In this document: one piece after another, positions 1 through 64,000 of the stretch | How positions within the stretch are numbered: position 1 is the first letter of the stretch | Layout: each line of letters starts with the position of its first letter | Source of the DNA: Podarcis cretensis | Lineage: Eukaryota | Direction: 5' to 3' | Length of the DNA: 64,000 bases | NCBI GenBank assembly: GCA_951804945.1 | Contig: OX638151.1 | Span: forward strand, 61,132,001 to 61,196,000 | Notes under the pieces: generated by a model | The model's input: only the letters and a program-made list of their open reading frames with translations | Databases searched by the model: none | What the model was told of the DNA's origin: nothing | Position numbers and translations under genes: made by a program

Positions 1-119
1 GAAAGGATCAAGCTCAAACAACAGTGTATATGTAGAGATCTGAGATGGGGGAGAGGGGATGTGGATAGGGGGAGTGGGGAGGGAGGGAGGGAGAGAGAAT
101 ACCAATGACCATCCCCAAA

Positions 120-490
120 ATGACTACTACCTGCAGTGTTCTTGTACAACATATTGGCACTACTACAGGTGCCGTGTAATACCCGATCTGCATTTGTAAG
201 AACTCAGTCATTTAGTGTGGCAGCACCTGCTCTGTGGAACTCCCTGCCTATTGAGCTCAAGCAGGCCCCTCCACTGTATACTTTCCAGTGTCTGCTAAAA
301 ACATTCTTGTTTAGTCAAGCCTACACAGATGCTTAGAAAGTTGAGGCAATTTTAATCTGTTTTATTATTTTAACTTTGGTATGTTTTAAAGGAAGGGTGC
401 AAATTTTTCTTGATTTTCTTGCTTTATCTTTTTGTAAACTGCTTTGATGTTTATTACAAAGTGCTGTATAAATGTTATGAAATAAATACT
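120..490 (+). mobile_element. L2-type LINE 3' fragment
   Basis: Translation RTQSFSVAAPALWNSLPIELKQAP...FQCLLKTFLF is typical of the L2 ORF2 C-terminus; AT-rich tail ending aaataaata. Boundaries approximate. Confidence 0.7.
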
Positions 491-544
491 TTTAAACTCT
501 TTCCAGTATGGGTTCTCCACATTTTATTTGCCCCATATTTCATT

Positions 545-950
545 CATAGAATCATAGAGTTGGAAGGGACCCCGGGAATCATTTAGTTCCGCCCCCTGCA
601 ATGCAACTAAAGAATCCATGACAGATGGCCCTCCAACTTCTGATTTAAAACCTCCAAGGAAGGACAGCCCACCACCTCTTATGGGAGTCCATTCCACTGC
701 CGAACAGCTCTTACTGTAAGAAAATTCTTTCCGGGGTTTAGACGGAATATCCTTTCCTCTAACTTGCATTCCTTGGTTCTGGTCCTACCCTTCAAAGCAG
801 GAGAAAACAAATTTGCTCCATCCTCCAAGTGACAACCCTTTAGATATTTGAAGATGGCTACCTTATCTCCTTTCAATCTCTCCTTTACCAGGCTGAACAT
901 CTAGAACTCCTTCAACCACTCATCATAAGGCTTGGTTTCCAGACTCTTGA
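545..950 (-). mobile_element. CR1 LINE 3' fragment
   Basis: ORF 679-900 (MFSL..RLKGD..AIFKYLKGCH...NFLTVRAVRQWNGLP) is the CR1 ORF2 C-terminus; ATTCTATG-type tail at ~545. Confidence 0.9.
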
Positions 951-1397
951 TAAAGAAAAAAATCTTGCACATACATTAAGGAGCAAGTCTGTGCCCTTGG
1001 TCCTACCCCAAGCATTGGACACACTAGTTGGCCCCACTCTAAATGCTGGCATGGACATCAGGGCAACGCAGCATGTACAATGTCAGGAGCAGGCCCAAGA
1101 CCATTGTGCCAGTCTTTAGTAATCACGTGATTTTCCTTTCCCATAAACAGTATGTGGAGGGTGGCCTTTTAGTTATGTTTCAATATATGAAATCGCTGCT
1201 GTGTAACAAATTCAAGGCAGCGTTGTACTAGGATTGTGTGACCATGCTAGAAAAACTGGCGCCTATGAATCAAGGGGCAATTTTGTAACATTTAGAAATA
1301 CATTGAATTTCCTTATGCTTATACCCAAGTTAGAATGTTTGGGGGAAATAATCACCATTTTTAATACTATTCTAATATTTTGCTTCAGTTTCTAGTA

Positions 1398-2125
1398 CCG
1401 TATTTTTTGCCCTATAGGACGCACTTTTTCCCCTTCAAAAATGAAGGGGAAATGTGTGTGCGTCCTATGGGGCGAATGCAGGCTTTTGCTGAAGCCTGGA
1501 GAGCGAGAGGCGTCGGTGCGAACCGACCCCTCCCCCTCTCCAGGCTTCAGGAAGCTATCCGCAAGCCTTGCGAGCCCGGGGGGAGTTCCCGCGGGCTCGC
1601 AAGGCTTGCGGGCGGCAGCCTGCAGCTCAAAGCATGGGGCGCCCTCCGGAGGATGCCCCGTGCTTCGCGCAGGTGTCCGCAAGCCTTGCGCGCCCGGGGG
1701 GAGTTCCCCCTGGGATCGCAAGGCTTGCGGGCAACAGCCTGTTCTGGGGGCTGGGGACGGGGGAAGCTCGGGCTTCCCCTGCCCCCAGCTCCCAGCAACG
1801 CAAGCAAGCTCCGGGAGCGATGGCAAGGTTGCAAAACCTCGCCATCGCTCCCGGACCTGTTCTGGGGGCTGGGGATGGGGGAAGCTCGGGCTTCCCCTGC
1901 CCCCAGCCCCGCAAGCTCCGTAGCGATGGTGAGGTTGCGCAACCTCGCCTTCACTCCTGGACCCCCAGCCCCGAGGATAAAAACAAAGTCAGGACAGCGA
2001 GCTTCTTTGCTCTTTGGGGCTGGGGGGGGGGAATAAATTTTTTTCTTTATTTCCCCCCCCAAAAAAAAAAAAAAAAAATAAGTGCGTCCTATGGGCCGGT
2101 GCGTCCTATAGGGCAAAAAATACAG
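1398..2125. mobile_element. Non-autonomous TcMar (Tc2-like) MITE, GC-rich, inserted in a splice donor
   Basis: 27-bp TIRs C(C/T)GTATTTTTTGCCCTATAGGACGCAC; TA TSD at 1396-97 and 2126-27; internal hairpin modules. Confidence 0.9.
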
Positions 2126-2128
2126 TAC

Positions 2129-2314
2129 CTTTAATGAATCTTCCTGAGTAGAAAAATCTTCATAGACACCAGAATGAAGTTCTGGAGCATTCAGCAAGAG
2201 CTCAGCATCAGCTATAGCCAGCAAAATCTTGTTAATTTCAACCAGGTATTCTGCAGGGAATGGAGATGCCCTCGTTGTTGATGAGAGGGGACCTTGAATC
2301 TTCTGCAAGACTGC
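2129..2314 (-). CDS. UTRN: UTRN exon (DMD ex42 equivalent)
   Basis: 186 nt, tag|...|gtactg; AVLQKIQGPLSSTTRASPFPAEYLVEINKILLAIADAELLLNAPELHSGVYEDFSTQEDSLK. Confidence 0.95.
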
Positions 2315-2392
2315 CTAAAGAAAAATAAACTTAAGCTTAGCTCTTTTAAAATAACTTCAGTATAAGATAAAAACAAATTTCATTTATTTGTA

Positions 2393-2612
2393 CAGTGGAC
2401 CCTTCAGATATAAACTTAATTCGTTCCGGGGGTCCATACGTACCCCGAAAAGTCCGCATCTAGAGGCGCCGCTTCTGCGCATACACAAAGCACACAGAGC
2501 GCTTCTGCGCACGTGCATGTGGCAAAACCCAGAAGTATACACTTCAGGGTTTGCCGCATTAGCAACCCGAAAGTTACATTACCCAAAGGTAACACAACCC
2601 GAAGGTCCACTG
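2393..2612. mobile_element. Tigger/pogo-like MITE
   Basis: TIR CAGTGGACC.../...GGTCCACTG with TA TSD; internal inverted repeats. Confidence 0.8.
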
Positions 2613-3171
2613 TATTTGCTTTATGTCCTATCTTTCAGGTTCAATGCAGATTAAAGCCTTTTTTTAAAGTACTGAACTGAAAAATAAGGTATTAAAATAT
2701 ACCAGATAAAATCAAGTTTTTAAAATTGAAATCCTATCCCCAAAACTAAAAATCCCTGCCATGTGACTCATTGTTATAATCAGAAGGAAGTATATCTACT
2801 TTGTCCAGAGCAGGTACACCAATAACTTACTTTCTTTAAAATGAAACACCCTATATACCAATACAAATATACTCCAGTCAAGCAAGCATCACCTCTTCTC
2901 AATTTATCAGCTCCAGTTATGGGGAAAGAGTGGAGATAGCCCACCCTAAATTAACAAAGTCTTTTCCCAGGTTCTCGAAATGTGGACATTCATTTTTATA
3001 ATTCTCAGTTGGCGTGGAGGCTAAGGCATGCCCATGATGACTTCTGACATTTTATGTCTATAGACACAGTAAGCTAAGTAAAAAGAGAACACTAAAAAGC
3101 ATGTTTTCCTACAGATAGCAAGAGCTTCCTCAAAATAGGAAAGGAGCTATACAACAAGGTTAAAACATATA

Positions 3172-3428
3172 CCGTATTTTTCGCTCTATAAGACTCACCA
3201 GACCGTAAGACGCACCTAGTTTTTGGAGGAGGAAAACAAAAAAAAATATTCTGAATCTCAGAAACCAGAACAACAAGAGGGATCGCTGCACAGCAAAAGC
3301 AGCAATCCCTCTTGCTGTTCTGGCTTCTGGGATAGCTGTGCAGCCTGCATTCACTCCGTAAGACACACACACATTTCCCCTTACTTTTTAGGAGGGAAAA
3401 AGTGAGTCTTATAGAGCAAAAAATACGG
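3172..3428. mobile_element. TcMar (Tc2-like) MITE
   Basis: TIR CCGTATTTTT(C/T)GCTCTATAAGACTCAC at both ends; TA TSD. Confidence 0.88.
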
Positions 3429-6400
3429 TAACTTTATTCCATACAGAGCATATCATTGTTTGGGGAGCTTCTTTCTCCTTCTTTAAAGCAGAAAGCATCA
3501 GGAGGAATGTGGGAAATAAAAGTACTTTGAAGTGCTGTGCCTGAGCCCCATCAACTTCTGGAAAACCATGAGTTCCCCAACTCTAGTCTAAAAGAATCAA
3601 TTAGACAAATTCATAGAGATTAGAGTTCATAGAGTTCTGAATAGCATAATAGTTGAACTTAAGCACCATAAGCTGATGTTGATAAACAACAGTAAATGGT
3701 CACCTTCATGCCTTGCTTCCAGAGGCATCTGGTTCATTGCTGCTGGAAACATAACACAGGACGAGACAGACCTTGGTCAGATCCCCAAAAGCAGTTCATT
3801 CAAAAGGGAACAGCAATTATCTGCTACTGTTCATCAAAGTTGTATTCTGTCCTTCCTCCAAGGAGCTCAGTTTGGTGTATGAATGATTACCAAGCCAACC
3901 TTATAACAGATGCAATGAGCTAGATAATACAGTATCCCCAACTGGCTAATCACTAAAAGATGAAGCCAATCAAAACCAGGCACAAAAATATGGTTTATTC
4001 CTTTTCTGAATCACCATATACAGAATTGCATCTTCATCAGAGTCCAGTGCAGAGTGAAGGTCAATTGCTGTTTTGTCACCTACAGTATGCCAAAAATTAA
4101 TGAAAACCTCAAACCTCAGCAGCCTTATGTTCAAGGTTCAATTCAGAGAAGACAGCAACTATGATTTTCCAGATCCTACACAAACAAAGGGCATTTGAGC
4201 TAGAAAAATAGACTGGGGCAATTCATATAAAATATTTTTAAAATATAAACCGCAAACCAATGGTTAATACTTGGTGCAGCTCTACACACGCAAATCCATC
4301 TTTTTGATTTCTCTTCATTTACTTGAGCACTACCTGTACAAAGGAGAATGGGGGTGACAATCAGGCTCCCACCCTGTCTGATATTTGCATGCTGACATCA
4401 ATTCTTAACAGGAGGTTTCCTATGTGAAGTCCAGTATGCAGAAGGGAGGTGATTTGCTGCTACAAAGCAACGACTGGTACTTTTCCTAAATACATTTTCT
4501 GTGGGGTAAAACTGATCCAAACCTGTTGCAGGCCACCTTCACTCATATTAATTCACCAATTTCAGCCCTTTTTGTAAGAAAATAATTGTGACCCATTCTC
4601 CTCACACTATCATCCCAACCTAAATTCCCTGACTTTAAAGCTGCTGTTAGCTCCATGGGAAGAAATGGAAGTAGCTGCTGACAAAACAGGGCACTAAATT
4701 GGGAGGACTTTAGGCATCATTATTCTATGCTGCATAAGCTTGAATTTGAGTCTTTCACATTCTATGTTCTCCTCAATAATTGGCTCTGGGCTTTAAAGTT
4801 ATAGGAGAGTCATAAAGAGATTGATTCATTTAATTATAAAGTCCCATAACCAGAAATGCAAAAGTATTTGACAGATTGCCTAATGCACAGGCTTGTCCAA
4901 AAAATTACTTACTGCTTCAGACAACTCCTCACTATTATATAAAATATAACAACAATTCTTATGACAGACTAAATATTTGAGAAAAGTGGACGCATTAGAA
5001 ATGGAAAATGAAAAGCTTTGTATGTATGAATAATTGAAACAGACAAGCTTTCTGAAGTCAGTATCACAGTACTGCACTCAATAAAATTCTCACAAATATT
5101 TGACTAAACAGCAGATTTTAATACATCCAATTTAAACACATCCAAAATAAAATCATAAGGAGTCAAATCAAAATCGGATCAGGGGATCACTTGACCCAGG
5201 GCTTACCAAGGCTCAAGAAACTGCCCAGAAGCATAGCAGGATATGACCCTTCTCCTTTGGTCATGCTCACCTGTGAGCAAAATCTGAACACAAGGAAAAG
5301 TTGAAAGGCCCAGGAAAAGCCTTAAGAAGAGATGGCTAATGAACAGAGATAAAAATAATCACAGATTCCCCTTCATAGATATCACAGTTGTCCTGAGGCC
5401 AGAGAATTGAAGAGTAGCACATTCCAGCTTTTGCCAACAGCCAGGAAACCTAGGGTCACTACCTCCCGAAAGAAACATTGAGGCAACAGGGAGACCAACT
5501 GGCCCTTACCATCAGCCAAATAAGAAGCAGATACAAAGAGCTCACTTCTCCCCATCCTGCCTGAAAAAATACTCAGCTTTAGCTGTGTTTAGCCCCTGGG
5601 ACTGCTAAAGTAAGAAGAAAGAACACAGGCCTCATCCATTGGCCAAAGGGACCAAAGTCACCAATTGCTATTCAAGCAGATGAAGAACAACCTTGCCTGA
5701 ACTGGATATAAAGGCCCTCTCACAGCTCACCACTTTGTTCTGGTTTTGAATAATCTCCCTCCTTCACCTTTTCCTTTTTCTCCTGCCTTTTTACCATAGT
5801 TTATAAACCAAATGACAGGGTCTTTCTCTCATTCTCTCTCTTTCGTCTGTCCGTCCCCCCCCCCCTTTGATTAATATGAGACACATTAGCAGACAATTAT
5901 CTGAAAAACAAGACTGAAAATATAGTAAATAGATAAAGAAAATCCACTTCTTTCAAGATTTCACATGCTATTGATAAATAATTTATATGAAATGAAGCAA
6001 CCTGAATGTAAGTAAATATGCTTTCGAATCTGATCTTTCGCTACCCTGTATGGATCTAGCCTCAAAACTCAGTCATAACATTGCTGGATCCACTCACAAC
6101 TGAATGTGTTAATGGCCAATGTAACATTTCAAAAAGAGATGGCAAGTTCTTGTAGCCCAATTATAGGAATGTGTCCTCTTCCTTAGTGAGGTCTAAAACA
6201 TTAAACTCCAGCTAGATGGACAGATCCTCTATCAGCGTCCTTTACCACAGGGTAAATTTTCTGCAGTGGTCCATTTTAGAATTTATTGACAATTTTATTT
6301 TGTCAATAATATGATGACATTATTGACAAAAAAACTAAAAAAAAAAACCCATCCTCTAGCAACAGTTACAGTACTAGTAGTGAAAGTATATTGGCTAGGT

Positions 6401-6463
6401 GGTCTGTTAGTGTAACTTAAGGGGAAAGTTTTTTTAAAAAAATTCACAATAAATAAGATTTAC

Positions 6464-6616
6464 CTGCAACCTCCCCTCATCTTCTGCTTCCTCTGTTCCA
6501 GAAAGGCTTCCATCTGTCTCACTGAGCCAGTGCAAATGACTGTCTTGTTCTGTCTTATATTGAGAGAATGAAGGGGACAGCTCCACCACCTGTCTCCTTT
6601 GTAACGACCTAAGTTT
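6464..6616 (-). CDS. UTRN: Extra UTRN exon homologous to DMD exon 40 (not in canonical human utrophin); probable cassette exon
   Basis: 153 nt, phase 0/0, ttcattctttgcttatag|...CAG|gtaaat, no stops; KLRSLQRRQVVELSPSFSQYKTEQDSHLHWLSETDGSLSGTEEAEDEGRLQ. Confidence 0.8.
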
Positions 6617-7723
6617 CTATAAGCAAAGAATGAAGGGAATATAAAGCAAACAGTTGACAGAAGCAGCAGGAAAGCAGTTGTGTATGTTCAATCACAGATG
6701 TTTAGAATCTACAAAAGAAGTGCAAGGTGAAATGGCAAAAGTATTTGTTGACAATTACGACCCAAAACAACATCTGCCAGGGAGCTGGGTTGATATTGCA
6801 TGCTGCCACAATCACCAATTTCTGTCTTAACACAGATTGCCTTATTTGAAAAATAATTCTACCAAGGATCAAATTTGCCTATTTCCCAGGCACCAAATTT
6901 AAATGGTTCCCCAATCCTTGGCTGGAGGTGGGGTTCCTTGAAGGCATCTGAGGCTAAACAGGATCTTGCCAGGTTGAAGAAGAGGCTTCTCAAATGCTGA
7001 ATGGTACATCAGTAATCCAGAAATTTTAAAAAATGCAACCCCTCTTCTGCCCCACCCCCATTTCCCTTACCACCATGTTGGTGTAAATTAAGTTGTGGCT
7101 GGGGGCGGGGGCTAATACCTACTCAGTTTCTTTGAGCTTAATATGGAACTCTCTGGTTCCATTGGGGAAGACAACAGGGAATTAGAAACAGGGCTCTGCC
7201 TTTCATCAGTCGCAGACAAGAATAAAAGAGCTGAACAATTTTACCCAATATTAACATTTTTAAAAAAATATGGAGGCAATTGCAGATCTAATTGGCCCCG
7301 ATCCCTCATGCAGTTTCAATGGCACATGCACTTATAAGCATATTTTCTTTCTTCTATTGAAAGTGGGTGAAGAGCTGACTCAGAAGATCAAATTCATACA
7401 GAAGAATAATTGTGTGCAGAGAGTACTGGGTTTTGGGCAGAACTAAAACATTTAATGACTAATTCATCCATTTAACCATCCTGGTTTCAGGGTGACAAGA
7501 GAAAAGATTCCAATATATCAGAAGTGGGAAGCCATGTGCACCTGGCTTGAAAAGACATCTATGTCAATGAAATGAAAAATCAGAAGTTGGACATGGGTGT
7601 GTGCATGAGAGTTACAGAGTTTTCTGATGCAGGCAGGCACATGTTGCTTGGGAGAGAGGAAACTATACTGCAGATGTCTGTCCTATTGGATGGGTGGGTG
7701 GGGGGAGAACACAATAGCTTTAC

Positions 7724-7861
7724 CTTAGCGCTGCTTTGCCTGGTCTGCAGAAGCAGAAGCTGCAAACGAATTCTCTCATGCCTGCTCTCTTCCATTGGCT
7801 GTTGCAGTAGCTTTTCACCTTTTTGTAGAACATCCTCAATTTGAGCCCTCTCTTCATCCAA
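7724..7861 (-). CDS. UTRN: UTRN exon (DMD ex39 equivalent)
   Basis: 138 nt, tag|...|gtaaag; [46 protein letters not shown]. Confidence 0.95.
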
Positions 7862-8200
7862 CTAAAATGATAACGGCACAAGAACGCTAAACAGTTAATG
7901 ATACTTTAAGGGAAAATATTCCCCCTCCTCCCAAAATGGATATAACAGGCAGTATTCAACCAAAATAAAAATAAAAATGCATGAACAGAACAACTTCCAT
8001 TTGCGTAATGGGACTCTTCCTTCTCCCAACCACATCCACCCTACACCTTCCCAAAATCTGCTCTAGAATGTTGGGGAAATCCCCAAAAAAGGTTTAGGGG
8101 GGCACAGGGGGAGGAAAGGATGGAAAGTCCCTTTCTGCAGCAGAATTCATTCCGCTCACATAAGTGCTACACCAAACACAACCCAGTATCTGTGAAGAAA

Positions 8201-8242
8201 AACATGCATAAAAATGTACAGAACATGCATAAAAATGTACAG
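8201..8242. repeat. Perfect 21-bp tandem duplication
   Basis: (AACATGCATAAAAATGTACAG)x2. Confidence 0.9.
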
Positions 8243-8309
8243 AAGAATAGCTGAAAATATGTTTAATAAAGGCAAGTGAAATAATCTGTTTCATTCTAAT
8301 CTCACACAC

Positions 8310-8465
8310 CTTTTCATCATCTTCATGTGATTCCATATGTTTCTCTACAACCTTCAGCATATCCTGTAACTCACTTTCAAATTTATCAATGTCTGCAGAA
8401 TCCACTGCAATTCCATGGGTCCCTTGCTTGACAAACACTTTATGAGCCTCCTGACTGAAAAGCAT
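8310..8465 (-). CDS. UTRN: UTRN exon (DMD ex38 equivalent)
   Basis: 156 nt, cag|...|gtgtgt; MLFSQEAHKVF...DIDKFESELQDMLKVVEKHMESHEDDEK. Confidence 0.9.
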
Positions 8466-9420
8466 CTGATGGCAAATGGGAAGACAAAAAACACACATTG
8501 ATTAATGCCTAAATAACTGCATCAGTAAAGTTGCAAATGAACATCACGTTCAGAATCAGATTTTGCAGTGTAGGGGAACTTCGGCTACAGATTATCCTGT
8601 TTCACTGGCTCAGTTGAAAAACGAAAAATACTAAACTGCACCTAAGAACGCAGAATAAGGCTGAGAGTGATAAGCTGATCCCCATTCCCAGAGACCCAGG
8701 CTAAGGAAATGCCTAGTCATGAGTAATTGGAATACTCAAGGCCTAGCTTATATGCTTCTGGAGAGTTGGAGGCATATGAAAAGCCAATGGGTGATATCCA
8801 GTTGTAACAGCCTGTTCAAGGAACAGCCATTCTGCAAGTGGGAGCCTCATTCTTAGTGCACTGCAACAGTTGTATCCTGTAAAAGATGTTGCACAACCAC
8901 TATTATTATGATACTTGGTGACAGTTAAGCTTGTGTGATACCACTTGTTCAAGAACAAGTTCTCAGTCATCTTGTGCTAATGTTATGTTGGATCTCAAGC
9001 TTAGTGTTATGTACCCTTTCCACTAGGACTGGTAGTATTTTGTAAATTAAATGCGTGTGGGCTTTTTAAAAAAAGAACACCCAAGAAATATCACTTAAAC
9101 AATATATCTTGTCAAAGGCAAGCAGATATTTGTTTGTCAATGTACAGTAATGTACTATCTTTCTCTAAGTTATCATCAAAACCTTTCTCCCCAGCCCAAA
9201 AAAATTAATCATAACCAACCAGCTCATCAATAAAATACTAAGAAGCAGCTTCCCTACCACATACACTTCTTATCAAAATAGGAGTTTGCACCTAGCTGAG
9301 CTCTAAAAATAACTAAGTAGCATTCATTCCACCAAAGCATTAAGAACCGATCAAGGATCTTAAGGGGAATGTAAGTGTGCAAAATCCAGTCAATATGGAC
9401 ACATTACCCAAGGGCTGTTA

Positions 9421-9675
9421 GGGATTATGTCTACTGACCAGGAAATGTGCATAATTCCATCTTCATGGAAGGATTATGTGCACAGTCTCCATGAGGCCTG
9501 GTGAATGTCCACAATGACCTGTTGTTTGCACATCAGCTGCTTCTTTCTCTGAAATATGCACATTCTTTGTGGCCTTTTGGGGCTTATGTATACTGACCAG
9601 GAAATGTGCACAATTTCCTTTTCATGGAAGGGTTGTGTGCACATTCTCCACGAGACCCAGTGAATGTACACACTG
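9421..9675. repeat. Diverged tandem duplication, ~159-bp period
   Basis: TACTGACCAGGAAATGTGCA..TTCATGGAAGG..TGTGCACA..CTCCA..GTGAATGT occurs twice. Confidence 0.8.
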
Positions 9676-9805
9676 GCCAGTTGATATGCACATTAACTGC
9701 TCAACTTACATTCCCCTTAACATATGGACTTCAAAATGGGAAGAAATCAATGCTTTGGGATCATGAAGCAACATCCTTGTTTTGCACAACATCTTCCATC
9801 CTCAC

Positions 9806-9976
9806 CTTAGCACTTCTGATGTGCTGCGATACCTTCTCAAAGTTCCTGTTCAGTTCAGCCAGCTTGGGCTCTACCAGCTCACGGCATGACACACCACGGC
9901 CATTCATCAGGATAATAGCTTGGTCACGCACATTATCTACTCTGAGACTAACATCATCCAATTCTGATGTTAGACG
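9806..9976 (-). CDS. UTRN: UTRN exon (DMD ex37 equivalent)
   Basis: 171 nt, cag|...|gtgagg; [25 protein letters not shown]...[12 protein letters not shown]. Confidence 0.96.
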
Positions 9977-10147
9977 CTGAGAAGAGGGGAAAAACAGCAC
10001 AAGCTTAGTGTTCAGTACACAGCAGGATAAAACAGGGTGGGAGTGTAGCAAGAGAGTTATCAACCAAGAGATTTGGCGGAGTTTAATTTGGAACCAAAAT
10101 ATACTATTACTGTATAAGCCATGTCAGTAAGAGATTAGGTTTGCCAC

Positions 10148-10276
10148 CTTCACTGTCTCTTCTTTCTTGCTGGCTGGCTTTTTCTCAATCTCATCCAACA
10201 GGGCTTCAGCTTGGTACAGCCAAGTGCTTATGTGGGCGACATTCTCATCAAAAATTTCCAGTTGACTTTGGTGATT
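10148..10276 (-). CDS. UTRN: UTRN exon (DMD ex36 equivalent)
   Basis: 129 nt, cag|...|gtggca; [43 protein letters not shown]. Confidence 0.95.
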
Positions 10277-10659
10277 CTGGACAGCAAAGACAAGGATAAA
10301 TCAATGAAAGAAATACCTAGAGAATAATCAATAAAATGAAAAAAAAATGCTGCATATTAACAGGAAACACTTTGCAATAGATAGTCATCACTACGTTTAT
10401 TTAGATTTCTGGTCTACTCCATGCCAAGACCTCTGGACAGTTTACAATAAATTTGCATACTCAATTCAAAAAGAAAACTGGACTAAAATTTAGAAGGTAT
10501 TAAATCCACGTCCTATCCCCTTTTGCACTATTTTCTATCTCCTGCATCCATATTTTTGCTACAGGATAAAGCCTGCCCAGGCCCATTTCACCTCTCCCTA
10601 AGAACATACTTCCCGAAAGAGCATAGAAAATATGCAGCATTCATATCCCCACATCATAA

Positions 10660-11028
10660 AGGTAAAGGTAAAGGTACCCCTGCCCGTACGGGCCAGTCGT
10701 GTCCGACTCTAGGGTTGCGCACCCATCTCACTTAAGAGGCCGGGGGCCAGCGATGTCCAGAGACACTTCCAGGTCACGTGGCCAGCGTGACGAAGCTGCT
10801 CTGGTGAGCCAGCACCAGCGCAGCACACGGAAATGCCGTTTACCTTCCCGCTAGAAAGCGGTACCTATTTATCTACTTGCACTTAGGGGTGCTTTCGAAC
10901 TGCTAGATGGGCAGGAGCTGGGACCGAAAGACGGGAGCTCACCCCGCCGCGGGGATTCGAATCGCCGACCATGCGATCAGCAAGCCCTAGCCGCTGAGGT
11001 TTTACCCACAGTACCACCCGCGTCCCAG
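10660..11028 (-). mobile_element. Sauria SINE
   Basis: tRNA-like head GGGACGCGGGTGG, (ACCTTT)n tail, 16-bp TSD TATCCCCACATCATAA (10644-59 / 11029-44). Confidence 0.92.
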
Positions 11029-12858
11029 TATCCCCACATCATAACAGGGTTTAATAACCAATGAGTAAACCAGTATGCTCAAACACATAACAAATCCTTA
11101 ACATATTCAAACAACGCTGCTCATTATAGATCGCTTTCTGTCAATTTTACATGAATGATTATTTCACTGATAAAGGAATACATGGTTGTGAAATTGGAAT
11201 TCCAAAAGTTCTTGATTTTTAAAGAATTGGTTTATTCTGATAGTAACACTTTATAGCAAAGGTTTTCAGATTGCAAAAGTATAGAGAAAGAAGCAAAGGT
11301 AGCAACTTTTAAAGCACTGGTGAAATTCTATAGTGCGTTCATCTTATGCTTTGATTCAACATAAATTCTGAGGTTACCAGTGCATGAACAATAGTGGCTA
11401 AACTATCCATGTCCTGGAAAGGGTGCAGTTGCCGTACAGCTTAAGCTGATAACAGGCATCCCCACAGAGATCACCTGAGCTTCCAGTGATGGAGGAGCAC
11501 CCCCAAACTATAAACTTGTTCCTTCAGAGGAGTGCAACCCCAACCAGAACCAGTAAATTCCCCAGCTCCTGTACCTGGGAGCCACTCACCACAGTCCCCC
11601 ATCTTACTAGGATTCAGCCCATCACTGCATCCAGTTTAAAACAGGCACAGCCTTTCCTGATTCAGGTGTAACAGAAATAGAGCTGGGCGTCATCAGCAAT
11701 CTGATGGCACCGTGCCCCAGATCTCCCAATTACCACTCACAGCAGCTTCTTATAGATATTGAACAGCACTGGGAACACATGGTGAGAAGGCTATCATAAT
11801 ATACCTTATTGCCCTGCAGCAATGAATAGCACAATTGGCAGGAGGCTGGCACATAATTCCCCCAATGCTATTCTATAAACCTGGCCCCATAGTTCCATCA
11901 GTCCCCCACTCATGGAGGATACTGCAGTATCAAAAGCCACTGAGAGATCAAGCAAGAGCAACAAGATCACATTTCCCCTATTCCCTGTAATGTATCAGGG
12001 AGACCAAGGGTGATTTTGGAAAGATACGCGGGAAAGATTTTTACTTTTTTAAACCTTCAATGTTTGTTTGAATGCATATCCTCACAGATACCCATTCCCC
12101 CTTCAGAACTTCCCACATGGAAGGGAAACATCTGAATGAAGATTCTAAACACTGAAATTCTCCCATGATCTGAACTTCTGCCTTGTCTTCCTCTCATTCC
12201 AGGAATGGGAACTGGTGCATACAGTGAAGTTTGGGGTGGGGATCATATGCAAACCCCCTCCCACCTCATTAATCCTACACATATTCAGGAAAATATCTGA
12301 AGAGGGCTTCGGAGATAATATAAATGACCAGTCTTGATTGTGAATGACTTCAAAACAGGGAGCTGACAGATAAATAGATAACTCACAACAGAGATCAGAG
12401 AGGACACAAGAATGAATTAAACTGCCATGGGTGTGTTAGATTCTCTTACTATTTTCTTTGGGATTATGGCTACAACATATTCATGTCAAAAAGTAAAGGC
12501 TATTAAAACTGGCTGTTTAGATAGCAAGAATCTTACAAAGTTCAGGTAGGCAAATTTTAAACTGAGCGAAATGATATTCTAAAATTCATAACACATTTTA
12601 AAGTTATATTGGCCCCTCAACTTTCTTATTAAGTAACTTCAATCCTACATCTACTGGGCATGCTGATATCTTCTCTCTTCACAGGAATTTCTATGCTTTG
12701 TGACAGTACACACGGTGAGAAGGCTATCATAATGTACCATATTCAGCTGAAGCTAATTACACTTTGGAAATCTTAATGTCAGACAGATAACTCAGCTAAT
12801 AAAAAAATATTTTTAAAGGCAGCAAATACTGAAAAGTAAAAATTGCATATAAGCTTAC

Positions 12859-13038
12859 CAAAAGTGTATTGCACCAATCTTCCGTCCAAGTTCGGACTCT
12901 ACTCCATCCAGCATTAAGAACACAGAGCTTTTCCTCCAAAGTCGTCTCACTGCCTTCCACTAAAGTTTGAAGTACAGCGCTACTCTCTGTTACACTGTTA
13001 AGATCAACCTTCTTCCTTTCCAGTTCTCTCAGCACATT
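12859..13038 (-). CDS. UTRN: UTRN exon (DMD ex35 equivalent)
   Basis: 180 nt, tag|...|gtaagc; [20 protein letters not shown]...[16 protein letters not shown]. Confidence 0.96.
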
Positions 13039-13494
13039 CTAAAAGGCAACAGAAACTATTAACAGAACCAAATTCTTCATGATTGCAAAGTCAAAGATGG
13101 CATCAGATGCATTCATAGCATATGACCATGTTTCTAATTTGACCACCTTGCCTTTTCATATCATGTAAGGCACTTACCAGCCAACTGCATATATGCCCAA
13201 ATGAACACGGGGTATTCTAATATTGACAACAATATTTGCACTCATTGTAGAATTTTCATAGAAGTTCTAGCAGCATGAAAATTCTCCTTCAATAAAAGGC
13301 AAATGAAGCATTGTGAAGTTATTGGGACCATTTGACAGTTTTGCATTTCTGTGATCATACAGACTAATGGACAGGGCTGACCCAGCCATGAGGCAAGGTG
13401 AGGTGACCATCTCAGGTAGCAGGATCCACAGGGGTAACAGATCCCAATGTACATATTTATTCCCCCACTCTGCCCTTGTTCCTAATATCAATCT

Positions 13495-13963
13495 TCTTCA
13501 TCATCATCATAATAACAATAATTTATTATTTATACCCTGCCCATCTGGCTGGGTTTCCCCAGCCACTCTGGGTGGCTTCCAACAGAACACTAAAATACAA
13601 TAACCTATTAAACATTAAAAGCTTCCATAAACAGGGCTGCCTCCAGATGTCTTCTAAAAGTTTGGTAGTTGTTTTTTTTCTTTGACATCTGGTGGGAGGG
13701 CGTTCCACAGGGCGGGTGCCACTACCGAGAAGGCCCTCTGCCTGGTTCCCTGTAACTTGGCTTCTTGTAGCGAGGGAACCGCCAGAAGGCCCTCGGCACT
13801 GGACCTCAGTGTCCGAGCAGAACGATGGAGGTGGAGACGCTCCTTCAAGTATACTGGACTGAGGCCGTTTAGGGCTTTAAAGGTCAGCACCAACACTTTG
13901 AATTGTGCTCGGAAACGTACTGGGAGCCAGTGTAGGTCTTTCAAGACCGGTGTTATATAGTCT
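13495..13963 (-). mobile_element. L2 LINE 3' fragment
   Basis: DYITPVLKDLHWLPVRFRAQFKVLVLTFKALNGL...RAFSVVAPALWNALP; (ATT/ATG)n tail. Confidence 0.9.
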
Positions 13964-16314
13964 AGTGGGAAGAGGGATGTCATTTTGTGGTTTGTCTCAG
14001 GTACCAAAATGTCTTGGGCAGCCCCTGCTACCTGAAATTATCTACTGTTGGGAAATGAAGTTGTAATTTTTAAGACAACTTATATCTTCCTCTTGCCTTT
14101 ATCAAATTTGATTTTATTAGATTCTGCCATTTATTTTATTATGCAATTACTCCATGTTCCAGTTCCATTTGTTATTTCATAAAGTTTCTTGTTCTGCATG
14201 TGGGGAACTATATATCTATCTGTTATGGAGCAATTCAAACTACTTTTTGTCTGCATGTGTGCATGTACTTTTCATGAAGTGGAGGGAACCTTATGTAATT
14301 CTTCCCACTATAATATACATTTTTGTATAATGGTATGTGTGTAAGCACTTGTTAATTAATAAAGTAGTGCCTTTTCTCTAAATCGCTGTGGAGCACAGAG
14401 CATATTGCAACATTTCAAATACATTACACTGAAACATTTAAATACTACTAATCATATTGAAGTATGTTGTATACAGATAGTAAAAAGGTCCTCAGATCAC
14501 AATTATTTATAGCCATTTTAACATAAGAAGGATTTGTGCAGTTTCCTTGCACGACAAGAAATTATACTGTTCCATTTTTAACATCAATCCTCAGAACACA
14601 ATACTCCTCCTTGTAGGCTAATGACTTTTTGCACTCAATTAGGCAAATAATTGACTAACCATGACATTCTCTAAAATAGCAATCAATAATTAAAACAAGC
14701 AATTAAATTCAAAAAGCCAAGAACTGTATTACGTTATAGAAAACGAAACACACTGGTGAGCCTTGGATCTAATACGCCTTTTTTTGGCTGGCACAATTCA
14801 GCTTTTTGAGAAAACGATTTTTTAAAAAATGTCTATAATAAGGCAATCAAATTTAAAAGATAGTTTAAGGTTTTAAATTATCCATGCCAGCTTGGGAAAA
14901 AGCAGTAAAGGAAGCATCGACACAATATATGCTTAAATATATGCTCAGAACTAAGTACTGGGGAGAAATTTGGAACAAAGTATGATATTTGTGTAGTTAG
15001 CTACTTGGTTGATTTTTTAAATAGGTAAAAAATGTATCTTTATATAGCTATTTTAACCACTTTAATCCATCACTGAGGAGATTTATCATGTAACAGATAG
15101 CAAATATTAAGTGTTGCTGCTGTGGAATTATAGAGATTAGCTCCTCCAACACAGTTTTGTATAGTTGTTACAGATCTAATAGCTAATTCTTCAACATTTT
15201 AAATTATTTTCTTTGAGCAACAGCCAACAAAAAGGCTTATATTACTAACTCTAACTTATCCTAGAAGAACAGAGGTGAAGATAGGGGTTGGCAAAAACAG
15301 CACCCAACGAGAACACAGGCCCAGGTGGAGTGCAAAAAATCACTTTTCAGACTATGAAGTGTATGGTGTATATGTGTGTGGTGCCACACCTCCGCTGTTG
15401 CAGCAAGATCAAATGCAGAAGCTTCCCATCCTTCTCGCACCGTGGCAAAAGTTTGGGGGGGGCGGGGTGTCAATTGCCAGGGGCAGAAGAGACCCTTGGT
15501 ACACCTCTGAGAACAGAGGATAAACGCTACTCATTCACAATAATCATGTACCATATGCAATGTGGTTTTTTTGTGTGTTTTTTTGTTTTTGGAATCTAAT
15601 GCTGGAAGAAAATGCCTAAGATTTTCCTATTTATAATCAGCAATGCATAGTTGACCACCACTTGCATAGCAGAAAATTCTACTTGAAAAACATGCATCAA
15701 TTTTTCTTCATCAGCTTAATGTAAACCAGGAAAAAGTTGCACTATGGACTAAGTATTGAACCAGAGAAAAGCAGCACAACAATTCCTTCTAGTGCAACAA
15801 GACTTTCCACCTTTCCTTCCCCTAGCCCCCAGCTCTCTGGTGCCCTCCCCAAATTTGCTCTGGATGGTCCAGAGACCACCATCCCCCACAAGAACAGCAG
15901 GGGCAACAGATAGTTCAATCAGGCAAGCTGAACATGTGGGAGGGATGAGGACAGATTGTTCCATCAGGGAAACAGAGAAGGAGAAAAACCATTAAATAAA
16001 TTATTTGGAAGCACTATGAGCCTTGCAGCTGGGTTGCTATTGACACTACAGCAAAAATTAAGGGAACAGTAGCTTCACAAGTGAACTAGAGGGACAGAAT
16101 TAAGTTGGTGATTCTACATAGTCTGGAAATTTCTAGCGCTTATATAATTTGTTTAATTTATATACAAGGCTTCAAGATAGGCTACTCATTAGAAAGTGCA
16201 TTTTTGTTAACAGTTGCTCCAAAGATGAAATAGAAACAATTGTCTCTGTTTTGTTTTTGTTTTTAAATCACAAAGGAATACAAAGGAGTAAGGACAAGAT
16301 ACAGTTTTTCTTAC

Positions 16315-16485
16315 TTTAGCCCATGCGATTTCAGTGTCCAGATCAGTGAGCAAACTCTCTGAGGTGGACTTGTGCACTAACTCAGCCTCCGTAGCCTCTA
16401 GCCATTTCGACAAGGAAAGAGAGACTTCCTTGAGCTTACATGACAGCTGCAATGCCTGCTCCAAATCTTGCTTCCCTTCAGTGAC
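16315..16485 (-). CDS. UTRN: UTRN exon (DMD ex34 equivalent)
   Basis: 171 nt, cag|...|gtaaga; [15 protein letters not shown]...[10 protein letters not shown]. Confidence 0.96.
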
Positions 16486-16614
16486 CTGCATAAGAAACCC
16501 AGCATGTAAAAACAGAGATAAGGAGTTCTGCTTCTTCAATAAGAAATACGTAGCAGTGAAAGTAATTGGCAACATCCAGGTGGTATTTTTATTAAAGGTC
16601 ATACTAAGAAAAAA

Positions 16615-17280
16615 GAAAAAAGGGATCCAGAGGGGATCCTGGAAATTACAGGCTGCTTAGCACAGGAAAACTGGTGGAAAGTATAGGTAAGGTAAAAGTA
16701 AAGGACCCCTGGACGGTTAAGTCCAGTCAAAGGCGACTATGGGGTTGCGGTGCTCATCTCGCTTTCAGGCCAAGGGAGCTGGTGTTTGTCCACAGACAGC
16801 TTTCCAGGTCATGTGGCCAGCATGACTAAACAGCTTCTGGCACAAAGGGACACCGTGACAGAAACCAGAGCGCATGGAAATGCCATTTACCTTCCTGCCG
16901 CAGTGGCACCTATTTATCTACTTGCACTGGCATGCTTTCAAACTGCTAGGTAGACAGGAGCTGGGACAGAGCAATGGGAGCTCACCTCATCGTGCGGATT
17001 CGAACTGCCAACCTTCCGGTCGGCAAACCCAAGAGGCTCAGTGGTTTAGACCACAGTGCCACCCGCGTCCCTAGTTTAATGTCCCTGCTTAGCTTAATGT
17101 CTGGCACAGGAAAACTGGTGGAAAGTATATTTAAACATAAACTAACCAATCCTATAGAACAGCAAGCTTGGCTGAAGCAGAGCTGAAGTAGGCTTCTGCA
17201 ACAGCAAATTTTGTCTCACTAATCTATTAAGAGTTCTTTGAGAGTGTCAACAAAGCATATAGAAAGAGGTGATCCAGCTT
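16615..17280 (+). mobile_element. CR1 ORF2 (RT region) fragment interrupted by the SINE
   Basis: Flanks translate as [23 protein letters not shown]...GFC..CLTNL, typical of CR1 RT. Confidence 0.7.
16686..17071 (-). mobile_element. Sauria SINE nested in a CR1 fragment
   Basis: Same head/body/tail as other copies; flanked by GCACAGGAAAACTGGTGGAAAGTATA (16660-85 / 17104-29). Confidence 0.9.
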
Positions 17281-17667
17281 GCTAGACAGATCATCCAAGG
17301 TGGCTTACAATTTAGATTATACATCACAATGAGGTACTAAAGAACAGACAGTTCAGAGAGAGAGCAGAACTAAAACATTTGAAGATGCAGTGTGCAAAGT
17401 TAAAACAATCCAAAAGCCTTAAAAAATAAAACACACTGACCATTTATATAAAAACAAAAAGAAGGAAGCCAGTCATGATTTCCCAAGGAAGAGCTTTTTA
17501 CAATCTTAAAACCATTACACAAAAGACCCTATATGTGTCCCAAGCAACAGTACCTCTGAAGGCAAATATCAAAGAGCAATGGTCATAAGGGTGGTCAGAT
17601 TCATGTGGCAGAAGACTGTCCTCAAATAGCCTGGCCCCAAAGCCCAAAAGCAGCACACAACTCTTAC

Positions 17668-17823
17668 CTGTGCACCCAGATCATTGTATAGAAATTTCAA
17701 TGCTGTCAGTTGTTCATCCATGCTCTTAGGGTTATCTGTTTGTTGTTTCTGTACAATTTGCCTTCCTGTTTTGATTACAGTTTCCACTTCAAGCTTTACT
17801 TCACTGAGAGTCTTGTAGAGTTT
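17668..17823 (-). CDS. UTRN: UTRN exon (DMD ex33 equivalent)
   Basis: 156 nt, tag|...|gtaaga; [33 protein letters not shown]...YNDLGAQ. Confidence 0.96.
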
Positions 17824-18389
17824 CTAGAACCAGAATGAATTACACATTTGTTACCGTTTCATGTCTCAAGGCTTGTCTGTTTCTGTTTCCAAATAATGGT
17901 TAAACTTGTTCATGTCATATTACTTCTTGAAAGCAGGTCAAACATAACAATGCATCAATTCAAACATCCTGGCCATAACAAATGTTTCATTCAAAGTTTT
18001 AAGAAATAGCTGTTTGGGGTTTTTTGCTTTAATGCTAAATATGACAAAGATAAAATTATGTTATTTTCTCTGCATCAAATTTGTCTCTAAGTACCATTAA
18101 AGTGAAAAGTTAAGTAAGCTTCCCTTAGAACTATTTTGATAATATGAAAGGGTTACGTTCTTTTGATAATTCTATCTAGGTATAAGAACCAAATCTCTTA
18201 AAAAGAATTGTTCCTTTTATCCAAGCTTTCCACCAAATCTGTGGATATGCTTCTATAGAAGGATATCTTTGGTAGGAGTCTTTATTTCAGTTGAGACACA
18301 GAAGCAAAGTATCTTAAATCTTCATGACCTCATGGAAATAATATGGAGGGAGAGGAAAGTAGGAAAGTGCAGCCAAAATTCTACATTAC

Positions 18390-18563
18390 CATGCACTTAT
18401 CGAAGTGAGACTGAATTACATCTGGGTCAATATCCTTCACATCCAAGACATGGAGCTCAGCCTTTACACTATCCAGAACCCGTTTACAATCCAGCATACG
18501 TTGCTCAAAGTTCGCTGGTTTTTGGAAAAGCTGATACTTTGTGGATACCTCCCGCAGTTTCCT
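18390..18563 (-). CDS. UTRN: UTRN exon (DMD ex32 equivalent)
   Basis: 174 nt, cag|...|gtaatg; [31 protein letters not shown]...FDKCM. Confidence 0.96.
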
Positions 18564-19894
18564 CTGTTTATAAAAGAAGGCAACAATATCAAACTGTGAC
18601 CAGAAAGAAAACACCCCCAAGAGGTTTCAACAACCCTCCTGCTCCATCTCATTGCTTAGACCATGCAGCACGTCTTCCAGATACCTATCCAAGTCTTGTA
18701 CAGTCTTGAGCCTAGCACGGGATGCTTGTCCTTATCTTCAAAGGACTCCAGATTCTCAGGCCCTTATCACATCTCTCAGCTCTTAAACCTCAATACATCT
18801 CTACCTGTGACTGTCACTCCTCCAGCTATCCAAGGTCTCCTGCTCCCTCAAATGATTTCATCCTTTCTCCCACTATGATGAGAAATACCTCTTACTTATG
18901 TCTAATATGACCCACAGGAAGCTGCCTTATACTGAATTAGTTGTCTACAAAGACTTACTGTCAGTTCCCTAGTTCCCATGCTAGGAGTCTAGCCTGGCAA
19001 GCCATGGGAAGTGGCCCATCAGTTTCCCACCAGCCCGGGCTTATCACCAAGTCTCAAAGGTATTGTGCTCAGTGTTCAGGATAAAAACCCTTTGCCTATT
19101 CTTTAGAAATTGTTCCAAGCTAATTTGGTTTTATGTAGACTTATTGTGTAATTTAAAATGTAATATGCTGTATGCAGGCTAGTCCTGTCCAGGGTCAGGC
19201 TTTAGTAATATGGCACTCTGAGCAAGGACAAAATTTGGCACACACTCCCAACTTTGAGTAGGTACCCATATAAATATAGGTATGATTATGATGATGCACC
19301 CTCTTAGCTCTGTGCCCTGTGGAGAATAACTGCCCACACCACCCTAAATCCAGCACTGCCAGTGCTTTACACTCAGAAGCTATATGTATTGTACACTGAT
19401 TCGTGTTGTACATGAATAAAGTGTGTAGCCTTCACCCATAAGTGCGCTTACCACCCCCGAATCACAAAGAAAGCTGCCTTTTGTCAGAAGACATCCTGCA
19501 TACGAATTCTGAAATAATTCATGCTTTATTTCTACAACTAGCAGTGTCAACCTCCCGTTTTATTTTTGGAGCTGTTCCAATGACAACAAATGTATTGAAA
19601 TTGAAAGTCAGATCAACAGATAATTTAAACTTCTAAGACACCCTTCATCCACTGGATCTTAGGGTGATTTTCTAATGATTAATAGAACAATTAATATTGA
19701 AAAGCAGCATCCACACAAATCAAAGACGCACAATAAATTTATAAAGCAACAAAATTATTTATCTATTAAACTTCTGCAAATCAAATTCAAGGAGCAGGAC
19801 TCATGTTTATCATCCACAGGTGCCCTCTTCATTTTTTACTTATGCGGTCAGTTACACTCAGTCCTGGTCACTGGCAAATGCTTGTGATATTTAC

Positions 19895-20023
19895 CTGCAA
19901 GGCATCCAATTGAGACCCACTACGAGGAGATCTGCATTCTGGGGAGGCTGGCATCAACGACCGCACGTTCTTTCTTAGCTCTTCCAAGGTGGATTCATGA
20001 GCAGCAATTTCAGTTTGGATTTT
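19895..20023 (-). CDS. UTRN: UTRN exon (DMD ex31 equivalent)
   Basis: 129 nt, cag|...|gtaaat; KIQTEIAAHESTLEELRKNVRSLMPASPECRSPRSGSQLDALQ. Confidence 0.95.
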
Positions 20024-20322
20024 CTGCCAAGTCGTTATTGGAAAGGCAAAAAACAGTACATGGCAGATATCAGCCTTACTAGCAATAAATCACACCACAG
20101 AAGTCTATTATGAGTGCTACAGTGTCAACATCAGTCATGCTGGCTTTGATGATAGGCTCCTTCTTTCAAAGTCATTAGCCCTATTACAGCAGGTACTCCA
20201 ATGTGTCCGCCTACACACACATACACAGCTAAATTATACGGCACAGATTCCTTTCAAGAAGCAATCTATCATCATCCTACACCCAAAAATCCTGCGTGGC
20301 AACAAAAGTCTACTGAAAATAC

Positions 20323-20484
20323 CTGTGCCTCCTGTGGCATTTGGAAGGCATCTATTCTGTCGGTCAAGTATGAGGTTAGCTGCCTATCCAGATCCTTCAA
20401 GCTCTCTTGTAGGACTTGCAACATGTGCTCGGTTTCCCGCATTGTCTGAAGCTGCTGTTCCAAGCAAATCTGTCTGCTCACTGC
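20323..20484 (-). CDS. UTRN: UTRN exon (DMD ex30 equivalent)
   Basis: 162 nt, cag|...|gtattt; [22 protein letters not shown]...[13 protein letters not shown]. Confidence 0.96.
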
Positions 20485-21094
20485 CTGAATTTTGAAGCAA
20501 AAGAGTAAGTTGCACAGCATGATTACTTTTGAATTTGCACACAGAAAAATATGAATATTAAATAAAATGAGAACTGCAATTTTGCTTTCTTGCTGACAAG
20601 GGCTGCAATTTAAGCACTGAATTTTTCAAGATTATGAACCACTCCTAACGGAAGAGCACTTAATTCAGAAATTCTTAACATGGGAAGCCCAAACGAAGAT
20701 GTACATGATTATGTTCCCCCATCAGCATCATTCATCTCAACATACACAAGAATGGCATGGTTGGAGGCACAGCTTAAACTCTCTAGGGATTTGTATCAAT
20801 CATTTCCTACTATAACATGTTTATAAAGGCTGCCAACATGGATGGCTTTTCCCCAGAGAAAACCCACTCCATACAGCTGAACCAGAACAAATGGCAAATG
20901 GGTTTTCCGTGGATTGACGTTTGCTCCAAGTCAGCAGTAAAGAGCGGATTTTCCAAAGGAAAGTGGTAGGACAAACAGAAAACCGCTTGGACCTGTGCCT
21001 AGTGTCTAAGCATAGTGTGGACAAGCCCAAATCCATTAAGAAAAAGGTGATCAATGGATACTCGTGATGACGGATGTGTGTACCACCTCCGGTA

Positions 21095-21324
21095 CAGTGG
21101 TACCTCAGTTTACGAACTTAATCCATTCCAGAAGTCAGTTCTTAAACCGAAACTGTTCTTAAACCGAGGTGCGCTTTCCCTAATGAGGCCTCCCACCGCC
21201 AGTGCCCTTCCACCATTTGGCTTCCATTCTTAGACCGAGGTAAAGTTCACAAACCGAAACACTACTACCGGTTTTGCAGAGTTCATAAAGCGAAAAGGGC
21301 TGTTCTTAAACCGATGTACCACTG
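21095..21324. mobile_element. Tigger/pogo-like MITE
   Basis: TIR CAGTGGTAC.../...GTACCACTG, TA TSD; related to 2393-2612 (shared aacttaat..ttcc). Confidence 0.8.
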
Positions 21325-22243
21325 TATAATTGGTGTGCCTTTGAATGCCAGTTGCCACAAAACACAAGAGAAGAGACTACTATTACACTAATGTCCTGCT
21401 TGTGGGCTATCCATAGGCATCTGGTTGGCCTGAGAAAACAGGATGCTAGACTAGAGGAGTGCTTGATTTGATCCAGCAGGGTTTTTCTTATGTTCTTTTC
21501 ATTGTTGGTCTTAGAACATTACTGCTGAAATTCAATTTATTCAGCGCTCTCTCTCTCTCTCTCCTCTTAGGCAAGATCCCTTGGGTCTTAAACATTCCTA
21601 ATGCTTTCACAATCACACACTTCAAAGGTCAGGGAGCAGGTCGCACTCAAAAACAGAGGTTAAGTGGTTCTTTTAAAACCACTTGGCCGTATCAGTCATC
21701 AGAACAGATGTGAGTGAATAGAGTAAGGTAATATGCAATGGAAATGTGATCAGAACTGAAAGCTGCTGCAAAGGGAGTCCCTTGCTCAAAAGAATAGCTG
21801 TGGCTCCACCAAGATAGTATAAATTCACTGTATGGCAGTATAACTAATAGCTGAGACAAGTGTTCCTATAAGTAGAACTCCATTTGCTGTGCACACCCAC
21901 TAGAAGAGGGGCAAGGTCATTTTTGCAGAAACCCGTATCCTCTGAAAAGCTGCAGGGGAGGTTGGATGGGAACTGCAGATAGAAGAGGGAAGTGGCAAAA
22001 TCACCCCCTCTTCCTCCAGCGAGACTCTTCAGCGAGACTCAATGTATTCCATGAACAGAGGGAGTCCCTCCCTCAAAAAGTAGAAGGGACCTTTTGGATC
22101 CAACCCTGTGTTACACATTGCTGGTAGGATCCTGCTAATCTCTAAAATGAATCTGAGTCACCAATCCAGATCTTAATCTGTTTTGTGATTTTCAGAATTA
22201 ATCTAGTTAGCCGTTAATACACTTCAACTAATATTCTGCTAAT

Positions 22244-22718
22244 ATTGCCAACAAAGGTTCGTATAGTTAAAGCCATGGTCTTCCCAGTAGTGATGTATGG
22301 AAGTGAAAGCTGGACCATAAAGAAGGCTGATCGCCGAAGAATAGATGCTTTTGAATTATGGTGCTGGAGGAGACTCTTGAGAGTCCCATGGACTGCAAGA
22401 AGATCAAACTTATCCATTCTGAAGGAAATCAGCCCTGAGTGCTCACTGGAAGGACAGATCGTGAAGCTGAGGCTCCAATACTTTGGTCACCTCATGAGAA
22501 GAGAAGACTCCCTGGAAAAGACCCTGATGTTGGGAAAGATTGAGGGCACAAGGAGAAGGGGGTGACAGAGGACGAGATGGTTGGACAGTGTTCTCGAAGC
22601 TACCAGCATGAGTTTGACCAAACTGCGGGAGGCAGTGGAAGACAGGAGTGCCTGGTGTGCTCTGGTCCATGGGGTCACGAAGAGTCAGACACGACTAAAT
22701 GACTAAACAACAACAACA
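22244..22718 (+). mobile_element. Bov-B (RTE) LINE 3' fragment, 5'-truncated
   Basis: PTKVRIVKAMVFPVVMYGSESWTIKKA...DAFELWCWRRLLRVPWTARRSN...LKEISP; (CAA)n tail; TSD AATATTC(T/C)GCT; premature TGA at 22563. Confidence 0.95.
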
Positions 22719-23222
22719 AATATTCCGCTTACAGAAAGGTTTTATTCCCTTTTGCACAAAAGCTTATAGGAACATTCTCACAGTCTTTTTATTCCTTGCT
22801 TTGCATCTTACTTATGATGGCAAAAACATTAGTTTACATATTGCCTTTTACTGATTTTATAGAAGCATGGAAGGAGTCTATTTATAAATCAACAATATCA
22901 TCTTTTGTTCTGCCCTGCACAGTGGGTTGTGACCCACCAACCTAAATGCAGCCAACCAGTCTGAATGTTGGCTAATCAGGGGCTTAGCAAGGCTTCAATT
23001 TTTGCTGTGTGTCTGACAGCTGCCAAACACCTGGAAGGCCACAATGGATGATTTGTGCATTATTTGGCTTGGTGGGTAGCAAGTTGTACAGGTCTGATCT
23101 TGATACTGGGTGCCAAAGATTGCTGTCAGCTTGCGATGGCTATTTAAAGCTTTGTTACATACTAAGCATAGAGGCACTAGTGAAAACAAATTATCCATCT
23201 TACTAAAAATACAAATTCTTAC

Positions 23223-23372
23223 CACATGACTTAATTCTTCATAGCGGGCATTGAAAGCTTCCAATTTTTCACTGATGATTTCATCAAGGATCCCTCCATC
23301 AATCAACGTTTGGCCAAGTTCCCGAATTTGAGTCCGGTTATCAGTTGGATGGCGTAGGACAGATTCCAATGA
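23223..23372 (-). CDS. UTRN: UTRN exon (DMD ex29 equivalent)
   Basis: 150 nt, tag|...|gtaaga; [50 protein letters not shown]. Confidence 0.96.
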
Positions 23373-25019
23373 CTAACAAGAATTGTGTTGTTAGTTTAAA
23401 AAAACAACAACAATGCATCACAACAATGCAACAAAAACTAGTATAGGTAACTCAAATCTTAAATTTATTTTACTTGCACGATCACAGCTTTGGGTGGGGA
23501 ATAAACAAACAAACGGAGAGCAGAGGAAACCCGCCCTCAATTTATTTCCCAGCCCCCCACCCGTGCACAGCTACAGTCGCAGACTTACTTGACTTTGTGA
23601 AGGTAGTGCACTACCTTGTGCCTCCTCGCCAAAATCCAGCACCTCGCTTACTGGCTTTGGGAAGGTGGTGGAAGGGCTCTGAGAGCCTGACAAAGCCCTT
23701 GCGCCTCCTTCCCAAAGCCAGGCAAGCATTTACATGTTTGTGTGTGGACCCCCAGAACCAAATCCTCACATAAAATGTGAGTTACCTGTATCTGAAAGCA
23801 TGTGGAAACAATTATTTTAACCTGCCTGCCGAACACCAAACACATCTCATGGAAGTGCACTGAGTAGCTCCAGGACAACAACCAACAAGGTTCTGCTTCT
23901 GCCAAACTGACCTGCAGCAATGATTGGACCTGAAGCAGATCCTTCTCAGCTGATCTCAAGCTATGGGGAGTTTTGCCCTGAAATATCCAGGACCCAAGGC
24001 ATTTAAGACAAAGTGAGAACTCATAATTTTGCCCAGAAACACACCTGTAACCCGTTACGTTGTCTGAGCACCAGTGTTTGAACATCATGCTGATGCACAC
24101 CTGACAGCACTTGTTAACCTGTACCCTGCTAGGCCTGCAGAACCAGCAATTTTAGCAAACACACATAAGAGCAGCCATGATGGATGAAAATGTAGACGCC
24201 TGTCATTTCTGTGCAAGCAGCACTGAATGTTTTGCTAGATTTTGCTAACTGCTGTGTGAGACTGGCATCCTGGATGTTGCTAAGATTAAAAGGAAATGTC
24301 ACACTGTCAACATAATGTTACCTGCATAAAGAATACAATATCCATGGAGTCAAAACAAAGGTGAAAGCCAGTGCTAAAGTGTGTCAAAGGTGACTTAAGT
24401 GAAGAACTGCTGAAGAAGCAGGGGTCCCAGATGCACAATTCCACTTCCCAGATAGATTATAGTCTTTGTCCTTCATGGGTCCACTCATGTGGTTAAATTA
24501 ATTGAAAAGAGGAAAACTCCCATCCTCTTGGCCCAGTTTCCAATCAACATAAAAAGTGTACGGAGAATCATTTTTGCTCCTTTTCACTGCTAGCTGCTAC
24601 CCGCTGTCTAACTCTGCTTCACATGCTTTCACACAGCTGAAGCTCAAAAGATCCTGCCATATCAGCCCGGATTTGTAACAACGAACTTTAGTCCAACCTG
24701 CTAGTATGCTTGGGAACTTAGAAAATCTGTTTCAAAATTAGAGGAAGTTAGGAGGAGTCCATATTAATTATTTGATTATTTTGTCAGTGCAGTCACCAAG
24801 ACTTGCATATGCAATTTATATCACATTACTTTAAGTTGCTTTATTTTCACAAACTTCATAATTATTTAAGTTACTTGGTTATCTTAAAATTGTATAACAA
24901 CATTAAGCTTTGTACACAAATAAGCCAATTGATTTGTTTCACTTGCAATCTTGAGCTTTTATCACTGGTCATGCTTTACGCTTTGTCTCACTGGGTTGCT
25001 GCTGAGCAAGCCCTGATTG

Positions 25020-25205
25020 AGAGGATGCAATGAGCACTGGCGTATTGGACTGGCATACACTAGTGTTGATTGGATCCCCAAATTCGGCCAGTTGTAGTTT
25101 CCACACCATCTTTATGGACAGCCACTCATAAAGCACTTTGCAACTGTCTAATCTAGGTGTCACTGTAGCATGGATTATAGAGTTCAGGTCACTGTCCTCC
25201 AACTG
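25020..25205 (-). mobile_element. L2 ORF2 degenerate fragment
   Basis: LEDSDLNSIIHATVTPRLDSCKVLY...KLQL resembles the L2 'IHA.V.SRLDYCN.L' motif. Confidence 0.65.
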
Positions 25206-25477
25206 AAAAAAGGTACACTAGTTAATTAAGGCAATTACTGAGATTTAAAGCACTTTTGGAAGAATTAACCCCAAATGACATCTGTATCAATAAATAAAAC
25301 CAAATATACAATAGCTTAACTATTATAAAGTTTTGGCGGAACTGTTTATTCATTACCAATTCAATTATATGCTGTAATGTAGCAGAAAAATATTGTTCTA
25401 ATAAATAAATTAAAAGTCCACATGCATTTTCTGCATTTTCCTTGATCATACATGAATTGATGGAATGCCTACCATAC

Positions 25478-25612
25478 CTCAAGGGCTTCATTGACAGCAT
25501 CCACTTTATCTGGCAAGTTTTCAGTGCTTTTCATCCTTTCCTCCAAAGTATTCAGCCAGGCTGTTTCTAGATCCAGATAGTGGAGCAGCTCAATCCAGCA
25601 AGACCAGACTTC
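25478..25612 (-). CDS. UTRN: UTRN exon (DMD ex28 equivalent)
   Basis: 135 nt, cag|...|gtatgg; [45 protein letters not shown]. Confidence 0.96.
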
Positions 25613-26227
25613 CTGAAGGTGATGGGATTTCATTAAAAAAACACACAACTAAATTACATTTCAGAGACAAATCCCTATTCAATCTAGAGAGGCACATATT
25701 TCTCAAGTTTCAACTGGCACTGTAAACAGAGTTAGTTGTCAACCGGCAAGACCTTCATTAACCTCTGCATACACTCCACAAATTCTTTAGCAACAAGGCC
25801 TGGCAAACCACTCTGAAATATAGCATGTCCTATCCGGGCCCAAGTTTCACCACCTATCCCATCTTTTGCTACACCTCAAACGCATACAGTTCCACTGGAA
25901 AGTGGGAGAGCTATGAGATAAACCAAGGGATCTTGCTCTGTACCAATACCCACATCATTACAGTATAATCTCTCTAAATAAAATTTTGACATGCTCTGTC
26001 AGCTTAGCAAATGAAGATACAAAGGAATATTCTGCCCATGTACAGTACATAGTTGCTTTGTTTCTCCTTTGGAGATAGCCATGATTAAACCAACAAATCT
26101 CTAAGAATAGTTTTCCAATTTCATCCAAACCAGGAAACCATGAATACAGTATGATCTTAAACCATTCACTTAAGGTGAGATATGATTTTCCAAAGCAAGC
26201 CAGTGTCTCTCTATGGGACAACTAGAG

Positions 26228-26353
26228 CAGGCTTCCTCAAACTCGGCCCAACAGATGTTTTTGGCCTACAACTCCCATGATCCCTAGCTAGCAGGACCAG
26301 TGGTCAGGGATGATGGGAATTGTAGTCTGGAGGGCTGAGGTTGAGGAAGCCTG
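26228..26353. mobile_element. hAT-type MITE
   Basis: TIR CAGGCTTCCTCAA / TTGAGGAAGCCTG; internal CTACAACTCCCAT..ATGGGAATTGTAG; imperfect 8-bp TSD. Confidence 0.75.
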
Positions 26354-26596
26354 AACTTAAGCATGTGTAGAGAAGTATTATCTGAAATGCTTTGCAGATG
26401 TACACATGGTCACATCTGACCTTAAGTATCATTTAATATAGAAATTATGGTCACATTAAAATAAAAGTTTTCATGTTTTCTAGTTTTCTAGTTTTCTGGT
26501 TCTTCGGCTTTTCATTGATGTACTAGCATTTCCTATTGCCCAATACATCACAGACATATGAAACATTTCTGCTGAGGTTAGATTATTCGGCAATAC

Positions 26597-26776
26597 CTCC
26601 AAAGTGTGGCATTTCCCCCGGATTCTGTTGCAGAGTAGCTGGTAATTCTCCAATACATGGTTAAGCTCAGTTGTTAAGTCCTGACCACCAGATGGCAGTT
26701 TAGCAGCTAACATCTTAATGTTGTCTTTCAGAATTTTCACCCGCACTTCTTTCTGTAGCACATCCTCTTTTGCTCT
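26597..26776 (-). CDS. UTRN: UTRN exon (DMD ex27 equivalent)
   Basis: 180 nt, cag|...|gtattg; [21 protein letters not shown]...[11 protein letters not shown]. Confidence 0.96.
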
Positions 26777-28026
26777 CTGCCCAAAGAAAGTGATTGCTGA
26801 TCAAATGGTTACTGACAAAGACAATTACAAAGTCTTAGTCTTAGTCTTTAGTATACAAGTGGAGGTTTCTACTCATTCAATTTTTTTCAATATTTCATTA
26901 TAGAAGCTGGCAGGAACAGAACCATTGTGCTCCATGAAGTTTCACTTGACACTCTGTTGTATTATTTATCACATCATGCTGTCATGTTCATCATGCTGTC
27001 AAATGACATGATTTCTAACACAACAAAGACTCTTGTAGCACCTGAAATAATTTATTATTGCATGAGATTTCATAATGTGCAAAGACGTTTCTTTGAACAT
27101 GATCTATCTTTCATAGCCAGACTATTGCCATTTCAATTCATTAATATTTTTACCAAAACAGTGTTGCAGAAATTGCAAAAACAACACTATAGAAAAATCC
27201 TTTACATTCATAACATTTTTAAGCAATTCAATAAAACATTTCCCAGGTGAGTAGCCACATAAAATATGTTTGTTAGGGTGGTCCTCCCATCTCATGTCTA
27301 TTTCCAATTCTGTCACAGAGCTGAAATGCCAACATGACACTGAAATTAAAAATATCTGACAAAAAACTAAATCATGACACAAGTTTGGATGAAAGGGTGG
27401 TGATAGAAAAAGGAAAATGCACCTACTTACAGTGAATCCTATGCCCCTTCTCAGTTTGAGTGTGCAAAGTTCCCCCATCAAATCTGCTAACTCTGTATTC
27501 AGTTCTGCACTCTGAAAACATATAGTTTCAACCCCTTCTGTCCCTAATCCCGCTACATAGCAAGATCTACAACTTCTGCTTCTGCCAGCCCCTAAAACTC
27601 CAGCAATAGTCCCAGACCATTAGGCCAAGATAAGCAAATAGTGCCAGACTAAGGAAGATCCACTTCTCACAATTACATAGGATCTCCTCCACCCCCACTG
27701 ATTAGTTCCAGTATTTCATAATTCATATCCCGTTCTCCCTTCCAAAAAAGGTTTGGACACAGAGGTTCACAGCTCATTTTTTTCATTTTGTTTCATTTTC
27801 ACAAAGCCTTATAAAAAATCATTTCCTGAAACCTAAGCTACTTTCCAACATCACACCACACCCATTTCTATTATTCACTCAGCGTTTTCTAAAGCTAACA
27901 TTAAAAAAAAGTAAATTCAAAAACTCACAAAAGCAATTCAAAAAAGGAATTTCTTGTTTAATAATGGATAATATGCACATAAACTTAGAGACCCACATAA
28001 CCTTTCGCACAATCACATTTTCTCAC

Positions 28027-28197
28027 CTTCATTTCATCCACAGCATTTTCCAGCTCATCTGGACTCTTGTATTCAAAATCTCTCTCCAAATATTCTTCTT
28101 CGGTCTGAGTCATCCATTCTTGCATCTCTGTCAAATCCTTTTTGAGGTTTACAGCTTTTTCTTGACTTTCGGATAATTGATTTTTCTGACTAATGAT
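28027..28197 (-). CDS. UTRN: UTRN exon (DMD ex26 equivalent)
   Basis: 171 nt, tag|...|gtgaga; [57 protein letters not shown]. Confidence 0.96.
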
Positions 28198-29879
28198 CTA
28201 GCAGTTCAACCAAAAACACACAGAGAGGTAAAAGCTATCTGCATCATTTGAAGAGAGTCTCAGCACTGATTCAATGTAAAGTATAAATATCAGAGGATTG
28301 AAAGTTTCAGCAGCTCACTTCTAAAGTAATTATTGCATTATAAAATATCTGGCAAATACTGTTACTATGGTTACAAGAAAAGATCTTTCATCACAGCTTA
28401 CTAAAACTGACAGATGTAATAGAATACTATTCTGCTTATTTTTAGCTATAGAATGTTTGCTATAGTTTTAAGTTCTATAATAACGAATCCATGGTTGAAC
28501 ATCCCTCAAACAGGATGTTTATTGGAGTGAATCAACACCACAATTTACTGTTACATGTGCTTAGGTTTCTGTTACTTCAGGCAAACACACACATTATATA
28601 CATATTAAATGGACAGGAGGTTCCAATGCAAATCTTATCCAGAATGAATATGTGCCCACTGGTACTGCCTAGACTGAAGGATGCCAAGCACTAGTTGAAA
28701 TGTCTGGCCTTTTAAGGGATGGCTTCCTAAAATATAATAAAAATAGGAGTAAGAAATACCTATCTGGGTAAATTAAACTTCAGATTCCACAAACACAATT
28801 TAAAGTGTTGTCTAATGGGGCAAGAAATAAAATGAGCATTCAACCAGCACAAGCAGCAGACCTGATCTGTCATATTTTTGCTAGTCACAGACTCTTCTTT
28901 TTCTTTTGGTCTGGCAGAAAACATGGGCAGGCAAGACCTAAAAGGTCTCAGTGGTTGGAAAAGGTGACACAGATTTATTAGATACCAAAAAACAGGCAGT
29001 CTAGCTGAAACATTATGCTGTACAAAGTTACAAACAAGATGATTTACTTTGGTGTTTATTGATCCCATGGCCCTCAAGCATTTGTCCAGCAGCAAAACCA
29101 AGAAGAGAAAGGATATAAAATAGTTCTGTTAGAAAGATGAACCCCACCCCTACCCCCTCCTCTAAGGAAGTTTACTGTGAAGGAAATCTTGGGCCTGTGG
29201 CCACACTGTGGCCACGAATACCCCACCCAGAGAGGCCTTGCCAAGCCATTGCATTACTATTTGTCAAAAGATGACTTGCCTATGGTGCCTTTGGAAATGG
29301 TCGGCGTTTGGCATTCTGTTACATAATATAATGCTTACAGTGCTGAATACATACATTATAAGCAACCATTACAATAATCCTGGAAGATAAATCACTATTC
29401 TTATCCCGCGTGGTGGTGTTGAGGCCAAGGGACAGAATGACTCGCTAGGTCTACCTAAAGTTCATATCTAAGATAAGATTTGAACAGGGTGTCATTCCAG
29501 ATCACAGCTTGCACTCTAACCTTCTTTTGCTAAACCAGTAGTAGACAGCAGTCTCATGGTTTCACTGCCAAACAGTTAACAGAGTTTCAATGTTTTAGGG
29601 TGGACTGTTGCCTGTTAATGTTTATTAACTTACCTAAGTACACTTATACCCTGCATCTCTTCCATAATGGAGCTCAAGGCAGTGCTTGTGAGATTCTCAG
29701 ATGATCTCTCATCCAGGCACTGATCAGACCCAGACATTGTGTTTTAATATACATGTTAAATATATTATTTATATGGCTACCAAGTCTGTTATTTCAATGT
29801 ATACAGGAAAGCTAATACTATGAATACAGAGTGACGAACAAGACAATGCAAATAAAGAGTAATGCTGTCAGTGACTAAC

Positions 29880-30026
29880 CTGCTTGCTGAGTCTCTCCCA
29901 TTGTGACTGGACATCTGTCAGCTTAGATTTCACCCAGGCATTAACTGGCTGGCCTCTTAAAGCAGAGTCTATTTCTTTCATCTCTTTTAAGGACAACTCA
30001 ATCTTCTCCATTTCAGTAACAAACAG
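29880..30026 (-). CDS. UTRN: UTRN exon (DMD ex25 equivalent)
   Basis: 147 nt, cag|...|gttagt; LFVTEMEKIELSLKEMKEIDSALRGQPVNAWVKSKLTDVQSQWERLSKQ. Confidence 0.94.
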
Positions 30027-30561
30027 CTGATCACAAGAGAGAAAACACTTTAACAACCACTTTTCAGGATGCAGGCAGAAATGTTGTCCATTTCCGAAGG
30101 CATTGTGCAAATATTTCTGATTCTGTTTTTTATAACTCCTAAATTACTCCACATGCAAAATTATTTTAAAATAAATATTCAGTTGCATACTTTCATCTGA
30201 GTCTGAAAATGGATCCAATCCAGAGAGCTTCTTCAGGTGTGTGAGGGTTTGTATTCAACTACAGGGAATTCTTTTCTCTGAATAGCTTTGAGCAGCTGCT
30301 GCCCACACACAAATATTACATTACAAATGGCTTGTGAAAATCTCAACTTGCAAAGAAAATGTGTGTCATATATTATGATGGGCTGTTGATGTCATGGAGT
30401 TTCCTGAGCAGTTATCTGGATTTTGCCCATTGTCTCTTTCTATTCAGGAATGGTCTCACAGTCAAGACTCAAAAGGGTATTGAGGGTAATCTGGCTTTGT
30501 CCCTACTACCTATAGTGATAAATTCAGTCAACTACAAACCTTACAGCTACTAGGCTGGTTA

Positions 30562-31046
30562 CTGTATTTTTCGTCCCATAGGACGCACCGGCTCATAGGA
30601 TGCACCTAGTTTTTTGGTCGGGGAATCGAAACCAGGTCGGGGAACAGTGGGATGGCGGCGCTGCACCTCCCCGCTGTCCCCCCAACTTGTGGGGCTGCCC
30701 GATGTCTGCCCGAAGCGCGGGGTGCTCTACTTCAGCGCTCCCCGCGCTCCGTGCAGCAGGCTGCAGATGTCTTCCCGAAGCGCCGGGCGCTCTGCTTTCA
30801 GCGCGCCCCGCGCTCCGGGAAGCAGGCTGCTATCCGCAGCCTAGGGAGCCCTGCGGGAACTCCCGTGGGCTCCCCAGGCTTGCTGATAGCTTCCTGAAGC
30901 CTGGAGAACGAGAGGGGTTGGTGCGCACCGACCCCTCTCGCTCTCCAAGCTTCAGCGAAAGCCTGCATTCACCCCATAGGATGCACACAGATTTCCCCTT
31001 CATTTTTGAAGGGGGAAAAGTGCGTCCTATAGGGCAAAAAATACGG
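30562..31046. mobile_element. TcMar (Tc2-like) MITE, same family as 1398-2125, opposite orientation
   Basis: TIRs C(T/C)GTATTTTT...ATAGGACGCAC; TA TSD; 30880-31046 is near reverse complement of 1398-1560. Confidence 0.9.
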
Positions 31047-31845
31047 TAATATGCAAAGAACTGTGCAACAGTCCCTGTGCCCAAAAGAGGCTTCTTTGAT
31101 CTTATGCTTCTTGAATAGCAGCCCCATATGCCAGATGGCAACCCACTTTTGGAAGCAAGTAAACTCTAAACAAGCTTGGAATATGTGGGCCTGGTCTTCT
31201 ATTCAAAAGGAGGATATGATCAAATATCATGACAGGCACACCCAAGCACACAGGTAAGGCAGATTTTCGGAAGCCAGTTATAATATATAATCATATACTA
31301 TGGAGGGTACTGACCTCACACTTCGATTTAACCGTACTGAAATACCTCTATATTTTAGGGGAAGTGTGCCCGTACTTTTGTGTTTTTGAATGCATGGCGC
31401 AATTCAAATAATCTCAGCACAATTGCACTTTTCTCCCAATCCCCCTATGACCAATGTTGTTTTTATTCCAACAGCATCTCCATATGGTCAAAGCTCCAGC
31501 TAATTTATAGGCTACTCTGAAGATTTCATCATCAGATCTTGCAGGATTACACACTACCTATCTCTCTGTTAAAAATCTTCATTTTAAAAAAAGAAGTGAG
31601 ACAGTTCTAGTATTCCTATTTATATTGTAATACTGAACAAGCTGCCAAATTTTTAAAACGAGGTTCCACAACTGCATTTTAGTACCATGGTATCAGGGAA
31701 CAAAGGAATGCAAAACACACTTTTGTGTTGCTTTATCCTTTTTTTGAGAGAGAGGTTTTTATGAAATGCACTATATAATGCTTTGAAGTAGCCAAAGAAT
31801 AACAGAGGTAAATAAGCAACTCTGTTCTACATTAGCAGGGCTTAC

Positions 31846-31959
31846 CATGCATTGATCAAGCTGTCTCTGAAGGCCTTCAGGATCCCTTTGGATCGCTTGC
31901 TCTTTCATTAAGAAGTCTTTTACACCATCCAGCCACTTCTGAACCAGTTTTGAATCAGT
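31846..31959 (-). CDS. UTRN: UTRN exon (DMD ex24 equivalent)
   Basis: 114 nt, cag|...|gtaagc; TDSKLVQKWLDGVKDFLMKEQAIQRDPEGLQRQLDQCM. Confidence 0.95.
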
Positions 31960-34900
31960 CTGAACAGAACATAAAAAAGTTAAGAAATGTAATTAACTGT
32001 TTTAACCTATTTGTCTTCCAGATTGGAAAACCCCAAATACAATAGTAATCCCCACTTGCTTGGTCCCCCCCCCCATTGTCAGGCTCATGTAAAGATTTGC
32101 TAAGCAAAAACCCAATTATAGACTAACTAATAATCCAAATTCTGGACAAATGGCACCAACACTGGAGGAAGAGAAATAAAAACACACAAAGAAGCCTGGC
32201 GGATCAGACCAAAGGCCCATCCAGTTCAGCATCCTTTTCTCATAGCGACCAACCAGATGCCTATGAAAGTCCACAAGCAGGACCTGAGAGCAACACTGCT
32301 CCCCCCAATCTGTGATTTCTAGCAACTGGCACTCAGAAGCATACTGACTCCGTTAAGTGGGGGTAAAACATAGCAGCTCACTCAAATCTTCTGTACAAGC
32401 ATAGAACATGGGTTTGAAGGGTTTGAGGCATTTTGAAAATAAGCAATAAGCAACTGGCTTGTGAGATAAAAGCATAATTTCATACTGTCGCAAAATCTGA
32501 GTTGTAAACATAGCTCCTTCTGCCATGAACACAGACTTTGCTTGCAGAAGCACAAAATTGGTAGATTGCCTCCTCCCCCTTCTGTCAGCAGGATCCTTCA
32601 CTGAATCAAAAACCTTCCATTGACAGAAGGAGCCCTTTTGTTCACAGGAGGTGAAATTAGGATCCAACCCAATAATTACATTTCACCACAACTGCCAACA
32701 GCAGCAATAATGCACTATTAATGGAATGGTGCTTAGAGAACTACAACAAAAAAGAGAACTCACTGCCCCAAGAGCCTAACACTTCATACAAAAGATGAGC
32801 TTTGGAATTTCAGTGATATGAAAGAGGCATGGTGTCATGGTATTCTAATAAGGAGTTCAAGAGAAGGGAGACATGACAAAGTAATTTTAGTGCAGGGTGG
32901 TTGAACACACAGCCCAAGAGCTGCATGTGTCCCTTGGGGCCCTTTTTGGTGGTCCTCAGCATTTCATGCCTCCTCTGCAGCCCTTGCACTGCCTTTCCAA
33001 TGTTGTCACTGGGCTTTGAGAAAGAGGTGTGAGGACAGGGTCCTAGAGTCCTCCTGCCTCCTTTCCAAAACCTAGTTAGCATTTTCCCAGCTTTGGGAAG
33101 GAGGTGGGAGAACTCTAGGGCTCTGACAGAACGTTGTGCCTCCTTCCCAAAGCCAGGTACCTCACCTATCCAGCTTTGGGAGGACAGCACCAGGTCTGGG
33201 GCCCGTCAAATTTTGACCTTCTCTTCCCCCTTCTACAAGACAAGACACTGAGGAGCCCAAGGGTTCAATGTCAAATTACTCTTGCCGCCCACTTGGTATG
33301 GAAATACAAGTGGGCACAAAAGGAAGCAGAGAGGTTGGTACCAAAGAAAATAGAGACGGCAGGGACTCTGACCAGAATATTGGATAGGTGATGCCACTGT
33401 GAATGGATATATAAGAAAAGGAGGGATAGGTTCAATATGTCTGAGACCAAACATGAGTTTAATGAAGAACTCAAGGAGAAATGCATATGCACAAATGGAG
33501 ATACAGGACTGGATAAAGGTGGAAGCTCTAAGGTAGAGAGCTGGGCAGCATTATATAGGAAATGCTGAAATCCATGTGATTTGAGGTGACCACAGAAACC
33601 AAGAATGCAGGGAAACAGAAGACCAGGGGACTCCAAACATCCCTGAGGGTCTACAAGGGAGAAAGTTAAGAGAGAGCAAATCCCTGAAAGAGTAGGAAAA
33701 GAAACAGTTGAGAGCAGGTACAGGTTTAGGTTGTGAAGGGAATAAAGTAGAAAAGAGGATAGTTAATTGTATCAAAAGGCAACAAAGAAGTCAAGAAGGA
33801 TGTGAACAGGCTAGAGAGCCTTGAATTCAGCAGAGTTGGGTTGGGAATTAAATTCTGTTCTATTTACATCAACTATATGATCAGCCTCAGTGGTTTTAGA
33901 AATATCTCTACCAGAATTCAGTTATGCTTCTCATTTTTATTCTTTGCTGATTGTGCATATATATTGCCATCTTAATGGATACTTGTTCTAGGTATTCATC
34001 AAAGTACCTATTGTGCTCTGCATCTTGATACAGAGGGATAATTTATGTCCAGATTCTTGGCATTTTTTGTTCTACCTCCAGCTTCTGGCATTTTTTCAGC
34101 TGACTTGATTTGCTTGTGAAGAAAAGTTTCCAAAACAGGGAGCACACACAGTAGTTCCAAGGGTATTCACTACAGGCCAATAGAGATACACTCTAGCCTG
34201 TAGAACTGAGCAGTAAATATTCTTCAGCCAAAATACTATTTATATATTGCCTAACATTGACAAGGCATTTTATGTACCTAAAGCAGACATCTTATGGCCA
34301 AGGATTTCTCATGATCCCTTTGATCATTTTCCCTCCTGACTTCTAGCTGCCACATCTCCACTGTCATTATCCCTCCTCTCCACTATAGTGAACCCAACCT
34401 TCTCCTTTAGCTCCAACAGAGTCACTATGTCCCCCTGTCCCCAAACCTCCAAAAATGATTTCTTGCCCCATCTGCACCTATTAATACCATCAGATATCTA
34501 TGGAGCAACTTGCCTTTAGTCTCCCAAAACAATGGTGGTGCTGATGCTGGGTTCCCCTGCCCACAGTGGGTCACTCTGACAGGTGAGTGGGTGCCAGTCA
34601 CTGTTCAACTCATTTGATGTCATTATGATGTCAGATGACACACAACTTGAATTCAAATAGTGCTACAAAGGAAAATTCAAGCCCACCAAGTAAGCCTTGA
34701 AGTCAGCACCACTCAGCTGATTGGTGTTGACATCAAGCTCTCTTTTTGGTAGTGGGTCATTTGCACCAGTGATTCTTGATGAGGTTTCAGTGGACCTGAA
34801 TTCTGAGTCTATCAGTCGATCTGTGCAGACTTTGAGCCCTACTTTTGGCAGGGGTCATCTGTATGAGGAAGCTCTATTGAGAACTCCCTAGTGCAGCAAA

Positions 34901-36113
34901 TTCCAGCAGGCTTGAAGTAGCATCTGTTAGAACATCAAGCTCTGCTTTCAGCAGGGGTTGGCTGTGCAAGAGAGTTTTCAATGGATAGCTCTGTTCCAAT
35001 GTCATCCCAGTAGGCTCGGCTGGCTGGCAGTCAACCTCCCTTGACAAGTAACAATCAAGAGTATGCTGGCAGGCACATCTCTGTCTGCCCCACACTTGAT
35101 GTCAGATATGACATGAGGAGTGGGAGAGGTGGGCATGATTTTGAGGAAGTGGCCTTGGCCTTGCAGACCAAATTGGGATCTGTGCCAGGCCTAATCAGGC
35201 CTGTGTGCCAGAGGTTCTCCATGTCCATCATAAAACATGCCACTTCCTTTTCCTGTCCTGACATTCCTCAATTTTTGCTTCTGGCCCCATGCAACTTATC
35301 TTCCATCTCCCTCACCAAAACCACTATTTTCTCATTACAAAACCTAAAGGTACTGATTTCATTCCTTCCCCCCGACTTTTCAACTTTGTTTAATACTTCA
35401 TTAGATCCTTCTTTTGATACTCATCTATTTGTATACTTTCCATATCCACTGACATCACCAACATCCACCCAGCTGACCAGGCACAAAGCTTTGGCTTTAT
35501 CTGATTCCCCCCTGCCCATTGCTTTGCACATTCAGTCTGTTGCCAAGCATTGCTCTAATGAGTGAACAATGTGAAAATGCAGCCCTTCCTTTCTGGTCCA
35601 TTTGTTCTTTCATTACAACAATGTGAAAATATAGCCCTTGCTCTCTGGCTCATGCTCAAATCTAGCCCACTATTCACCTCTCTTGTTAATCTGACCATGT
35701 GGCACATCCGTCCTTCAGAAGACAGATTATGCTCATAAATATTCCAAAGAAAACAAACCAGAATAAGGTAACAAGTCAAGGTCCATTTTTGGCAATTACC
35801 GGTAACTTATAGTTAGAAACAAAAATTCTACAATTTAGCATTAACATTAACTTTAGCATGAGTCAATGCAAGTATTTTTTTTCCTGTTCTAAAGCCACTA
35901 ACATCTTGTGGTTTAGTTCAGAATATTGTGGGCTCAGACAACATTTTCCATAATCAAAAGGCATAAACCCTGTGATCCCAACCCCCTTCAAAGGGGAACT
36001 TCCAAAAGAGTTTGTATTCCTTTTCTCCTAGATTTACTTTGAGGTCCTAATTTAGTGGTATTCTGTCCTGTTAGCAGGATGACTGACCCACACAATCGTG
36101 GTCATATATTTAC

Positions 36114-36326
36114 CTCAAATATTCTCAATTTGGAAATAATTTCTTCCAGTAGGTGAATGTCTTTAGAAACCTTCATATTTAACTTGTCCCTGTATCCCTG
36201 CAAACACTTGAATTCTTGCTTGTAGAGCTTTGATTTTTCAGAAGAAATATGCTTCTCTAAGACTTGTGTGTCTGCAGCAAGTTTATCAACCACACTTTTC
36301 TGATTTTCCAGAGTTTCACAGATCGT
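36114..36326 (-). CDS. UTRN: UTRN exon (DMD ex23 equivalent)
   Basis: 213 nt, cag|...|gtaaat; TICETLENQKSVVDKL...HLLEEIISKLRIFE. Confidence 0.95.
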
Positions 36327-37702
36327 CTGCAGGGAAAGGATTAAACAGAAATACATTTCAGTTTTGCACACGGCAGCAATTCCATGTTCTGTGCAAAATA
36401 TATTATCTTTAACTGTACATATTACAACACTACAAAGAAAATATAGCAATGGATGTGGCCTTTGTGTCACCCAACAATATTTTCTCATGCCAAAATAGGT
36501 TTTGGGTGAATATAATTTCCAGAGCCACAAGGATTTTTTTTCATGTGAATTCATTCAAAAGTCCTAATGTTTCTGTTGATACTTTAGGACAACAGTACAT
36601 AAAATGAGGCTCCTAGGACCTCCAGCTTGCATGTCCAGCTGCTTCTACTACAACTCACAGGATAGTTGTTCTAGAGAAAAGTGAGGCAAAAGGTTTTCTG
36701 AAACAAATCTATTTATGGGTGGTGAATCCGTTAACTGCTGACCTGATCAAGTGATTTTCTATGCCCCACCCCCAACCAAAAAACATGGCAGCAGTGAGGA
36801 AGAAATCCATAAACAGCTCTGAAATTGCACAAATATCTACTGGAGAAAGGAAGTACAGAAAAAGAAGCAAGCAGGCCGCAGTTCCCCCTCCTGCCTCTTA
36901 CCAGCTGGCACAGCATATCAATTGGCATGGCAAAGAAGAAATTGGCTCTCCTCCTGCAAGAAGGCATAATTTGCAGCCCTAATTCCCTACCATTGCATCC
37001 AACTGGCCAGCAATACATATCGAAGGGTGGGGTGAGCAAAAAGGATCAAACCTCCTTCTTTAGGCAGATTCACATGATTTGTAACCCAGGGAATGGGTCA
37101 CAATCCATCAAGTTTGAAAACTTTGGTGTCAGGAAGATATTTCAGCTGGCTACCCATGTGGGTCTCCCTGAGTAGCTAATATGGGCGGAGTGGGGGCATT
37201 AGTACCATTTCTTCCACATTGGTCTTTGTAAATGCATGGATGCGATGCTATTTTAGGAAAGTTGTGTCCAGTTTTGTGGAACCTATTGTTGTCTAGTTCT
37301 TTCTTTCCCTCCCATATGCCCTGCAAGGATATGGGAAGTCTGATTGACTGCTTGGCAAAACAGCTTAGCTAACACTCGCTATTTTGCCTGAAACTATAGA
37401 AAAGGAAGCACGCATATTTTGAATGCATCACTCACATTAGGCCTGTGTTTTTCATACATCCACAACTATTTATACAACACAACACATGTTGCTTGTCACA
37501 CCTATCTTACTGAGTAGCAGTTTTCACATATAAGCCTGTCAAAACTGTGCTAGAAGTCTAATTCTTCTCCGCACCCACCCCCCAATGGTACACACCAATG
37601 TTAGTCAGCTTAATTTAAAATGCAATGGCATAAAAAAGCCAAGCTGACTAAAGACAGCTGCGTCTGAGTTTGAATTTGCTGAAGTGAAAAAATGGAACAT
37701 AC

Positions 37703-37848
37703 CTTTGTCTGCTGCAAGGCTCTCTCAACTTTACTAAAGTCATTCACTGTATTCATGACAGATTGTGCCTTGCTTTCCAAATCATTCAGCTCACCCTTCA
37801 GTTTTTTCAAAGCCTCCAAATAGTCCTTAGAAGGCTGGCTTTCCAATT
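37703..37848 (-). CDS. UTRN: UTRN exon (DMD ex22 equivalent)
   Basis: 146 nt, tag|...|gtatgt; (E)LESQPSKDYLEALKKLKGELNDLESKAQ...ALQQTK. Confidence 0.93.
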
Positions 37849-40800
37849 CTACTTTCAAAATAAAAACGTAATGGATATGAATATTTTTTATTTATTTTTT
37901 AAAAAAGCCATACAGGGCAATTCAACATTCAGTCAGCAGAAGCATTTCATCTTGCCCTAAAGAATGATATCCTCTCTCCTCCCACCAAATACTGTTCTTG
38001 GGGCTCTCCAAACCACCAGAGCTGATTTGCGAGGAGAAAGAGCACCTCACTAACACACCAGAGTTGTGTTGGCTGTGTTCAGGAGTAAAAGCAAGCCAAA
38101 AAATCTTGGCTTAAAACACAATATTGTGTGTGAGATGTATGCAGGTGCACACAGTCCAATTTGGCCCACTTTGCATCTCTCTTCATGTGACCTGGTTAAA
38201 AAAAACCTCAAGAAGGGGTTAAGCTTAAGATTATGTCTGAATCAGGCATTGTGATTTGTTAGGATTGTGATTTGTTTCTCCCTAACAAGTTAAGATCACT
38301 AGTCAGTCTTAACGGTTTGTTTCTGACGTATGAACCCTAGCTCATTAGGGGAAAACAAGCAACAATCCCAAAACCTGGGCATAACACTAAACTATCACCT
38401 TCCTGGTTTTATCTGCTTGCATAAAGCGAGGCCACAGCAGGAGTAATTGGGCTGCTTGCACCAGCACATACACCTTATGATTAATCAAGTCAGATTCTTG
38501 GGTTTATTGCTACATGTGAACATGGCCACCATATCATTTTTGCCTTATTTAAAATAAAAGTTCTCCTCTTGACTGCATATGTGGGGTTGGCAGAGGTTCA
38601 TCTAATGGAAATTATGCTGCAAAACAGGACAGAGACCCAACTCCCCTAGAAATGTTGCAAGGAACACTGCCAGTTGTACATGGAAGCCACTGAACATTTG
38701 GCTGGATGTGCTGCTTAAGTCACATCTATAATTACCACAAGAGTGACTTCGGATACTGATAATCCCTTCTTTTTATGAGGGAAGGCTAACACATTTGAGG
38801 ATTAATGACAATTAAAGGGACACATCATATAGGCTTATAAAAATATCCATGCTGTGGAGTAAGAGATAGAATTTTCATCTGTCTCTCACAGACTCAAGAG
38901 TCATCCAGTTGAATTGACACAAAGCAGATACAGGATATACAAAATAACCTACTTCTCTGCACAATGCAAAATTAATTTATGGAATTCAGTTCACTGCCAC
39001 AAGATGCTATATCCATAGCTCAGGTGGCTGGGAAATGGCTTTAGGGAAATTCACAGAGAGGTGTTGCACAAATGGCTATTAGTCATGATAGCTATATAGA
39101 ATCTCCATGTTCAGAGGCGATAAATACTCAAGAACTCCATTTGCAAAAGTGGGTTGACCCAGCAGGGCCCTTATTATTATATATCAAGCATTAATCTTTT
39201 TGTCCTAAACCTCAATTGCCCTCCTGTATGTTTCTCTTTTATTCCATCAAATGCTGCAGGCTATAGCATTTACCTCAAGCATATTCTGACCTATATGTTC
39301 TGAACCAAGAAACTCCTACAATACTGTAAAAGCTCAGGTTATGCAGGAAACCAAAAGAAGAAAGCAAGGATATATATATGATTATAAGAATCAATCACAC
39401 TATCCAGTAAGTTTACCCTTTTTTTGGAAATTCTGGAGAAACATGATAAAAACATCAAGGTTAGTTTGAATAATGACAGTTTTCCTTTACATTAAACTAC
39501 ATATCTTTAAATCCCTAATTATGGAGTACAGCACTACGGTTAAGTTTTTTTAAAAAAATAATAATTAAAAAAAGCTTTAGGCAGCAATTGATAAATAACT
39601 GATTTTGCATTGTATTTCTGTGTTTGAAAACTGAAGGACAATGGCACAACATTGCACTTCTGAACTAACACTATGTTAAATAATAATATTTATATAATTC
39701 TTTTTGCTACTGCATTTCTCTGTTGAGGTGCTTCGGTTAAAAAATAAAAAAAGAACCAAATGATTATTCACCACAATATGGATGAAACTGTAATCCCTTT
39801 ATTGTAGACCAGGAACAAAGCATTAATAGCCTGGCAGAAGCATAACTTGGCAGGAATAGACCAAAGGAGTTCGCAAACTATTCTGCCACAATAGTACCTG
39901 AGCACATTTTTCTTAAAATACTATGGAATCTTCATTTTACTCCATTACAAATATACAGTTATTACCTTGTGGATATAAAATCAAAACTGCATAAAAAATT
40001 AAACATCAAACTGACACCAGTTGCCTGTGTATTAATCTGTTAAAAATTTGCAATGCATCCTTAACACACCATGAAGTTCACTTTTCAAGTTTGAAAGAAA
40101 GCTATCAGGCCTGGTGGGATAATAAATATAAAGAATCTAAACATTTCATTCCATCAATGGAAAGAGCTTCTGTCAATGGAACTCTTCGTCATTTACAGAA
40201 TGGAGCGTTTGACTTCAGATCCAAACGTACAGAAATACAAAGGAGCACAGGCAAATACTAACTGCATGGAAAAGCTGGGACCTAAAGCAACATTAAGTAG
40301 TTGTGTAAGTTTACGTGTATTGAAATTTTGGTTTCACTGGAGTGTTACGTTGACACTTACATTTTAAGCGTTTATTGATGATTTTAAGCAGTATTTTTTA
40401 AAGTATGGTGTTCATTTAGTTGCCTGAAGCAAATTATCATAGCAGTAATTTCACTAAATTCGTCCTGTCCAAGGACAATGAAAGAGAAGACAGTTCCTGT
40501 GTTTTTGACATACTGGATGGCTTCATACATTATACATAAAACTAAGTGCTACTATTTTAGACAGTGATATTTAAATGCTCTCTACATAGACCCCCCCCCA
40601 TAGCATGAGACTGGTAAGCTGACCTTGAAATAAATAATGCTGAAAGATAAATTTGTCTCTTTAAAATGTCGTTAAGTTATATATGCAGAAACAGCATATA
40701 CATCTTTTTTACATCTCTGTAGGCAATTCAGTGTTTTCCTGTTTTTCTCTGAACCACCTTCAAAATTAGTGGCATTTATAAATGACCTGCATCCAAAAAG

Positions 40801-41057
40801 TAGCAATCTAGGCATTGCTTTTATGAAGAAAATGATTTTGTTACATAGCAAGCAGAGAAATTGGGCTTATTCCTTTATGAGGAACTACAAAATCTATGCC
40901 ATGCTTCCAGCGAGACTATATAATTTATACACAGAATCTGTGGTGAACACAAAGCAGCAATTCTAAGGTTTTTGCTACAAGCAAAAAAATAGCAATATAT
41001 TGTAAGCGGGTAAGTGTTTTTTTAAAAAACACATCCACATGTTAAATAAAAACACAC

Positions 41058-41238
41058 CTTTCTTCACTTGCTGTGACAGACCCTCCAGTTTCTGTTGAGC
41101 AGACTTGAAGCGATCATTCAAAGACTTTATGTTTTCCTCAATAAAGTCTGGAGCACCCGGCTGGGATGCAAGGACCTTGCCCTGGGTTTTCAGCTGTTCA
41201 ATCCAGGGACTCAGACTTAATAGGTCATTGTGTTCCCT
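41058..41238 (-). CDS. UTRN: UTRN exon (DMD ex21 equivalent)
   Basis: 181 nt, cag|...|gtgtgt; REHNDLLSLSPWIEQLKTQGKVLASQPGAPDFIEE...QQVKK. Confidence 0.94.
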
Positions 41239-41366
41239 CTGTGAAAGTTAAGTATAAGCACACACACACAAGCATTAACATCATTTAAACAACACTGGGT
41301 TCCTACCACTGTAGGTTCAGTTTATAATTCCATTTTGTTTATGCATTTCACAATGAACAAATTTAC

Positions 41367-41608
41367 CTGGCACAACTCCTTTAGAGTTGTTAAAGTTTGC
41401 TGTTGCAATGATGAAGCAGACTTTTCTTTCATCCATAATTCTTTTTCACGCAAAGTCTTATCAAGCTCATCCATTTCCCTAAAATAAATGTTTACTTCAT
41501 CCTGGCACTGCACTTTTCTTGCAACTTCTTCCAAGTGCCAGCCTGCCCTTTTCCACTCTGCCAACAGCTTCTCAAGGGCATTTGCCACATCTTCAGTAGG
41601 AAGCCCTT
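41367..41608 (-). CDS. UTRN: UTRN exon (DMD ex20 equivalent)
   Basis: 242 nt, cag|...|gtaaat; (E)GLPTEDVANALEKLLAEWK...TLKELCQ. Confidence 0.95.
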
Positions 41609-41662
41609 CTGAACAAGCAAAAGAAATAAAAACTGTTTTGATATGCAGTATTCACCAACACA

Positions 41663-42028
41663 GGGGGACGCGGGTGGCGCTGTGGGTAAAAGCCTCAGCG
41701 CCTAGGGCTTGCCGATCGAAAGGTCGGCGGTTTGAATCCCTGCGGCGGGGTGTGCTCCCGCTGCTTGGTCCCAGCGCCTGCCAACCTAGCAGTTCGAAAG
41801 CACCCCCGGGTGCAAGTAGATAAATAGGGACCGCTTACTAGCGGGAAGGTAAACGGCGTTTCCGTGTGCGGCTCTGGCTCGCCAGAGCAGCGATGTCACG
41901 CTGGCCATGTGGCCTGGAAGTGTCTCCGGACAGCGCTGGCCCCCAGCCTCTTGAGTGAGATGGGCGCACAACCCCAGAGTCTGTCAAGACTGACCCGTAC
42001 GGGCAGGGGTACCTTTACCTTTACCTTT
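41663..42028 (+). mobile_element. Sauria SINE
   Basis: GGGACGCGGGTGGCGCTGTGG head, (ACCTTT)3 tail, 14-bp TSD TATTCACCAACACA. Confidence 0.93.
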
Positions 42029-42589
42029 TATTCACCAACACAACGATACATGCTTCTCTTTTAAGCTTACTTAGATCAGGCTCAATAGTAACAATGGTTT
42101 CCTTGTCAATCACTTGCAAACTGTAACATATGGAATGATTTAAGTTTACCCACATTCCATTTTTTAAATAAAAAAAAAAAAAGGTTTTTTTTTCTACAAC
42201 CATCACCTGACTAAGTCAGTTTTCTATTCCACAAATTTTCCCCAGCTATCTAGTGAAAAGAAGCATCTCACTAGGAATTCAGTAGTTCATAACTGTGCCT
42301 TTTCATGGTAATAGGTATATATTGGTATGCTAGACAAGAGAGGCAGAGCAGAATCCAAATACAGATGTAATTAACATATGATGAACCTGTTCAAGTATAG
42401 GTGCCTGCAGAATCTCCTCTTGTGTGCCAGCCCTAAGTAAGCTGCTCTGAGTACCTTAGAGTACCTTGCTCTGAGCACATGGGTGGATGAGCATGGCATA
42501 AGTCCAATAAATGAACATGCCAAGAAGCAAACGGGATGTAATATAAATATGTTCTTCTCCTGTCCCCTTCCACAGGAGATCTGGAGTAT

Positions 42590-42870
42590 GACATCATCAT
42601 CATCATCATCATCATCATCATTCTTCACCCATCTGGCTGGCTGGGTTTCCCCAGACACTATGGGCGGCTTACAGCATATATAAAACATAGTAAAATATCA
42701 AACATTAAATACTTTCTGATACAGTGCTGCCTTCAGATGTCTTCTAAAAGTTATGTAGTTCTTTATCTCCTTGACATTTGAAGGGAGGGCGTTCCACAGG
42801 GAGGGCGCCATTACTGAGAAATGGGCCTTTTCAGTGGCAGTTTCCTGCTTGTGGAATGCTCTCCCCAGAG
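42590..42870 (-). mobile_element. L2 LINE 3' fragment with (CAT)n microsatellite tail
   Basis: Closely similar to 13530-13730; (CAT)~10 at 42592-42621. Confidence 0.8.
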
Positions 42871-43298
42871 AAGGCTTGCCTAACACTACCTTTGCCTAGT
42901 TTTAGGCACCGAGCAATTTATTTTTTCTACCTGGGCTTTTGGCCCTTGACCTGGATGATTTTTAAAGTATTTCTGGCCTCTTTTGGTGGGGCAGGATTTG
43001 CTAGACCTGTCTTTTATTTGTATAGATGTCATTTCCATGAATAAAGTGACTTAACAATAGTAATAGTCTGGAATTAAGATGGACTATAATAAAGTTATCT
43101 TAATAAGAAATCAATGATTTCAACTCACTAACACTAGAATGTCTTTTGAGGTCTTGCAGCTTCCAGTGAAGGAGAAACTGGTGCTTTCATAAATTTTAGT
43201 TATTGCAGTTCTGGTGTTTTTTGTAGCTTCTGGAAACTCCAAGTTTTGACAAGAGCAAGTAATGCAAAGGACTTGCATCATGCTATTATTATGATTAC

Positions 43299-43386
43299 CT
43301 TTTCTCATTTGGTCCATCAGATTTTCTCCAACCTGGTTCAGTTCATTCAATGCTTTCTTTTTTTCAGTCCTTTCTTTTTCTATTGC
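43299..43386 (-). CDS. UTRN: UTRN exon (DMD ex19 equivalent)
   Basis: 88 nt, cag|...|gtaatc; AIEKERTEKKKALNELNQVGENLMDQMRK. Confidence 0.94.
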
Positions 43387-44853
43387 CTGTTAATAAAAAA
43401 ATAATAATTTCAACACTGAAAGTAAAAACCTATCTGTTAAAAAAGTAACTGGTTTCGCCCCATAAATTGCCTAGATATGAGTCCACCTAGGAGCCTTCTG
43501 TGAGCTTCTAATCCAGTCTTCAAAAGGGTGGAAAGTAAGGGTAATTTATAGTAAAATAACAAATTAATGCAGTAATTCTATGCATAATTACCTGCAAGTA
43601 TCATTCAACAGATACTTATTTATGATTAGGCACGTATAGAACACATTCGATGGGATGAGAATGCTTTAAAGTCAATAGTAACCTATTTTGAAATATTTTC
43701 CATGAACATGTTAACATTACTCTCTATAAATAAATTAGAATGTTTAGGTATTATAGCTCTCCATAATCCTCACATCTTTTCTGGTATCCTCTTGGTCCTT
43801 TTGTCTCCATCCCCATTCTTTATTTATCGCTTTCTACACTTTAGTCCTCCAGATTAGATATTCAAAGAAAACTTCTCTGCCGTACAGAGAAATCATGCTG
43901 GCACAGGCTTTAGATCAAGTCTTTGCAAAGTAACACGATACAGAACACAGACTGAAAGCTCTTCCGGTTCATGGAAAAAGAGTACATTAAGAAAGGCAAG
44001 TATCAAATCCACTTGCTGTGCCTAATGCTGAACATAATAATTGTTGCAACAAGTAGCTTGACACTTCTCTGGCAGCATTCTAGTATGTAGCCTTTTACAA
44101 GGAGATCTGTTATATTAAACTATAGAATTTAGCAATGATCCAGATAAGAGACATAAAGTTTTATCAAGGATTAAAGCAAACCAAAAAATATTTTTAAATT
44201 CTCAGGCACAATGCATTACAAGGCTTAAGGGGGGAGGGAGAAACTCCCCATGAGTCATACAATTTTATTCTGTCTGACAATGTGAGAAAACTATTTCATA
44301 TGGGATGTACTTTCAGGTTTCTCTGTGGTGGTGTAATTAATTAAGCTATTTAAAGTTAACTTACACAGGCATTAACAAGACTCCAATTATCTAACCCACA
44401 GAATACTTTGATCTCTGGTCTTCACAGGGTATGTGGAAAGGTTATTAGATGCCTCTCTGGGCTGAAATCAAGACTTTGCCATGGTTCTCAGTTTTACAGA
44501 AATATCAGGGGAGAATTCCTGCTGGGTCCATTTCTAAGAATAAATTGTCTTTAAAATGTGCTACAACTCACAATGTGCAGCTTCCTCTTCTAAAACGAAA
44601 ATGGAAAATAGTATGAGGAGGGAAAAAGGAAAGGAAATGCCCATTAAAGCTCTAAGGATGTCCTGCCACAACTTCAACAGTATTGTTTATAACCAGTATA
44701 GAGGACTGAACCTTGGCCAAACTCTAAAGATTTTTAATAATGGAACTTAATCCACAGGAAGCTACCAGATCAGACTCTACCCCCAGCTGACAGCAAGCTT
44801 AAGCTGACAAAATAACCTTTTCAGTGAAAATGCCTCCCCGTTTCTCACTTTAC

Positions 44854-44977
44854 CTTCAGTTTCTCTTTCATGTCTGAAGTCTCTCTCATCTTCCTGTACT
44901 CTTTGATCTCTATGGCCTGAATGGCAGCTTTTGATTTCAAAATCCAGTTCAACAGCTCAGCAATTTCAGAATCAAGC
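44854..44977 (-). CDS. UTRN: UTRN exon (DMD ex18 equivalent)
   Basis: 124 nt, tag|...|gtaaag; [41 protein letters not shown]. Confidence 0.95.
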
Positions 44978-45164
44978 CTAGTATAAGAGATTGAATAATA
45001 TTTTCTTATATTTCTTCTCCATTCAGTCGTCATCTTTTTTTCTTAAAATGCAACCCTCAGTCTACCCTGAAGTAACATGTTCATGCACATAAAATGTTTT
45101 CTAGCGTAGTCTTGAATGCTTGAAGAATCCTCAGATTTTACCAGATCAGCAATATGGCACTCGC

Positions 45165-45194
45165 CTGGCTTCCTGTGCCAAACTGTAGTGATCT
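45165..45194 (-). CDS. Candidate 30-nt microexon with GC donor
   Basis: ttttgctcctctttccttag|AGATCACTACAGTTTGGCACAGGAAGCCAG|gcgagt; frame-preserving in a phase-2 intron; TGCATG on both sides. Confidence 0.45.
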
Positions 45195-45670
45195 CTAAGG
45201 AAAGAGGAGCAAAATAACTGTTGCTTCATGCACTCTCTATCACCTGTATCTAGAGTCAGACAGGCCTAGAGAGGGCAGATGCAGCAACTGCTACAATGAC
45301 TTGCTGTGTTTCCCTGACCTAGAGCAAAATAATGGACTGTGAATGGTTGCTGCACCTGCTCACTCACTTGCTGATTTTCTCTCAGCAGAAGAAATGAGCT
45401 GCAGTACTTTGAGACCAAAAGGAGCCACACACAGGGCAGCAGTGGAGAAGAGTGGGGAACAACAAACATTTACTGTACATGCGCTGAGCAGCCTACCCAC
45501 CCAAATACCCATCCTTCTATCCTTATTTGCAAGACTGCAAATAATTTTTCATACAGAGTTCTAAATAGGACAAAAAAAAACAGACAACAGCAGTATTTTA
45601 CAATGCTGCATTTTTTTTACCATTGCCTCTTGATTGAGAAAACACAACAACAATGAAAAAAACCCCTCAC

Positions 45671-45846
45671 TTTTTCTTTGCCTCAGTATCAAGGCAGGCT
45701 TGTCTTTTCTTTGATGGAGGTAGAGGTGGAACAAATTCTTCCTCTTTGGGATGTTTAACTGTTCTTTGCTCTTTAAAAAGGACGGTTTCTGTGATTACTT
45801 TCTGTGAAATCTGGGCCGGTTCAGCATTTGCAACTGCCTGAGTAAC
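45671..45846 (-). CDS. UTRN: UTRN exon (DMD ex17 equivalent), hinge 2
   Basis: 176 nt, aag|...|gtgagg; VTQAVANAEPAQISQK...EEFVPPLPPSKKRQACLDTEAKK. Confidence 0.93.
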
Positions 45847-46841
45847 CTTAAGGGGTAAATTGAAGAGGACATCAATGTAGATGAAACGAAATTATACAAT
45901 ATGCCATCTTTGTACAAGAGATAAATGCAGCTAATAATAACAGTAACACTAATCACTTCAGATATGATCCAGATGAAGTTAAGTGGTTTTAGACCAATTA
46001 ATTTCACTGAGAACATTAAGCATGTGATTTACTGCCTTCCATTGGTTTTGAAGGAACTTAAACCGCAGCTTCATTCATTTTTTTATCCTGGCTCTCCCCT
46101 CTGAAGAGCTCAGGGTTGGATAAAAAATGATCACACATTAGCCTTTTATCCTTATACCAACATGAGGTTAGTTAGCCTGAGAGATGGTAACTGGGTCAAG
46201 GTCACTCTGTCACTGTCCAGCCCATCACTGATTCTGCACTGGTCCAGAATCATCTTTATAAGTCAAGATACAAACAAGCTTCATGCAGCCACATGTAGTG
46301 ACTTCACTCCTCTCTTTGCTTGCAAACAAACCAAGAAGTCTAGTTTAACCTTAGCTTCCAATTATGTCCAAACTGGAAAACTATGGTTAATAGCTTCCAA
46401 TAAGCTAGGAGACAAACAATTGACAATTAAACTTTGCATTTAAACTTTGCTTAAGTGCAGTAGATGTGAGGTTTGCTCAATCTGTTTATTAAACTGAGAT
46501 ATGATCATTTTGCTTGTGATTTTTAAAGGATGCTTCTGGGAAACTTCACAATCTGTTTTGCACAGTACTATTTTGAATTACTCAGCCAACTCACTATTCA
46601 ATTTGTCTCTAAATCAAGCGCAGATTAGAACTAGACTTTCAGATTTTCTAATCAGATTAGAATTCAAGCCTGAAAAGGACCAATTTACTTCCTTCTCCCC
46701 CCCCCCGCCCCTCTTTTATTTTAAACACCTTTAAGAAAAGACCTTCAGGCTTCTTTATTAGTTTTACTTTTATAGGTCAACATTCATGTATTAGTGAAAG
46801 ACATTTGGAAGGTGTAAAGGGATAGTAATATTTTATGGTAC

Positions 46842-47021
46842 CTGAGTGGAGTAATCCTCAAGTTTCTGAACTAAACTGTCCCACTTCTGTGTTAGTTCTT
46901 CCAGATCACTGTCAATTTTCTTCAGTGCCTTCTTGTTGTTGAGAAGTTGTGCCACATCCTGGGACACCTCATTCAGCTGTTCTAATGTTCGACGCTTCAT
47001 TTCCATATCTTCTTTGAGAAT
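46842..47021 (-). CDS. UTRN: UTRN exon (DMD ex16 equivalent)
   Basis: 180 nt, cag|...|gtacca; [27 protein letters not shown]...[14 protein letters not shown]. Confidence 0.96.
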
Positions 47022-47279
47022 CTGACATTGTGAAACAAGAGCAGCCATTCCCTTTTAAAGGCACAATTCTGCTCAAATTTCCCATTCTAATAAAGTATAT
47101 TCTTAGAAAATAAAATTGTGAAAATGTCCCTAATAGTTTTGCTGGTAGTTTTTTTTTTTTTAATACATTTGCTAAAATACTATGCCTGTTCAGGTATTCA
47201 GTATCTATGTGCAATCTCTGTGAAAAAGCCAGCAGGAATGCCCATGGCATGTGTGCTAGCCATGCCCACCTCACCAACA

Positions 47280-47440
47280 CAGAATCATAGAACTGTAGAG
47301 GTGGAAGGGACCCCATGGGTCATCTAGTCCAACCCCCTGCAAAATGCAGGAATCTCAACTAAAGCATCCAAGACAGAAGGCCATCCAACCTCTGCTTTAA
47401 AACCTCCAATGAAGGAGGATCCACAAACTCCCAAGAGAGT
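47280..47440 (-). mobile_element. CR1 3'-tail fragment
   Basis: AGAATCATAGAA..GGAAGGGACCCC..CATCTAGTCCAACCCCCTGC, homologous to 545-680. Confidence 0.8.
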
Positions 47441-48454
47441 CAGGATTATCTGAAGGGGGCGCTGCTTCTCTATGCCTAAAGTCTCAACTGGGAGAGGAAC
47501 CCTGATTGGTCAGCATTTCGGTCCCCACTACTGAAAACCTTACACTACGGCTAATACCAATTGTGCATTATAGACAGGGTTGTGACCAGCATGTGATGCA
47601 TCACGGAGCCCTGTGCATTTCCACTGGCCCCTTCACACTCTGTAAACACAAGCTTTGGTTTCACTGAAAACTGGGAAGAGCCTTGAGTAGCATGCACATA
47701 TGAAGCTATTGTCAAGATTCAGAAGTCCTAAGGCATACACAGAAATTTTGAAGCATTTGTGGTGCTTCGCACGTGACAAGGGGCTTCTCCATTTACTTCA
47801 TCACTGAGAACAATATTACACAGTCTCCCTTTTACTTTCCCCCTTGAAGTAAAAGGGAAATTGCTTGCTTGAGTGAAAGCTGTGGCTGCTTCAAAAACCA
47901 AGAAAGCTCAAGATCATTATTTGTGTATACAACAGATTGGGCTGAGGAACCTGTGGCCCTCCAAATGTCACTACACTCTATATCCCATCAGCTCAAGCCA
48001 GCATGGCCAACAATCAGGGGTGATAGGAGTTGGTGTTGAGCAACATCTCACAAGTTCTCCATTCCCGCAACAGAATTACTAGGTACTTATCGACTGCTGT
48101 ATCACATAGTCTTAAGGAGGGCCTTCTCCCATATCAATTTGCCCATGCATTAAGATTAGAGGATGCCCTCCATTTTCCATCTTTAGGAGAAGCACATCAT
48201 GTATGTATAAAAGATAGGAGCTTTTTTCTCATATGTCCTCAGCTGTAGACAGAGGTACTATTGGCACCAACAATGTATGTTCTTTAGAACCAGATTAAAA
48301 CATTTTCTATTTGCCCAGGAATTTTAAGTTATGTTACTTTCAGCTGGTTGAGTGGTTTTATGCCTCTTAATTCTATTGTATTGCTGGTTCTGTTGTGTAA
48401 TGCAAATAATGTAACACAGATTTTTAAATATCTTTGCAAATTTAATTCTTTGTA

Positions 48455-48523
48455 ATTCAGGCATTCTAGTGTCAGATGCTTCATTCTCATATCTCCTTTG
48501 AGAATCTGATGGTGAAACAACAG
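48455..48523 (-). pseudogene. Degenerate partial duplicate of the acceptor and first 51 nt of the 46842-47021 exon
   Basis: ILKGDMRMKHLTLECLN vs [17 protein letters not shown]; 41/51 nt identical; matching acceptor context (ttgtttcac...tcag|att). Confidence 0.8.
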
Positions 48524-48883
48524 TATCCACAAGAATTTGTCTTGGACTACTGCCTTCATACTTGCTTTTCAATAAGCGCCACTTTCAATTTGTACACTCT
48601 CTAGCAAATTTGCATGAACTGAACAGTCACATGCTTTTCACAAAATAGCATGTTGTGATTTTCACACTGCATTCTTCAGCTACAAGTGAAACCCACAAGT
48701 ATTAACCTATGTCTTTGGAAAGTAATTTGAAAACTTGGTAGACCATGAAATTAGCACTAGGATGAAACAAGGATGATACTCTAGCACTGCAGAGAAAATG
48801 CCCAATTGACAATAGGGAGTAGAACAGGATGAAACATTTAAGGTTATGATGCTATTTTCAAATGCAAACCAAGTAATACTCAC

Positions 48884-48991
48884 TGCCAGCTTTCGAACAT
48901 TCACACCAAGCTCTTTTTGATCTTTGAAGTTGCTTGTTTGCACCTGGTTTAAACTATCTTCTTTCTCAATTAGCCAGGCTTTCAACAAACA
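48884..48991 (-). CDS. UTRN: UTRN exon (DMD ex15 equivalent)
   Basis: 108 nt, cag|...|gtgagt; [36 protein letters not shown]. Confidence 0.96.
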
Positions 48992-49059
48992 CTGCACAAG
49001 AGACAACACATTTTAAAAAACAACAACACCAAGAGAATATTTACACAATTCTCCTGCAT

Positions 49060-49510
49060 TTTGTTTTTATTTATTAAATTTGTATACCGCCCTTCATCCA
49101 TAGATCTCAGGGCAATTCACCACATAAAAATACAATATAAAAACACAAAAGACATGATGAAAACAGTAACAAAAGGGGGGGACCAATAACCCCCTCTCCC
49201 TCCCACAAAGACATTTAAAAGGGTTGTAAGATATTTAAGATGTTAATCAGCCAAAGGCCTGGTTGAAGAACTTTTTTGCCTGGTGCCTAAAGGTGTATAA
49301 TGAAGGTACCAGCCAAACCTCCCCGGGGAGAGCATTCCACAGATGGGGAGCCACTGCAGAAAAGCCTTGTTCTCATGTTGCCACCCTCCAGACCTTCCAT
49401 GGAAGAGGCACACAAAATAAGGTCTCAGATGATGATCTCAGGGTCTGGCTAGGTTCATACGGAGAGAGACGGTCCTTGAGGTACTGCAGTTCTGAGCCAT
49501 TTGAGGCTAT
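49060..49510 (-). mobile_element. L2-type LINE 3' fragment
   Basis: GGGAGAGCATTCCACAGATGGGGAGCCACTGCAGAAAAG motif (reverse of FSAVAPHLWNALP); tttattta tail. Confidence 0.75.
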
Positions 49511-50271
49511 ATTTTGTTAATCATCTTCATTGCAACACTACTTTGGCATTACACCAGCACTTTGTCTTCTTCTTATTGGTTGGCACACCTGTCTTGTTCT
49601 CATTCGTTCAAAAAAACCCCACAACTAGGTAAAATGCCATCTTCCATTTTTTTTGACAGAACAAGTGTCATTCTACTTACAAGAGCATTCTTTTGTGGAG
49701 TATCTTAAAACTGAATATAGCCTATAAGTCCATTGCTTTGTAAACTAATATGAGACCCAAGTTAAATCCAGACAAATGCAACATCTGTAAGCTCATGATT
49801 TCACAAATCAGTACCAAATTAGTACATAGACTCAAAATTAATTAAATCTACCCAGGAAGATTATTTTGTAAGTTTTTAGTATCCATAGCAGATATTTTTT
49901 CTCACTTCTACAATGGCATGTTTAGCAGACAATATTTAGCTCTGCAAACCAAGAACCAACTCAAAGGGCCATAGCTGTCCTATTCGATCTACTCAGCAAG
50001 CAACAAATTTTGTCCTTAAAGAACCAAGGCAGAAACTAAGCCTCCCACTCCAATCATTGAAGTAAGTAATCCATCAAACATATCTATTAGTGTTCTTTAT
50101 TGGGACTGGACTATTTCAAAATACTCCAAGATCATAGAAAGAGCTAGTATTAGTAATCCTAGTAAGAGCTACACTCAGTTACAGAAAGGAACTAAGACAC
50201 AACTTTTTGCATTCTTGTGAAAAATCACACAAGTTTCTTCAGACAGAATATTTTATACTGAATTGACACAG

Positions 50272-50615
50272 ACCATACCCTCCAACATTTCTCTGATGAA
50301 AATAGGGACGCCCCATTCCATATTGATAATTTTACTATTTCTACCCCACACGTCTTACTGGGTGACCCTAGCCACTCTGGGCAGATTCCAACATATATAA
50401 AAACATAATAAAACATTAAACATTAAACAAACTTCCCTATACAGGATTGCCTTCAGATGGCTCAGGGGTCAGATAACTCCATACCCTCCAACATTTCTCC
50501 AATGAAAATAGGGACATCCTAAGGAAAAGTGGAACATTCCAGGATCAAATCAGAAACCTGGACAGCTTCTCTAAATCAAGGACGTCCCTGGAAAATAGGG
50601 GCACTTGGAGAGTCT
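50272..50615. mobile_element. Composite non-autonomous element (duplicated CCATACCCTCCAACATTTCT..AAAATAGGGAC units around an L2-like tail)
   Basis: Direct repeat at 50272-50310 and 50479-50517; segment in between resembles the L2 tail at 13530-13650. Confidence 0.55.
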
Positions 50616-52648
50616 ATCAGACTTATAAATATGAACAACTGAGCTTTGCTAACAGCTGCCAAAATACATTTCCTTTTAAAAAAAACCCAGAAAGGCTATA
50701 ATTATCACTGAGTAAAGAAGTTAAGTGGCAGTGTTTGAAGATAATTTTCCCGAATGATTTAACATTTGCTGACTTTACAATCTACCTCCCCAAAAACATT
50801 AAGGGCACTATACATCCTAAGGTATCGCTTTGCTGTTCATCCATTCAACTAGAAAACCTCAGCCAATGAGTTGTTTCAATTATTTTTTCACCACTAACAA
50901 ATCATTTTAAAAGATCTACACAACACTGTTGGTGTATACAGTGAAGCAATTTACCTGCATGTTGTTGTTTTTATAAATAGCTTGCATAAACTGGAAAAGC
51001 TGGTAATTAAGGGGAAATAACAGGGCAGAAATGCAATGAAAGAAACAGGACTCAAGATAAGACTATGCAGGCAATCTGAGTTAACCAGAGGTGATGGTGT
51101 CACTAATGGTGTCCCTTGACCTTTAATTTTCTTTTATACAAGTGAAGGATTTGTGTTCATTTCAGTTGGGATTTAGAATACTGCTCTTGTGGATACAATA
51201 ATGGCAAGGGCAAAACCTGCCTTCTGCAACCAACACTGACTCACCCAGTCCTCTATGATTGGTAATACACACACTAGCCTTTGAAATCTATAAGACCACC
51301 TCTCTAGATAGAAAGAGGCACAACAGTAGAGGATTACTTCTGCTATTTTATCCTATTATATTAATCTCAAATGGGATTAATTTAATCTGATTATTTTAGC
51401 AATTTGATCCAAATGTGATCCATAACAGGGCCAACTGCATGCAGAGAAGAGGCCACAATCATATGGATACAGTGATTACTCAGCCCCAGTCTACTAAAAT
51501 TAATAATGCTCAGCTACTTCCCTTTAGTTAAATTTGTCACTGGTCGTAAAACATACTGTTTGTAACATACTGGATACTGTTTATATATATTAGCTTGATT
51601 TATACTCTGGGATACAAGTAGGCAAATTGCTCCCCATCTCTCAGCCATAATGTAGATGACTAGTTACTGACAGCAAACAAAGCAGCGAGGTTTAGCAATG
51701 AAGGTTGTTGCACCATGAGCTTATAAATCCTTCCTAATGCATTATACTTAAAGTTCACACGCAGGAGGGACCTGTATCTATAGTTTTGGGGGAGGGGGAT
51801 CTTAAATGAAACAAACATGCTTTCCCCCAATAGCAAATTTTATTTAAGCACATCCACAAACAATGTAATGCTGTACTGCAAAAGTCAAGGAGCCCATGCC
51901 CAGATACAAATAAAAATTGTAGCAACTTGGGCCCAAGTATCCCTGATGGTGCATTTTTTATTGCACCACTCATAATGGCAGCTGACAACTGGCTTGAGAT
52001 CTATATCTGAAGAACTGAAAGAGTACAATTTTAGTATTTAATTTTATGTAACAAGTTTCCCCCCTCTAAAAAAGCAGTTTGAACTAAAGAAACACAATTT
52101 ATTTTAAAACACTTTTACCTGAGATTAAGGGTGTTCCTGAAAACTTGTACCATAGCCTAACTCTCTTTCTCCATAACTGTCTCAATCATAACATGGCCTT
52201 ATAAATAATTACATAAAAATTACATTAAAATATAAGAAGAGTCCAAAGGCCTATTTATGCACACCTTTCTGATCTCAAAGCGGCCAACCAGATACTTATG
52301 GGAAGCCTGCAAGCAAGACATGAATGCAACAGCATTCTCCCCACTCATGTTTCCTAGCAACTGATAAGAGTTTGAATTTGTCTAATTGCCTTTCAAAACT
52401 TTTCAAGTTGGTGACCTTTGTTACATTTTATGGTAGTGAATTCCAAAGTTTAACTATGTGCTGATGAAAAGGTATTGCTTTTTTCCAGTTCTGAATCTTC
52501 CAAAATATTTCAGCTTCACCTCAGGTTCTGTCAGCAATATACACTCGTAACAGACTAGTCCATAACAAATCGAATGAATACCTTAGGGTAGGAATACAAG
52601 CAAGTTCAGAAAGCTGATTTACTCTTTTTAAAAATAAGTAAGTTTTAC

Positions 52649-52750
52649 CTGCTCTTCCAATAGCTCCTGCCATAAGATATTGAGCTCTTGTAGTTTGAGC
52701 CACCGCTCCTCAGTCCAGCGACAAACTGCTGTCCATCGTTCACCAAGCAC
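52649..52750 (-). CDS. UTRN: UTRN exon (DMD ex14 equivalent)
   Basis: 102 nt, cag|...|gtaaaa; [34 protein letters not shown]. Confidence 0.96.
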
Positions 52751-53202
52751 CTGCAGACAATTAAAGAAATTTCTGAAACCATGCATTCCCCTTTGAAAGC
52801 AGATAGAAAATACAAACATATAGGGTGGGATTTAGCTAATGAGTCCCAGCAGCAGAAGCCCTGCACAATGGGGCTCCAGCCCTTTTCTTCCTTTGGCATT
52901 ATGTATTGTATATGCACATATTTTTCTTTAACATAAGTTGCTTGAAGACTTTCAGGTGACAAGCATCTAATAAGTCTAATAAATAAATGTTGCTTGCTTG
53001 CCTAGAGGACAGAGAGCATCGGGTCAATGTGTGTAGAAAGAAGCCTACAGTATAAAGGTAAGATTCATATTCATTGCTCCATCTAGGTTTGCCCTGCCCA
53101 CCACTGGCATGTGGGCCCCCAGAAGGAGATGTGGCCCTTTGGCTGGAAAATGTTCCACATTTTTCCCATGCAGAGAATTATTAAATCAAGACATCCACTC
53201 AC

Positions 53203-53322
53203 CTGCAATTGATCTTCTAGGATAGCTGTAGCACTTTCACCACTGTTTTCATCAACAATGACCACCATGTGAGTCAATGAGTTTACTTTAACCTGCTCTG
53301 CTTCAAGATCATTTTGTAGCCC
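53203..53322 (-). CDS. UTRN: UTRN exon (DMD ex13 equivalent)
   Basis: 120 nt, cag|...|gtgagt; [40 protein letters not shown]. Confidence 0.96.
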
Positions 53323-54056
53323 CTGAAAGCATTGATTAAATTGTTATGAAGACCAGACATAACACTGTATTGTTTTGCTAGTGCCACCTGCTTGATTTTT
53401 GTTTAAGCAAATATTTTCCTAATGAGCCACGACTGTTTAGCCACAACCACTCTAAACAGCCTCTGCTGCTTCTGACCATATCCCACACAATATGTATAGT
53501 AACAAAATTATTTTCACCAGTGCAACCTTATCTTGCATATGTGCTCATTAAGTCACTTCTTGCAAGTGAAGATCCCCACACTCATTTTCTATGTCTAGTC
53601 ACATGAAAATGCTAGCTTGGTGCTCTGGACCACATTGAAGAGTGGGTGGCAGGAAGAACAACATTTCCTCTGTGGCAACACTTTTGGGTGCTTAAAAATA
53701 CACCTCTCCTCAGAAAAAGCACTGTGTCAAAAGGAAGATCCACACATTCCCCAGAACTACTGAGTAATATTACACAAGATCAGTCATATGAAAAATCCCG
53801 TAAGTTCTATCCAGAAGTTTTAATGGCTACACAAAGTTTCAAGGAAGCCAAGAAGTAAAATGTACTTCCAAAAAAATACAGTTCCTGAACTTTACTATAC
53901 ATGGCACAATGCCACAGTACACATGAAGGTCTAAATCCTATTTTAAAAGATGAGTTTCTATATTAACAATTCCATCCAAAGGCAACCAGGAAATCTGAGC
54001 TGTTGCAGACTATTTTTTCACTCTATCATGCTTATTACAGTAAGGGGTAAAAATAC

Positions 54057-54207
54057 TTTATGTTCATCCATCTGCTGTTGAAAGGACTCCAAGTCTTCAG
54101 CGAAGCACTGAGATTCCATCTTTTGAATGCGTCCTTCTGTAACAGTCAACCAGTCGGACAGCTGCTGCAGTTGTTTCTTCTGTAGCTCCATCAATACATC
54201 ATGGAGG
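54057..54207 (-). CDS. UTRN: UTRN exon (DMD ex12 equivalent)
   Basis: 151 nt, cag|...|gtattt; [30 protein letters not shown]...EHK. Confidence 0.95.
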
Positions 54208-54732
54208 CTGATCATGTCAAAAACACAAGGAATTATTTTTAATGTCACTTTAAAGAGGAGATTTGATGTTAAAGTAACAGTGCAATCCTCAGAAGTGAGT
54301 CCCACTGTGTTCCTTAAGTCTTACTCATAAGTAAGTACTCAAAAGATTGCAGCCTACATGAGTTGGTCAAAAGAAAAGCAACACGTTTGGAAACTGGGCC
54401 TGAAAATCTAGTCACATTTATAAGGAACTATGTTTTAAAGCAACACATAAGCCTGTATTGAACACAGAATCTGAAATACTACATTTTCATACAAAGATCC
54501 AGAGTTTAGTTCTGTGTTCATGTTAGTGTCTTGGGCGCAAAACTATTCACTACCTTATTTCCTTTCTCCTGAGCTCATTTAGATGTGCTTCCAGGCTGAA
54601 TTTAGTGTTGCGATGCATTAAGTTTATTCTAAAAACTGTTCAGTCCGCAAGGGGTTGGGTCGGAGGGGTTGACACTTAACGTGTACCATTGGAACTGGAA
54701 ACTAGTCTGTGCGTGTTCAGGGTGTCACTCAC

Positions 54733-54914
54733 TGGGACTGCCGATCCATACTGTCTACTCTGAGAGCCTCCCATCTGGAATTCAGCAACGACATTTGTTC
54801 CTGGATTTCACTTTCCTCCTCCTCTGAAAGATTGCCCTGGGCTAGCAATTGATTGCCAGCCTGCAGCACACTACCCACACTGCTCTGGTGTGCTGTCAAC
54901 TCCATCATAAAAGC
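54733..54914 (-). CDS. UTRN: UTRN exon (DMD ex11 equivalent)
   Basis: 182 nt, tag|...|gtgagt; [24 protein letters not shown]...[14 protein letters not shown]. Confidence 0.96.
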
Positions 54915-55239
54915 CTAGGGAAAAAAGATTAAACAAGTCAGATCAATCTGATCTCTCGCCATGGATAATTTTAATAACTGCATGGAATTTACAAGACTTT
55001 TAATAAACAGCAACTTGGAAATTGGAACACCACAGCAAAGGCTAGGATCAATAAAGAAACAAGCAAAAAAAAAGATGCTAAGGTGTTTCTCTCCTCATCA
55101 GGAAGCTAAAAAAAGAAATAAAATAATCAAATTAACAGTGTGATTAGTTTTCCATTAGTGTGGGAACCTCAGGTTCATGCTTCTTCTATGACAGCCTGAA
55201 ATGCTTTGGAACGGGGAGCCAACAATATGCAACATTAAT

Positions 55240-55370
55240 CACATAGGACTGATAATGCCAAGGTTGCAGGTTCGAACTATGTGCGGAAGAGCTGCATATT
55301 CCTCCACTGCAGGGGGTTGGACTAGATGATCCTCAGGGTCCTCTACAACTCTACAATTCTGTGATTCTAT
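55240..55370 (+). mobile_element. Short tRNA-head/CR1-tail SINE (POM/Squam2-like)
   Basis: B-box-like GGTTCGAA followed by GGGGTTGGACTAGATGA..CAACTCTACAATTCTGTGATTCT CR1-type tail; family name from recall. Confidence 0.65.
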
Positions 55371-55426
55371 TATTAGCTTTTCCATGCTTGCATTTTCTTT
55401 AAAGTAGCTCTGTTTCCAGGTACTGA

Positions 55427-55780
55427 GGGACACGGGTAGCACTGTGGGTTAAACCACAGAGCCTAGGACTTGCCAATCAGAAGGTTGGCAGTTCGAATCC
55501 CCGTAATGTGGTGAGCTCCCGTTGCTCGGTCCCTGCTCCTGCCAACCTAGCAGTTCAAAAGCACGTCAAAGTGCAAGTAGATAAATAGGTACCGCTCCAG
55601 CAGGAAGGTAAATGGCGTTTCTGTGTGCTGCTCTGGTTCACCAGAAGTGGCTTAGTCATGCTGGCCACATGACCCAGAAGCTGTACGCCGGCTCCCTCAG
55701 CCAATAAAGTGAGATGAGCACCACAACCCCAGAGTCGGTCACGACTGGACCTAATGGTGAGGGGTCCCTTTACCTTTACC
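55427..55780 (+). mobile_element. Sauria SINE
   Basis: Head GGGACACGGGTAGC, (ACCTTT)n tail, TSD TTTCCAGGT(A/G)CT. Confidence 0.9.
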
Positions 55781-56422
55781 TTTCCAGGTGCTAGTACACA
55801 CTGTAACTGCAAACATACCAAACAACTACCTATATATATCTGGGTGTAATCTTAAACCCACAACAGAGGTATATATCAATAAAAAAATTATAAAAGAAGT
55901 CCCAAGGCATGAGCCATTTGCAACCACTTCACAATCTATGGAAAATCCCGGTCTCTCTCAAAATATTATATTAAAAAAATAATGTTGCTATTCCATAAGC
56001 AAATGATTTCTCCATCAAAAATATTTTTCAGGAAAAGAACCAAAAGAAACCAACAAAAAATTCCCTGTAACTTCCAACGTCTAAGTAGCCCACGAACTTT
56101 AATAACATTTATATTACCGAAGAGAAATTGAACAAGAAATTGAACAAGTTCTTCTGCAACTATCTACAGAACCTGTGACCTATCAGGCTGAACACAGCCC
56201 ACAAACTATGTATGCATGGCCCATCAGGCACTTGACAACCATCCCCTTAATCCCCTTTTCTGCATTCCCAGGCAGCAGAAGGAGGAGCTTTATGAACTTG
56301 GTGGGTAACATGTGCATGACAACTATAGTTATGAAAATGATCTACTGCTGCCTAATCAAGGGATAATATTGATCAACCAACTACATACTGCAACTCTCAT
56401 AGAAACCTTATTTAACACCCAC

Positions 56423-56626
56423 TTCGTGCATAGCAAATTGTTGCTTGACTTCCTCAACATCATCAGATATGACTTCCTGTTCTTGGAATGTATCCTCGGC
56501 AGAGAGCAGCCATGTGAGAACTTCTTCCAGAGCTACTTGGTAGCTGTCCAAGTCCATATCAACTTCAGTCACAGTGCTGGGAGTTTCTGCTCTTGAACCT
56601 CCATAGTCATCTTCTGCTGTTTCACT
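56423..56626 (-). CDS. UTRN: UTRN exon (DMD ex10 equivalent), hinge 1/repeat 1
   Basis: 204 nt, tag|...|gtgggt; [50 protein letters not shown]... Confidence 0.95.
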
Positions 56627-58303
56627 CTACAGAGCAGAAAAAACAAACTCAAGAGCCACTTCTTGAAAGCTGTTTTTATAATAACACAAATGCTTATTTA
56701 ACAGAGACGTTACCACCACATAAAGGGCTGGAGTGGGGGTTGGGAATGTATGTATCAGAATCTTGTGTGTGTGCAAGATTAGGTTTTTACCCTGCAGCGC
56801 AGGAAATCCAAGGTATCTGGTTCAAGGTATGCAGGGCATGGTTATCAATAACAGATTCAATGTTAATGAAATAAATGGCAGAAATTAAGATTAGAGTTGA
56901 TATTTTACCAAAAAACCATTTGAATGATCTAGGTTTACTAGCTGACATGATTGAGTTTTGCTCTCAATGACGTTCATTTTACAAATGCATTTACACAGTG
57001 ACTTAGATAAAATATTTCTATACGTGCACAGAAGTTGCTAAAATTCCGTTATCTTACCTCCAAAAGCCTACAACATGACGACTCCACACACAGACATACA
57101 CCCTCACATTGATATTTAAAAAATGAAAACGGCTTTCATCAAGCACATTAACCATATATAAATTGTTTACTGTGATGTTAATATTTTTACTTTAGAGAAG
57201 GTTTTCATTACAATGCAGTCGTGTATAAAAATTAAAGTCATAGGTCTTTCTTCTATTAAAAAAAAATCCTAGAAAAAATTGTGGAACCCCAACACATGAT
57301 TAAAGTACTTTAGAAGTCTTATCAGCACTTCTGTCTAAAGAGATTTCAGTTGTAAAAATATCCTGTCCTTTTCAAGTACGAACTTAAGTCACAAGTTCAA
57401 TTACCGGATGCCTAAGTGCAATATGTGGCACCAAACCTGTTACAAGCATTAAGCTAGGATTTCTGACAAGTGCTTCACAAAATACATTCAAGTATATAAA
57501 ACTTAAAATAGTAACCTCTGCACACTTTCTACAACTAGCCTATCAAGAGGTAAGATGTTAACTGGTGGTATTCAAAGTTTACACTTTGTCTTATGATTCT
57601 ATGTGTTACAAGAGTTATGTCATAAAAACATTCAGCAGTATTGCCTCTTGAAAGGAACAATCATTGACTAGAGCAAAAGTCTAATAGAATTAAAAAATGT
57701 TATGGTGGCTTGACACTTAAAACAAGGACAGAACTACACATTATATATGAAGTTACATAATCTTTCCCCTTCTCCCACCAAGAGCTTTCTATTTTCAGGT
57801 AATAGTAGCTTTATGCTGACTGAAAGACCACAAGAGGTGAATGAAAGAGACCTTTCTCTTCAAATGTTAGAAGATAACAGGAGATATTTTATCTCTCAGG
57901 GAGAAAAACAGCAGGAGAGCAGGCATGATTTTGAAGGGGGGGAAACAGCTGGGATGGGAAGAGTTAAGCAGATCCTTTTACCCAAACCAACCCAACTAAA
58001 GATACAAACAGAGGAAGAATCAACTGGAAGGGCATTCTGGTCAGATAGCACTGCAAGGGAAAAGGAACCATCTTAGGCTTAGCTAAAGTCATTTCCAAAT
58101 GGTGAAAGAAATGACCCTACCATTTTGATCCAAACTCAGAAATATAGTCAGAGAAGCCTCTATTTAATGAAGAGACTGAAGCCCAGATTGAAAAGAATCA
58201 AAAACAGACTTGGTAAAAAGGGAAAGATAGACCCCTGAGTTGGCTGAAGAATTGTTCTTACGCAAATGGAAGCATCTGAAAGCAATGGAAGCTTCCACTA
58301 GAA

Positions 58304-58441
58304 CAGCCTTTCTCAACCTGTGGGTCCCCAGATGTTGTTGGACTACAACTCCCATCACCCCAAGCTAGCAAGGCCAGAGCTCAGGTATGATGGGATTTGT
58401 AGTCAAACAACATCTGGGGACCTACAGGTTGAGAACCGCTG
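58304..58441. mobile_element. hAT-type MITE
   Basis: TIR CAG..TTCTCAACCTGT.GGTCCCCAGATGTTG and its reverse complement; 8-bp TSD CACTAGAA / CACTAGAG. Confidence 0.85.
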
Positions 58442-59024
58442 CACTAGAGAAAGGGAGGAAGTGATTTTTGCTTATTTCCCGCTTCTCCTTGCAGCCTCCT
58501 ATGCTACCTCACACACTGTTCAAAAACCACTCCCCCACACCTTCCAGAGTAGATCTTTGGGAAGTAAAGGGTAACAGGGAATCAGTTAAAACTGCATCTT
58601 CTCCCACTCCCAGTGAGAGCATCCCGGGATCAGAGTTCAGCTCCCACAAACTCTAGATCCAACACATTGTCATAGAGCAATGTGCTCCAGAACTTTATAT
58701 TAAAAAGGGAAAGAAATGCATAAAAGAAAAGAGTCAGGGGATTTTAAAGACCAAGATATAAAGGGAAAAGTAAGAGAACTAGAAAACAGAGAATTCTAAA
58801 TACATAGCATAGAAGCTGGGTTGATATAGCAACAGATTTTTTATTTTTTAAGAGAAAAGTATATTGAGAGGACAAGGAGTTGTACTGGAAAAGAGAAAAT
58901 ATGAATGTGAGGCCGATAAAGTAACATCAGAAAAAAGAAGCAAAGGAAGATCATTGGATGATATGAAAGAAGAATGGAAGAAAGCTATGTATTTTTGCAC
59001 TGCATGACAGAAGCCAGAACCTAC

Positions 59025-59060
59025 TGACCGTACAAGTTTGTATGAGTACTTTTCAATTGA
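59025..59060 (-). CDS. Candidate 36-nt cassette microexon in hinge 1
   Basis: tgtcttttgtccttttcacag|TCA...TCA|gtaggt; SIEKYSYKLVRS, phase 0/0. Confidence 0.35.
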
Positions 59061-59159
59061 CTGTGAAAAGGACAAAAGACACAGGAGCTACCTGGGAGGC
59101 AACATTAAATGTCATATGACATTAAACTAAAAAAGAATTGGGAAAACATTAGCACACAC

Positions 59160-59317
59160 CATCTGTATGTCCCCTTCTTCACATTCCTTTTTATATTTCC
59201 TTGGAAGAGTCTCCACTTCTCGAATATCTTCCATGGTAACTTGCTGAGGGAGGACCTCAAACAAGGATGTCAAGTACATGATAATGGACTTTTTATCAGG
59301 AAGCTGTACAGCAACAT
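59160..59317 (-). CDS. UTRN: UTRN exon (DMD ex8 equivalent), CH2 end/hinge 1
   Basis: 158 nt, tag|...|gtgtgt; [53 protein letters not shown]. Confidence 0.93.
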
Positions 59318-59976
59318 CTAAAAACAGAAATGATATGTTTACTGGATATTCTTGCAGGTTTTCAAGCTGAAAACCATGTCCAGAGCCATAAGGCTGTCGT
59401 ATGTTGAGTTCAGGGTTTGCGGAGGGTGGGCAGAGAGATTGCAGAAATGAATCAGCAACACATGTATAGGACACTATCCACCAAGCTGAAAACCATCAGT
59501 ACTAAATTCTGTCACTTCACTCTCATTATATAGATATATTAAACACAAGACTACTGGCAGATTGACTGAAATTAATTTTTTATTTTGTTTTATTTTATTA
59601 TGTATTGCTCCTTTTCATGTTGTATTCTGGTCTGGGATTGATTTTTGTGAAGAGCAGGTTATAAATTGCCTAAGCAAATTAATAAATGTAGGCTAAGTAA
59701 ACAATATAGAAATACTGAAGTCTTTGCAGCAACACTCTTCTTTTTTTCATATTCAGTATTGGATTGCATTCCACTGTAGTCCTACCCAAAGCAGACCCGC
59801 TGAAATTAATGGACATGACTAACTTAAGGCACATTAATTTCAGTGGGTTTACTCTAAACAGAAGTTAGCCAATTATAACCCATTACAGTCATCTTAAATG
59901 CATAAACATATAATCAAATTTAAAAAAACCATCATCCAGACATAAGTGTACTCAGTTGCAAAGAATCATCTTCTAC

Positions 59977-60092
59977 CTTCAGGATCTAACAATTTTTCTA
60001 TCCCCAGGCGATTTTTGGCTATGTTGAAGGCATGTTCTAGTCTGTCAACTGGAGCCATTTTAGTTACTTTATCCCAGCTAAAGAGCTCGGGC
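59977..60092 (-). CDS. UTRN: UTRN exon (DMD ex7 equivalent), CH2
   Basis: 116 nt, tag|...|gtagaa; (K)[38 protein letters not shown]. Confidence 0.96.
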
Positions 60093-61627
60093 CTAAAATC
60101 AAAAGAGAAAACAAAATAAGGGAAGAAAAAAAGGAAGACAACTTGCTTATTCATTCAACACTTGAATCAAGCGGTTATATGTACCATGCGTCCATTATGT
60201 CAAATACCACATACAAGAGAAAGATCTGTGCATATGCTGATGGATATGGTTACTTATTTCTCCGGAAGGAAACTAACATTTCAAGGTCCCCGGAATTTAG
60301 TTCACTTTCAATCATACGGACAGAACTTACATTCAACCTACTTATTGATCCCAATAATCATGCTAAAGAAATCAGACTCAATCGTTGGGTATATTTTAGG
60401 CAGCATGCAGGTGTGCTGCTAATGCAAGGCAAGGCAGCCCTCAATTAATTCTTTGAACAACTTGCTGTTTTCAAAAGTGCTGAATATTTAGTTGAGTTTA
60501 CATGTAGTACTAAGCTAAAACATGGCCTGCTGCAAGCACATAGGCTCCCAAAGAGGATACTCCAGTCACTTTGCTCTTTTTCTGATCATTCTGTTGCTGT
60601 GAGCTAAGTAAGCCATGGACTGGCTTAGTATGTCACCTGTTCCTGTTCTCATGTTTTATCTCTTCCAGACAAATTGTGAGCTGAAAACCAAGAGCAAACT
60701 TTGCTTACCACTCATGATTTGAGTGGAATGAGAACCAACAAGACCATTTGGACAATGCACTAAGCCAAACCATGGTTTAGCTTGTAGCAGGCCCAGACAA
60801 AGAGTAAATATCCACAATCTCATCTCCAGGAACACATGCATTCATGCTAAGCCATGGTTATCTTAGCATTAATATATAAACTGGGCCAATATGACCTTAC
60901 ATGACTAAATTACTTGTGACTGAATCCCATTACAATGGGACTTAAATTAATTGTGACTAACTGGTTCCATTGTTTTAATGATACTTAGTTATTATTATCT
61001 TTTGGTAGTGGTGGCCCTCACCATACATCTTCACCCCAACAAAATGAACCTTGAAATTTATTTCAACAGTTCCATGGTTTTCAGTGGAACAATATTGCAG
61101 TCTTAAGCTGCAAAGTGGAAAATAAATGACCTTTATTCATTTCATAATATATGCATCTATGAATAAATAGTGAGAAGGCACAAGATGGAAGTATTAGTAT
61201 TGAGCTGAGATTTCTTTTTTAAAAAAAACCAAAAAACTAAATGTTTTCTTACTTTCCCTTGTGTGTTTTTAAAAAGCAAAAACAAAGAACATACATTACT
61301 GGCTTTGACTGTTGCTCATCACTCAAACATAGTAACCTCAACATTAAAAAAGGCACTCAGCTTTCTTTCCAGCTAACATATGCCAAAGTGGGCATTAAAA
61401 CAATTCCAAGTATTTTTTTTTACCTTATTGAGAACTGAGTGTAAGCTTTGTGCTCTTTAGGAAAATGTTGTATTGGCAGTTTTCTTCTATTGTCATTTGT
61501 TACTGCCATTTTTTAAAAAAAATAAAAATGCATCACTTAGCATTAAATTTCCTTACCCACCCCAGGACAAAGAAACTGCAGGCACTTATTTCCTTCGAAC
61601 TGCAGCATTTGACAAGGAGCTACCTAC

Positions 61628-61800
61628 TTGTGCCTGTGGATCACAGCGTTGAAAGCAAGCCCATCTGCCCAGCTTGTGGTGAAGTTCAAAACGTTGACCT
61701 CACTGTAAGGCCTAGTAGACTGTCGCACCCAGCTCAGGAGGATCTTTTCACTATTTGTTTGCTGCAAGTCTGACATTATATCTTTCATGACATCTTTAAC
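61628..61800 (-). CDS. UTRN: UTRN exon (DMD ex6 equivalent), CH2
   Basis: 173 nt, cag|...|gtaggt; [57 protein letters not shown]. Confidence 0.97.
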
Positions 61801-62225
61801 CTGATAGAAAGCGCAAAAAGCCTTTCAAGTACATATACACAAAACAACTGCCCAAGAGTACACAGAGCCTCTGAAAACAAGATTTCCAAAACCTATGGAT
61901 CACAGCATTAGCATAAAGGACAGTGAGTCACAATCGGCCACATGAAAGAAGCATATGTAATTGTATTTGTTCATATTCATCCTTCCCATCTGTCCCCAAC
62001 TCTTTTCATTTCCAGACTTTATATTGCAGGCTCCCTGGACCTGACCTCTTTCTTTTATCCCTCCCCCATTGCTTCCAATGCCAATACAAAACTTGCACTA
62101 GTGCCCCTTAAGCTGATGATACAGATGTTAACAATACTCAGCTAGTACTTTCCCTAACTATTGGAACCCATTTTACCAGCTTCTTGGCCAGCTAAGGAGA
62201 TCCAAGAACACCACAGCCTACTCCT

Positions 62226-62268
62226 TGTGTGTGTGTGTGTGTGTGTGTGTGCATGCATGCATGCATGC
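62226..62268. repeat. Compound microsatellite (TG)n(CATG)n
   Basis: Read directly from sequence. Confidence 0.9.
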
Positions 62269-62483
62269 TGGTGAATAGCACAAGGTTTTGTCAAATGGTT
62301 TCTTACTATTAGAAGAGAGCTACTTTTCAAGTCGTTTCCCCTGTCCCTGGGGTCTCAGGATTGGTGGGACTGGTTGGATAGATGGCATGAGAGGGTTGCA
62401 GCAAAAGAAAAACTGCAGATGTGTTCCATTGCTAATTATTAATTCACTTGCAAGGACTGACATAAGGCATCAAGGTCACTCAC

Positions 62484-62576
62484 CTGCCAGTGCAAAATTA
62501 TACTCCATAACAAGCCAAGAGTCAGTTTGTGATTTCCATCAACAATGTCCGTCCCTCCTATGTTCACCAGCTCCAC
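62484..62576 (-). CDS. UTRN: UTRN exon (DMD ex5 equivalent), CH1
   Basis: 93 nt, cag|...|gtgagt; [31 protein letters not shown]. Confidence 0.97.
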
Positions 62577-63457
62577 CTGGAACACACATGCAAATATCAT
62601 TGCTTTTATTCCAGTCAACACAATTCACTTCTTTAGCCTAGCCATTTTTGCAAAGAAATAGTATAAGCTATATAACGGGATGATTTAATCCCACTTCTAG
62701 AATGTACAAGTGCAGAAGCAGTCATTAAATGTACAAATTCTAGGAGATATGCACATTTTTATATTCAAGTGTGAAATTAAAATGCCTCGCCCCAATCAAG
62801 TTGTCCCTAGAGATCGTCATCAGTGGCAACGAAATATTTATCTGGTGGCCAAAAGCAACAGCCTCTAGGGAAAGGCTTCCCCCAATTCCAGAAGCAGATT
62901 TTGGGGGAAATGTAAAGGAAGGAAGGGCATTAAATTCAGATCCAAACCTTTATATGTATAAACAGTACAAAAGTAGACAACATTCTTAATTGTGCAATCA
63001 CTTTTTAGCTTTCCGTTGTTATTTTTAAAAGATAGTTTTTTCTGATGCAGTTCAGGAGACTTGATAACTATTGATAACAAGTCAAAATTATAATTTGACT
63101 CAGCCCCTCAAAATAAGTTAGCATTCTATCCATCAATGATGCCCAAAGGCATTCAGGAACAAGAAATACAAGTTCACTTCTTGGGGGAGAAATTATCTTC
63201 TAATTATAAGTGAAGTATCATTACACATTCTCATCTGCAAAGTATAAACCACTATGGGAACCAAGTTGTAAGCAAGTTGAATTTTATGAAATTCATCTCC
63301 GCAACCCCACCCTGTCACCAACAAGACTTTTCAGGCTGCAGTCTAATTGGTAGTTAACTAATTTTAATTCATAGTTACCTTCTCTTCTCCTGTTTCGGGG
63401 GCACTGACCATTCAAGGGCACTGAACTTCTAAGCAAACATTTATTTTAGAAACTTAC

Positions 63458-63535
63458 ATTGTTCTGATGTAAAACTTGAAGTACTTTGTTGACATTATTC
63501 AAGGCATGGACTCTTGTGGATCCACGTTCTTTCAG
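63458..63535 (-). CDS. UTRN: UTRN exon (DMD ex4 equivalent), CH1
   Basis: 78 nt, aag|...|gtaagt; [26 protein letters not shown]. Confidence 0.95.
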
Positions 63536-64000
63536 CTTCAAATAACAAACAATTTTCAGTTATAAGAGGAGAACTAAGATCACAAATTTTCCTTTCATTG
63601 TATGATATTTAACAAATAATACTCTCCAGAAGATCAAGAAAAACCAAACAGAATTTCTGAATACATTCTGAATACATGTATTAAATCTAGCAAAATGTAT
63701 ATCCATTTATTTTAGCCAAGCTATGTAATTATAATTCTGCATGATAAACATTGCTTATGGCAGCTTGAACCAACTGTTTTTAATAGAAGACAACTGAATT
63801 AGGCGTACACTGGTTGCATTCACATGTAACAATTGAAACTACAGACATTGTAGCAAGCTTCAGGCTCACATACATTCCCCTTCTCTTTTCCTTCTCTCCC
63901 AATTCAGGTATGAAGGGAAGAAATTATCTAACTTAAGCTAGGGGCTAATTCTGTTATGCACATTCTTCTACTGGGAAAAAAAATGCAGTGGAAATACATC

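Follow-up and report, generated by a model that had tools for sequence, protein, structure and literature searches.

Masking of a 5' splice site by RNA structure has been described for a handful of genes. In Drosophila CG33298 the donor is masked by a box 185 nt downstream (PMC2724269), structure masks the donors of MAPT exon 10 and SMN2 exon 7 (PMC9977717), and at the MLV donor weak U1 pairing matters only in combination with structure (PMC2794156), as described in the available portions of these papers. According to PMC8052449, active splice sites show a depletion of complementary regions that are conserved. The locus analysed here lies in a 64,000-nt stretch of Podarcis cretensis DNA (contig OX638151.1, hereafter the window), where a MITE, termed M, sits inside the donor of an exon. 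It resembles the stem-masked donors in having a predicted duplex over a weak donor and predicted competition with U1. It differs in that the partner strand lies ~700 nt from the donor, compared with 185 nt in CG33298 and a local partner in MAPT, in that the duplex is predicted here by folding calculations, and in that the stem is a by-product of transposon ends.

As for the element, the most similar described systems are non-autonomous Tc1/mariner-pogo MITEs of lizards, the Anolis families TcMar-N4, N6 and N13, which, in the sections of PMC3014272 available, share with M's family the TA duplication, short TIRs starting C(C/T)GTAT, lengths of 300-900 bp and thousands of copies. For neither has an autonomous partner been found; in the present genome the TIR start was absent within about 1.5 kb of all 30 DDE_1 loci inspected (of 119 matches). 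Unlike the anole elements, M has a GC-rich interior with many hairpins, and its TIR departs after the first six bases, so that only the TIR start is alike. N4 is said to be similar to a Tc2-related frog element (PMC3014272), and TC2-like elements are reported from geckos and snakes in the accessible text of PMC7325037. M's own family is a candidate member of the Tc2/pogo group.

Two further systems concern pairing between repeats. In inverted Alu loop-out, as covered by the excerpt of PMC13019027, related repeats flank an in-frame exon within about 1 kb and can pair across it, an arrangement repeated here by M and a second related MITE, U, upstream of the exon. In contrast to Alu pairs, each MITE has an earlier-forming self-pairing, the cross arms are shorter, at 29 and 89 nt compared with about 300, and one arm of M overlaps the donor itself. 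The same excerpt gives a correlation between pair stability and skipping only for exons with a weak acceptor and a strong donor, at R2 0.06, and notes that inverted pairs also flank many constitutive exons. In SOS splicing the trigger is base pairing of ITRs within the transcript, as it could be for M; the portion of PMC12779559 available describes it for exonic or UTR insertions, with exonic Tc1 copies spliced out and intronic ones not. M, however, starts 3 nt inside the intron and would become a substrate only through use of a distal donor or retention of the intron. In the open-access literature nothing was found on the utrophin locus in Podarcis, and none of the papers listed was described as dealing with a MITE that masks a donor with its own TIRs. 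M is thus composed of ordinary parts in an unusual position. What is new here is the empty allele, the filled site under three species labels, the equal consensus match of the donor in both allelic states, the predicted delay of the stem, and the element U with its possible pairing across the exon in the finished transcript.

The exon, the insertion and its alleles

The features on which the analysis rests are listed in window coordinates.

1393..1401, minus strand: distal donor-like site ACG/GTACTA, 4/11 consensus matches
1395..1424, minus strand: distal arm, complement of +1..+30
1396..1397, no strand: TA target-site duplication, distal side
1398..2125, no strand: MITE M, 728 bp with 61% GC; TIRs of 27 bp that differ at 1 position; hairpins in the interior; no protein recognised
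1406..1476, minus strand: local subterminal hairpin at the distal end, -45.4 kcal/mol, leaving the donor-complementary tail free
1547..1549, minus strand: TGA in frame with the exon upon read-through
2099..2128, minus strand: donor-side arm (+1..+30), TIR plus GTA, with six U at +9..+14
2123..2131, minus strand: 5' splice site AAG/GTACTG; +2/+3 are the target-site TA, +4 onward is MITE
2126..2127, no strand: TA target-site duplication, donor side
2129..2314, minus strand: utrophin (UTRN) coding exon, 186 nt, 62 aa, phase 0/0, residues 1894-1955 of P. muralis utrophin P0129
3170..3430, no strand: MITE U, related to M and located in the upstream intron, 257 bp between flanking TAs, with ends complementary to M's ends across the exon
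6464..6613, minus strand: upstream utrophin exon, ends approximate

The reading frame is open throughout the 186 nt of 2314-2129 (minus strand), and a pyrimidine-rich AG acceptor precedes the exon. Its boundaries coincide with those of annotated lacertid utrophins residue for residue; both of its splice sites are real, because the flanking exons join exactly at both ends in these proteins. The peptide is identical to that of P. raffonei and, over its 62 residues, has one difference each to P. muralis, P. lilfordi and Zootoca, and these 0-1 differences from the NCBI Podarcis utrophins, together with colinear neighbouring exons, identify the exon as utrophin. Further, it matches Varanus utrophin at 84% and is homologous to dystrophin 1994-2039. 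P0129 aligned by tblastn in 46 colinear segments. The next exon downstream lies outside the window, with its start 443 bases beyond the left edge (L039:457, where L039 coordinates equal window coordinates plus 900), and the intron 3' of the 186-nt exon measures 2,571 nt, or 1,841 nt without the MITE. The exon peptide gave no match in Pfam, and Rfam gave none over window 1000-4000. Among the 15 cluster members listed (of 47) together with P0112, all 10 long lacertid isoforms contain the exon, though their source species may have either the filled or the empty site; the exon is also held by 120 of 120 full-length homologues, but the query contained part of it, so this circular figure was not counted. 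Skipping would entail an in-frame loss of 62 aa, probably including the first 40 or so residues of a spectrin repeat, which would be cut since the next repeat begins 66 aa past the exon end.

The first-pass annotation had placed the TA at 2126-2127 as +2/+3 of the donor, now AAG/GTACTG, and all of these coordinates check (G+1 is 2128, the TA 2127-2126). Its reconstruction of the earlier donor was also right: deletion of the MITE with one TA gives AAG/GTACTA, and a relative, organism F, carries the empty allele. The complementarity it had described over +1..+30, with a single G-U pair, was recovered as two 30-nt arms (2099-2128 and 1395-1424) that are 97% complementary, the sole mismatch being a U(+5).G wobble. 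The second donor-like site, ACG/GTACTA, and the stop that it had noted behind it are likewise present, the TGA lying in frame at 1549-1547; this site keeps the original +1..+8 bases, and its use would yield a 916-nt exon. The insertion is not a product of chance, as the exact TIR pattern with TA occurs at 5,011 ends genome-wide against 0 for the reversed control, and an empty allele exists. Because the TIRs of the family start CCG in 50 of 54 ends, the donor at the time of insertion was most likely AAG/GTACCG, and the present T at +5 would be a later CpG-type change.

Donor strength was gauged by counting matches to the donor consensus and by U1 duplex energies. The filled donor matches the consensus at 5/11 positions (U1 duplex, -6.5 kcal/mol), the empty donor at 5/11 (-5.6 kcal/mol) and the distal site at 4/11 (-4.3 kcal/mol). 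By these measures the donor was weak before the insertion, which did not lower its sequence strength. A score of 5/11 is the joint lowest among plausible donors for 18 utrophin exons, whose ends were taken from tblastn and are in a few cases uncertain.

Four DNA runs were compared over L039:1600-4000, one individual per species, with assembled contigs that drop rare variants. The empty allele, for which a comparison of the orthologous site in relatives had been proposed, was found in run X14 (organism F) as one 815-nt contig in which L039:2293 is followed directly by 3024, the join being flanked by 472 letters on one side and 343 on the other. It lacks exactly 730 bp, that is, the MITE plus one TA, and is consistent with the predicted donor, its single-letter differences being only partly listed. 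The site is filled in X4 (organism A), X5 (B) and X7 (D), where contigs enter the TIRs from both flanks at low, flank-like depth, reaching 23 and 33 letters into the TIRs at the two junctions in A, 32 and 27 in B, and 29 and 21 in D. Under a 31-letter bridging rule, X4 and X5 each pass at one junction and X7 at neither, with TIR sequence present at both junctions in D. Flank divergence from the reference is 0.8% in A, 1.4% in B, 2.2% in D and 3.5% in F. The simplest reading of these sequences would be a single insertion that postdates the separation from F and predates the divergence of A, B and D. M is regarded as a genuine insertion into a functional-type donor, confined to one clade.

The first-pass annotation had further suggested that the insertion may be polymorphic, which the runs do not bear out: the one run compared for each of A, B and D has the filled site, and the contigs listed for them include no empty one. 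Segregation of filled and empty alleles within species is very improbable, given that the filled site is common to three species labels up to 2.2% apart and that the family copies nearest to M reach no more than about 93% identity. What leaves it some room is the sampling of one individual per species, the loss of rare variants from contigs and the comparison of only the listed contigs.

None of the runs listed as containing the locus is on record as RNA, and four guessed-RNA runs were examined (X21 and X22 for A, X15 and X17 for F). None of the 4 showed a splice junction that joins or skips the 186-nt exon, a blank that is informative on neither inclusion nor skipping. X22 did hold one 182-nt spliced contig (L039:8624-9242) that links upstream utrophin exons at window 8468-8310 and 7861-7724, with the intron at L039:8761-9210 and 11 letters of the next exon. 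In carriers the exon has acquired 1-2 amino-acid changes where about 4 would be expected under neutrality (P 0.09-0.23, not significant and of low power). One of the differences in organism D, T>A at L039:3045 (window 2145), produces Q57L 17 nt upstream of the donor; one further D difference is unlisted. The protein encoded by the exon thus appears unchanged or nearly so, and its conservation in carriers leans towards continued use.

Folding and transcription order

The duplex between the two arms has an energy of -52.2 kcal/mol. Folding of 1380-2160, an analysis outlined in the first-pass annotation, placed the full 30-nt stem in the MFE structure, with z = -22.4 against 20 shuffles, a value that any intact MITE would give. 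Opening of -3..+6 costs 10-14 kcal/mol in the finished transcript, from the point at which the distal arm is complete, which exceeds the energy of the U1 RNA duplex. In nascent RNA, by contrast, the ensemble cost stays at 0.8-2.9 kcal/mol for all 13 lengths folded, the longest of which reaches 729 nt past the donor; with pair span restricted to 700 or less it is 1.2-2.4 kcal/mol, compared with 4.0-7.5 for the empty allele. The donor therefore stays open in folding for ~730 nt of transcription, or 11-44 s at an assumed 1-4 kb/min. The distal arm emerges about 1.8 kb before the next acceptor, and as this much of the 2,571-nt intron is still to be made, the stem would have time left to displace U1.

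The hairpin at the distal end (1406..1476) was considered as a shield of the donor and rejected: with the hairpin enforced, its free tail pairs with about -1..+14 (-498.6 versus -479.8 with the arm open).

The element U was absent from the first-pass annotation and is new here. The MFE of 3450-1380 is cross-paired, the 5' end of U pairing with the 3' end of M (89-nt arms, 84%) and the 3' TIR of U with the donor-side TIR. This fold covers +2..+30 and lies 51 kcal/mol below the self-paired form, but U self-pairs with a probability of 0.955 before the donor is transcribed. With U included, the nascent opening cost is 5.9 versus 8.0 for the empty allele (MFE differences).

Masking of the donor, from which the first-pass annotation had inferred possible competition with U1 and in-frame skipping or NMD, would thus be favoured thermodynamically, in the finished pre-mRNA and in the full-length transcript only, while the order of transcription argues against it. 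The question is a kinetic one that folding does not settle. M is arranged like a stem-masked donor but, in these models, resembles one in thermodynamics only, and we would not class it as one.

Competing readings of the insertion

We consider it probable that the insertion is tolerated, with the exon still mostly spliced in. A TA-targeting MITE entered the TA of the utrophin donor, probably in an ancestor of several lacertid species, and as the duplicated TA preserved the donor core, the exon would likely still be included. U1 and exon-definition factors may engage the donor during the ~730 nt that are transcribed before the complementary arm exists, and the six-U run added by the TIR (+9..+14) may aid the donor through TIA1-type binding. 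TIA1 binds U-rich tracts next to weak donors. A U-rich motif is listed in the available part of PMC7404189. The 30-bp stem would then form mostly on committed or protein-coated RNA, skipping would be minor, and the insertion would have persisted as close to neutral.

It is possible, if unlikely, that the MITE instead made a constitutive exon partly skipped, with the TIR stem covering the weak donor and U looping the exon out. Carriers would then produce an in-frame utrophin lacking 62 aa, more so under fast elongation or low body temperature. The 30-bp stem of -52.2 kcal/mol, the cost of opening it in the full transcript and the 51 kcal/mol advantage of the U-M cross-paired fold all speak for this, as does the weakness of the donor (5/11), given that structure attenuates weak donors (PMC2794156). 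Precedents exist in CG33298, MAPT, SMN2 and inverted Alu loop-out, and TIRs pair in vivo in other animals (PMC12779559); the statements drawn from these papers cover the portions available. Yet the donor is open for ~730 nt of transcription, U self-pairs before the donor is made, and among Alu pairs stability tracks skipping weakly and, in the excerpt of PMC13019027, for exons with a weak acceptor and a strong donor only. Skipping would, moreover, remove ~40 residues of a spectrin repeat, whereas three species labels carry M and the exon is conserved.

Improbable is the proposal that the distal ACG/GTACTA takes a share of splicing, whereby a 916-nt exon with nearly all of the MITE and a premature stop would lead to NMD, or SOS splicing of the paired TIRs could partly restore the frame. 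The distal site did retain the original +1..+8 bases, and a read-through stop is present. It is weaker than the proximal donor (4/11; -4.3 vs -6.5 kcal/mol), is located 730 nt beyond it and is partly enclosed in the same stem. Internal exons as long as 916 nt are poorly defined. In the portion of PMC12779559 available, SOS splicing removes ITR-flanked elements, imprecisely, from worm and human-cell mRNAs, which would lend the proposal some plausibility, but reptiles are not described there. We regard as unlikely the joint proposition that utrophin has gained a lineage-specific cassette exon by RNA structure alone, in which the TIRs would seal the donor from 700 nt away and U would loop the exon out, body temperature and elongation rate would tip the balance in these ectotherms, and distal-donor transcripts would be natural vertebrate substrates of SOS splicing.

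If the insertion is neutral, as the preferred reading of a tolerated insertion would have it, TA-targeting transposons can insert into a GTA donor and leave it intact, since +2/+3 are restored by the duplicated TA. It would also follow that a weak donor can tolerate a 30-bp stem over it in vivo. If it is not neutral, the locus would offer a dated case in which alternative splicing of a dystrophin-family gene arose in one lineage through the pairing of transposon ends. The clean pair of filled and empty alleles in closely related lizards opens to ordinary RNA-seq the old question of how distant a complementary strand can lie and still block a donor.

The M family and neighbouring elements

The first look at the genome returned 4,835 family candidates, and a TA is found on both sides here and in 29 of 31 other copies among the matches listed. 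M has the TIRs, a TA duplication verified against the empty site, the short length with no recognisable transposase and the high copy number of a MITE of Tc1/mariner-pogo type. None of its six long open frames contained a Pfam family above the cut-off, the one sub-threshold match being to SSI (E 0.006). The closest family copies reach at most about 93% identity to M, and the nearest copies of U 95-96%.

A G directly precedes the TA in 14 of 54 family ends. The ACG/GTA at the far end is a latent donor of most family copies and generic to the family, and the outermost G-C pair of the stem derives from the GTAC target, so that it too is generic rather than peculiar to the utrophin site. Genome-wide, 139 TIR ends of the family follow AGG. 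Among 29 other AGG-preceded loci examined, 18 have an upstream open frame of at least 28 aa; Pfam returned nothing for 24 upstream frames at such loci, an insensitive search, as the true utrophin exon gives no match either. At 2 of the 29 other AGG/TA-TIR sites, L051 (G000:C1:133602651) and L059 (G000:C2:89798427), the sequence without the element reads AAG/GTAAGT, equal to the consensus donor. They may represent additional hits on real donors, or coincidence, with about 0.5 expected by chance. At a further locus, L033 (G000:C12:46072889 region), the far end of the copy and its flank form ACG/GTAAGT, a near-consensus donor composed of TIR end plus TA. The family thus seeds latent donors generally.

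Another copy of M's family lies within the window at 30560-31048, mid-intron between the utrophin exons at ~31962-31819 and 30026-29877. On G000:C2, at 117.9-118.8 Mb, at least nine DDE_1 (pogo/Tigger-type) matches are clustered, most with long open frames; the cluster is probably an expanded domesticated transposase family.

Closer to the exon, a third, unrelated TA-flanked MITE (window 2393-2612, ends CAGTGG...CCACTG) is located ~80 nt upstream of the acceptor, bringing the number of MITEs within 1.1 kb of the 186-nt exon to three. The intron that holds M also contains, at window positions of about 545-960, a high-copy repeat with very high repeat depth in the DNA-run comparison, which we take to be probably a truncated retroelement end.

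What the first reader, a model, noticed from the sequence alone, without database searches (positions are those of the whole stretch)
6464..6616. Utrophin retains an exon homologous to dystrophin exon 40 (half of spectrin repeat 15, absent from mammalian utrophin)
Seen: a 153-nt open exon, phase 0/0, with a good pyrimidine tract, TAG acceptor and CAG|GTAAAT donor. Established: utrophin has 22 spectrin repeats against dystrophin's 24, lacking R15 and R19. Recalled: in human UTRN the homologues of the two flanking exons are adjacent (...HTRYNKIK / AIPIQQ...). DMD exon 40 is also 153 nt, and its recalled peptide DLRSQRRKKALEISHQWYQYKRQADDLLKCLDDIEKKLASLPEPRDERKIK aligns without gaps to this one at about 16/51 identities (LRS, E.S, QYK, D..L..L, E..DE). 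I found no intact DMD exon-41 counterpart in 2315-6463. Inference: R15 was lost stepwise, and this lizard keeps an orphan half-repeat, possibly a regulated cassette acting as an extra flexible insert in the rod.
Basis: partly seen in the sequence, partly recalled or inferred. Interest (0 to 1): 0.8.

Follow-up and report, generated by a model that had tools for sequence, protein, structure and literature searches.

The report
Utrophin exon matching dystrophin exon 40
This is a real, expressed 153-base coding exon of the lizard utrophin gene, the counterpart of dystrophin exon 40; frogs and other lizards have it too, so the half-repeat is an old tetrapod feature that textbook (mammalian) utrophin lacks, not a peculiarity of this lizard.

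Summary
Window 6464-6616 (minus strand) is an open 51-codon exon, phase 0/0, with a pyrimidine tract, an AG acceptor and a CAG|GTAAAT donor.

- **Expression:** spliced RNA contigs from two closely related organisms join 7724->6616 and 6464->2314 exactly. No exon lies between 6464 and 2314.
- **Conservation:** the exon is kept in an agamid lizard protein (68% identity), in a frog utrophin fragment (43%), and in at least two further unnamed groups of sequences. The frame and the donor are intact in all of them.
- **Match to dystrophin:** against all PDB sequences the peptide's only hit is full-length dystrophin. Its best stretch is residues 1864-1912, without gaps, right after the counterpart of the upstream exon. 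That is the place of DMD exon 40.
- **Missing half:** the frog protein lacks about 62 residues there relative to dystrophin, the size of DMD exon 41.

So non-mammalian tetrapod utrophin keeps the first half of repeat 15 and lacks the second half. The "this lizard" framing is too narrow. The cassette idea has no support so far. The order of a stepwise loss is plausible but not shown.

The exon already sits in public protein records, though without a utrophin name. I found no paper that remarks on it. Interest is moderate.

The parts
6464..6616 (-). 153-nt utrophin coding exon, 51 codons, phase 0/0. It is the counterpart of dystrophin residues 1863-1913 (DMD exon 40): the end of repeat-14 helix C plus helix A of the former repeat 15.
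   Evidence: sequence, frame; spliced contigs in X5 and X13; orthologues; alignment to dystrophin
6617..6641 (-). 3' splice site: pyrimidine-rich tract ending in TAG
   Evidence: the joint is used
6458..6463 (-). 5' splice site GTAAAT following CAG
   Evidence: the joint is used. The Q|V read-through in unnamed ORFs of other species shows the donor is conserved.
7724..7861 (-). Upstream utrophin exon, 138 nt, end of repeat 14 (LDEERAQ...[12 protein letters not shown]). It is the counterpart of the dystrophin stretch ending at residue 1862.
   Evidence: (collinear alignment to dystrophin ...LLQTKHNALK)
6617..7723 (-). Intron of 1107 nt between the upstream exon and the exon in question
   Evidence: joint 6615/7723. 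The one-base offset is explained if the relatives' exon starts with G instead of A.
2315..6463 (-). Intron of 4149 nt, where a DMD exon-41 counterpart would lie. None is spliced in.
   Evidence: direct joint 6463->2313 in two runs; no recognisable rod-like open stretch; the frog protein also lacks about 62 residues here
2129..2314 (-). Downstream utrophin exon, 186 nt: a linker plus helix A of the next repeat (FPAEYLVEINKILL...QEDSLK). It is the counterpart of dystrophin about 1978-2039 (DMD exon 42, start of repeat 16).

Best explanation
Window 6464-6616 (minus strand) is a normal, conserved, spliced-in coding exon of utrophin. It is the orthologue of dystrophin exon 40. It encodes the last turns of helix C of spectrin-like repeat 14, a conserved Ser-Pro break, a short amphipathic helix with an invariant Trp (the old helix A of repeat 15), and an acidic tail. 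The counterpart of DMD exon 41 (helices B and C of repeat 15) is absent from the mRNA, so the segment cannot form a three-helix bundle by itself. Together with the roughly 20-residue linker at the start of the next exon, it most likely forms a partly helical, partly flexible spacer of about 70 residues between repeat 14 and the next full repeat. This arrangement is shared by a frog and by lizards, so it is ancestral for tetrapods. Mammalian utrophin, as described in the literature, has lost this half as well. Shown here: exon structure, splicing, conservation, and collinear similarity to dystrophin 1863-1913. Inferred: constitutive use, the flexible-spacer role, and the order of losses.
For: - Splicing. 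A 3781-nt contig (X5, organism A) and a 424-nt contig (X13, organism B) join 7863..7723 -> 6615..6463 -> 2313..2129.
- Changes in these relatives, worked out: three synonymous and one Ser->Asn inside the exon.
- Conservation: Phrynocephalus forsythii KAJ7342012.1 carries the upstream exons followed by this exon (68% identity, E 6e-13). One search, the Staurois parvus partial protein P0021 reads ...LLLLQTRYNSVK | 50-aa homologue | linker + DYLVEINK.... One search, it hits window 6616-6458 at E 1.6e-7.
- Ten further unnamed ORFs keep S14 P15 Y20 K21 S26 W30 L31 E33 S39 G40 and the ..Q|V donor, and similarity stops at the exon end.
- Dystrophin: the only PDB hit is full-length dystrophin 9c3c_D. 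The best stretch is 1864-1912, gapless, 10 bits, while the starts of other repeats score 0 bits or less.
- a collinear alignment of the agamid fragment plus orthologues to dystrophin 1742-1915, E 1e-17.
- frog residues 2-75 match dystrophin 1840-1914 (E 0.001) and 92-194 match 1993-2095, so about 62 dystrophin residues have no counterpart.
- in the register fixed by synteny, 15 of 49 identities has P about 6e-5 even with a generous match probability of 0.10.
- Structure. AlphaFold models of the frog and agamid fragments continue the preceding helix through the first 12-13 exon residues (pLDDT about 85), break at Ser-Pro, then place a helix of lower confidence (pLDDT 54-76). In the agamid model the exon's acidic tail and the non-native read-through residues after it are disordered (pLDDT about 35). 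In the frog model the tail stays helical and the linker of the next exon is disordered (pLDDT under 50).
Against: - The exon alone is only weakly similar to dystrophin (E 0.54 against PDB).
- A profile of the last 41 residues of the orthologues does not find dystrophin at all.
- Pfam sees no spectrin repeat in any of the three exons taken singly.
- The RNA evidence comes from assembled contigs of two related organisms, not from raw reads of the window's own organism. It cannot show inclusion levels or rule out a skipped isoform.
- The invariant Trp across more than 300 million years argues that the helix packs against something, which fits a simple floppy spacer poorly.
- The structure models have modest confidence (pTM 0.37-0.40).
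Confidence: 0.8

Rival explanations
1. The exon is a regulated cassette, included in some tissues or stages and skipped in others, tuning the length or flexibility of the utrophin rod.
For: Its length is a multiple of three and its phase is 0/0, so skipping keeps the frame. Mammals live without it. Runs X1 and X9 gave no contig across the junctions.
Against: Both contigs that cover the region include it, and no 7724->2314 joint was seen. The donor CAG|GTAAAT and the pyrimidine tract are close to consensus. The frog and agamid gene models include it. Contigs cannot show minor isoforms, so this remains untested rather than refuted.
Confidence: 0.15
2. The segment is not a passive spacer. It is a functional module: the orphan helix A packs onto a neighbouring repeat or binds a partner protein, which is why its Trp and several other residues are invariant.
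For: S14, P15, Y20, K21, S26, W30, L31, E33, S39 and G40 are invariant from frog to lizards. The W-L-x-E pattern is the helix-A signature seen at other repeat starts of dystrophin (domains 1, 2, 4, 5). Dystrophin's own repeat 15 has Cys at that position, so the utrophin remnant is the more canonical of the two.
Against: No partner or packing was shown. AlphaFold confidence in this helix is only 54-76. The coordinates could not be inspected for contacts.
Confidence: 0.3
3. The exon arose by exonisation of intron sequence in utrophin and only resembles DMD exon 40 by chance, through generic coiled, charged composition.
For: Exon-only similarity to dystrophin is weak (E 0.54). A profile without the first 10 residues misses dystrophin.
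Against: It has the same place between the exon-39 and exon-42 counterparts, and the same 51-residue length as the matched dystrophin stretch 1863-1913. The alignment is gapless and end to end. The best-scoring place in a 3696-residue protein is exactly the syntenic one, 10 bits above any other repeat start. The alignment runs collinearly across the exon junction. The fixed-register P is about 6e-5 or lower. The exon is already present in a frog.
Confidence: 0.04
4. It is a dead relic or a chance open frame that is not part of any mRNA.
For: None after testing.
Against: Spliced contigs in two organisms. Frame and donor kept in a frog, an agamid and several unnamed lineages.
Confidence: 0.01

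Closest known systems
Dystrophin (DMD) exon 40: residues 1863-1913, end of repeat 14 and helix A of repeat 15
   Same: Same position between the counterparts of exons 39 and 42. Same 51-residue span and phase 0/0. Gapless alignment with 15/49 identities (LRS, E.S, QYK, D..L..L, L, DE). The flanking exon sizes also match as I recall the DMD exon table: 138, 153 and 195 nt there, against 138, 153 and 186 nt here.
   Different: In dystrophin it is followed by exon 41, which completes the three-helix bundle. Here it is not. Dystrophin has Cys where utrophin keeps the canonical helix-A Trp. The utrophin version has an acidic tail (net charge -4), whereas dystrophin repeats 11-15 are described as basic and actin-binding (PMC10789850).
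Mammalian utrophin rod (22 repeats, described as lacking dystrophin repeats 15 and 19)
   Same: Same gene, and the same flanking exons. The upstream exon is 66-70% identical to wallaby and rodent utrophin fragments. The exon-41 counterpart is missing in both.
   Different: According to the literature (PMC10789850) mammalian utrophin has no sequence corresponding to repeat 15 at all. Lizard and frog utrophin keep its first half. I did not check mammalian genomes for a remnant.
Hinge and linker segments of the dystrophin/utrophin rod (H2, H3, and the short insertion between dystrophin repeats 15 and 16)
   Same: It is a non-repeat stretch between two full repeats. It contains Pro and Gly, and part of it is predicted to be disordered. 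It sits next to the linker at the start of the exon-42 counterpart.
   Different: It derives from a truncated repeat, not from a proline-rich hinge. About two thirds of it is predicted helical. No flexibility measurement exists.

Membership tests
Utrophin (UTRN) coding exon | Lies in order and on the same strand among exons that match utrophin better than dystrophin | tested here: met
   minus-strand exons at 16315-16485, 12859-13038, 10148-10276, 9803-9979, about 8310-8468, 7724-7861, 6464-6616 and 2129-2314 match fragments that include 'utrophin-like' from Notamacropus eugenii (70% in the upstream exon). Dystrophin aligns more weakly.
Utrophin (UTRN) coding exon | Spliced into mRNA at the predicted sites | tested here: met
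   contigs of X5 and X13 carry both junctions. They come from close relatives (about 97% identical), not demonstrably from the window's own organism.
Orthologue of DMD exon 40 | Same position relative to the counterparts of DMD exons 39 and 42 | tested here: met
   the upstream exon ends at dystrophin 1862, this exon matches 1863-1913, and the downstream exon matches about 1978-2039.
Orthologue of DMD exon 40 | Same length and reading phase | tested here: met
   51 codons, phase 0/0, against a gapless dystrophin span of 51 residues. That DMD exon 40 is 153 nt and starts at codon 1863 is recalled, not tested.
Orthologue of DMD exon 40 | Sequence similarity beyond chance | tested here: met
   On its own it is weak (E 0.54, though it is the only PDB hit). 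Frog residues 2-75 against dystrophin 1840-1914 give E 0.001. The fixed-register binomial P is about 6e-5 or lower. An exon-only profile lacking the first 10 residues fails.
Complete spectrin-like repeat (Pfam PF00435, three-helix bundle) | Helices A, B and C are all present | tested here: not met
   about 62 dystrophin residues (1915-1992 against frog 76-91) have no counterpart; direct splice to the next repeat's exon; no Pfam match for the exon, although single exons of true repeats also gave none, so that test has little power.
Alternatively spliced cassette exon | Both the inclusion and the skipping isoform are observed | tested here: inconclusive
   only inclusion was seen, in two runs. 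Assembled contigs drop minor forms, and no raw reads were available.

The most novel reading that the evidence does not exclude
The orphan helix A of the lost repeat 15 has kept its Trp, its Ser-Pro break and its acidic tail from frogs to lizards. It may be a functional module of non-mammalian utrophin, either a docking site or a helix that packs onto a neighbouring repeat. Its loss on the mammalian line would then have changed the mechanics or the partners of the mid-rod.
Probability: 0.2. Interest if true: 0.55.

Novelty: new variant of a known kind. Interest (0 to 1): 0.38.

Why it matters
The standard statement that utrophin has 22 repeats and lacks dystrophin repeats 15 and 19 comes from mammals. 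Here a lizard, an agamid and a frog all keep the first half of repeat 15 as an expressed exon and lack the second half. The mammalian architecture is therefore the end of a longer history. A truncated repeat has been tolerated, and kept under constraint, for several hundred million years. This gives a natural example of what a rod made of spectrin-like repeats can tolerate in the middle, a question that matters for designing shortened dystrophins and utrophins. It also corrects a mammal-centred domain map. It is not a new kind of gene or mechanism, and the exon is already present, without comment, in public protein records.

Tried and rejected
**Searches that led nowhere**
- Pfam scan of the three exons taken singly: no family. 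Single exons are too short for this test.
- PDB search with the upstream exon alone: no dystrophin hit. Its homology only showed through the longer agamid fragment.
- Exon-only profile without the first 10 residues: no dystrophin hit. The top hits were eIF5 at E 0.26 through a WL.EAE..SG motif, which I judged to be chance.
- Two further word searches, aimed at fish, bird or other named fragments across the junction: nothing new.
- Rfam scan of 2000-8000: only sub-threshold miRNA-like hairpins inside an intron repeat.
- Paper searches: no paper mentions this exon in non-mammalian utrophin.

- Full-length utrophins of reptiles, birds, amphibians and fish could not be reached. The word search only takes candidates near the query's length, and no long query was available.
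The unnamed ORFs could not be placed on contigs or assigned to taxa, and no squamate DNA alignment or dN/dS was possible.
- The other phmmer hits (P0002, P0005, P0006, P0009) are repetitive, unrelated proteins. P0003 was scored but had no aligned stretch. I rejected all of them.
- P0015 looked like a primate, possibly human, utrophin transcript. I set it aside and did not compare or search with it.
The natural spliced proteins P0001 and P0021 served instead.
- I did not look for a remnant in human intron sequence.

Full report
**1. The observation**

Window 6464-6616 read on the minus strand is 153 nt and translates into 51 codons without a stop. It is preceded by a pyrimidine-rich tract ending in TAG and followed by GTAAAT after CAG.

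Two more minus-strand exons flank it.
- 7724-7861 is 138 nt and encodes LDEERAQ...[12 protein letters not shown].
- 2129-2314 is 186 nt and encodes AVLQKIQ...FPAEYLVEINKILL...QEDSLK.

The donor of the downstream exon is AAAG|GTACTG, so that exon ends at 2129. All three exons are phase 0/0.

**2. Which gene**

It maps a collinear series of minus-strand exons at 16315-16485, 12859-13038, 10148-10276, 9803-9979, about 8310-8468, 7724-7861, 6464-6616 and 2129-2314.

The upstream exon is 70% identical to a wallaby protein that its source names 'utrophin-like'. It is 66% identical to a rodent fragment and 80% identical to an agamid lizard fragment. Dystrophin aligns to the same stretch, but more weakly. 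The gene is utrophin.

**3. Is the exon used?**

I laid the contigs of four RNA-type public runs on window 2100-7900.
- In run X5 (organism A), a 3781-nt contig lies on 7863..7723, then 6615..6463, then 2313..2129.
- In run X13 (organism B, another study), a 424-nt contig does the same.
- Both skipped stretches have GT..AG ends on the minus strand.

A contig that lacks both introns must come from spliced RNA. The exon is therefore part of the mRNA in two close relatives of the window's organism, and nothing is spliced in between 6464 and 2314.

The upstream joint is reported one base off (6615/7723). This is what one expects if the relatives' exon begins with G (Glu, as in the agamid and the frog) instead of A (Lys). 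That explanation is an inference.

Inside the exon the relatives differ from the window at four places: three synonymous third positions and one Ser->Asn. Intron pieces in the same runs differ by 2-3%, so these relatives are too close to measure constraint.

No 7724->2314 joint was seen. Assembled contigs drop minor forms, so a skipped isoform is not excluded. Runs X1 and X9 gave no contig across the junctions.

**4. Conservation**

A phmmer search of 1.84 billion representative proteins with the 51 residues gave four real hits.
- KAJ7342012.1 of Phrynocephalus forsythii (P0001, 195 aa) carries the upstream exons followed by this exon (68% identity, E 6e-13).
- Three unnamed short ORFs from raw assemblies read the exon and then run on into the intron.

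A word search with an alignment of these added more unnamed ORFs. It also added P0021, an NCBI partial protein of the frog Staurois parvus. P0021 reads ...LLLLQTRYNSVK, then a 50-residue homologue of the exon, then a short linker and DYLVEINKVLL..., the next repeat. P0021 matches window 6616-6458 with E 1.6e-7.

Across frog, two lizards and ten unnamed ORFs, the residues S14, P15, Y20, K21, S26, W30, L31, E33, S39 and G40 do not vary. The last residue is followed by V (a GT donor) in the unnamed read-through ORFs, and similarity ends at the exon boundary.

The exon is therefore under purifying selection, and it is at least as old as the split between amphibians and amniotes. The unnamed ORFs fall into two groups. 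One is close to the lizards. The other is large and diverse and is closer to the frog.

**5. Relation to dystrophin**

The PDB copy holds a full-length dystrophin sequence, 9c3c_D, of 3696 residues.
- The downstream exon matches residues 1994-2039, the start of repeat 16 (E 0.0015).
- The 51-residue exon has a single hit in the whole PDB, and it is this dystrophin. Its best stretch is 1864-1912, without a gap, at 10 bits. The starts of four other repeats score 0 bits or less.
- A profile containing the agamid fragment aligns collinearly to 1742-1915 (E 1e-17). The exon part follows directly on ...LLQTKHNALK | DLRSQRRKK....
- The frog protein gives two collinear stretches: 2-75 on 1840-1914 (E 0.001) and 92-194 on 1993-2095.

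The 16 frog residues 76-91 stand where dystrophin has 78. About 62 residues are missing, which is the size I recall for DMD exon 41 (183 nt, 61 codons).

The register is fixed in advance by synteny, so there is no multiple testing. In that register, 15 identities in 49 columns has P about 6e-5, even with a match probability of 0.10, which is above the exon's own compositional self-match of 0.095.

There are weaknesses. The exon alone reaches only E 0.54. A profile of the last 41 residues misses dystrophin. Taken together with place, length, phase and collinearity, orthology with DMD exon 40 is still well supported. That DMD exon 40 spans codons 1863-1913 is my recollection of the DMD exon table. 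It fits the alignments exactly.

**6. What the segment is likely to do**

AlphaFold models were made for the two natural spliced fragments.

| Feature | Frog P0021 | Agamid P0001 |
|---|---|---|
| pTM | 0.37 | 0.40 |
| Preceding helix continues through the first 12-13 exon residues | yes (pLDDT about 70-80) | yes (pLDDT about 85) |
| Break at the conserved Ser-Pro | yes | yes |
| Second helix, containing the invariant Trp | residues 43-74, pLDDT 54-76 | residues 151-167, pLDDT about 54 |
| Disordered part | linker of the next exon, pLDDT under 50 | acidic tail, pLDDT about 35 |

The lizard exon has a basic start (+3 in the first 12 residues) and an acidic end (-4 in the last 13), with a net charge of -4.

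My best reading is this. The exon extends the last helix of repeat 14 and adds the old helix A of repeat 15. Helices B and C are missing, so it cannot fold into a repeat. Together with the adjacent linker it acts as a partly helical, partly flexible spacer of about 70 residues in mid-rod. This part is inference.

The invariant Trp suggests that the helix packs against something. I therefore give real weight (0.3) to a rival reading in which the segment is a docking or packing module.

**7.

The homology call is supported, and so is the absence of an exon-41 counterpart.
- The claim that 'this lizard keeps' the half-repeat is too narrow. A frog has the same state.
- 'Stepwise loss' fits the data. 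The half-repeat state is old and widespread, and the literature describes mammalian utrophin as lacking all sequence corresponding to repeat 15 (PMC10789850). But I saw no utrophin with a full repeat 15, so the first step is inferred from dystrophin as the outgroup.
- 'Regulated cassette' has no support so far.

**8. Novelty**

The exon is already contained in public protein records: a 'hypothetical protein' of Phrynocephalus and an 'unnamed protein product' of Staurois. It is very likely also in the pipeline gene models of lizard genomes, which I could not reach.

Four full-text searches found no paper that mentions it. The comparative study of the dystrophin family that I read deals with promoters and C-terminal splicing, not with this region (PMC1790709).

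It is a variant of a known architecture, not a new kind of thing.

**9. Limits and steps left out**
- The word search could not reach full-length utrophins.
- P0015 looked like a primate, possibly human, transcript and was set aside.
- No human sequence was searched.
- No DMD exon-41 query was run on the intron, because no reference for that stretch was held.

Noticed in passing
window 3167-3431: An intron stretch is covered at very high depth (thousands to tens of thousands) by many short, diverged RNA contigs in all four runs, with varied loose ends. This looks like an abundant interspersed repeat. Its core at 3254-3336 (minus strand) folds like a hairpin and gives only sub-threshold miRNA-family matches (mir-1954 at 32.7 bits against a gathering score of 99).
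   Followed up: partly
window 6029-6070: A 42-nt piece of the intron matches a contig of high depth (300-4900) in all four runs. The foreign flanks are identical on both sides in every run. It appears to be a short shared segment with an abundant transcript from elsewhere in the genome. It was not identified, and Rfam has no match.
   Followed up: partly
window 1396-2128: Directly after the donor of exon 2129-2314 come long T and G runs and a GC-rich element whose two strands give similar long open frames, so it is an inverted-repeat-like insertion. In run X5 the contig leaves the window sequence exactly at 2129 and continues for 23 nt, so this donor is used in a close relative. Whether that relative carries the insertion is unknown.
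   Followed up: partly
P0007, P0008, P0011, P0012, P0016-P0019, P0022, P0023 (unnamed ORFs): A large, diverse set of unnamed assemblies carries the exon in the form MELSPVFSQYKKEHDSLMKWLNEAEDRLSGLQGVEDEQKLQ followed by intron read-through. One cluster was seen on 105 contigs. This clade is closer to the frog (51-59%) than the lizards are (44%). It may be birds or another slowly evolving, much-sequenced group, but the taxon could not be determined.
   Followed up: partly
window 6616 (first base of the exon): The upstream splice joint in both RNA contigs is reported one base off. This suggests that the relatives have G instead of A at the first exon base (Glu instead of Lys, as in the agamid and the frog).
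   Followed up: no
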